Below the pieces are notes generated by a model, which worked only from the letters and a program-made list of their open reading frames with translations, ran no database searches and was not told where the DNA came from. 64,000 bases of DNA from Zygnema circumcarinatum SAG 698-1b (taxonomy: Eukaryota; Plantae; Zygnematophyceae): the NCBI GenBank assembly GCA_037447605.1, contig CM074822.1, positions 705,492 through 769,491 on the forward strand. The letters run 5' to 3'. Shown here one piece after another: positions 1-64,000 of this stretch. Position 1 is the first letter of the stretch. The number at the start of each line of letters is the position of its first letter. The position numbers and the translations under genes were made by a program.

Positions 1-493
1 ACCACACCTTGAAGCACAAACCAGTGCCAAGCTCATATCTGCTTGGTTTCGTTAACTTTGATTTACCTTCATTGAAAGAGAACTCTGGACTCACCGTTAC
101 CGACGATCATCAAAACACCGCTTCTCCCGCGGAGAAGTGCAGCAGATTATTAAGTAACACCAGTTCCTCAGTAAGCGGTCCTGAGAACTCCAAAACCTGA
201 TTGGCAGACAGCCAAGCTCAGCAAGACCATCGATTCAAAGACGTGGGATGGAACTCTCCTCTTCTACCCCCTTTCCAACTCCAACCCCCTCCCCCTCTCC
301 TCCCCGATGAAAGAAGGAGACAAAGGAATCCACTAAGTTGGATTGGAAGGAGAGCGGGAGAGGGGGAGGCGTAGGCAGATAGAGGTTGAAGGGGAGGAGT
401 GGGGGGGAGAGGGGCAGCCGGATAGTTGTGGAAGAATACGTTTTCAATGGGAGGTAAGTCGCCAAAAGACAAGGATGCCCACAGGCGGCAAGT

Positions 494-3400
494 TTAGGTT
501 GTACAATCATAATTCATAGACTCAGGAATTAGATAATTGACGAGTCTGAAACTCACCACAGCACTGCCGATTGTGCCCAAGTTTACAGTTCCATCCTCAA
601 CTTGCACAGCTGTGTCAATGCCCTGATCGATAGGACCCCTTCCAAGCCCGCTGAGGACGTCATGATATCTTCCATCCCTCAAGGGTACTTTGATCGATTC
701 GTTCTGCACAATTAGCGTTAAAAAGATGAGCCAAAACTCTGACAGCAGCCAACAAAGTCTAGAGATGTGTAATCGACATGTCTGCGAGTCTTCGGTTTAC
801 GAAACGTATAATGCTACACAAGCTCTGGATGAAATGAAGGGCTGAGAGACAAAGCAGAAGCATTTCACATTCCAAAAACATGATATAAATGTGCAGAGTG
901 CATAACGGACGAAACATGAAATTCAAAGAAGCTTGAGAGGAGAGGGACTATTGAATAAGAGACGTGAATCAAAAGAAAACATGAAGGACGGGTTATTTCA
1001 GTCAAGTGAAAGGCGAGTTCAGCACTGTGCAATTCTAAATTACCGAGAACAATTGAATAAAGCAGGAAAAGGTTCCCTGCCTTGCCTCTGTAGCGAGCAG
1101 AGGTATCCATTGGACAACAGATTTGCCCGAGTGGGGGTAAGCTATACGCGATGGTGAAGAAACCTTGAGGTTGTGGAGTGAATTGCATAGACCATACTAG
1201 CCTCTAGACAGGCAATTAAAATCCATTTAGGCCAATAAACATCTTAAATGCCACTTACCCGCTCTCCCAAGACATTGAAAATGCCAAGTAAACTGTTGGA
1301 GTTGTCGGGTGCTAACCAAGCTGCTATGATGCATGTATCACCATACAGGATGGAAAATGATCCTTCTCTGACCGCTGGGGCCTTCTTTAACGAGGTGACT
1401 GCCTTAAGGAATGGCTGCACAATAAGGTGAAAAACAAAAGCACGGGTAGAGGAGAGCGCAAAGCTGTTACTTAAATAGAAAACTTAGTTGCCATCATCAC
1501 AGCGATTCAATTCTAGACGGAAAAAACGGCGCAATTTCGCAGTGACCTAAGAAGCGCGGGTTATCACAAGAGTTTTAAAGTGGCTCACCTCCAACGAACG
1601 ACTCCCCCAAAGTACAGGATCGTCTTCAAAGAGCTCTGGCGGATTTTGAGCCTCAGATTCCTATTCATGCCTATAACAAGTAGTGAGAAGAGAAGAACTT
1701 ATACGAATGTCCTCACAGCTTACTTGCGAACTACCAATACTGAATGAGGAGTTCATAAGGTATTCCATGCAAAGGTGAAGACTAGTGTGGTGTGAAAGAT
1801 AAAGTTCATTTCATGGGAAATGTAGCTGATACCTGGCCACCAAAGATGAGGAATGCTCCTCTATTGAAAGCAGCGAAAGCAGTCCAAGCCATAGCAACTT
1901 CCCTGCTTGGAGCTCTTTTCATGATGCGCATCTGGGATTAGCGAAAACAAACTCAAACGATAAGATTAGTGCTTGAAAAAGCATGACCGATTACGGGCAG
2001 ATTCTTTCACCAAATTTGTGGGCAAAAAATCTGAAACAGATTTATGGATCCAAAAAAGTATGAAATGGAGGTCACAACTTCATAAACGAATGCAGATTAA
2101 TTACATGCAGAGGCTACTTTAATGGTTCTGTTATTCACCTGGTCGTGATTTTCGACAAAACGAAGTTTGACGGCATTGTGCGGCAGATAGGCCACCTGCA
2201 AGCACTCGGCTCTCCCATTTTGGCGAACTCAACAAATCGAGAACCCTCATCCATTTGTATTTCAGTGTTACATACTGCCTATTGTGAAGTCATAGGTTGC
2301 TTCAACTAAAAGACTACCCAAGGAGGGCGTCGACTCCAACCAAAAGTATAGTCATTTAGGGGTCACCTCCAAGTGAGGATAAAGCTCTCGGAAACAGAGC
2401 TTGAAAATGGAAAACACAAAACATCTACTAACAAACGTTCCCAGTGCTGCAACATTTTGCATATCTTGAAGGTACTAGAGGTCTCCTCCATCAGTATCGG
2501 TTAGTTCACCATTAAACATGCGGTGCGATTCCTTACAACAATACTGACACCTTTCACGATCCTCGTTATTGCCCTCATTTCTTTCCCTACTACCCGTTTA
2601 GCTACTTCCCTCCTTTTTTTAACCAGAATGCAATCGCATGGTTCAAAATGCTCGCTCAAGTTATGCCTAAATAAAAAGAAACGTTTCAAAATCCAATACA
2701 CATGAAGCACAGGTATCCTGTTCGAACTCACCTGAAATTGTAGCATCTCCAAATAGCGAGAAAGACTCTCTTGGCCAGCCACCACAGCACACCACCTGAA
2801 CCAGAGGTCATAGTCATACACAATATCAAAGACGCGGTACAGTTCTGCATCACACAATCCCACCCCACCCTGTCCCCAGAAGAAACTGGGGCTTAAATGC
2901 AACCTTAGACAGGATGCGAGTGCAGAGAGGGAGAGAGAAAGAGAGATGAGGGAGGGGGGGAAAGAATCAGTTTGACGTATGTATATGTCCGAGAGAGAGA
3001 GAGAGAGAGATAGCGAGAGGACAGTATCAATTCTGTGAGATCGGTATACACACATGAACTTCGGCAAATCAGGCTGGGATTGAACCGAAAGCACATTGTC
3101 TTGCGACCTTCTTGTTTTCAGAAATTCATTGATTTACCGTTACGGGGATACTGCAGGCGCATCAAAGGCAAGAGAAAAACTCGTGATTTATTTCTGAATG
3201 TTCTGACTCCAGAATCAAGGCTGATAACTTCCATGACAATTGAATCATCAAATGGATTTCGTGGTCCAAAATCTTCTTAACTGGAGTAGCGGAGCCATAC
3301 CATCCGCCGTCTCATAAGGAGAAAATTTGAATCACAAGCTTCCGCAAGCCAAAGCACGTCAGGATTAACCTGTGCCACTCTCCTCCGTGCCTCCTGCAGA

Positions 3401-5978
3401 CAAAAGAGCAGAAGTAAGAAAGATAGATAACCTATAATCAAATTTGTTTGCTCAACACGGGGGCAAGCGTTTCATAACCTTCAACAAACCCGGCTTCACG
3501 TTTTTATATGAATTAAAGAAAGCCGCTATGTCAAGAACTCGAGGATAAGACTGCATGGAATAGTATCCAGAAGGGCACGTCACAAAGTGGACTTTCCATG
3601 CCGTTCTAAAATGCGAGAACTCTCCACAAGTGGACATTTCAGATGAAATTCAAAATTGCATGAGAGATGTGTCGGGAAGGCCCAACAACAGGAAAGCCTT
3701 TCAAGATGCAGGTTGCATTGGCTGAAGGAAACGAGAAAAAACACCAGATAAACGCCATTTTCAAGGGACATAGGTACCATAAAACCGGACGGTCATAGTG
3801 CTACTGTGTGTGCCCATGATTGGCTAAGCTTGTGAAATTGTTCATGAGGTAACAGGTTATTGTAAATACCAAGTTCTTCAATAGTTGGCAAGCTAAATAG
3901 GGAACTTTCAGAAGTACAAGCTTCGTACCTCCCAGAATTCAATGGGCACAAAGGTGGCTACGTCGCAGCGAAAGCCCCGAACTCCTTTTTCTGCCCACAT
4001 GACAAGGGTGTCCATCAAGTACTCCCAAAGCCCTCGGTGCGAAAAGTTGAGATCTGCTACATCTGACCAGGGCGACGTAGGATTTCCGTTTGCATCCTGC
4101 ATTAACAATAAACTCAATGGTAGTCAAGAGTAGCAATACTGCACGTTGACGAGAGACCACCTTCGCTATATTGACACCGTTGGGAAGGTGATTAGTTGTG
4201 TAGATCTCCCATTAGGAAAATGGAAGTAAAATACTCTGAATACTCTCCAACATCGTCTCTACGTTTTCTCATTTATCATTGGTAATTCGAACTTCAGTTG
4301 TGTTGGAGAGGCATCGTCACGCAAGCGATTAAAATAAAACAAAGGAACGAACTCCAAAAAGAAACATGAGAACCTTAGATCATCTAGTCTGACATGAGGC
4401 ACCTTCCCCAATTTCACTCTCTCTGTCAAATGGCTCTTGATCGTATCCCCTCGAGGCACGAAAGCTCTACCAACGCGGAGGCAGGCAGTTTAAGCTGGTT
4501 GTCCTTCATTATTCGCACACCCACCAAATGCTGCGGTTTGGAAAAGAAGTGCTGTAGTAAGCAATGATAATTTAAAGCAAAACAAAGGTTGTGGGCGTGG
4601 CAAAGATAAAAAGACAATAATTGACAAACGCATTCATTCAACAAGGTGCAAGTGGCCTACCCTCTTGAACCATTCCGGATGCTCTCGAGCCAAAACAGAA
4701 TCGCGGGCGGTGTGATTGAAAACTATGTCGATCATTATGCGCATTCCGAGCTCCTTTGCTGCCTTCACAAGTTTGTCAAAATCTGGATGCCAGAAATACG
4801 GGCAGTTTAAGGAAATCGTATTTGGAGTGAGGTCTCCTTCATTCGGAAAAAAGAGACTAAAAGAACAACACAGACTTTGCAACAGAATTACATTTGCAGC
4901 TCCATTCCTACTCAGATTACTGTTATAACCAGGACCACCTGCCGAATGTGGAAACCTTAGTGCAAATGTTGCCGTCATACATGCTTGCATACAGCTTCTG
5001 CCTCTAAATGTTCTCAATTGCAGAAGCTGGGCTTTTTTTTTTGTTTAACAGTACGGTTTTATCTTCCTTAAGCTGACGGCCGAACTCCATTGATGGTCAA
5101 GTTTGGTTCGCTTTAAGCATTTTGCCAAGGGCGACTCTCCCAAAATAGATTCTGTACGTTCAGTTTGTGTACGTCGCGAGCAGCCATTGGACAGATTTCT
5201 TGACTAAACTGAAAAATAAACTCAACCGAAGTCATCGGAGGACAGTGGGAGACAAGCAGGTTGGCAAGGGCCTGCTAATTCGAGGATTTCTAAACACTTA
5301 TTCTATCAATCAGTAGTCACCTTCAAAGGTTCCATGTCTTTCGCTGATTCCTCGATAATCCTGGATGCAATACGGTGATCCCTGCGTTCCCTTCCGTGCT
5401 TCTTCTCCTATGGGATAGTGAGGCATCAGCCAAACAACATCGACACCAAGGCTCCTCAGCCGCGCCAAATCCTGTTCGACTTCAATAAACGTTCCAGCTG
5501 TCGAATGATTTCTCACAAACACTTCATAAAATATCAAATTGCACGCATCAACTTTCAAGTCTTTCAAAGGGACTTGAGAAGCCAGCTCCACTTTTTGTTG
5601 ACGGCTGGCAATCCCTTCAGTTGGAGCCATAGTACTCAGATTCATCTGCAACTGATTCTCTGAAACCGCCGAAGCTCTTAATCTCCTTCCAAAAAAGCAC
5701 CTGTCAGTGTGCAGAACACATCTTGGCAACCTAAAGCACTCCGCCAGGGCAACACAACTGGCCTGAAAGCGCGAGCAGGATGTTTCCAAGCTCCGGCGAT
5801 GCAAGTTCAGACTCAAATCGCATCTCTTTCCTGCTGAAACCCTCCTCTGCGCACCAAGCAGCAGCTGTCTTGGAGCACATGCTTGCCCTGCGACAGCCGA
5901 AGTCTCCGACATATTGAATTCGTCCGAGCTTTTTGCACAGTCAGTCAACAAGCGATACCATATATCAGGATTATTCAA
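494..5978 (-). CDS. GH13 alpha-amylase, bacterial/archaeal AmyA-like type, 10 exons, with an N-terminal extension resembling a plastid transit peptide
   Basis: Exons read with GT-AG ends and consistent phase: 5978-5321, 4782-4661, 4096-3929, 3393-3301, 2869-2732, 2195-2139, 1931-1833, 1660-1589, 1414-1259, 703-494. All four GH13 conserved regions are present: DIVFNH, GFRCDVA (nucleophile), WLAE (acid/base), FVENHD. The N-terminal core reads YEVFVRNHS..GTF..DL.RL..LGVD.VWLMP.YPIG...RKG..GSPY.I.DY. The start codon (5978 or a later ATG) is uncertain. Confidence 0.92.
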
Positions 5979-6145
5979 TATATATTACATTATGAGATGC
6001 AGATATTATATGCACGGTACATGACTTGTATTGCATGTACCCTCAAAAAGCTTTCCAAGCTTCCACTGAAATCCTTCCAAACCTTGCAACTGAAGGGCCT
6101 CCCAAGTCCTTCACAGGCCTCTTGGCTTCATCAGGGAAGCATTTA

Positions 6146-6251
6146 CCAATGAAGATTTGCCACATGTACAATAATGACTACGTGGCACGTCTTCTGTCCA
6201 ATGAAATCATGTCACGTGTACGCTAATGTCCACGTGGTACGTCGCCATTGG
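6146..6251. promoter_or_regulatory. Cluster of three CCAAT-N9-YCACR (ERSE-like) elements with G-boxes upstream of the amylase gene
   Basis: Matches at 6146-6164(+), 6198-6216(+) and 6233-6251(-); the last two form a convergent pair. Confidence 0.6.
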
Positions 6252-6425
6252 TAGATGACAGTTACCTTGCGACTCGAGGGCCTCCCAAATCTTTGGGTGG
6301 GATTCCATCAGCGATTTTTCACCGACGTGGAGGTACAGGCGTAGTTTTGGAGGATGATGTGGCGCCGTCGTGGCGCCGACTAGGACCGACTAGGACCGAC
6401 GTGGAGGTACAGGCGTAGTTCCCCA
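6190..6425. repeat. Left arm of an inverted-repeat structure flanking the CRE/copia nest
   Basis: 6295-6313 is the perfect reverse complement of 15219-15237, and 6410-6425 is the perfect reverse complement of 14901-14916. Looser inverted similarity continues to about 6190/15330. A 26-bp direct repeat lies at 6321-6346 and 6395-6420. Confidence 0.7.
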
Positions 6426-6642
6426 GAACATACCCCCTGAAGGGTGCCTTCGGTGCCTTCGTTTTTCAGCAGGGGATTGGGAGCTTTTGCAGGCGGACCA
6501 TACGGATCGTATTCGTGCTCTGTCTACGTCGACCACTAGCCGTTTGCCTTCCCTTTCTGACGCCCCTGCTCGGCACCATCGGGCTGTGCAGCTAGGTCGC
6601 TGCGAGGAGCTCTCTAGTGCCGCTCGGGCTCTGCGGCCTTTT

Positions 6643-7309
6643 TGTTAGTGAGTGGTACATAGTTCATGAAGAGCATGTAGTTGTTTCGGAGTCTAGCTCG
6701 CATGCTTGTCTAGGATCTACACATCAGGTGGAGCATGTGGCGCATTCTGATTGGCCGCTGCATAGGCGCGGAGCGCTGTGATTGGTCGTGTTACGTGGCG
6801 CTCGGAGATGTACGTGATTGTACGGACGGGGAGCTCCAGAAAACTCGCGGCATTCCTTTTGCCGGAAAATTATTGGCTTGCAAGGCGCGCAGTGGCGTGA
6901 CGTGACGGAGAGTGTTCCGGAAGTCACGTCACACTGTGACTAATAAATTACGATGCAAATGAGCGAGCTGTAACCCTTAGTGCAGGCTGCTAGGTGCAGA
7001 GTAGAGGCTTGCCAGTGTGTGGTGAAGCTTTACAGCATAAGGGGGACACTCTTGTAGTGGAGTAGAGAAGCGCAGGAGGGGCTCTTGTTGTGTTCTTGTA
7101 CTCCGTTTTGAAGTTAAGAGTTTTCAGCATTTGTGCATTCTCTTATCTTCTGAATCTTCGATCTGTTCATTCATTCTTTGCTTGGGGCAGTCTGTGCTTT
7201 GTGAGTGTGATTCTGTGTTTCCGCAAGGCTGGCGTCTCCTAGTCCAAGGAGTAGTGGGATGTCATCCTCGGAGGGATCTTCTACTAGGACCGGAGGCTCC
7301 ACATCTACA
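6643..7309 (+). repeat. 5' LTR (667 bp)
   Basis: TGTTAGTG...TCTACA, duplicated at 11568-12237. Confidence 0.97.
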
Positions 7310-7311
7310 AG

Positions 7312-7323
7312 TGGTATCAGAGC
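7312..7323 (+). other. Primer-binding site complementary to initiator tRNA-Met
   Basis: TGGTATCAGAGC, 2 nt after the 5' LTR. Confidence 0.93.
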
Positions 7324-10300
7324 TAGAGACCGAGCAGAAGGTGATGACGATCGGAAGATTGGAGTGCCATTGTTTGATGGCCACAACTACAAGACGTGGA
7401 GGTGGCGAATGAAGAAAGTGCTGTTGAGCCGAGACCTTCTTGGAGTTGTTGATGGCACGGAGGAGAGACCAACCACCGGTGCTGAAGATATCAAGGAGTG
7501 GCCTCGAAAGGACAGGAAAGCTCAAGCACTTATCGCCTTAACTGTGAAGGATGAGCAGTCGCTTGCACTGCAAGAGTTAGAGACTAGTGCTGAAATGTGG
7601 AAGAGTCTAGAGGATGTGTATGATGTCAAATCTCATACCACGGTTGTCCACTTGTACTCAGAACTAGGCAATTTGAGAATGTCCGAAGATGAAGAGCTGG
7701 CAGATTATATGCAGAGGTTTGATAGCTTGATGCAGAGGTTTGCTCTTGCAAGTAAGCCGTTGGACTCAGATCATAAGATCAGCGTCTTCTTAGAGGGTCT
7801 GCCCAAAAGATTTGAGTTTGCCGGCCATTTCATTACATTACCTTCACTACCGCTAATCTAACCATAAACGAGGTGAAGGGCAGAGTGAGGGAGGAGGATG
7901 AAAGGCAGGCAAAGGCTAAGGTTTCGAGTGACAAGGTGCTGGCGCTAAGGTGGTCGCAGCAAAAGCACAAAGGAGGGGGGAGACCCAAGGTGGACAAGCG
8001 CAGCTCGGGACTGAGTTGCTACAACTGCGGAAAGCCAGGACACGTGAAGACCAACTGCCCGGAGCTGAAGAAGGATAATGCGAGTGGAGCAGGCCCTTCT
8101 AAGTTAGCCGCAAAGGAGAAGGTCAAAGGAGCGTGTCACAAGTGCGGGAAGTTTGGCCACTTCAAGGCAAACTGTCCTGACGGAAATTCAGAGAAGACTC
8201 TAATGGCTGCTGAAGGCGAGTATTCAGAGTTTGCGAATGGAATCCAAGTGCGGGATTATGGATTGAGGCCTTGGCTGATTGATTCGGGAGCATCCAAGCA
8301 TATGTGCGTAGATGAGTCACTTTTCGTGGAGAAGAAGGCGCTGCAGCATGCACGTTCTGTTTATTCTGCCACCGGAGATGGAGTTGAGGTGACGCAAGGA
8401 GGATCGGTCAAGCTGGAGGTACTCAATGGGGGTGTAGGGGCAGTGCTGACCATAGGGAATGTGCTGCACACCCCGGGACTACAGAATAACTTTCTTTCTG
8501 TGAGTCAAATCTGCGAGGAAGGCTGCAAGGTGTGGTTTGATAGAGTGGCGTGCGCAGTAGTTGACGAGAATACCGGGAGGACCCTATGTAGAGGCATGCA
8601 AAAGAATGGCCTTTATTATCTGAATTGGGGTGGGAAGCCGGTGGAGGTGGTCAATTCAGTTGAAGAGGACCCCAAGGTGAGACTCTGGCATCGCAGACTT
8701 GGACACCTTGGATTCAGAGGTTTGAAGCGCCTTGCAGATGAGAAGTTAGTCAGAGGATTGGATGTGGAAGGTGTAAGGGGAGAAGGACACGGGACTTGTG
8801 AAGATTGTGTCGTAGGAAAAGCTCATAGGCGGCCGTTTGGTCAAGGAGCGGTGGCGCAAATCTCTCGGGAGAGATTGGAGCTGGTGCACACAGACTTGTG
8901 CGGCCCTGTTACCCCTACAAGCAAAGGTGGAGCTAACTATTTCATCACCTTTCTTGATGATTGCTCAAGGAAAGTATGGGTGAAAACGCTCACCAAGAAA
9001 TCGGAAGCTTTTCAGGCCTTCAAGGAGTGGCAGCTGCAGGCCGAGAGGGAGACAGGGATGAAACTAAAAACTCTAAGGTCAGACAATGGTGGAGAGTACA
9101 CTTCTCACCAGTTTAGAGATTACCTGAAGTCCCTCGGAGTGAAACATGAGTTCACTGCCCCTTACTCTCCTCAAAGTAACGGAGCTGCTGAGAGGATGAA
9201 TAGGACGCTAGGAGATATGGCAAGGACTATGCTGAATGAGTCGCCATTTCCGCTATCGTTTTGGGCTGAGGCGATCACGGCGGCAGCGTATATTCGGAAC
9301 AGGTGCCCTACATCTGTCTTGAAGGATAAAGTTCCGGAGGAAGTGTGGACAGGCAAGAAGCCGACTGTTGAGCACTTTCGAGTTTGGGGCTCAAAGTGCT
9401 TTATTCACGTTCCAAAGCACAAGCAAGCGCTGAAGTTCAGTCCTCGATCTGTGGAAGGATACTTCCTTGGCTACAATGAAGATAGCCAGACTTACCGGAT
9501 CTGGAACCCAGTCACAAAGAAGGTGGAAAGGAGTCGTGACATAATTGTGCAAGAATTCCACAAGTATTCAGAGAAGCTGGATGGAGAGAAGGACGTGAAC
9601 ACGAGAAGGCTTGTGTTTCCATGGGTTCCAGAAGATTCAGGAAGGGCTGAGGAAGCAGCATTACCACGGCCAGATATTCAGCATAGCCCACCGATGGAGC
9701 ATGTCACTAATCCGCTAGATTCTGTACCTGAGGAGGGACCGCTTGAGGAGGAAGCACCCGAGGAGGAGGAGCCATCAGCGGACTTGCAGGTGCAGCCAGC
9801 AAAGGAGTCAGGAGAGAGGCAAGGATTCACTCCAAACTATGAGAACAGGAGTGATCGTCCAAGGAGGCAACCTGGTTGGTTGGCAGACTACCACCAACCA
9901 CCATATTGGAAGGCAAAAAGGACGAAGAAGGTCAGAACACCTAGTGACTCAGCTGACTTTGCTGGCATTGCTGCGTGCATGATGGCTCATATTTCAGAAC
10001 CTCAGAGTTATGCGGAAGCTTTGCAGGGTGAGGATGCTGAAAAGTGGAGGGCAGCAATAGATAGTGAGCTGAATAGTTTGAAAGAAAATGGAACCTGGAG
10101 ATTGGAGGAGCTTCCTAAGGGTAGGAAGGCTATAGGCTGCAAATGGGTGTTTAAGGTGAAGCGGAAGGCAGATGGGAGCGTAGATCGCTACAAGGCCAGG
10201 CTGGTTGCAAAGGGGTATAGCCAGAAAGAGGGCATTGATTATTCGGAGACTTTTGCACCAGTGGTTAAGTTCAATTCCCTTAGATCACTCATTTCGATTG

Positions 10301-11551
10301 CAGCAGCGGAGAGAATGCATGTCCATCAACTTGATATAAAGACTGCATTCCTCTATGGAGATCTAAGTGAGGAGATTTATATGGAGCAGCCGGAAGGCAC
10401 AGTGGTGGAAGGACAAGAACATCTCGTATGCAGGCTGGTAAAGAGTCTTTACGGCCTCAAGCAAGCACCCCGGATTTGGTACCAGAAGATAGATGATCTT
10501 TTACGGAGGAATGGATACAAGCGGTTTGAGTCAGACCACTCCGTCCACAGTAAAGGTACCGGGAAGGAGGTGCTATACGGGGGCGTTTACGTGGACGATC
10601 TGATCATTGTAAGTTCCTCCATGCAAAGCATTCAAAGTCTGAAGGATTTGATGAAGGAGAACTTCCAGATGACAGATTTAGGAGAGGCCCAATATCTGTT
10701 GGGAATTCAGCTCAAGAGGGGGCGAGATGGTAGTTTGTTCCTTTGCCAAGAGAAGTACGCTAAGGATGTCCTAGCGAAGTTCAGAATGGACAAGTGCACT
10801 CCATGCACAAGTCCCATGGATATGTCACAGAGGCTTTCAGAATCCTTGTCACCCCAGTCTCATGAGGAGGCGAAGAAGATGGAGAATGTACCATACAGGT
10901 CTGCCATTGGAAGCCTGATGTACCTGATGATTGGAACGAGGCCAGATCTTGCTAAGGCGGTCAGCGCAGCCAGCAGGTACATGCAGTTCCCTGGGGATGC
11001 ATTGGGAGGTGAAGAGAATATTCAGGTTTCTCAAGGGACTGTGGACCAGGATTAAGTTTGAGGCGGGGAGTGGAAGTCAAGTGTATGGTTATCTGGGATG
11101 CAGTTAGGGGAGGGATGTAGACAGCGCTAGATCCACCTCGGGATACGCATTGTGAGCAGTAGGAGGAGTTGTGACTTGGAGCTCGAAGCTTCAGGATTCC
11201 GTGGCGCTTTCAAGCACTGAGGCGGAGTATATGGCAGCCTGCCATGCAGCCAAGGAGGCCGTCTGGCTGCAGCAATTCTTCGAAGAGTGTGAGCGGCCCC
11301 AACTCCCTTTGAGGCTGTTAACTGATAACCAGTCTTCTATGACTCTAATGCAGAATCCTGTTTTTCATAAGAGGTCAAAGCATATCAGGATTCAATATCA
11401 CTTTGTCCGTGAACTTGTTGTTGAAGGAAGGATAGCTGTGGATTTTGTGCCTACAAAGGATCAAGCAGCTGACATGCTCACTAAGGGGGTCAATGGGGAG
11501 GCGCTGTGGAAGAACAGCATGCTTCTAGGATTGGGGCCTCTTAGGAACTAA
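7322..11551 (+). pseudogene. copia gag-pol polyprotein interrupted by frameshifts at about 7850 and about 10995-11170
   Basis: gag FDGHNYKTWRWRM; two CX2CX4HX4C knuckles; protease WLIDSGAS; integrase HTDLCGP/SDNGGEY/NGAAERMNR; RT YVDD; RNase H SSTEAEY..TDNQS..DMLTK. The frameshifts may be sequencing errors. Confidence 0.9.
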
Positions 11552-11556
11552 GTACC

Positions 11557-11567
11557 AAGAGGGGGAA
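11557..11567 (+). other. Polypurine tract
   Basis: AAGAGGGGGAA immediately before the 3' LTR. Confidence 0.9.
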
Positions 11568-12237
11568 TGTTAGTGAGTGGTACATAGTTCATGAAGAGCA
11601 TGTAGTTGTTTCGGAGTCTAGCTCGCATGCTTGTCTAGGATCTACACATCAGGTGGAGCATGTATGCATTTTTGATTTCTGGTTGCTGCATAGGCGCGAG
11701 CCGCCAGGATTGGTCGTTACGTGGCGCTCGGAGAGATGTACGTGATTGTACGGACGGGGAGCTCCAGAAAACTCGCGGCATTCCTTTTGCCGGAAAATTA
11801 TTGGCTTGCAAGGCGCGCAGTGGCGTGACGTGACGGAGAGTGTTCCGGAAGTCACGTCACACTGTGACTAATAAATTACGATGCAAATGAGCGAGCTGTA
11901 ACCCTTAGTGCAGGCTGCTAGGTGCAGAGTAGAGGCTTGCCAGTGTGTGGTGAAGCTTTACAGCATAAGGGGGACACTCTTGTAGTGGAGTAGAGAAGCG
12001 CAGGAGGGGCTCTTGTTGTGTTCTTGTACTCCGTTTTGAAGTTAAGAGTTTTCAGCATTTGTGCATTCTCTTATCTTCTGAATCTTCGATCTGTTCATTC
12101 ATTCTTTGCTTGGGGCAGTCTGTGCTTTGTGAGTGTGATTCTGTGTTTCCGCAAGGCTGGCGTCTCCTAGTCCAAGGAGTAGTGGGATGTCATCCTCGGA
12201 GGGATCCTCTACTAGGACCGGAGGCTCCACATCTACA
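11568..12237 (+). repeat. 3' LTR (670 bp)
   Basis: Near-identical to the 5' LTR except for a divergent patch at 11664-11735. Confidence 0.97.
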
Positions 12238-14900
12238 CTTTTACACCTGCCCCTGCGACTCTTGATACCTTGGATTGCTTGCGCACTCTTCACCCACCTG
12301 CCCCGGCGGCCCTCCCGTCGTTTATTGATACTTTTGAGCCAGTCGACGTTTTTGTGCTTGATCGTGTTGCCTTTGCGCGGGCGGTCACCCGGTCCCCCCA
12401 TTTGTCTGCTGGGGGGCCATCGGGCATGGTTTATGAGTTATTTCGTGATGTGTTCTCTCCCGATCTGGGCGAGGGTGGCTTTGATTTGTTTTTTCAGCTT
12501 GCTTCCATCATTGCTCAGGGTCGTGTCCCTGTGTCTATTAGTCATCTCCTTACTTCTGCTCGCTTAGTGGCTCTTGCCAAGCCTGCCGGCGGCGTTCGCC
12601 CCATCGCTGTGGGGGAGGTCTTGTATCGTGTGGTTGCCCGTGCTATGTGTTTGCAGTTGCAGGGGGCTTTTCAGGATCATTTTTCCCCTTATCAGTTTGG
12701 TGTCGCCACCCCTGGGGGTTGCGAGGCGGTCGTTCATGGTATTCGAGCGACGCTTGACCTTCATCCGGATTGGGTGGTTTTGCAGGTTGATGTGACGAAC
12801 GCCTTCAACAGTGTTGCACGTGAGGAGATTTTTCGGGAGTTGCGCGAGGCTCCTGCCCCTATCGCCTCTATTTTTCCCTATGTTCGTGCCTTTTATTCTC
12901 GTGCGAGCCCTCTCCTTTTCCCTTTTGGCAGTACTAGCAGTTTTCTTGGCAATCTTGAGTCTGCGACAGGGACGCGCCAGGGCGACCCTTTGGGGGGTCC
13001 TTTGTTTGCTTTGGCACACCTTCGTGCGCTTCGAGCGTCTGCACAGGCCTTTCCAGGGTGCCTTTTCCCTTCCGTTGCTGACGATACTCACATTCTTGGC
13101 CCCGCCGACCAGGTTGTTGCTGCTTTTACTGATTTTCGTACTCGGCTGCCAGCTTTGCAGCTTACTGTTAATTTGTCCAAATGTTTTGCTTGGTCTCCAG
13201 TTGGTCTCCCCTCTTCCCTTTCGCTACCGTCGGGTATACAGACTTGCTCAGACGCGCTTGGTATCCGCGTCCTTGGTTGCCCTTTTGGAGCTGCATCATA
13301 TGTTGATCGTTTTGTGGAGGATGCTTTTGTTGAGGATGTGTCTCAGGTTGATGAGTTGCCTCATCTTTCTGATCCTCAGGTGGCTTTTTCCTTACTTACT
13401 CGTTGTTTTGCCTTACGCCCCTCTTACCTCTTACGGACCCTCCCTCCTACCGATGCTTTTCTTGCTTCTTTGCAATCTTTTGATGAGCGTTTATTTTTTG
13501 TGTGTCATCGCCTCTTGGGTGCGAGTATTTTTGACCGGCCGGAAGGCCCGCTCGCTCGTTTGCAAGCCTCGCTCCCTATTTCTGCAGGCGGTTTGGGGCT
13601 TGTCCCAACTACACGTATTGCATCCCCTGCCTTTTTGGGTAGTTGGGCGCTTGTTGCTCCGGTTCTAGCTTCACGTTTCCTTGTGGATGATCGTCCGTTG
13701 CTCCAGTCTGTTGTTGCTCATGTTGATGATGGTCATCTTCCCTTCCAGATTGCTTTGCGCGCTGCTCATGGTTTGCTCCCTTCTAGTGCCCAAGCCCGTG
13801 TTCCCCCTTTTGTTTCCCTGGCTGTTGAGTCTGTTTCGCGCGTCCAGACTATTGTGACAGAGGAGGTTGTTGCTGCTGAGTTTTCTACCCTTATTGCGGC
13901 TCTCCTTAGATGTTACTTGGCGTGCTTTCGATTCTCGATCTTGTCTTTGCAGTCACGGTCTTTGGGGAGGCGTGGCTGGGTACACGCTGCGATTTTCCGC
14001 CTTGACTCTCTCGGGAGCCCGGTTTGACTGGCTGGCGTCTTGATCTTAGGCTCCCCACCCCCTTCGCGAGGGTTCTCCCGTTGTGGTTGGCTGGTGGATT
14101 CCCATTTGATTGATGCGCGGGGTGTGCATCTTCTTGATTATTGTATGCGATTTGGCGGCGCGTTTTGGCCCACCGGCCCAGGCTGTCGTGATGCTGGCCG
14201 CGCGTGGCACCGGGGAGGCGGGTTACGCTATGCGGCGAGCGGCCATGTTATACCACCTCGGCCAAAACTTCCAGCGAGGCGCAATGTCTTGACGACCTTG
14301 CTCTTTTGACGCCAAGGCGACGATTTTTTGGGGACATCGTATTGGGTGATCCGACTTCGCCCGTGCTGTTTATCCCGTGCCGCACCGCGTCGGCCCGAAG
14401 CGTACTTAAATGAGGCTGGCGTATGCTCCGCGACTTGGCCGATGAGTTTGTTCCATTGGCGGTCGAAATTTTTGGCTGCCTTGATGCTCGGTTGGAAGTC
14501 TTCCTTCGCCAGTGCGCCCATCGCTCCTTCGAGATGCACGGCCCCGGAAGCCCTCCCCCAGCGATCCTTACAACTTTTTATCGACAACGCATTTCCGTCG
14601 CCTTACAGCGGTGTCTTGCTTCCACGATCCTTCGACGTGCCGCAATTGTTGGGACCCGTCCCGGTGGTCTTCCGCCCCTTCCCGCGCGTACTGCGCCCCA
14701 CATTGGCGACCTTCGCGGCTGCTTCTAGTGCCGTGTTGTTGCGCCTAGAAGTTGATTTCCGTTTCAAGGCTTTCTCTTGGTCCTTATGTCCGTTGTGACC
14801 GCTTCTTTTGGTTCCTTATGTCGATTTTCTCCATGTACATTTGATGGCCTTGCCATCGTGAGTTCAATCAAACATCCTTTTCTTTCCCTGAAGTGAGTTT

Positions 14901-15330
14901 TGGGGAACTACGCCTGAGTTTTCCAATCGTGCGCCGCCGCGTGGCGTTGAAGATCCGTTCGAGATGCCACGGGGGTACGGCGGCCACGCTGGCGCACAGC
15001 CGCCAACGCGCGGTGACCGTAGGTCGGGGTGGCGGCACGCGACTGCCAGCCTGCCTGAACCCTAACCCTAACCCTAATCGTACGTACGGTAACCGCGGTG
15101 GGCCACGGTGGACGAGTAAGTGTGTCCACGTGGCGTCCGCTGATTGGCTCGCGCGACCTCTGATGGAACCCGCAATTCTCCCTTCATGACTCTAATCCGA
15201 TGTGGCGGTACAGGCAAACGCTGATGGAATCCCACCCTTTGAGTGGCCTCTTGGCTTCACCAAGGCGAGCCTGTCCAATGAAAACGTGCCACGTGTAAGA
15301 CATTGTACACGTGACGAATCACCATTGGAC
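14901..15330. repeat. Right arm of the inverted-repeat structure; contains a short (CCCTAA)3
   Basis: Reverse-complement matches to 6410-6425 and 6295-6313; CCCTAA repeats at about 15059-15076. Confidence 0.65.
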
Positions 15331-15489
15331 GATGGTCAACTACTACTTTTTGCGACGACGGAAACGGCTGAAAGCCTTGGAAGTCCGTAAAATGCCGTAC
15401 ATTCCAGCAAGGACGATCATTAACCAATCGCTGGTCGCCACGTGCAAGAAAAACAACATTGCTAGTATCTCCAATCAAACCTTGTCACG
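15129..15489. promoter_or_regulatory. Cluster of five CCAAT-N9-YCACR elements
   Basis: 15129-15147(-), 15275-15293(+), 15310-15328(-), 15424-15442(+), 15471-15489(+). Confidence 0.6.
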
Positions 15490-16069
15490 TGTTAAATATG
15501 CACACGTGGTTAGATTTGAGTGGATGATTCTCAAGTATGGGGCCACTAGCAAAAATGCGGCTCCAACAATGGTTGAGATCGAACCGGCGAAATCCACAAA
15601 ACCAGGAAAATTGCACCGACCTCCGGTTTGTCTTGTTCAGCACGTGGCGGCAGCTACGAGCTTGGTCAAAATGCAGCAGCCAATCAGAATGCCGTATGCC
15701 ATCGTGGCAGTCTAGGGTTGTACACGTGTTGCATTTTCCTGCCCCGTCAAGTACGCATTTCGTTAAGTCCGTCCAGAAATTTGTAGCACATTCAGAAGTA
15801 ATCACTTTTCTGATCCTATTTTTTCGACACCGTCCAATTGAGACTCACCATATACGTAATTTTTGTATCCGTGAAAACACGTAAATTTTTAGGGAGTGAG
15901 AAATCATCAAACAAAAAATATTAGTATTAGTATAGAATCAGTTTCTTTTATCAGTGCATTCATCGGCTACCCAGTACTTATTTTTCTTTGCTTGGCGTAA
16001 CCCGAGGTGCTAAATTTGAAGCCCTAATTCCGAAATTTTCGCCGAAATTTCGATGCCCGTGCAACCGCT

Positions 16070-16680
16070 TCCGTCCTTACAAGTTCTCTGTACAGAATAC
16101 GTACCTTGCCTTACCCATTTAAAGCCGTAATCAATTGCGTCTCCAATTGAAAATGTACTTATTCTAAGTTTGATCTATAATTGACAAGTCAGCAACAAGG
16201 TCCCTTTCAAGAATACGTAAATTGCTTTAGCCATTCAAACCTGTTAATCCACCTCCTCTCAACTTTGCCTAGCACGTATTCTATGTTTTCTCGTACAGCT
16301 CCGTAGTACACGTCAGCAGCAGGATTCTTTTCAAGAATACGTGTATTGGATTACCCATTCGAGCCCGAAATCCCTCTCCTCTTCATACTGCAATGTACTC
16401 ATTCTCCACGAGGTCGGACAAATCCATAGCACGTCAGCATCAAGTCCCTATTCAAGACTACGTACTTCGCTTTTTCCAGTAAAAACCCGCAGTCCCTTTC
16501 CTCACCAACTTTTCAAGTACTACTTCTATGTTACATTGTACAAGTCATCAGAATTCGCGTCAGCAGATAGGTCTTCTTAAGAAATACGTACATCGATTTT
16601 CCGATTGAAACCCGTAATCCAGTTGCTTTCCATTTTGACAAATACGAGTTTTATGTTTAGTCGCTCTGGTCAGTACAAAG
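16070..16680. repeat. Degenerate tandem repeat, about 123-bp period, about 5 units
   Basis: A GTCAGC...CAAGAATACGT-like motif starts at 16188, 16312, 16433 and 16559 (spacing 124/121/126). An AAACCCGTAATCC-like motif recurs in the same register. Confidence 0.65.
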
Positions 16681-16988
16681 CAGCGGCGGCCGACTCAGCA
16701 AGGCGAACAGAAGCCTGGCCTTGCTCGCTCGCTCGTGCAGAAGCCATGGCTGCCACCACCACCACCCGCTGCCTTCCGCCGCCGCAGACAGAAAGAGGTG
16801 CGGCGGCAGCCATAACCACAGCCCTCTCCTCCAGACCTCAGAGAACCTCTCCTAACTTTCGTTTTTCCGACAAAAAGAGTGGTATTAGGCGCTGTGGAGA
16901 GGCGTCAAAAGGGCGAGAGAGAGGGCGAGAGAGAGGGCGAGAGAGAGGAAGAGGGAGGGGAGAAGAGAGAGAGGGGATAGAGAGGGGC

Positions 16989-21316
<4,328 letters not shown>

Positions 21317-21874
21317 AATTGAAACTGAAACTGAAACTGCAACTGGTTCGTTGTAGCAAACGATGATGGATGGAGTCGAATCTCAAAGGGAAGGGCCAAG
21401 AGGATGGGGTGGTACTAGAAGGAGGCATCGAAGCTCTTTTTTACTGAGTACTGTAAATAGCTAAGCTTCAGCCATGAAATGTGTCGGCGGTTTACATAAC
21501 TGCAGAACTGTTTGTACTTCTATATTATGTAGAGGGTAAGCGAAAACCTTTCTCTCCGTTCTGGATACTCAATTGGGGGTCAGTACTAACTGTTGCAAAA
21601 AAAATTGCATTCTGTGGAGACCTACAAAAGCAGAAACAAAAACGATAAATTTCTCCAATTGACAGAGACGCACAAAGAGATTGGAAATAGCAAAAACAGA
21701 GCAAGTTTAATTTAAACTATAAAAGCACCAAAGAAAGGGAGGGAAGGCAATGTTCCCCCTCCCCCTCCCTCTCCCTCTATCCTCGACCCCTTCCTCTTTT
21801 CTTTGGAACCTAAAACAATCAGCCTACAACAACTACTGCATCTTTTCAAAATGCTTTTTGACCAGTTCCTAATG

Positions 21875-21932
21875 GTTCCCCATGCTGCTTTTGTCCATGT
21901 ACATTCGATGGCCTCGCCATCGTGAGCTCAAT
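21875..21932 (+). mobile_element. Short remnant homologous to the CRE 3' UTR end
   Basis: 21894-21932 matches 14830-14868 at 36 of 39 nt, including the hairpin. Confidence 0.7.
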
Positions 21933-22070
21933 GCCATTTTCATTCCCTTATTCATTGTATCAAGCATTTCCCTTCGACCCTCATCTTGCCTACGCCAACT
22001 TTCTTCAATGATTTCCGTCATTCAGTCATAGGCAAGGTAAGGTCTTGTAAGGTCGCGCGACGAGCAACTT

Positions 22071-22119
22071 CCAATGACGACTCGCCACGTGTACAAATAT
22101 CCAATTAAACACCGCCACA
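22071..22119 (+). promoter_or_regulatory. Two tandem CCAAT-N9-CCACR elements upstream of pTAC5
   Basis: 22071-22089 and 22101-22119, about 125-170 bp before the ATG. Confidence 0.6.
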
Positions 22120-22243
22120 TGTATATATCTCCACATGGCAGGCTCCCATTGGTTCATTTTCGCCACTCTAGGGCGCAGAGGAGAAAGTCCCTTTCTCTAA
22201 GCTCGAAAGTTGGGCTTCTGGAAGCTCCAGAGCAGCGGCAGCC

Positions 22244-23032
22244 ATGGCGATGCCTGCCGCTTCTCCCTCTCATCTGCAGCTTCTCCCGGCCCACCGCCAT
22301 GGATTCTCTCCACTTCCTTCCTCTCTGGCCCTCGCCCACGGACCCAAGAGCTACCGCACGCTCTACTTCAGTCGGTCCTCTGTTCAGCGATGTATGGCAG
22401 CCATGGATCCGGAGGAGCTCATGCAGAGGGAGGAGGCGAGGTGGGCCCGCGAGGAGCAGCGGTGGATGAGGGAGGAGGAGCGGTGGCAGAGGGAGCAGCA
22501 GCGATGGCAGGCAGAGAGGGCAGCGCTGCAGGGGGAGATTCAGAGCTTGAAGGCGGCGCTGGGAGAGGTGGCAGCGGCTCATCCTGCGCTGCTGGAGAGA
22601 ATGAAGGGAGGAGGAGGTTGGGGGAATGGATTGCTGGAAGGAGGGGTGGGGAGGGAGAGTGCAGAGGCTCTGGAGGCAGAGCTCGTGCTTCGGCGGCTGC
22701 CGGATCGCCCGGCGGTAGCAATTCTAGGATCAGGATTAGGGTTAGGGTTAGCTCCAGAGGCAGAAGAAGCTGAGAAAGAGAAGCAGGGACAGGCTGTGAC
22801 TGGGAATGGGAGTGCTTCCGTGGCAGAAAAAACTGCCAATGAAATTTTGAAGGAGGTACCGGATGCAGACATTATAGCTGCGGTAGCCTCTCGCACGGTG
22901 GGAGGCGGCAATGCAGGCAGGCCGGCGGAGCCTCCGCAGGTGCAGGCGAAAAAGCAGAGATCGCTGGGTATGGGAGCTGAAGGCGAGGACGTGAAAAAGA
23001 TGCAGGTGGGATCTTTCAACTCTCTCTCCTCT

Positions 23033-23100
<68 letters not shown>

Positions 23101-26100
23101 ATCCACTCTCTCTTTTTATATCTCTCTCTTTTCAAACTTTTTCTCCCTGTCGCTCGTCTCTCTCCCACTTTCTCTCTATCCTCTCTCTCTCTCTCTCTCT
23201 GTCTCTCTGTCTCACCCCTCAGAGACGTGAGACAACTTTGCGCGAATCATTTGACAGCTGGTTTATTTTGAAGTACTATGATGTGAACAAGAGCCTTGCA
23301 ATAAATCAGGGAACCACTGTCTCTTCTCTTTGAGGAGTTTATCTATTATTCTCTCCCTTTTTTTTTATTTCCCTGTTGTGCACTGTAGTCTGTCAGGAGG
23401 GTTTTGATGCACTTTTTTTTTGTCTGCAGCTCGCTTTAGCTGCTCAAGGCTACTATCCCGGAGAGGACGACTTGTTGAATGACTACTTTTCAGAGGAGAC
23501 CGAGAGTGCGGTCAAGACTTGGCAGGTGAGCTGTGCATTTCTTTGAATGTGGTGTGGATGGAGAGACATAGAATAGGGCTAGTCATCAATCACCTTACTA
23601 GTGAAATTCACTTTACTGACTGGTCACTTTACTCATGGAATCCTAAGAATTGAGAAATGTGTCGAATGATTTGAGAAATGCACTCATCAAAGAGTAGTTG
23701 CTGTTCATTTTTTCTTTTTATACCTATGGGGAAAATCAACATAGGCTTGTACCGGCTGCTGTTTTACTTCTTTGACATCTGAAGCCAAGTTTTATCCTCT
23801 CGGTCTATCCCTACCAGGCCACTATAGGCGTTCGAGAAAATGGAGTGATGTCGGCTGAGCTCCTTTCTATTCTTTATGGAGAAACGGAGGCACCTGCATT
23901 CAAGCCCGCAGCTGCAGTCAAGGTACAGCCTTTCAGAATGGATGGTTGGAACAGCAGCAAACCCTAACATTCAACCTTACCACTTCGTAACTCCAACTCA
24001 GATCTTGCCTATATGTACTTCAAACAAAAGGATTCCCTGCCAAACAGTAACATGTTTTGAGAAGAGCTGGCCTGTCATAGAGCTTGTATGTATCTGAACC
24101 TCTAATATAGGGCTAAACATGTATTTACATGCGACCACTTTGCCCAGGCTTCCACCACTGCAAGTAGGGATTCGTCGGGGCGGGCCCCACGTGCCACTAT
24201 AGAGAAGAGAGAGATTGAGAGATACCCTCGCACAGACATAGAAGCTGGCTCACAAGGAGCAAAGAGAGTGTTCCTTTTGGGGGAGAATCGATGGGAAGAG
24301 CCTGACCGTGTTGCCCTAAACAATGCGCGTTTGAATGGAACAAGTGGAAAAGCGACCCGTCAAGCAAACTGCTTTGTATGTAGAGGAGAAGGGGTCCTTG
24401 TCTGCACGGGTAAGGAACAGGCACTGCCCACTTTGGTGTGCTGAAAGTAGGCATCGCGTACAGGCTCGTGGTGAGGGTGAGGGTGAGTGGGAGGGTTTGA
24501 GAGGGGTAGAGTGAGGATGAGGGTGAGAGGGAGGGTTTGAGAGGGGTAGAGTGAGGGTGAGGGTGAGAGGGAGGGTTTGAGAGGGGTAGAGTGAGGGTGA
24601 GGGTGAGAGGGAGGGTTTGAGAGGGGTAGAGTGAGGGTGAGGGTGAGAGGGAGGGTTTGAGAGGGGTAGAGTGAGGGTGAGGGTGAGAGGGAGGGTTTGA
24701 GAGGGGTAGAGTGAGGGTGAGGGTGAGAGGGAGGGTTTGAGAGGGGTAGAGTGAGGGTGAGGGTGAGAGGGAGGGTTTGAGAGGGGTAGAGTGAGGGTGA
24801 GGGTGAGAGGGAGGGTTTGAGAGGGGTAGAGGAGGGTGAGGGTGAGAGGGAGGGTTTGAGAGGGGTAGAGGGTGAGGGTGAGAGGGAGGGTTGAGAGGGG
24901 TAGAGTGAGGGTGAGGTAGAGGGAGGGTTTGAGAGGGATAGAGTGAGGGTGAGGGTGAGAGGGAGGGTTTGAGAGGGGTAGAGTGAGGGTGAGGGTGAGA
25001 GGGAGGGTTTGAGAGGGGTAGAGTGAGGGTGAGGGTGAGAGGGAGGGTTTGAGAGGGGTAGAGTGAGGGTGAGGGTGAGAGGGAGGGTTTGAGAGGGGTA
25101 GAGTGAGGGTGAGGGTGAGAGGGAGGGTTTGAGAGGGGTAGAGTGAGGGTGAGGGTGAGAGGGAGGGTTTGAGAGGGGTAGAGTGAGGGTGAGGTTGAGA
25201 GGGAGGAGGGTGAGGGTGAGAGGGGTAGAGTGAGGGTGAGGGTGAGAGGGAGGGTTTGAGAGGGGTAGAGTGAGGGTGAGGGTGAGAGGGAGGGTTTGAG
25301 AGGGGTAGAGTGAGGGTGAGGGTGAGAGGGAGGGTTTGAGAGGGGTAGAGTGAGGGTGAGGGTGAGAGGGAGGGTTTGAGAGGGGTAGAGTGAGGGTGAG
25401 GGTGAGAGGGAGGGTTTGAGAGGGGTAGAGTGAGGGTGAGGGTGAGAGGGAGGGTTTGAGAGGGGTAGAGTGAGGGTGAGGTGGGAATTGTGTGGATTAA
25501 GAGTGAATGGGAGCGTTCTGATTATGTTCATTCGGTGCTAGCAAGTGCAGAAGAGTGATGGTTGAGCGAGAATATCCCTTGTCTACGAAGAGCTTGCAGT
25601 GTAATTGAATTGATTATGCTTCGTTCACTTTCGTCAGTGGAATTTCTGTCTCCCGCTTTCTCTCACGTTTGTTTGTGGCTGTATGAGTTACGAGCGCAGA
25701 ATGTGAAGGGACAGGCGATCTCAATGTGGAGGAGCAGGTGGGTTACTTCTTCCCTCTCTATGTCGATGTATCTTTTGCATGAAACATGTGCGGAAGGAGG
25801 GAACTTGCGTGAGTTTCCTGCTGATTTGGATCCATGAGGTTTCACGATGCTGTTTGTGTGAGCCAATTCCTCTCTGTCTCTCTCTCTCGCTCACTTTCTC
25901 TCCTTCTCTTCCCCTGTCTTTGTCACTCTCCTCTTGCTCCCTCTCTCTCTCCCTCGCTCGCCCCCTTCCCCTTCCCCTTCCCCTCTGACCTCTTCCTCCC
26001 ATCCCCCCTCTTCCTCCCTTCCTCTCTCCCCCCCCCACCCCAAAATGCCATTAGGATGTGAGTGTTGCCAGTAGGAAATGAGGAGCGACTGACCGTGACT

Positions 26101-26242
26101 GATTCTGTACTTGGTGTTGGTTGATTCCGACCTTTATGGTTGCCAGTTTTTGGATTGGGCGGGAGAGGAGCCCAAGTGCTTGTATTGCGGAGGTTCGGGC
26201 TCGACCACTTGTGACACGTGTCGCGGCTCGGGCGTGCAGTGA
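22244..26242 (+). CDS. PTAC5: Plastid transcriptionally active 5: coiled coil, peptidoglycan-binding-like domain and DnaJ-type zinc finger
   Basis: Exons 22244-23005, 23430-23525, 23818-23922, 24148-24409, 25700-25737, 26147-26242, all phase-compatible. Hallmarks: EEARWAREEQRW repeat, LGMGAEGEDV, SAVKTWQ, RVFLLGENRWEEP, C.VCRGEG.L.C.EC.GTG..NVEEQFLDW....KC.YC.G.G...CD.C.G. Confidence 0.95.
24471..25481 (+). repeat. 40-bp G-rich minisatellite, about 25 copies, in pTAC5 intron 4
   Basis: Unit GAGTGAGGGTGAGGGTGAGAGGGAGGGTTTGAGAGGGGTA. Confidence 0.95.
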
Positions 26243-26342
26243 TCAGGGCTTCAAGGCTATGGCAGAAATTGTTTTTGAGAAAAATTAAGATTTTTTTGGC
26301 GGAATAGTCTCTCTCTCTCTCCATCTCTCTCTCTCTCTCTCT

Positions 26343-26464
<122 letters not shown>

Positions 26465-27294
26465 CCACCCCATTAATAATACCTTTCATGATAGTAAAGA
26501 GCCGTGTTTTACGAAAGAGGCTAATGAAGGGGCATGAAATTCCCGACCAGTCCAACTATCTTGCACATGAGAGAGAGCGAGAGAGAGAGGGAGAGCTGCA
26601 GGGTGGAAGGGGGAGAGGTGGGGACAGGGGGAGGGGGTGGATAGGGAAAATACGGACAAGAGGGAGTGGCTCTCTGTCTGCAAAGGAAATATAGCACGAG
26701 CTGGAAATCCAGAGTTGTTGCCCGTTGTTCTTTATGGAAACCCTAAAAAATGCAGAGAGGGAGAGGTTCTATGGCGATGCTGAGAGTTTTCAGGAGCCTT
26801 AGAGCGAGCCGCCATTGAAGTTATAAGCCTCACGGGGAACCCACTCACGGTCTGCCAAGTATATATGCTCATTTGCAGGCTTGGCATGTTGGAATTGGCC
26901 AGATCAGATGTGGGTAGAATTCTGCGATTGGCCCGTTCAGAGAAATCGAAGAAATTTGGAATTCAATTGCTCGAATCTGCAATTGGTGAGCACAAAGATA
27001 TTCGATTGGACGAAATAAAATAATGATTTCTTCAATATGGAACTCAGGGAATTCAAATTGGTAAATGACATTCTGGTTAGGAAATTACTGAGACGTAAAA
27101 AGATATCATGTTTGTCCATTGAATTTCTCATTCGAAATAATCATTCATTTGAATGCTCGAAGTGGTTAGCTTTATGGCTACACAGGCCCATCTCAAAGCA
27201 CTCTGCCTCCTTCTCTCTCCCTCTCCTTCGACAAGGCAAAAGATAGAAATTACAACTAATTGAGGACTAATTGAGGACTCTTCTTTCTATTTAC

Positions 27295-30200
27295 TCACAA
27301 CTTACGAATTTTTTTGTACAGTTCCATGAGCTCGGTCAACTGTGATGATGCCACACCCCCTATGCTCCCAAGGTCAGGCTTTGACGGCCTCGGCAATGCA
27401 AACAAAACGAAGTTAACGTCGCTCTCCACGTTTGACTCGTACACTTCTGCATACAAAGTCTTCAATCTGTAAACAAATTCGGAGTACTCTTCCTTTGCGT
27501 GTGGGACCACATTGATGGCGAGAAGGCCGTCGGGATGAAGGGCCAGTCGGGATGCAAGCAAAAACTTGGGGTTCAGAAACTCTGGCGGAGGGGCACTGAG
27601 GTTTAAGCGCCCGTCTGAAGCGTCGACATCTATTACCAAGAAATGAACCCGGGGATCTTCACTATCCTTATTGGAATCTGCAAAGTCAATGCCACCTCTC
27701 CCTCCAGTCCTCGTTTCTCTCCCACACCGTGAGATGCTTTGGCCTTCTCTCCCACTGGTAGCCCGCTCTCCTCCACCGTCCCTCGTTTGGGGCAGTATGG
27801 GAAGGGTTTCAGCATCCATAGTTTCTACCTTTCCTGGCTGTAAATCTGAAGTCGGAGATGCTCCTGCTTGCTGCTTATGTCTGAGTGAAGGAGAAGGGCT
27901 GTTGAGCGACTGCCTCGTACCTCCTTCATATGCAGTCAACTCCCTTACAGTATCTCCTCCTTCACCATTTCTCTCCCAGTGCTCTTCCGGGCACTGAATA
28001 TTCTGAGTTTTCTTTAGAGACTCATCATCAACATCATCAGAGTCCTCACTTGATGGTGAAGTGGACTCGGCCGCCTCCCTTTCCTGCGATTCTGTGCTTC
28101 CTGAACAAGAAGTTCGCGAGTTTGAGGAATCTGAATCACCTGTGTATGAGTGGGACATAGAGCGGTTCGACATACTCGTTCCGGTAGAACAGCCATCCCC
28201 ACTTGACGATAACACAACTGATTTCCCATCGCCGGCCTCTTCTGCAATGACTGCAATATCCCTCCATAACTCCATCAACTTGGATTCACCCAGGCTCATA
28301 TCAACAACCTCATCCGCCAAAGATGTCATGAAATCAGTTGCATCACCGATGTGGATGGCGAGCCGCTTATCCACCACAAGACCAAAATGGCGCTTTGCAA
28401 GTTCCACTACGACTCTGTCTAACTCCACCACCTGAAACAGTGATATGAGTCAGTGCTTGCTTTCTCAACCTAGTTGAAGTTATTCCAACACCTTTGCTAT
28501 ACCGTTTTCTGGGGGGATGGTTTTAGGATCAGTAACGACGATAGATATAAGATACCAAACCTGTGACAGATTTGTGAGACGATGCATGATGCGGAAACAC
28601 TCCCTGGCAGATGGCTTGAAAATTTCCATGTAATCGCAGACTTGGTTTAATCGTTCAGTACACGAGGAAGCACACAGCTAAATGCGATGTGTAAGGCTCA
28701 GGATGATGTGTGACTAGAAGGTATATATTTGCTTACCTGGATATGAAAGGGAAAGTGATGGTATAAGAAGATAGGCAAAGTGCACGCTCCGCCTCCAACA
28801 ATGAGAACTCGTATCATCAAACCATCCTTTGAAGCAGCGGCTATCGCTTGGCCAATGAGAGGCAATCCAGCGACAATTGGAGAAAGGTATTTATGCACAA
28901 GCTGAGAGTAGTCCGGTTGCTTTCTTGAATTTTCAAGCAATAGCTTGTGCTCCGTGTGGTTATTGATAGTGCTTGAGAAGAGAATGTGTCGCTCTGATGG
29001 CTGAACGCCACGTGTTTCCGACTGCTTTACAAGCGATTGATAATTTTGATCTACAAACAACTCTGTAGTTTCAAGTGGAGGAGAAATTTCAGGATCACTG
29101 AGCCGAAATGCATCCATGAGTGCAGATTTAGGATCTAAAGGCAAACCCGAACCTTCAGCTGCTTTTGTTCCCTTCTTTCGTTCGCGAAAAGGAAAGGAAT
29201 CTCCATTTTGACGTTGCCTTTTAGTTCCTGAAATGTTTGACAATACGCCAAAGTCTGTTACTGCCGCATAGCTATTGATTTCTGAATGTAAGACGTCTGG
29301 TTCACCAGGATTCTCCAGACACTTTGCCTGTTGGGCATGTGGTTCAAACCCTAACTTTGAGGTTTCAACACAAACAGATTTCTCATTGACACCATTCGAC
29401 CCTTTGAATGGATGATGGGAGTTGTCTGACATCTGAGGCTGCTCCTGAGAGGCAGACTTGCTGCTCTCCTGCACAAAACTGAATGCAAGTGGGACTTCGG
29501 ACTGTATAAGGTTAGGCATCCGCTTGAAGCGCAGCCGCCGACGAAAAACCGTCTGCCTCGCTCCGGTTCGCGCATGAACTTTAGTGTCCATAATTTGAAG
29601 CATGGCCTCATTATCTCTGCTCAAAAGAGCTGTGCAGGTTTCATTGAAATCCTCCATTGGCGTCAGTTGCTGCACGGCAACCCTTTTCTCGTCAAGAATG
29701 TATAATTCATTCAACTTCCCTCCCGCCTTCTCATCTCTTTCTCCCGTCTTCTCCTCCCCAGGACGACTTCTCTCTCCCTCCCACATGCTTGATTCACTCA
29801 TCCTCCCTCCCTCGCCTCTTTCTCCCGCCTTCGCCTCCCCCCCCGGACAACCATCTTCCTGCTCCTGCTCCCGCTCCTCCTCTACTTTTCCCTCCCAGAT
29901 GCTTGATTCACTCGTCTTCCCTCCGCCTTCTCCCACCTTCTTCTCCCCATGAAGCTTCCTCTCTCCCCCCTCCTGCTCCTCTCTCTCCTCTCTCTCCTCT
30001 CTCTCCTCTCCCTCCTCCTGCTCCTCTCTCTCCTCTCCCTCCTCTCCCTCCCACACATCCAGCTCAACGTCTTCCACCACCATGAGCCCCGTGATCGGTG
30101 ACCAGACCTCCTCCACAATCACTCGCCTCACCACATTGTCAGAGAACGCAACAAAGGGCACCGACTGCCCGCTTTCAAAGCAGACCCGAGGCGCGAGAGC

Positions 30201-30560
30201 GAGCACAAGCGCCCGCACCTCGCTCTGCAGGATGGCAGCCCTCTCCCCCTCCTGCTTGCAACCAGAAACAGGGGCCGCTTCAGACATTACGATTTCCCTT
30301 GCCAACAGAAGGAGACGCGCCACTTGGCAGCATGCAAGGAGCTGCCATTGCCCTCCCCGCGAGGCGTACAGCCAGTCGGCCTCCGCACCAAGAGGGACGA
30401 TAATCGCGGCGCAGGGCCGCAGCCATGGCCGGCCTGCAGGAGCATCGAGCACAGTGACTCGGAGGGGCGGGCCAGGAGGAGAGGGAGCGTAGGAGAAGGA
30501 GCGGCGCCGGCCCTTGCAGAGCTCGGCGAAGGCGTCGGAGGAGGAAGGGGAGACCGCCAT
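27295..30560 (-). CDS. SAM-dependent methyltransferase, METTL13 C-terminal/spermidine-synthase-like plant family, 2 exons
   Basis: Exons 30560-28737 and 28431-27295. N-terminal LRVTVLD..CAAIIVP..EADWLYAS..GQWQLL; RRRLRFKRMPNLIQSEV; YLSPIVAGL; SAM loop VLIVGGGACTLP; VVELD; IHIGDA; DVDASD...SAPP.EF; GLLAINV. Confidence 0.9.
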
Positions 30561-30708
30561 GGCGGCTGCTCTGCAGCAGTAGCTCCGGCTCCGCCTCCTT
30601 TGAAGGAGGCCATGGCCGCCAAGGCGGAGGGGCGCCTGCTCCGGTGGGCTTTCAGCTGACGATATCCGATATATCGCGATACATGATATATTGTGAAACA
30701 TCGTCACA

Positions 30709-31964
30709 CCCTACTACCAATAGGTTTGAACATTTTTCTTTTGGAGAATGCTACTGCACCCCCCTATTTTGGTTATTACACCTCCCTTCTTGAAAAATTT
30801 GCCTGCCCATTTTGGTTATCCCACCCCCTGTTTTGGATATTTCACCCCCTATTCTGGATATCCCACCGCCCTGGTTTTTCCTTGTCATTACTGACTTCCA
30901 ACATTGTGCAACAAAAGAAAAGGAGATTTGCATTGATCTCAAGATTTTGTTGTTTTTTGTCGCTGTGCCTGCCGATCTTGATGTGAACTCCTTCGTGCTT
31001 GTAGTGCTCGGTGATGACTTGTACGAGCTCAGCGGGTCTCATACTCAGTTGGTAGCATTTCTATGGATATTGCAAACCGAGAAGAGGAGGGGAGGGCAAG
31101 GGAGGGCAGGGCAGGGGAGGGGAGGGGAGGGGAGGGCAAAGATTCCCGCCCGAAGTATCCAAAACAGGGGGGGTATCCAAAATAAGGGGGTGAAATATCC
31201 AAAACAGGGGGTGGGATAACCAAAATGGGCGGGCAAAGTTTTCAAATAGGGGGTGGGATAACCACAATAGGGGGTGCAGTAGCATTCTCCCTTTTTTTTG
31301 GAATTGTTCAATGCTCAAATGAAAAAGAATTTATTTGAACTTTATTTGTTGGGAATTGTTCAATGTTCAAATGAAAAAAATTCAATTGAACTTTTTTTTG
31401 AAATTGATCAATGTTAAAATGAAATGGTTTCATTTGCACTTTTGAACACTCAAAATGAATAGTTTTTCAAATTGAACAGTATGAATCAAAATTCAATTAT
31501 TCAAAGTCTCAATCTATTCGGTTACACGTGCGGATTCCACTTTAAGCCACGTAGGATTCAAGCAACTTGAAGGAATTGTTTACCTCCGACCCAATTTTCG
31601 CCGTACGACTTTTTGGGGCAGATCAACGATTTCCGCACGGTACCGATACCGTACGGTAATGGAAACGAGCAAATTTTGAACGAGTTTGAACCTGGGTCCA
31701 CGCGCTTTGCGGTTTGGCAAACTCTCATTGTTGATCAGTGGATGCGAAGCAAATTGAAATTGAACACAACTGGTAGTTCAATGTTCAATGTTCAATTGGT
31801 TTTAATTTGGATTCACATTTCAAACAAAGACCGTTGTTAAAAACAAAAAAAAAAACAGAAACTTAAAGCGGATACAGGTTATTTTTTAAATACTGCTTCC
31901 GAATAGTTTTTTTGAACAGCCAAAATCTTTAATTGTTCAAAGTTCAAACCAATTGGTAGTAGGG
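30709..31964. mobile_element. Non-autonomous TIR element (MITE-like), about 150 bp upstream of the methyltransferase ATG
   Basis: 23-bp TIRs at 30709-30731 and 31942-31964 with 1 mismatch. A possible 4-bp TSD TCGT (30701-30704 and 31969-31972) applies if the ends extend by 4 nt. Confidence 0.75.
30743..31290. mobile_element. Inner foldback/MULE-like MITE nested in the outer TIR element
   Basis: About 120-bp inverted arms (30743-30862 vs 31172-31290) built of GGATAT/GGTTAT-CCCACCCC subrepeats; GG...CC termini in T-rich flanks. Confidence 0.75.
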
Positions 31965-32164
31965 GTAGTCGTCATCGATATACTTCGATATATGTCGATA
32001 TACCTCGATATATATGTGCCATATCTCCCAAATGCCTCGCCTGCCTTTTAAAGACAAGTCCATTTCAGTTTATTTCAGATTTTGTGAGTCTCGTTGCTAA
32101 TTGCAACTATGGCCAAGGAGAAATTTGCAATTGACCAAATGCCATGCATAGTAGCATGCTACTA

Positions 32165-32167
32165 TCC

Positions 32168-32219
<52 letters not shown>

Positions 32220-32222
32220 CCA
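32165..32222. repeat. (CCCATG)n hexamer repeat
   Basis: About 9-10 copies. Confidence 0.95.
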
Positions 32223-33088
32223 CATGTGCCAATTTGCCATGCCATGCCATACAGGTTTGCACAGGTTCCAATGAACAGGGCTTTACCGAAGCCCTGTCTC
32301 AAGCCCATCATCTCCCACCCACAGACAAAAGCCCCCCTTAAAACACTCGAAACTCAACTTCAAAACTGCCAAGCGCCAACAGCATCAGCCCATGAAACCA
32401 ATTCACTCTTTTAAACAGCTGATTTGGGCTTCTGAGCACAAAATTTGCACTGAGAGTACTCGTTACAGTGGAGTAGAATGCAGTCAGTCACCTTTGAAAT
32501 TGGGAGCACTAATGGCAGAGGATACGCTATGCACAAAATGGCAATCAGGGGGCGTCATTGCCAGACCTTATTTCTACAAAATTTAAAAAGCTTAAGAAAA
32601 ATATAAAGTAAATAAAAACATCTAACACGGGGCACTTCGGACTCCTCCCACCTATTCCAGCTCTTCCTCTCTCACCGGTCTAAAGAAGATAAAATATTGA
32701 TGAGAATGATTGCATATAACGACCTATGTAAGAAATCAAAAATAGTGCAGTAAGTGCAGAAACGGACGCGAGTAAGAATTAAGGAAGAATAAATACTCTT
32801 TGCCGTAAATCAGCAATTTCCCAAATTGCTCATTTACAGCCCCTCAAAATTGTTTAGCGACAGGCCCTGCATGAAAAAAAGCACAGGTGTCTGTTAGATA
32901 GCTTCAAACTAGCAACAGTTAAAGAGTGAATGCTGCTACAAAATTTAGGATTTGAACTTAAACAAACGGCCTAGGGCTGCAAATAAAAAAAAATATGGTT
33001 TCATGAAGGTGAAGCTAGGTTTACAGTTGGAAACAAGAAATAGAGCTGATAGAAAGGTACAAGGCCGGGGTTCTCGTTAGAAAGATGA

Positions 33089-33388
33089 GGTTCGGGTTAA
33101 GGTTTAAATTAACGTTAGGGATAGGAAGAGGGTTAGGGTTAGGGTTAGGGTTAGGGTTAGGGTTAGGACTAGGGTAAGGGTTAGAATAAAGCTTATGATT
33201 AGGATAAGGATTAGACTAAGAGTTAGGGTTACGGTTAGGGTTAGGGTTAGGATAAGAATCATGGTCAGGATTAGGAATTAGGGGAAGAGTTAGAGATAGG
33301 ATTATGATTAGGATCAGGATAAGGGTAAAAGTTAGCGATAAGGTTAGGGTTAGGGTTAGGGTCAGCGTCAGAACTAGGGTAAGGTTCA
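33089..33388 (+). repeat. Degenerate interstitial telomere-like (GGTTAG)n array
   Basis: About 50 hexamers roughly in register, with (GGTTAG)6 from 33131 and variants GATTAG, GGTAAG, GATAAG. Confidence 0.8.
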
Positions 33389-33666
33389 GGTTGCCTGAAT
33401 ATCTCGAGCTGAGGAGCTTACAATGAAAGCCGCGCGGTCCTTCTCTTCGGCCTCTGTTCGCTCAGTACCTCGCAGCACCCGTGCAGACGGCCCTGCAATA
33501 GAAATCCGCCCGCCCATAAAAGCAGCAAAAAATAAGATAAAAGGTCCTTTTTCTCTTTTTAAAAATAAGAGAATGCCGGAGTCCCACCAGCATGCTTTAG
33601 AAGAACAACCGTTTTCGGTTTGCGCTCCGTCGCCGGGAACTGTGGCTTAGAACATGGAAACTGTCT

Positions 33667-36600
33667 CTACAGAGAGAATGAGGGAGACATATGTGAAGTC
33701 GCCCCCAGCGGAGGATCAAAAGGCAGCGCCCCCCAGGTCGTAGCAATGTTCAAGGGGGCCCGTTTTGAGTCACGATGCAAGCTGGCAGATGAATAGTCTA
33801 AATTTCTTTCTGAAGCTCGTATTGTGAAGGCCCCAAGGACCCACATGCATTTACCAATAAGAAGCCGGACATCGAATCTATCAGAAGTTTTTCTGCAGTC
33901 CCATGAAGAATGTTTGAGGGAAATTGTGACATGCTTAGGCTCCAAAGCGAAGTAACTTACTTGCGAATACCGAACATGCGAATGTCGAAACTGAACTGTG
34001 CTGATCTTCCATTGGTGACGTGGATTTCCGCCGCAAACGTGTTGGTGCCCTCCTGCAGGAGGAGGGAGCGGTCGGCTCCCGGAACGGCGAGAGTGGTGTT
34101 CGACCACAGCTTCCAGGTGCCCGGTGCGGAAGCCTGCGCAGCCAATGAGAGGACAGGGATTTAGGGTTGGTGGGGCGACGATAGGACGGGCTTTACAAAG
34201 GAGGATGTTTCCAGAGTTGTAGATATCCTCTTCAAGCTGACTGCCTCATTCAAAGCAGCAGCTTAGGTCAAAATGCAGTCTACTATAGCCGGAGAGCATC
34301 ATATGAGGAGGCAAGGTAGACACAGACATCACAGACTGAGGATTCATTATTAAGTAATTCATTTCTCACTTGGGAAAGGAAATCGCTGCAAGGTCGTATT
34401 CATAAACAGCAGGGATAGACCAGTGGCTGCACCCCCACCTAAAGAACCGATTGTTTTCCCTCCAATCACTAGTGAAGCAAACGAGTGCTCACCCCCGTCC
34501 TGAAGTTGACTGGTCCGGTCGGCATGTTGAAGCGGTAGAACTCGTTGCCGTTGAGGTAGAGGACCCCCCCGTCTTTGGCGAAGAGCTGCAGGTACAGCGC
34601 CGAGAAGCAGGCGGTGTCCGCGAGCGCGAACGTCTTCCGGAAATAGTACGTGATGAGAGTGGGCGAGGGCTTGGGCAGAACGTAGAACCCCACAGCCACT
34701 GCCAACCCAAAGGGAGGGAAGGGGAAAAGGGGGTTTAGGGCAAAGAAGGCAAATCATCAACTTATTATTTCCACGGGTTTACGGTTTGCTTTTTTCTTGA
34801 AGAAGGCAAATGTTTACATGAAGAATAGGAAAGCTCAGATGCGATGGGTTGCGAACGCTGGGGCTCATTGATAAAGGGGGGGGACAAAGGAGGACAGTCT
34901 TGAGAATTAAGTGGCAGCAGCTTCAATGAAATAGCAGAATTTTCCTCAAATGGGTTTCGTGCTTATGAAGGTTTGAAGGCTTTGGCGTTACCATTGTTGT
35001 AGCCATATGGTGGGATGCCGGTCATATTGAAAGTCGATGTGGAAGCGTTGGGGAGGTAGAAATTTGGACGCCTTTCGAGACCCGATGCATCCCAGAGCCA
35101 ATTGGGTTCTCCGTCCCACATCATGCTGCATCGTCTGTTCATTTGAACCCAACAAAAACGAAAAACAAAAGCAAAAAGGCATTAGGCTTATTGTGGGCTT
35201 GCGGAGACCAGCCCCAAATGTACACCCACTAGGCATACAGAGCTGTCGTTCAGGTTAGTTCGACTGATTGATGCATTTCAGGAATACAGTGAGGTGTGCG
35301 TTCGAGATGCCAAATCCTTCCCTTAGAGGTTCAAATTGGGCTCTTTATCGGTTTCCACAAGTTTCAAGAGCATATTGTTGGAGCGAGGAGAACGTGTCAA
35401 ACTCACATTTGTGCTGGGCACGCTTGGGAGAACGTCTTTGCAAGAAGAGTGACTTTCTGGTCGAAGAACGGCGGCAGCAGCACCTCCATGTACGCCTTTT
35501 GGCTCACACATGTGAAGCCAAACTGTGCCAAATCGACGTCTACAGGACGGGGGGTGCCTCCGTTGCACATGCTGGAGATTTATTTCACATAGGCAAACGA
35601 CAGAGTAGTAAGAGTAATGAATAGAAAGAGCAAAAAAAGCATGTTGTTGTTGGCAACACTGATTGGAGTTGAAAAATACGAGAAGGATTGTTCTGACGAT
35701 TGCGTCAAGGGACGGAGAGCAAGAAAGGGAAGGGAGAGGGAGGTAAGGAAGAAAGGGAGAGAGAAGGGCTAAGTAGGTGAATTCAAGGTGTATTTTAGGT
35801 GTATTCAACCATGATTACAAACTCCAGGCTGGTTAAGCTTTGCAACATGTATAGACAATAAATATATATATAAACATATATGTATGTACGTGCTTAGAAG
35901 GGCTTACCGCCAGAATCCTGTGAGAGCATCCTCATCGGCGAAGTACTGCATTGTGGTGACCGGGGGAGGCTGGAAGCGGACAGAGATGGAGGTGTTGCAG
36001 GAGTTGACATCGTCCAAGTAGGAGACTTTGAGGAGGGTGGGGAAGAAGGTGGGCTTGTTCAAGGGGGTGACTATGGCGGCGGTGTACGTGTACCCTGCGA
36101 GCAGGTTGAGCGTGTAGATGCGTTCGGCCACAGAGCCGCTGTTGCGCGGGTCGTTCAGGTTGCCCACACTCTCGACCGTTTTTCCGTCAACCACACGTGT
36201 CACCCTCAGGTAGCTGCAGGCAGCGAGAGAGGGCAGAAAGAAGGAAGCAGACGAATGGGTGAGGATATTCACTCTCTCACATTTGGGGACGAGCAATTTG
36301 GCGAAAACTGGGAGGAGGGGAGTTTGTTTTCAGAGGGTTTTTTGTGGGATTTGGGGAACAAAGCCGCACCTGTAGTTAGCCTTCTGGTTTAGATCGGGGT
36401 TGCTTTTCTCAAAGCCCGGCTCAAGATAGAAGATTCTCACAGCGCGGTAGCATGTGCCCGGACAAAGGTAGGCGTTGGACTTAGCGACGAACGTGCACGG
36501 ATTGTCGCCGGGAGGGAGAAGGTTAGGGTTGTTTGCAACAATGGAGCCGGGGCTACCAACAATGCTTCCATCAAGGTCTTGAATAACGTATCTATCCGAA

Positions 36601-39600
36601 ACTTCGCCCGTATCTTGACTATCGTTGGTTGGCTGCACACAAGACAGCGAACCTTGACGAAGGCATTAGGACAAAGCAATCGTGCATCTTGCTGAAGTCT
36701 TCCTCCCAAGTGCAGTTGCAGAGCTTCATATGGTCATGTTTCTCACCAGGAAGAATGCGATCTGAGGGGCAAACCAGACTGGATTGCTGTCGAAAAACTT
36801 CAATCCCTGCAGTGCAGAACAGAGTGTATACAAGGATTCAGCTAAACGCTTGCAACACCAACAAGGGTAGACTGCCGTAAGTTGGTGTGATAAGAAGTTA
36901 CACTTTGATAAGTCCTTACACTTTGCAATGCTCTTAAGTGCTTCAGTACATAGCTTGCGATTCGATGGTGATGCGACGGCAGCTATTTCCTTTTGTGGGG
37001 TGTCAGCAGGTGCTTGCTATGGTGAAGCCTTTTCTTGAGAAATAGAAGCCGAGTAATTACCTGAGGTCTATCCATCTGTTTACGGAGAAGGTAAGCTAAA
37101 TGCGCAAAATTGGCAAAGGCGGAACCACTCACGCTTATGTTGAAGTGCGGGTTGAAGGATTGTCCGAGCACAAGGTTTGCTGAGGTTGTGATGAATGCAG
37201 CTGTTGTTCCCGGCTTGCTGCACTCGTAATTGAATCCGGAGAAGCTGCATTTGATAGCAAGAGGCAAACGTCAGAAAGCAAAAGGACTGAAGCATTCTCT
37301 GACGTACGAACATCCTCGGACAGGAAAAACCCGTTAGAGAAGGGGCAAAAAATGACTGACTGTTTCAGGACGGCGTGCAAGACCCTGACTTACTTGGATG
37401 ATATGACCCGGTTGGGACCGGTGAGAGCATTCGCTTTCCTCTCCTGACTTATTGCAACTCCCGAGTATATGTCGGTAATGAATCCGCCGTGAGTGCGTCC
37501 CTGAGTGCCCACTGGCAATGGCATTCTGCAAGAGATGACCATTCAGATGCGAAGTCAAGTCAGTCATCAGAATATACGGATTTGAATGTTCGGAAACTGA
37601 ATGTCAAATGGGTCGAAATTACTTACTGGCATCCAGAGATCGGGCCGCAGGTTGTGTACCATCCACGTTTATCGGTGACAGAACATCCTGTGGGAGTTCC
37701 GTAGTTTGCAGTTCGACCGATAAATCTCGAGTTTTTAATAGTCACTGAAGCGGACTCGAGTAGCCAAGCTCCCATTTGGTTGTCAGCGAAGGTCCCGGAG
37801 AGTACAATAGAGCTTGTCAGATGGATGAACGCTCTGGAAACATATAAAACCAGTGTGAGAGCAATAAATGATGATGGAGAGAGAGTGAGGGAGAGGGTAG
37901 AGGGGAGAGGAGCAGGGCGGTTGGAGGAGGGACTGAGGGGGTTGAGAGAGCAGGGAAGAGGGAGAGAGTGATACAAGGAGTGTTTTACAGAAGTGACGTT
38001 TAAACAATCTGCTGCGAGCACTCACCCATAGTTACTATGCTTATAGATAAGCATGTCCTTGAAATGGCTGCCTTCACTCTGGTATCACAACACATCACAT
38101 CCATAGTCCACTGTTGTGTCAATTGCATTCAGGAGGCAGTGAAGTAATAAAAGGCAATTGCACATATCAGGATGGAACGAAGCAACACAGAGAAGAGTTC
38201 TTCGTTCCGCAGAGAGTGTGCTTACCGTCCCTGAAGGTTTAGGCGGTTTGTATCCGTTCGGATAAGTCTTGAGTCCCGTTTCATGGCAGGAATGCGCCAC
38301 ATTGCTTACAAATTCAAGAAGTGGTGTGGATGATGGCCTTATATTGGCCAATTCCGGGACGTCCAGACTGATCCCCCTCACTGACGTTATCGCTTCCAGC
38401 CAAAAGCTGTAAACAGGGAGAAAAAGGACAAGAATATCAAGAAAGAAAGAGCTGTCAGAATTTCATAAGAGCAAAATACTGTGACTACGCTCCTTCATCG
38501 AAAAATTCGATGCTACAATCGCCTCTCGTATTCTGGGGCATTGGGGAATGACTGCTGCACTCACCCTGAGTTGAGGGATCCGACGGCTCTGTTTCTTAGG
38601 AATCTGTTCGAAGGGGCACTGATCCAAAATGTGGCAGCTCTGCTGTCAGTGAAGCCAGGAATATTGAATACGACTGCAAAACAAGAAAAGAAATAGAATG
38701 GTAAGAATTCATGAGTGCTCGACCTTACGGGAAAATGGAACTTTTCTTAGTTTAGAGAGCTTGGATCGTTTGTTAACACTAGTTCAAGTTGCAATGAATG
38801 TGTGCTAGTTTTCAGTCATACTGAAATAGCATGCATCCTTTGAATGGACCGGGTTATCAATTAATTAATAGCTCCTTTGTAACGATATAGAGCTGAGGTG
38901 CAGGCGTAAAAATCATTTGCAGCAAATCGCCCACCTTGTGCGGAGCTGATACCAACGTTTTCCAAAAAGGTGTTGTTCTGTTCTCCTCCCTCCTCCAATG
39001 AGAAGCAGTGGCCAGAGCAATTAAACGCCACATTCCGTTCAACAACAACTTGATGTGTAGCGTGGATCACGATACACCGCTGGTAGAGCACAAAAAAGAA
39101 AGAAAAGCAAAACGAAGAAAATGAGTGCAGGGGGATGGGGGGAGGGAGGGAGGGAGAGTGAGTAAGGAGAGAGGGCCAGAGTGAAAGCGAGAGAGAGGGG
39201 TCGGCAGAGAGAGAGTGGGAGAGAGAGGCAGGGAGGGAGGGGGGAGGGTAGGGAGAGAGAGAGAGTGAGGAGGGAAGAGGGAAAGAGGAAGCCTGAGAAA
39301 CTGTTGATGACTTCGTATGGGAGACACACTCACTTGTTTGGCCTGGTTAATGGCATTCTTTCGAACCACTGATAGGGGACTTTTGGCAACCACGTGAAAG
39401 TGTATGCTGTAGCGTCCCAAAATGCCCTGCTGGCCCATCTTGTAGAACTCCACCCCCTCAATGTACTGCGGAATGGGGTCTNNNNNNNNNNNNNNNNNNN
39501 NNNNNNNNNNNNNNNNNNNNNNNNNNNNNNNNNNNNNNNNNNNNNNNNNNNNNNNNNNNNNNNNNNNNNNNNNNNNNNNNNCCCTGAAACTCTGAAAGCT

Positions 39601-40261
39601 TTACGACTGCAATTGCAGGACAGCTTTCGATGAACGTGTTGCATTGTACGTGGTGCCTGCAAAGTTCTATCCAGTTTCAGATTGAGACTGAGTGTTTGTG
39701 CGCACCTCAGGTAGCCCTTGACTTGCAGAATGGCGAGAGTGACGTTCGGCACGTCGAGCAGCACTGCCACGTCGCAGGGGATGGTCGCGTTCATGCCCAC
39801 TGCGGCGCCGATGCCGGGAACAACGCCGCCCGGCCACGTGGCAGGAGCGCTCCAGAGCTTGTACGCTGCACAGTGCCAGCAAACGAGGGAGACAGTGAGA
39901 GCAGGACAGGCACAACTGCTCCGACAGACGCCAAACCGAGATTTTCTGCTCAAACCGATTCCAGCAGTCGTTCTCCCTTCCACGCATCAGTTCAGCCTTC
40001 CGCCATGAACCTTTCAAATATCAAATCGGTGCAAACTCTGCTTCAAACAAAGGCAGCTCTCCCTCTTTCTGTGCAGCAATGCAGGCCGGGACAAGAAGCC
40101 TTACCGCCTTCTTCAGGGACAGTGCAAGGCGATATGAACACATCAAAGCCTCTGCCAGGCCCCGCAACACCCTGCACACTCGCCACGTGTCCTGCTAGCA
40201 GGAACGCTGCCAGCAGCACAGCCATGACGGAGCCTCTCTTGGAAGGTCCGCCCCGCTCCAT
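33667..40261 (-). CDS. G8-domain / TMEM2-CEMIP-fibrocystin-like secreted protein, copy A, with a C-terminal jelly-roll module; interrupted by an N gap
   Basis: Signal peptide (MAVLLAAFLLAGHVASVQG); G8 start WSAPATWPGGVVP..IPC.V.VLLDV..L.IL.VKGYL; EGVEFYKMGQQGILGRYSIHFH; RCIVIHATH.V.V..NVAFN..GHCF.LEEG.E..N; AATFWIS..N.F..N.AVGS; F..NVAHS; C-terminal ITYYFRKTF..KDGGVLYLNGNEFYRFNMP..EGTNTFAAEIH..FSFD. At least 17 visible exons. Confidence 0.88.
39482..39581. other. 100-N scaffold gap of unknown true size
   Basis: It interrupts the G8 domain of copy A. Confidence 0.95.
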
Positions 40262-40321
40262 TGCCAATGAGGCTGTTATACGTGTCAGCATACAATCACC
40301 ACCAGGGAATGCAATGCAAAT

Positions 40322-40358
<37 letters not shown>

Positions 40359-40471
40359 GAGAAAGAGAGTGAGTCAGAAGGAGCGAGAGATAGAGAGTGG
40401 GAGCGAGTGAGAGATGAGGGAGAGAGTGGGAGAGAGGGAGTGAGAGAACGAAAGGCTGCCTCTGGCGGCGC

Positions 40472-40499
40472 CTTTAAGTAGGGCGGCGGCCTCTGCTGG
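40472..40499 (-). promoter_or_regulatory. Core-promoter block shared by G8 copies A and B (GC-rich 18-mer plus TATA-like)
   Basis: CCAGCAGAGGCCGCCGCC followed by TACTTAAA in A and by CATAAATA in B (44599-44626). Confidence 0.5.
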
Positions 40500-41443
40500 G
40501 CCTTCCTGGCTGTCTGGCTCAGGCCAGCTCGCAAACAAAATTCACATCAATTTTTTTATCCCGGTACAATATTACAATCTTGGTTCGGACCAAAAAGTTA
40601 AAAAAAATCGACTTGCACCGAACTCCAATAGCATTGCTCCACGTAGGAAACATGATGATGTGGTGGACTCGGAGTGGCTGAGTTTCTAAAATTGGCTTTA
40701 TGCTTAATCACAAAAAACAAATAATTATTAAAAAAATTATGAAGTCCAGGTGTGTTCTTTTTTTCCGTTCAAATTTTGTCACTTGCGTACTGTATATGTA
40801 CGGTGTCAGGTGGCCGTACCGTACGGTCCCTTGGCGGGCTGAACCGGCGTGCAAAGGGCTTGAAAAAATTTGACGATATTCTGACTTCGGCAGAAAAATA
40901 AAAAATCTGCCACGTACGCAACCGACTGTCGGTATCCACTGAGGGATCCACTGACTTATGGATCAAAGTTTTCGACCAATTGCGATGAAATTTGATCGAT
41001 CTGGACCAATCACAGTGTTGCTGAGTCAGCTATAACGACAACATAACAGATGTTTCACATGGAATCATTGTACACACACACGGTTTGGCTGCCTTTCATT
41101 ACTGTCCACTTCCGGCGAGGGATCCGGTCGTCGATTTGCGGAGCTTTCAACGCAAGGTGACAAAAAACGCGTCTGTGATTCTGGACCGTCCGATCCGATC
41201 GTCTCTTTAGAATTCTGACCGTCGATTGGATTTGAGATCGAGCCAATCATGCTTCGGCAAGATTGACGGTGACCAAAAAGAACTGTTGGCGATTCAGGAC
41301 CGTTGATCGTCACTCGTTTTGAATCCTGACCGTCAGTTTTGGATTGGGCCAATCACGCTCAGGCATTATGACAATGACTCCATTGGCACTTAGAATAACG
41401 ACAAAACAAAGTCCTAGAGGGAATCTGACTTGCTCCTTTTTAC

Positions 41444-42389
41444 GGGTAGTGATATTTCCACCCCTTTTTTGGATCCAAACACCCCTTCCCGGCCGGGCAG
41501 GTTTCAAAAAGGATTAAAAACGGAAAATGCTTTTTTCACACCTTTTTGGAATCGATACCACCCTCCATCGGCAGATTTTATTTCTGCGAAACAAGGAAAA
41601 TGATAACCCGTCACCCAATTTGAATATCCCGCCTACCTGATTTTTTTTTTCACGCGTGCGGTCAATCGCAGCCGTCGATTCCCTCGCAGATCGCCACACG
41701 GCAGATCACTATTTGATCTGCAGCCGGGCTCGGTCACAGCGCATGGCACGGGCCCACGTATCCCGCCAAAGTCCTCTCAAAAGTATGTCCGTACAAATGT
41801 CGTACGGTCGCAACTTGAGGAACCCAAAATTTCGTACATTAAGATCTTAAACCAATCAAAATTTTCCACGTCAAAATGTAACACGTGGAAGATGTTGATT
41901 GGCTGGGAGGTAACAATGACGAGATCTCGGGCCGAGGGACGCGCGCACTCGCACGTGCGGTTTGGCTTTGACGGGACTCGTGGGCGCTTTCCATTCGCTA
42001 AGATCGAGCCCGGCTGCAGATCGAACGGTGATCTGCAGTGGTGCGATCTGCGAGGGAAATTGACAGATGCGATTGACACACACGTGTGAAGGACGGACAC
42101 CCGCGTACGATCTCGTGGGGGACGGATCTTCCGCTCCGAGCGGATTCGGGCAGGCAGATATTTCTTTCCCTCAAAAAAAAAATTCAGGGAGGCGGGATAC
42201 AGTATTCCAAAATGCGGTGACGGGGTATCATTTTCCTTGGTTAGCAAATAAAATCAGCCGACGGAAGAAGGTGGGTATCGATTCCAAAAAGGTGTGAAAA
42301 AAGCATTTTCTGTTTTTAATCCCTTTTGAAATCTGCCCGGCCGGGAAGGGGTGTTTGGATCCAAAAAAGGGGTGGAAATATCACTACCC
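41444..42389. mobile_element. Non-autonomous MULE-like foldback element (946 bp)
   Basis: Perfect terminal GGGTAGTGATATTTCC; inverted arms extend to about 41735 and from about 42000; 8-bp TSD CTTTTTAC at 41436-41443 and 42390-42397. No transposase ORF. Confidence 0.9.
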
Positions 42390-42762
42390 CTTTTTACAGC
42401 TTGTCACATATGTAATATCAAATTTGCTATCCATAAAAACTATTTAGAGCAAGTACTGTACATTATACCCCGTAGATCCAAATATTGAAATGACGGAGAT
42501 TTCTTATCTGTTCCTCAAAATATCGACATAATGCCGAAATGCTGTAATGCCGCCATTTGGCATTAACTTTTATTCGCTCTGGCGCCAACGCGACTTGTGG
42601 GCGTAGGGAAACCCGACCGTACAGCTTACGGCCAGCCTGGGCCACAGCTGTACCGATTTCCTTCATGTTGGCTTGTACAGCCTAGCAATCATGCGCTAGA
42701 AGCTTCTCGTGTTGGGCAAACATGGAGTGGGAGGTTTCATGAGCAATAGTTGTTGGTCCGCC

Positions 42763-42930
42763 GGCTGGCAGTCGGACGGCAGTCGGCTGGCAGTCGGTCG
42801 GCAGTCGGCTGGCAGTCGGCCGACAGTCGGCTGGCAGGCGGTCGGCAGTCGGCTGGCAGCCAGCCGGCAGTCAGCGGGCAGTCGGCCGGTAGTCGGCTGG
42901 CAGTTGGCCGGCAGTCGGCCGACGCCGGCC
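42763..42930. repeat. 11-bp GC-rich minisatellite GGCAGTCGGNN, about 15 copies
   Basis: Direct reading; CT-ending units tend to alternate with variable ones. Confidence 0.9.
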
Positions 42931-43731
42931 AGACTCGGGGGTTCGATCCTTAGTTCAGGAGAACAGTGTGATACGGGCAGGGCAATATTGTTGGGCTAAA
43001 GCACGAAAGGCAGGTTCTCGAAACATGGGAGTGTCAGTTCAACATCTTCCTAGGACGTTCGTAAGGTCCGTTCTAAACGGTTTCTCGTAGTTCTGGTCCA
43101 TGTTGTTGTTGTGCATGTACATTTCATGGCCACGTGATGCCAATGCAATTTCACATTCGTAAGGGTCATATTTTGGTGATCGATACGATACCAGCTCGAC
43201 CAGAAAGCCCTTGTTGTTGATACCACTTTGTCCCTTAACTTTCACGACGTGCCAAGTAGGGCATGTCAGACTTAAAAAAGTCGAAAGGAAAAATCGTGCA
43301 AGTAGGCAGTGAGCCTATGTCATACGCTCCAAACTTGTTGGAACAATAAGAATCCAAAGGCGAAAACGGCATTGAACTCACGGAATGGTGGCAATGGAAC
43401 AATGCATGGACAACAACAACAACACCAACACCAACAACAACAACAATTTGTCAGCCCTAAAGCCTTTCGACCAATCAAGCACGCCTCGCCAGGTGAAACC
43501 TACCTCACATCGACCGAAAGATCCAGGAATCGACATTATGATTGGATTCTCTAGCTTTTTCGTAATAATGACGTAACCAAAACACAGAACAGAACTGTTG
43601 GATGTTCGTGTGCATGGAAACGGGCTTTACCTGGGCCAGGTGTTATGTTCACGTGCTGGACACGGCAGCTGACATGCAGTACGGACATTCTGTACAAAGT
43701 TTTTTTTTTTTTGACAAATGAGAATCATGAA

Positions 43732-44526
43732 CCAATGGGATTATGTCACGTCAGCACACATTTGTAGTCATTTCGCATGGGACGCTTCGACCTAAAATCG
43801 TTGGTACTCACCCTTATCTCCAGGAGCCAATCGAAGATCGCCACGCTTATAAAAATCGTACGTGGCAAGGTTTGATTCGCTTAAGTCGTTACAGCCTCAG
43901 GACTCGTCATATTGCAAGGCGTCAGTGATAAGGACAAGAGACGTGTACCGAAACGAGTACTCAGACATATTGTGATTAGATCCGAAATTGTACTCAGTTT
44001 ATTTAAACATCAATCTTGAATTTCAAAGCGTCCGTACACGCTCCCCAGTTTGACTGCGCTTTCACAAAAAGCCGTCCGTACGGTTGGGTGTCCGGCGCTG
44101 GCTGCGTCAATTGACCAAATTTTTTCAAGAAAAAAATTGTGCCAATATGTTTTGAGGAGATAGAAATGCAATTCATTGTGGAAAAAAAATATTACGCATT
44201 GTTACTCTGACACTGTATGGCACTCCAATCGAGAAAGTCAACAAAAATAGAACCAATTCGAGAACGAAACGTGTCCATATTGCCACGTTTCAAATACTGA
44301 TTGGTCCATTCCCCACGCTTTTTAAGATGGAGCCTGTCCTGTCACCGAAGGAAAAAAATGAAATTTGAAAACTTGTGAGTCAAAATGTTCTGGAGCACAA
44401 GAAGAGAAATTAATATGGCTGAAAAAACTGACGCGTTGTCACATTGCAAGGGACTTTTCCTCCAAAGCGGGAGCCAGTCCCATAATGCCACGTGTCCAGA
44501 TTGATGTCGTGGCAGTCCATGATTGG
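43732..44526. promoter_or_regulatory. CCAAT-N9-YCACR elements upstream of G8 copy B
   Basis: 43732-43750(+), 43827-43845(+), 44508-44526(-), plus a CCAGT variant at 44474-44492. Confidence 0.55.
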
Positions 44527-44974
44527 CTCAATCCTAGATTGAGATCGCTGATTGGATCCGCCCTGTGCTTTTCGTTTGCGGCTTCCCTCCAGGGCGGTCC
44601 AGCAGAGGCCGCCGCCGCATAAATAGGGGGCCGTCAGCGGCCGCCTACGGCTCTCTCCCACTTGTTCTCCCTCTCCCTCTCCTTTTCCCACTCGTTCTCC
44701 CTCTCCCTCTCCCTCTCCTTATCCCTCTCCCACTCGTTCGCCCTCTCCCTCTCCCTCTCCCGCTCCCTCTCCCGCACACTCTCGTTCGCCCTCTGCCTCT
44801 CCCATTCCCACTCGCTTTATTTCAACCTCTCCCACTCTCAGTCCTTGCGCTCGTTATTCCACGCCCTCTCCCTCTCCAAATCGATCTCCAAGTCTCAAGC
44901 TCTCTCACTCTCCCTCTTTATCTGTATTTCCTGGTGGTACTTGCATGCCGACACGTGCAACAGCCTTATTGGCG

Positions 44975-47170
44975 ATGGAACGGGGCGGATCTTCCAAGGG
45001 AGGCTCCGTCATGGCTGTGCTGTTGGCAGCGTTCCTGCTGGTAGGACACATGGCGAGCGTGCAGGGTGTTGCGGGGCCTTCCTTGGCCTCCGATGTGTTC
45101 ATATCGCCTTGCACTGTGCCTGAAGAAGGCGGTAAGGATTCTCGTCCCCGCCTGCACTGCTGTACGGAGAGAGGAGAGCTGCCCTTGCTTGAAACAGAGT
45201 TTTCACCGATTTGATGTTTGGAAGGCTCATGGCGGAAGCCTGAACTGCCTGCGAGGAAGGGAGAAAGACTGCTGGAATCGGTTTGAGCAGAAAAACTCGG
45301 TTTGGCGTCTGTCGGGGGGAGTTGTGCCTGTCCTGCTCTCACTGTCTCCCTCGTTTGCTGGCGCTGTGCAGCGTACAAGCTCTGGAGCTCGCCTGCCACG
45401 TGGCCGGGCGGTGTTGTTCCCGGCATCGGCGCCGCAGTGGGCGCGAACGCGACCATCCCCTGCGACGTGGCAGTGCTGCTCGACGTGCCGAACGTCACTC
45501 TCGCCATTCTGCAAGTCAAGGGCTACCTGAGGTGCGCGCAAGCACTCAGTCTCAATCTGAAACTGAATCTGAAACTGGATGAAACTTTGCAAGAACCACG
45601 TTCAATGCAACACGTTCATCGAAAGCTGTCCTGCAATTGCAGTCGTAAATCTTTCAGAGTCTCAGGAACTTAGTTTTTGNNNNNNNNNNNNNNNNNNNNN
45701 NNNNNNNNNNNNNNNNNNNNNNNNNNNNNNNNNNNNNNNNNNNNNNNNNNNNNNNNNNNNNNNNNNNNNNNNNNNNNNNTACGCTCTGGAGTGCATCGGG
45801 TCTCGAAAGGCGTCCAAATTTCTACCTCCCCAACGCTTCCACGTCGACTTTCAATATGACCGGCATCCCACCATATGGCTACAACAATGGTAACGCCAAA
45901 GCCTTCAAACCTTCATAAGCGCGAAACCCTTTTGAGGAAAATTCTGCTATTTCATTGAAGCAGCTGCCACTTATTTCTCAAGACTGTCCTCCTTTGTCCC
46001 GCCCTCTATCAATGAGCCCCAGCAATTCGCAACCCATCGCATCTGAGCTTTCCTATTCAATGTAAACATTTGCCTTCTTTGCCTAAACCCCCTTGTCTTT
46101 GGGGTCCCTTTGGGCTGGCAGTGGCTTTGGGTTTCTACGTTCTGCCCAAGCCCTCGCCCACTCTCATCACGTACTACTTCCGGAAGACGTTCGCCCTCGC
46201 GGACACCGCCTGCTTCTCGGCGCTGTACCTGCAGCTCTTCGCCAAAGACGGGGGGGTCCTCTACCTCAACGGCAACGAGTTCTACCGCTTCAACATGCCA
46301 ACCGGACCAGTCAACTTCAGGACGGGGGTGAGCACTCGTTTGCTTCACTAGTGATTGGAGGGAAAACAATCGGTTCTTTAGGTGGGGGTGCAGCCACGGG
46401 TCTACCCCTGCTCTTGATGAATACTTACTTGCAGCGATTTCCTTTCCCAGTGAGAAATGAATTACTTAATAATGAATCCTCAGTCTGTGATGTCTGTGTC
46501 TACCTTGCCTCCTCATATGATGCTCTCCGGCTATAGTAGATTGCATTTTGATCCAAGCTGCTGCTTTGAATGAGGCAGTCAGCTTGAAGAGGATATCTAC
46601 AACTCTGGAAACATCCTCCTTTGTAAAGCCCATCCTATCCTCGCCCCACCAACCCTAAATCCCTGTCCTCTAATTGGCTGCGCAGGCTTCCGCCGTCGGC
46701 AAGTGGAAGCTGTGGTCGAACACCACTCTCGCCGTTCCGGGAGCCGACCGCTCCCTCCTCCTGCAGGAGGGCACCAACACGTTTGCGGCGGAAATCCACG
46801 TCATCAATGGAAGATCGGCACAGTTCAGTTTCGACATTCGCATGTTCGGTATTCGCAAGTAAGTTACTTCGCTTTGGAGCCTAAAGCATGTCATAATTTC
46901 CCTCAAAACATTCTCTATTCAAACATTGTTTATGGGACTGCAGAAAAACTTCTGATAAATTCGATGTCCGGCTTCTTGTTGGTAAATGCATGTGGGTTCT
47001 TGGGGCCTTCACAATACGAGCTTCCAGAGAAAAAAATAGACTATTCGATTGCCAGCTTGCTTCGGGACTCAAAACGGGCCCCCTTGAACATTCCTACGAC
47101 CTGGGGGGCGTTGCCTTCTGAGTCTCCGCTGGGGGAGACTTCACATATGTCTCCCTCATTCTCTCTGTAG
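44975..47170 (+). CDS. G8-domain protein copy B, inverted relative to A; middle hidden by an N gap
   Basis: Exons 1-2 and the last four exons are roughly 90% identical to copy A by eye, with the same splice sites and the same final exon ending SHMSPSFSL*. Confidence 0.78.
45680..45779. other. 100-N scaffold gap
   Basis: The flanks correspond to positions about 4.5 kb apart in copy A. Confidence 0.95.
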
Positions 47171-48627
47171 AGACATTTTCCATGTTCTAAGCCACAATTC
47201 CCGGCGACGGAGCACAGACTGCAAACGATTTTGCTTTTTGTAGGGACTTCGGCATTCTTTTTCTTTTAAAAAGAGAAAAAGGACCTTTTATCTTATGTTC
47301 GCTGCTTTTATGGGCGGGCGGATTTCTATTGCAGGGCCGTCTGCTCGGGTGCCGCGAGGTATTGAGCGACCAGAGGGGGCGGAGGACCCCGCGGCTTTCA
47401 TTGTAAGCTCCTTAGCTCGAGATATATGTGGGAATGTTCAGGCAACCTGAACCGTAGTATTGAGGCAGAACAATAGCAAAGAACCTAAAAATATGGCTCA
47501 AGACGGTTGAAGAAAACCAAAAGGGTCCATTCTAGGACTCTTCGGAGCTTGACATGCCGTAGCTTCGGTAAAATTACAACATGAACTTACTTGCAATAAA
47601 CTGAGAGAGAGACAAAGGGGGAGTGCTGAAGGTAGAGAAAACGAGACATCACACTGGCAGTGAACGTACTATAGTCTTCTTAAGAATCGTTATACAAATC
47701 CCTTAAAATATATCACAATGTCAGAATTCTAAGGCACCGCGGAACGCCAACGTTTTTTTTTTTTTTTTTAAACGAATGTGCATGACTCTTACCACATCAG
47801 TTCGCATATGCATGCTTTCATATGCTTTCTTAAGAAACTCATGGTATAGGTGTCAGTGATCAGAAACTATTGATTTTGACAACTGATATGGAGTTTTTCG
47901 ATGGGGCTACCAGAGGATGCCGCAGGAAGTCTTGCTCCTCCACTTGCTAAGGGAGAGTGAAAGAGCGAGAGAGGGAGGGAGTGCGGAAGCTGAAGAAACC
48001 GACGAAACCGAGGCCTCGGTGGCTTTAGGACGTAAAGTATGGAGAATTGTATTTTATGTAATTTAAGGTTATTAAGGGTTTCAAGGTGTATTATGTAGGG
48101 TTTTAAGTGTTTTTACGATGTAAGCTGAATGGCCAAAGGTCTAGAATTCATCTCATTTTTCGCCTCCGCCGTCTGCTGGATGACCCATCTCCAATTTTCT
48201 CTAGCACTCGAGCGTAAATAAGTCAGTATTGGTTGCTTAAAAAACGAAAAAGAATGGTCTTGGCTTAGAACTTGCTGAGGGGGCCGTTCCATGAAGGTGC
48301 TCGTCTGTGGTTTCACAGGAAAAATAAAACTAGGGTAGGGGATTCAGTTGAGGTTACTTTCAATTCGTAAGAAGGGGAAGGGAGGACGCGATGGGGAGAG
48401 AGACCGGGGATATAGAAGTGGAAGAAGCAACAAGGCAAAACTTCTAGAAGTTCCTAGTAGAAAGAGAGAGAGAGAGCGAGAGCGAGAGAGAGAGGTAGCG
48501 CAGTTTTCCTCTCCCTCCCCACCTTGCTTCTCCTAACGGTCACTCTCGTAGAACAGCTTCATTCATGTCAATAAATATATTCAGTAGAATAAACTTGTTT
48601 GTCTTGATCGCTTATTTAACTTGGTTT

Positions 48628-48699
<72 letters not shown>

Positions 48700-50833
48700 C
48701 ACTCTCTCTATCTCTCTAAACAAAAAACAGAAGAATGCCCATTGAGGGGGGAGGGACAGGATAGAAGTGAGGGGGGTGAAAGTCGTAGGGTTTGGGGGCA
48801 TCCGGAGGAAGAGGGCTCAACATTTCACGGTTTTAGGGTTTCAAAGCTGTCAGGTTCTAGGCTTGAGCGTGGTAGGGCTTCAGAGCAGTAGAGCAGCACG
48901 TTGAGGGTAGTATGGTTTAGGTTTACGATTTTGATGTTTTAGAGTGCTAAGGCCTAAAAGTGTGTAGACAGTTGAGGTTCCCCTCAAGAGTTCTTTTGTG
49001 GCTGAAGGATAGCAAGGGAGGATTAGCCTAAGTTTGGTTAGTCTGGTTTTTTACATTGATGGTTAAGGCTTCCTCCAGGATTCGACTTAGGAAGGGGAAA
49101 GAGGTTGACCTATCTTAGTTGGACCAGAAAATGGTCAGAAAGTAGAAACTGGAAATCGTTTCAAATTGTCAGTAAGTAGTCTCCAAGAGACCGACACATC
49201 TTCAGAACTGGAAATTGCAAAGTGAGAACTGAATACTGGAAATTGAATTGGAATCGGAAAGCAGTTGAGTGGGCATCTTGGTATTTCGGGATTTGGAATT
49301 CTTTGACAATCTGTTGCACGATTTTTGCTCTTTCTTCTAAATTGCTTGGAAAAGAATGCTGCAATGTGAAGCTCTTTGCAGAAAACTGAACCAAGAAAAA
49401 TTCTGGAATAGGTTTACTTCCAGACAGAGCGGCTGGAGAATGCCGTTCTAGCAAGTTACAGAACCATGTCCGGAAAGACATTTGGCACTGATGTAATGCA
49501 ATTGCATAACTTACAAAACAATAGAAGAAGGGAAAATGGCATTGAACTAACTAACTAACTAACTATAGCCGTTTCTTTTTCTAAGAAAAGAGTGTAAAAA
49601 GAGGTGAATTTCCGAGTAAGAAAGCCGCCCCCTAAAACTTCTCAAAGCACCACAGAAGCAGCAGAAAACTGCAAATTTATACAAAAACCTATTGACAAAA
49701 AGACCGACGAGTAGTCGACCTACCTCCTGCAAGTACTAATACATTGTGCTAACCCTAATCTTCTCAAGTAACTATCTCTTAAAATATGGATAGATATCGT
49801 TATCCCTGAAATTGGATATCAAATGGATAAAATTATACAAAATTTTAGCTCGAAGCTCTTAATTCGAAGCACGCATTGAACAATCAAGTTCCCAAAATGT
49901 CCAACTTCGACGAATTCTGTCGAAATTTGTCCAATTTTGTACAATTCCTTCGCCCCAGCGAACTCTCGTCAACGAGACATTGACGATAAGAGTGGTGCGG
50001 GAAGGAGAAGATGAAAGATCTTCATCTTTGAATGAAGAAGGTGAACGGAGTACATGCAGAACATCGAAGTAAGGAGTAGGCATGGACAGCCGTTGTAGAA
50101 TTTAAATGAAGATAGCAATCCATAGGGTTTCAAAGAGAGGCGCTTTCACCCTGGCAATCAACCCTGAACCACCCAACCAGAGAGATAGTGAGAGAGAGGC
50201 CGCAAAGAGATAGTGGGAGGAGAGCAGAGAGAGACAGTGAGAGAGAGGCAGCGAAGAGATAGTGAGGAAAGAGCAGAGAGACAAAGTAAGAGAAATGCAG
50301 CGTGACGGATGTTACCAACGAGCAGACAAATCTAAACAATGAGAAGAAAGAAAAGCAAAGAGAAGGGAAGTACTAAGGCCCTACGGAGGTTGGCACCATT
50401 TTTATGTCAAAACTTTCAGAGACCAATCGTCAATCTCGCTACACAAGCAGGCATTGCAACCGTCTGTTCCTCAGAAAGCAAGACATCGCTCTTGACAAGC
50501 TCATTTCTTCCCTCTCCATTTCCCCTCTCTCTCTCCCTCTTCCTCTCCCTCTCCCTCTCCCTCTCCCTCCCTCTTCCTCCCTCTTCCTCCCTCTTCCTCC
50601 CTCTTCCTCCCTCTCCCCCTCCCTCTCCCCCTCCCTCTCCCTCTCCCTCTTTCCCTCCCTCTCCCTCTCCCCCTCCCTCTCCCTCTCCCTCCCCCCACCC
50701 CCTCTCCCTCCCCCCACTCCCTCTCCCTCCCCCCACTCCCTCTCTCCCCCCACCCCCCTCCCTCCCCCCACTCCCTCTCCCTCCCCCCACTCCAGACATG
50801 AACTCTTCCACAGCAGCAGCCCTCATCACTCAC

Positions 50834-57010
<6,177 letters not shown>

Positions 57011-57239
57011 CTGCAGACACGAAAGGCAGAGGAAGCGATATGTGTGAGAGAGAGAGAAGGGGGCGTGGAGGAGAGGGAGAGAGAAAGGGAGAAAGAGAGA
57101 GAGGGAGGGGAACAGGGGAGGAAGGGGGAGGGAGAGGGAGAGCGAGAGCGATGTGAGATCGAGAGAGAGAGAGAAAAGAGAGAGGAGCGAGAGGGAGAGA
57201 GAGCGAGGGCGAGAGGGAGAGAGAGAGAGAGTGAGCAAG

Positions 57240-57891
<652 letters not shown>

Positions 57892-57932
57892 AAGAGAGAG
57901 GAGCGAGAGGGAGAGAGAGCGAGGGCGAGAGG

Positions 57933-57980
<48 letters not shown>

Positions 57981-57984
57981 GGGC

Positions 57985-58015
<31 letters not shown>

Positions 58016-58073
58016 CGAGAGAGGGAGATCAGTCTGGTGGGGATCTTGAGAGCAGTGTTGATGTAGTGCCTTC

Positions 58074-58173
58074 NNNNNNNNNNNNNNNNNNNNNNNNNNN
58101 NNNNNNNNNNNNNNNNNNNNNNNNNNNNNNNNNNNNNNNNNNNNNNNNNNNNNNNNNNNNNNNNNNNNNNNNN
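58074..58173. other. 100-N scaffold gap between G8 copy C and the transporter gene
   Basis: Both neighbouring genes are incomplete on the side facing the gap. Confidence 0.95.
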
Positions 58174-58184
58174 GTGAGGGAGGG

Positions 58185-58225
<41 letters not shown>

Positions 58226-58619
58226 AGCTTTAAAGTGCTCCTATTGAGCTCCTATTCTAGTCACAGAACCATATGACGCATAGATTATTTTTTTCATTTC
58301 GATCAAACTTAAAGTTTAGGACGGTTGATTAAAAATCACACACTTCCTCATCACTGAATCCGGATACAACGAGGATAATTTATCTCAAAAAGTGGATCCG
58401 AAACCTGCTGGATCCACATCATTCAGCCATTCCATCTATGGACTCTTCAGATAACATTCCATGCACTGCAAATTGCATAGAACTTTGCAATTCTAAGCAG
58501 TTCAATTTCAGCATTTGAACTGCATACTCTTTAGCAACAACAACTTTAACAACCATAACTTCAACTGCAACTTTTAAATTTAACTATATGAGGTTAGTAT
58601 GAGGTAACTTTTGTCTTAC

Positions 58620-59972
58620 CTCCAGCCCCGGCAGTAGTAGAGACTTTGGGTTTCTCATGTTCATGTTGTTCAACATGAGAGACTCTCTCAGCCGATTCAG
58701 CACTCCCACTATCCCTTCCTTCTGATTGGTCCAGCTCAGCGTCCAACCCTAACAAACCCACAAACACCCCATCTCCATTCCTCTCCTCCTTCTCCCTCTC
58801 CCTCTCCCTCTCCCTCTCCCTCTCCTTCTCCTCCCCGTTCAGTAGCGGAGTCTCCAAATACTGGGCTTCTACTTCCGGAAAGGACTGAACAGAGTCAGAA
58901 GAGACAAAAGAGGAGGAGTAGACTACCCGCCCCCCCATATAAGCAAGGCTCGGAAAAACCGTTGGAAGGAATTTATGTGCTGCAGTTTCCCTCACACTTG
59001 ACGGAATTGAAAAAGAAAGTTGGTCAACACTCCCACTGGGAGTGAGAGAGGGAGCCTTAGGGACCCTTCGGGGAGGTCCGGGAACAGGAATGGCAGAAAC
59101 AGAGGGAGAGGCAGCAGGTCGAGGTTTGGGCCGAGGCTGAGGGAGAGAAGGAGGGAGGGGAGAGGTAGGGGTGACGTAGCGGAGGATAAGGACAGCAATG
59201 CTGACGACTGTGAAGGCTAGTAGGGTGCCCACACTGACCTGCATAACCCCATGGGAATGAGAATTTAGGGTTTTATTTAGATTTCGGAAGGATTGGAGGT
59301 TGGAGGGTATCATCGCATTATGCTTTGAGGGAGGCAGGTGGCGGAAGTGGGAGGGAGAGGGAGACGGAGAGGACGGGGATGAGGGCAGGGGTGGGGGAGG
59401 GGGGGAGAGAGCGGGAGAGGGGGGGCGGGATATGGGGAGGGTGAGGGGAACAGGGGTGGGAAAAGGCAGAGGGAGAGGAGAGGGTGAGGGGGGGGGGAGA
59501 GAGTGGGAAAGGGAGACAGCAAGGGAGAGGGAGGCAGATGCAGAGGCATAGTCCGACGGAGAGAGGACGGGAGAGGGAGAGGGAGAGGGAGNNNNNNNNN
59601 NAGTGGGAGAGGGAGAGGGAGAGGGAGGGGGAGAGGGAGAGGGAGAGGGAGAGGGAGCGGGAATTGCTCGGCTTAGTTTTCTGCCGCCAGGACCATTTCA
59701 GACCTTGCAGAAACCATTTCAAGGGGCTACTTACTTTTTTGCTCGCTATCACTCTCATAAAAAATGATAATGTGTTTACTATTTTGGGCACAACTATTGT
59801 TAAAAAGAAGTTATACTCCAGAAACATTTGTAGTTAAGAAAAAGTTCTAGTAAAGCAAAATCATTCTTAAAAAAAGTCCCCGTTGAGAAAAACGAACTAG
59901 TTTAGAAAAAGTTCCAAGAAGTTAGTTAGTTAGTTAGTTGGTTGGTTGGTTGGTTGGTTGGTTGGTTAGTTG

Positions 59973-60038
<66 letters not shown>

Positions 60039-60249
60039 CAGTCAGTCAGTCAGTCAGTCAGGAACCATCCTGTCCGAGCCTCACCATGCCCGTGAGTTGG
60101 TCGATGTCCATAAAGAAGGCCATCGCCGCTGCGACCACACCCGTGATAACTGTCGCGTTTAGAGGCACGCCCGTGCTAGGGCTGACTTGGCATACCCAGC
60201 GAGGGAGCAGCCCGTCGCGACCCATCGCCAGCAGTATGCGGGGCTGCAC

Positions 60250-60287
<38 letters not shown>

Positions 60288-63200
60288 AGAGAGAGAGAGA
60301 GAGCGAGAGAGGGAGAGAGAGGCAGGGGGGGAGAGGGAGAAGGAGAGGGCGACAAAGAGTGAGAACGGGAGAGGAAGAGTTGGCGAGGTGGGGTGCGGAA
60401 AAAAAAGGAGTGGGAGAGAGAGAAAGAGATAGTGGGCGAGAGAGAAAGCGAGAGAGAGAAGGGGGGGGAACTTAAGAGAAAGGTAGCAGCATTGGCAGCA
60501 CCTGGGAGGGAGGCATCTCTTACAAACCATGTTTTCAGGATGGTCGAGTTTAAGTGACGGGGTTATATGGGTTAAGCCAGAAGCGGTTCTGAAATTATTG
60601 GGAGGGGGAGGGGAGGGGAGGGGGAGGGGGAAGGGGAGGGGAGGGAGGGGAGGGGGAGGGAGGGGAGGGGGAGGGGGAGGGGGAGGGAGGGGAGGGGGAG
60701 GGGGAGGGGAGGGGAGAGGAGGGAGGGGGAGGGGGAGGGGAGGGGGAGGGGGAGGGGGAGGGGAGGGAGGGGAGGGGGAGGGGGAGGGGAGGGGGAGGGG
60801 GAGGGGGAGGGGGAGGGGGAGGGGGAGGGGGAGGGGGAGGGGGAGGGGAGGGGGAGGGGGAGGGGGAGGGGGAGGGGGAGGGAGGGAGGGGAGGGGGAGG
60901 GAGGGAGGGGAGGGAGGGGAGGGGGAGGGGGAGGGAGGGGAGGGGAGGGGAGGGAGGGGGAGGGATGGGGAAGGGGATGCGGAAGGAGAGGGGAAGGGGT
61001 AGGAGAGGGGGAGGGGGAGGGGGGGGAGTGGAGGAGGTTACCTGAGGAAGGAGTGATCCAAGTAAAGTTGTAGTGAGGGCAGCGAGAGCTCCACCGGTAA
61101 TGCAATAACTGCATTTTTGCCAACAGTTCGCCTACAATATTAGCCCCTATTAAGGAAACCCACATGACCCCAAAAGCCAAAGTCCTGTCCTATCTTCAAT
61201 CAATTGGATATAAAAGGGAGAGGGAGGAAAGGGAGGGAGGAAGAGGGCGGGAGGCGATTTCTCACGCAGCCCAAGGCATATTGTGTGCATGGAACGCGCT
61301 TGAAATCGGAGTGTCTACGTCGAATTCCGCGGTAGGGACGAGGCCCACCAGCACTACTGCCACAGCGAGGTAGAGACTCCCACAGCAGGCGAGGGAGAGG
61401 CCAATGCCGAGAGGGAGGTCTCTCTGAGGCTTCTTCACCTGAAGACGAGTGGAATCCCCATTCAAGGATAAGGCAATGGGAGGAAAGTCAGATCAAAAGC
61501 ATAAAGAAGGGCTGTGTGCGAGGTGTATGCGGAATTTGGGGGAGGTGGGGGGGGGGGGAAGAGAGAGAGAGGAGGGGAGAGAGGGCCTCTCCGCAGAAGC
61601 AAGCAGACCAAAGTAAGGGGGGCCGGGTTAGAGGGAGAGGGAGAGAGAGAGGGTGAGGGAGTTGGGGGAGTGAGAGAGACAGAGAACCTCTCAGCAGAAG
61701 CAGGGGGGAGAGAGAGAGGGGACGAGAGGGAGAGAGGGAGAGAGGGAGAGAGGAAGAGAGTGAGATGGAGAGCGGAGAGAGGGAGAGAGGAAGAGGGCAA
61801 GGGAGAGAGGGAGCGAGATAATAACTCTCAGCAGAAGCAAGAAGAACTTTAGTATGGGGGGGCGGGGGGAGGAGAGGGAGAGAGGGAGAGGGCGAGAGAG
61901 GGCGAGAGAGAAGGGGGACCTCTTCTGCTGTGCTTGCCACCATGTCGAATCCTACATAGGAGAAGAAAACCATGGCTGACCCCCCCAGCAGGCCGTTCAC
62001 GCCAAAGGGAAGATACCTGCAAGCAAAGCATTGCATCAGATAAGCTCTATTATCAGTACTTGAACTATTCTATACTTTATGTATACATATTCCATGTTCC
62101 ATATTCTATACCATAATATTGTAAGTTCAATATATATCCGCAAGTCAAAACACATTCTCATAACGACTGTTATTCCAGATACAGAAAAAGAGACCAATAT
62201 TCAGGACAGCGACCGTTCTTTTTCCGGTTCTTTCAAAACCCCCAAACGTTCCGATCATAAAATAAGAGTTTCCGAAACGTCACATAGTTTTAGATACGTA
62301 GTTTTTTCCCTTTGTTTGCTCACCCTCCCGGCTGCTTGTATCCTTGCCAACCGGTAGCAAAGCCTGCATATGTGCCTGCTCCGACTACTATGAAGAGAAC
62401 CCCCACGTTCAATAAAGTCATGCAGGCCTGGAAAACGGCACTCTGCTCTCCCTCCCTCCCTCCCACCATCCCATACATCAACTATGAACTATCCCTTTTG
62501 CAAGCAAGCAAAACGTGGCTTAAAATCTTGAGATTACAGACTGAAGCTCACAAGGACGAAACTTAAAAGTGGTCGGAGGGAGAGAGTGGTGAGAGCGAGA
62601 GCGCAAGCGAGCGAGAGCAAAAGGGAGACTGATAGTGAGAGCGAGAGTGAGAGTGAGGGTGAGAATGAGGGTGAGAGTGAGACTAAGAGATCAAGCGAGA
62701 GGAGCGAGAGGAGAGCGAGAGCGAGAGGAGAGCGAGAGCGAGCGGGAGAGGGAGGGCGAGACGGAGAGTGAGAAAGAGAGTAAGAGTGAGAGCGAAAGGG
62801 AGAGTGAAGCGAGAGCTTGTTGGAGAGTGAGAGTGAGAGAGAGAGAGGATCGTGTTGAAGCTAAGTTTAGACTCACCTCCTTTATGCCAAAGGAGAGAAG
62901 TAGAGTCACTACTACCACTGCTATGGCAGCCGTCGGATCAAGCACAATCCCAAGATGGGGAACGGGAATGCGAGCGAGACCGGGTGGGAGATTTATGCCT
63001 CCAAGCAACAGTTTCTGCAAAATTGTGAGAAAAAACGAGCTAGAAAGATGTGAAGAAAAGTGGGTGCAGTGCATTGAAACAATATTGAAAGTAAATCACT
63101 TTTGAAGAGGGATGACAGCGAGTTCTGTTTTGTTCTGTTGAGTTTTGTTTGTTCTGTTTCTGTTTCTGTTTTTGTTTCTGTTCTGTTTCTGTGTAAAGGG

Positions 63201-63411
63201 CAAAACATCAGAGTAAGGAGCTTTTGTCAATTTATATTTGAGCTAATGCAGAGAATAAAAGCAGATCGATCGGTCGAAGTGAGAGCAATTTGACTAACCA
63301 AGTTTGGTGAAATTCCGCGAGCAACAGCCGCACCTCCAACGGTGTATTCAAGAAGGAGTGCCCAACCGATCAGCCAAGCTATGCTGCATTACCCAGCCAG
63401 GCTTTGGCCAT

Positions 63412-63456
<45 letters not shown>

Positions 63457-63899
63457 TGAGAGAGAGAGGCACTCACATTGGCAGGAGACGACAGAGAGAG
63501 AGAGAGAGACTTAATCTTCAACCAAACATGACTCCAAAGAAACACATCCACCAATCATCCACTTTCCAGCTAAAAAAGCTACTGAAAAAATAGAGCCAGG
63601 ATTGTACTGTGAACGTGTCCATGTCCATGGAGGTAGAAATGTAGAGGGAGGGGATGAGAAGGAGAGGAGAGGAGAGAAAGAAGGCCCTCTCACTCACACT
63701 TCTCCCACTGTGGTGTAAGCATAGTGATATGCACTTCCTGCAGATGGACATCGACTGGAGAGCTCTGCATAGCAGAGAGCAGCGAGAGCAGCTGCAGAGC
63801 CGGCAATGATGAAAGCAATAGGGAGAGAAGGACCCGTCCTTTCCCTTGCAACTGTTCCAATAAGAACATACACTCCCGCACCAATCGTAGAGCCGACAC
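58620..63899 (-). CDS. Cationic amino acid transporter (APC/SLC7, plant CAT2-4-like), internal exons only
   Basis: [16 protein letters not shown]...GP.L..AF; [21 protein letters not shown]; [13 protein letters not shown]; YLPFG.NG...[12 protein letters not shown]; EEVK.PQRDLP.GI; [14 protein letters not shown]; [11 protein letters not shown]...VLILRY. The first exon lies beyond the window and the C-terminal exons are missing. Confidence 0.93.
59921..60060. repeat. Compound tetranucleotide microsatellite (TTAG)/(TTGG)/(TCAG)
   Basis: Direct reading; lies in a transporter intron. Confidence 0.93.
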
Positions 63900-64000
63900 C
63901 TGCACCCACCAAAAGGTGGTTGTTAAGAACATACATAGACAGGTTAGGCTTGAGGATGAATACGAACATGAAGGGTGGAGGGTTTAATGAAACCCTAAAA

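Follow-up and report, generated by a model that had tools for sequence, protein, structure and literature searches.

A spliced, transcribed GH13_48 amylase gene of probable bacterial descent in the alga Zygnema circumcarinatum

Accounts of how land plants break down starch usually feature beta-amylases, debranching enzymes, DPE1/2, and GH13_6 alpha-amylases. AMY3, an alpha-amylase, carries a plastid-targeting extension at its N terminus (PMC6426938). A different group of GH13 enzymes, CAZy subfamily GH13_48, comprises maltogenic or maltose-forming amylases and has been delimited by the criteria of Marecek, Terrapon, and Janecek in 2024 (PMC11239784); PersiAmy1, also a GH13_48 protein, is reported as pullulan-cleaving (PMC11239784). 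In UniProt, the Chara braunii protein CBR_g55382 bears the name glycosyl hydrolase family 13 catalytic domain-containing protein. Here, we describe a GH13_48 gene in Z. circumcarinatum SAG 698-1b, located in a stretch of 64,000 nucleotides (contig CM074822.1, positions 705,492 to 769,491; referred to as the window). On balance, we consider it probable that the gene, which is nuclear and expressed, is of bacterial descent, was captured before the Chara lineage split off, was subsequently intronized, and was likely equipped with a plastid leader.

On the minus strand of the window, assembled transcript contigs from four public studies define a multi-exon GH13 gene with 11 coding exons and 10 introns (Table 1), and the same GT..AG splice joints were found in the contigs of all four. 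The spliced product comprises 576 amino acids in an uninterrupted reading frame. A preliminary description, made from the DNA sequence, had placed a GH13 gene of ten exons and nine introns at positions 494-5978. A multi-exon GH13 gene does reside there and is well supported by the spliced contigs, but the exon count was too low by one. The C terminus proposed earlier corresponds to a reading with intron 10 retained, and that span does not include the actual last exon (196-110). Unspliced contigs spanning 300-584 are present, at lower depth than the spliced form, and the C-terminal tail encoded by exon 11 is kept in the algal transcript protein P0001, an orthologue, as well as in Chara and in a Pavlova-type group of sequences. 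The junction of exons 4 and 5 lies at 3301|2869 according to the RNA. Within the 5' UTR, four short upstream ATGs occur (positions 6036, 6022, 5990, and 5961), and the candidate promoter element includes a pair of CACGTG G-boxes (positions 6213 and 6231).

Table 1. Features of the GH13_48 gene by position in the window (CSR, conserved sequence region)
Feature	Position	Strand	Details
Candidate promoter element	6180..6242		strand unassigned; densest ACGT-core cluster of the window, by pattern count only
5' UTR	5913..6076	-	transcript contigs stop at 6031, 6049, and 6076; one continues beyond 6200
Exon 1	5321..5912	-	ATG 5912-5910; residues 1-197; phase-1 donor; leader 1-116 (5912-5565), internal Met95 (5630-5628), start of catalytic barrel with YEVFVRNHS and GVDVVWLMP (CSR-VI)
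Exon 2	4661..4782	-	residues 198-238; CSR-I DIVFNH, His221 (4714-4712)
Cassette exon (alternative, within intron 2)	4471..4530	-	60-nt form adds 20 in-frame residues after Arg238
Exon 3	3929..4096	-	residues 239-294; WSD (Asp250), CSR-V VADLN, CSR-II GFRCD with Cys282 and nucleophile Asp283 (3964-3962)
Exon 4	3301..3393	-	residues 295-325; CSR-III LWLAE, acid/base Glu312 (3342-3340)
Exon 5	2732..2869	-	residues 326-371
Exon 6	2139..2195	-	residues 372-390; CSR-IV FVENHD, His388, Asp389 (2144-2142)
Exon 7	1833..1931	-	residues 391-423; CSR-VII end at Gly422-Gln423
Exon 8	1589..1660	-	residues 424-447
Exon 9	1259..1414	-	residues 448-499; domain C begins
Exon 10	557..703	-	residues 500-548; donor GT 556-555
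Intron 10	197..556	-	if retained, stop near 497
Exon 11 (coding part)	110..196	-	residues 549-576, ending ...GEAVF; TGA 112-110
3' UTR	1..109	-	extends past window start; contig loose ends of 255 letters

Judged by its sequence, the 576-amino-acid protein is a catalytically intact member of GH13_48. In an alignment with 60 relatives, the protein shows each of the GH13 residues Asp283, Glu312, Asp389, His221, Arg281, and His388, and it contains all seven CSRs. The subfamily markers were found as the Cys preceding the nucleophile (Cys282 in GFRCD), the CSR-V end L-[DN] (Leu254-Asn255 in VADLN), and the CSR-VII end GQ (Gly422-Gln423). The CSR-V end reads L-D in the orthologue P0001, L-S in Chara, and often L-K/V/R in close bacterial relatives. 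Exon 1 alone matches 3DHU at 3e-22. With the orthologue as a query, the PDB returned 3DHU at 8e-101, 4GKL at 3e-74, and the next subfamily at about 1e-19; more than 50 orders of magnitude separate 3DHU and 4GKL from the next PDB sequence, and a fold search agrees. The AlphaFold model of P0001, which represents the orthologue and not the window protein, reaches a pLDDT above 90 in its core and can be superposed on 3DHU with a TM of 0.94 and an rmsd of 1.9 A, displaying a (beta/alpha)8 barrel accompanied by a domain B and a beta domain at the C terminus. Two other assignments were considered and rejected: in GH13_49 (Haloarcula type), we would expect CSR-II to end in [WY]-[GA] and the acid/base Glu to be preceded by Asp, but here CSR-II ends in T-F and CSR-III (LWLAE) has Ala in that position; as to plant AMY (GH13_6), the 55 PDB sequences with E <= 1e-10 include no GH13_6 structure, and plant AMY was absent from the best 120 matches of each of the two protein database searches. 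The motifs quoted in the preliminary description (YEVFVRNHS, GTF, and RKG..GSPY.IQDY) and the intact catalytic triad are indeed present, and its view of the core as bacterial-type GH13, distinct from plant AMY1-3, isoamylase, pullulanase, and branching enzyme, agrees with 3DHU and 4GKL being the best solved relatives. Its label "AmyA-type", however, has to be replaced by GH13_48, and the remark that angiosperms are not known to have such an activity does not apply, the host being an alga.

By analogy with the family, catalysis would follow a retaining double displacement in which Asp283 serves as the nucleophile and Glu312 as the acid/base, while Asp389 stabilizes the transition state. Two characterized relatives of known structure release maltose from the nonreducing end of maltooligosaccharides or dextrins, and thus exo-acting, maltose-forming hydrolysis of soluble alpha-1,4-glucans is the most likely activity. 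His103 and Asp135 of the nonreducing-end site of AmyB (4GKL) align with His221 and Asp250 of the window protein, and conservation of these residues is the single line of evidence behind the predicted exo-type action. Substrate and product specificity are not secure, because identity to characterized enzymes amounts to about 33-50%. Haptophytes store beta-glucan rather than starch; since the sister Pavlova-type group represents such haptophytes, a starch-specific role cannot hold for the clade as a whole.

The catalytic core is preceded by a leader of about 116 amino acids, which is coding but not conserved in sequence. Bacterial homologues lack this segment and have about 10 residues ahead of the NLIFYEV motif. 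Upstream of the homologous region, the frame is open for 140 codons, a length equaled in only 9 of 20,000 shuffles, and so the extra N-terminal segment with RRLRASA noticed previously can be regarded as translated. The leader has a net charge of +8, few acidic residues, 16% Ser+Thr, and 12% Ala; its maximal 15-residue hydropathy of 1.3 reveals no hydrophobic signal-peptide core, and its 7 Cys in 85 residues are odd for a transit peptide. It is only 19% identical to the leader of the orthologue, which resembles it in length and composition, contains 29% Ser+Thr, and is disordered in the AlphaFold model. This composition fits a transit peptide but cannot separate plastid from mitochondrion. Most likely, the leader acts as a putative organellar, probably plastid, transit peptide, and a plastid site would bring the enzyme to where starch-derived maltodextrins arise.

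The strongest competing explanation, unlikely as we judge it but deserving serious attention, is that the same enzyme operates elsewhere: the leader might not target the plastid, or translation might start mostly at Met95, placing the product in the cytosol or mitochondrion. Cytosolic maltodextrins or heteroglycans are examples of substrates in that case. Met95 lies in an optimal start context (A-3/G+4) and is kept as Met121 in the orthologue, and with the four upstream ATGs ahead of the first start codon it could give rise to a leaderless cytosolic form. The Cys-rich nature of the leader and a composition blind to the type of organelle also leave room for this, as do the Pavlova-type relatives, which carry only a basic N-terminal extension that is not transit-peptide-like. 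On the other hand, the long open frame is very improbable by chance, and two orthologues having leaders of similar length and composition but fully diverged sequence is typical of targeting peptides.

The nearest relatives of the window protein are P0001 (about 74.5-77% identical), Chara CBR_g55382, the Pavlova-type group, and the protein of one GC-rich eukaryote (P0296). The streptophyte trio received a support of 100/97. A eukaryotic clade of seven sequences (100/100) is nested among bacterial proteins of about 446 amino acids, and the bacterial group that holds it is split from the outgroups at 99 SH-aLRT. Identity to the bacterial proteins is about 50-54%. In a profile search, only four clusters and P0296 outscored bacterial matches, a patchy occurrence among eukaryotes. 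Among the matches listed from a database of 5.8 billion proteins, there was neither a land-plant orthologue nor any chlorophyte or land-plant sequence with a source name; this distribution describes the content of protein databases, as distinct from unannotated algal and bryophyte genomes.

Each of the 10 introns sits at a position that is also an exon boundary in Chara CBR_g55382. The shared clade and the shared introns indicate that the transfer is old and common to a small eukaryotic clade, and not private to the Zygnema genome, in keeping with the old transfer suggested by the preliminary description. In the scenario that we favor, a eukaryote would have captured a bacterial gene before Chara and the Zygnema alga diverged, and introns and leader would have been gained later. 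The source-named bacterial neighbors belong to Chloroflexota/Anaerolineae, with one Obscuribacterales sequence as an exception; Chloroflexota would accordingly be the presumed donor phylum, as read from few named bacterial matches and from a bacterial group with a poorly resolved base.

Rather doubtful, in our estimation, is an origin as an ancient algal gene, acquired early in Archaeplastida or with the plastid and often lost, or as a streptophyte gain from another eukaryote. The eukaryotic clade includes the Pavlova-type sequences, whose neighboring gene is a eukaryote-type rhomboid, and P0296, a eukaryotic gene of 65% GC with an intron of its own; the Obscuribacterales member of the bacterial sister group is a cyanobacterial relative, and a red-algal GH13_48 protein (Rhodosorus) is on record (PMC11239784, Table S1). 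Against this stand the small size of the clade and its nesting, at 99-100 support, in a huge and overwhelmingly bacterial subfamily (PMC11239784), as well as the lack of source-named chlorophyte or land-plant sequences among the matches listed, though P0296 could be of chlorophyte origin. The identity of the first eukaryotic recipient is the sole point at which such an origin and the capture that we favor part.

Several contig-supported splice forms are unproductive. A longer form of the cassette in intron 2 (4403-4530) introduces a stop codon, conservation of the cassette being seen in no relative for either the short or the long form; an alternative acceptor of exon 5 at 2795, seen in two runs, causes a frameshift; and retained introns occur in contigs of several runs. 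These forms could be taken as signs of a decaying or regulatory-only locus without a working enzyme, which we regard as very improbable: the canonical form was found in all four runs with frame and catalytic residues intact, and comparison with the orthologue reveals strong purifying selection on the core, with a dN of 0.16 against a near-saturated dS (ratio about 0.06 to 0.2). Bacterial contamination of the assembly, to which the 50-54% identity to bacterial proteins might point, has a negligible chance and was rightly set aside before, given ten spliceosomal introns confirmed by spliced contigs, intron positions common to Chara, a gene GC matching that of the window (about 50%), and eukaryotic transposon DNA adjoining the gene.

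Algal relatives of land plants thus also hold a maltogenic-type alpha-amylase of bacterial ancestry. The gene has been kept since before the Chara split, and the searched databases yielded no land-plant counterpart, suggesting its loss there. It is a dated, intron-anchored addition to the known bacterial gene gains of streptophyte algae, solid but unsurprising. Speculatively, and with low confidence, the streptophyte GH13_48 clade might represent an ancestral plastid route of exo-type, maltose-forming maltodextrin breakdown that land plants dropped in favor of beta-amylases, with dual products from Met1 and Met95 as a further possibility. If true, this route would go back to the common ancestor that Chara and the Zygnema alga share, as judged by phylogenetic bracketing, with land plants; the products with and without a leader might serve plastid and cytosol. 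For work on the rewiring of transitory-starch catabolism as land plants arose, the gene supplies a concrete enzyme. Two annotations are corrected here, the gene model in the window and the gap-damaged Chara model. Separately, a sequence listed as a "plant" GH13_48 protein was flagged as a probable contaminant.

Among known systems, the maltogenic alpha-amylase of Lactiplantibacillus plantarum (3DHU, GH13_48) is the best solved relative in both sequence and fold. It shares the A/B/C three-domain layout and the GxRCD, WLAE, ENHD, and GQ motifs with the algal protein (identity about 40-50%) but is bacterial, intronless, 449 amino acids long, and devoid of a leader; compared to it, the algal protein lacks three residues before WSD and contains insertions of its own in domain C. 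Second best is Thermotoga neapolitana AmyB (4GKL, GH13_48 type; E 3e-74, TM 0.90), a thermophilic bacterial enzyme of about 33% identity that lacks the segment separating the acid/base motif from FD..YDYD. The orthologue CBR_g55382 of C. braunii (51% identity) has the same C-terminal tail, and its gene spans 29 kb with one intron more than the window gene. Its public model misses the exons holding the catalytic Glu and Asp because these fall in assembly gaps, and its Gly/Arg-rich N terminus of 350 amino acids is probably spurious. Plant AMYs (GH13_6) belong to the same superfamily and employ the same catalytic mechanism, but they represent another subfamily with other CSR signatures, are endo-acting, and have a separate evolutionary origin. 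A report on Basidiomycetes describes a transferred bacterial alpha-amylase gene that gained introns later (PMC3584928); the pattern of bacterial GH13 capture and heavy intronization is the same as in the alga, whereas subfamily, recipient, and cellular setting differ.

A series of conserved GH13 blocks, read from an ATG at 5912, was found by six-frame translation on the minus strand of the window at 401-6100. Assembled transcript contigs from four public runs, each belonging to another study and of unrecorded library type, were placed on positions 300-6200. They are spliced, with identical joints in all four runs (CT..AC on the plus strand, corresponding to GT..AG on the gene strand), and exon ends were fitted by small shifts to the exact splice dinucleotides. 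The gene proposed in the preliminary description is therefore real and its GT..AG junctions have RNA support, but its ten-exon model lacked one intron and one exon that the contigs add. Exon 11 was revealed by loose contig ends at 555, whose letters match window positions 165-194, and with it the gene extends past the span first assigned to it. The last exon of the earlier model, with a stop near 497, represents a retained-intron form, seen in unspliced contigs across 300-584 that occur at lower depth. The spliced reading frame comprises 576 open codons and a TGA stop at 112-110, and its C-terminus (...GEAVF) agrees end to end with P0001 (the closest relative, an algal transcript product), the Chara braunii protein and the Pavlova-type proteins. 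An alternative, more downstream donor of exon 4, taken from the earlier model, was rejected for want of support by any contig.

Exons and alternative splice features of the GH13_48-type gene (window positions)
Feature	Position	Strand	Evidence
Exon 1	5912-5321	-	spliced contigs
Exon 2	4782-4661	-	spliced contigs
Exon 3	4096-3929	-	spliced contigs
Exon 4	3393-3301	-	spliced contigs
Exon 5	2869-2732	-	spliced contigs
Exon 6	2195-2139	-	spliced contigs
Exon 7	1931-1833	-	spliced contigs
Exon 8	1660-1589	-	spliced contigs
Exon 9	1414-1259	-	spliced contigs
Exon 10	703-557	-	spliced contigs
Exon 11 (coding)	196-110	-	spliced contigs
In-frame cassette, 60 nt, +20 residues	4471-4530	-	contigs of several runs
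Cassette, 128-nt version, introduces stop	4403-4530	-	contigs of several runs
Alternative acceptor, frame-shifting	2795	-	contigs of several runs
Last intron, retained in some contigs	197-556	-	contigs

All four runs contain the canonical splice form. Several of them also have contigs with retained introns, next to the cassettes and the acceptor in the table; these forms are given without ranking by contig depth, and assembled contigs do not measure transcript ends, strand or abundance. Intron 4 contains a (GA)n microsatellite (approximately 2930-3010), and purine/pyrimidine-rich low-complexity tracts occupy intron 10 (approximately 250-450). ACGT cores are more densely clustered at 6180-6242 than anywhere else in the 64-kb window (5 in 100 bp versus 0.27 on average), and two of them, at 6213 and 6231, are perfect CACGTG G-boxes. 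The cluster lies upstream of the gene, at a distance of 100-170 bp from most transcript-contig ends. Given this density and upstream position, these motifs are candidate promoter elements of the bZIP/bHLH type (light or ABA type).

On sequence criteria, the exact family of the window protein is GH13_48, the maltogenic or maltose-forming amylases. Exon 1 alone gave strong PDB matches limited to two structures, 3DHU and 4GKL, and matches of exon pieces to Pfam PF00128 were weak and short. The PDB, structure and database results were obtained with exon 1 or P0001 as the query rather than the whole spliced window protein; P0001 served as its stand-in, so the structure results hold for P0001. In the PDB sequence search, P0001 matched 3DHU with an E value of 8e-101 and 4GKL with 3e-74, the next-best match being GlgE at about 1e-19. 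The AlphaFold model of P0001 has pLDDT values above 90 for residues 150-606 and below 50 for residues 1-149, and it superimposes on 3DHU with a TM score of 0.94 (rmsd, 1.9 A) and on 4GKL with a TM score of 0.90. The enzymes of these two structures define CAZy subfamily GH13_48 (Marecek, Terrapon and Janecek 2024, PMC11239784). By the criteria of that study (PMC11239784), the window protein carries the GH13_48 markers, with Cys282 immediately before the nucleophile Asp283 (GFRCD), L-N at the end of conserved sequence region (CSR) V, and GQ at the end of CSR-VII; it lacks those of GH13_49. The active site is intact, with CSR-I reading DIVFNH, CSR-III LWLAE (Glu312) and CSR-IV FVENHD (Asp389). 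Plant-type GH13_6 amylases were absent from the PDB matches of P0001 at E <= 1e-10 and from the best 120 matches of either protein-collection search, which, together with 3DHU and 4GKL as top PDB matches, bears out the earlier view of a bacterial-type enzyme distinct from plant AMY.

Bacterial relatives start about ten residues ahead of the NLIFYEV motif, and the window protein is about 116 residues longer. The stretch encoding this leader is covered by transcript contigs without a splice up to their assembled ends at 6031-6076. Upstream of the homology, 140 codons are open, while 6 and 7 stops interrupt the other two frames, and among 20,000 shuffles just 9 stayed open over the same stretch; the leader is thus almost certainly coding. 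It has a net charge of +8, with scarce acidic residues and abundant Arg, Ala, Leu, and Ser; it contains seven cysteines and no hydrophobic signal-peptide core. The 119-residue leader of P0001 shares only 19% identity with it but has the same net charge, consists of 29% Ser+Thr, and is disordered in the AlphaFold model. Judged from sequence and model, these features would match the pattern common in organellar transit peptides, with plastid and mitochondrion fitting alike. The 5' UTR (5913-6076) contains four short upstream ATGs, at 6036, 6022, 5990, and 5961, opening frames of 1-21 codons each. Internal Met95 (5630-5628), in an A-3/G+4 context, is matched by Met121 in the alignment with P0001; it is therefore a possible second start, which would give a leaderless enzyme.

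P0001, a protein of 606 amino acids from a transcript-like contig of run SRR8128905, was recovered by HMMER with exon 1 in a full pass through 1.84 billion representative proteins, and is 74.5% identical to the window protein from residue 91 through the last residue. A collection of 5.8 billion proteins, in which the window's own protein is absent, was searched with P0001 and with a profile of the five closest proteins. Among the matches listed, only a handful of clusters stood above a plateau of bacterial proteins of about 446 amino acids with 46-58% identity to P0001, and neither search listed a land-plant sequence. With the exception of a single Obscuribacterales sequence, all plateau members with a source name belong to Chloroflexota/Anaerolineae. 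Above the plateau stand P0001, Chara braunii CBR_g55382 (P0151), the P0153/P0006 group, and P0296. One member of the 90% cluster of P0153/P0006 is a EukProt protein that bears the label Diacronema (Pavlova) lutheri. In two metagenomic contigs (L004 and L005), a gene of this type adjoins a rhomboid gene that resembles only eukaryotic RHBDD1-type clusters, and this kept neighbourhood points to a compact eukaryotic genome. The Pavlova-type gene is intronless and lies tail to tail with the rhomboid gene, 14 bp apart. P0296 derives from a contig of 65% GC (L038, JGI 3300016647), where its gene has an 80-nt GT..AG intron at 131-210, after ...VVYE; its frame is open upstream as far as the contig edge, and a sulfotransferase gene is its neighbour. 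Given the intron and the open upstream frame, P0296 is eukaryotic as well.

Maximum-likelihood trees of 72 rows (quick) and of 61 rows (quick, then careful under a site-heterogeneous model) were mutually consistent. In the careful tree, the window protein, P0001, and the Chara protein formed one group with 100/97 support; together with the Pavlova-type trio and P0296, the nearest outlier, they made up a clade with 100/100 support. This eukaryotic clade is nested in a Chloroflexota-rich bacterial group, itself split from remoter GH13_48 proteins at 99 SH-aLRT. GH13_48 is overwhelmingly bacterial in make-up (PMC11239784), which, with the nested position of the clade, argues for transfer from bacteria to eukaryotes. 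Haptophytes may have acquired the gene from a green or other alga, or independently. The donor phylum and the eukaryotic spread are read from few name-bearing database entries. A search of bacterial and archaeal genomes with clade-specific peptide patterns gave no lead on the donor: all loci recovered belong to Mollicutes, Bacillota, and Bacteroidota and, at 24-46% identity, are less close than the metagenomic Chloroflexota matches.

Both the window protein and its annotated Chara counterpart were mapped onto the 29-kb Chara locus, with exon boundaries transferred by pairwise alignment. All ten window introns coincide in position with Chara exon boundaries, in agreement with the old transfer proposed at the outset. 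For six of them the match extends to both sides; for introns 3 to 6 it is limited to one side each, because the two exons that they flank are absent from the Chara model, and Chara has one additional intron within its exon-1 equivalent. The skipped exons are those that encode the catalytic Glu and the Asp of NHD, and runs of N lie exactly there (L002, 23665-23875 and 25972-27080; BFEA01000069.1), so their absence reflects an assembly artefact and not decay. The 350-residue Gly/Arg-rich N-terminus of CBR_g55382 looks spurious. From the shared introns it follows that the common ancestor of both algae already had this gene in its nucleus, with many introns. Its sister relation to the Chara gene is consistent with a streptophyte-alga host. 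If this alga is nearer to land plants than Chara, bracketing would imply that land-plant ancestors had the gene and lost it, a reading that depends on databases short of many algal and bryophyte genomes.

Comparison of the catalytic core with P0001 gave a pN of 0.14 and a pS of 0.72, the latter near saturation; dN/dS is roughly 0.06 and at most 0.2 from the raw proportions, indicating strong purifying selection on the core. We infer specificity, location, and the link to starch as follows. The protein would be a retaining glycosidase that attacks soluble maltooligosaccharides or dextrins by hydrolysing their alpha-1,4 links. Its action would most likely be exo, with release of maltose, as judged from the L. 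plantarum and T. neapolitana enzymes (PMC11239784). The site of action is probably the plastid, where the substrates would be products of starch breakdown. The sister group belongs to haptophytes, which are not known to store starch, and this speaks against a starch-only role.

Streptophyte algae are known to have gained many bacterial genes. GH13_48 is described as including 'some algae, fungi and plants' scattered among bacteria (PMC11239784), and 304 of its sequences are given in Table S1 of that study. Among about 200 of these 304 rows are the red alga Rhodosorus marinus and a Ricinus communis entry (PMC11239784). In that part of the table, the latter (EEF24336.1, row 58) stands between Sphingomonas and Novosphingobium rows, and with such neighbours it has the look of a bacterial contaminant, not of a plant gene. 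A text search for 'braunii' through the entire supplementary file (PMC11239784) gave no match, and our literature searches turned up no account of a streptophyte GH13_48 clade. As both GH13_48 eukaryotes and bacterial gains in streptophytes are already known, we count the gene within known kinds; it adds a well-anchored member to GH13_48 and to the bacterial genes domesticated in streptophyte algae. The best match of P0001 in both sequence and fold is 3DHU, annotated as a Lactobacillus plantarum alpha-amylase; P0012, a 449-residue relative of 3DHU, is distinct from the L. plantarum enzyme itself. The second-best match is 4GKL, Thermotoga neapolitana AmyB, whose non-reducing-end binding-site residues His103 and Asp135 (PMC11239784) align with, and are kept as, His221 and Asp250 of the window protein.
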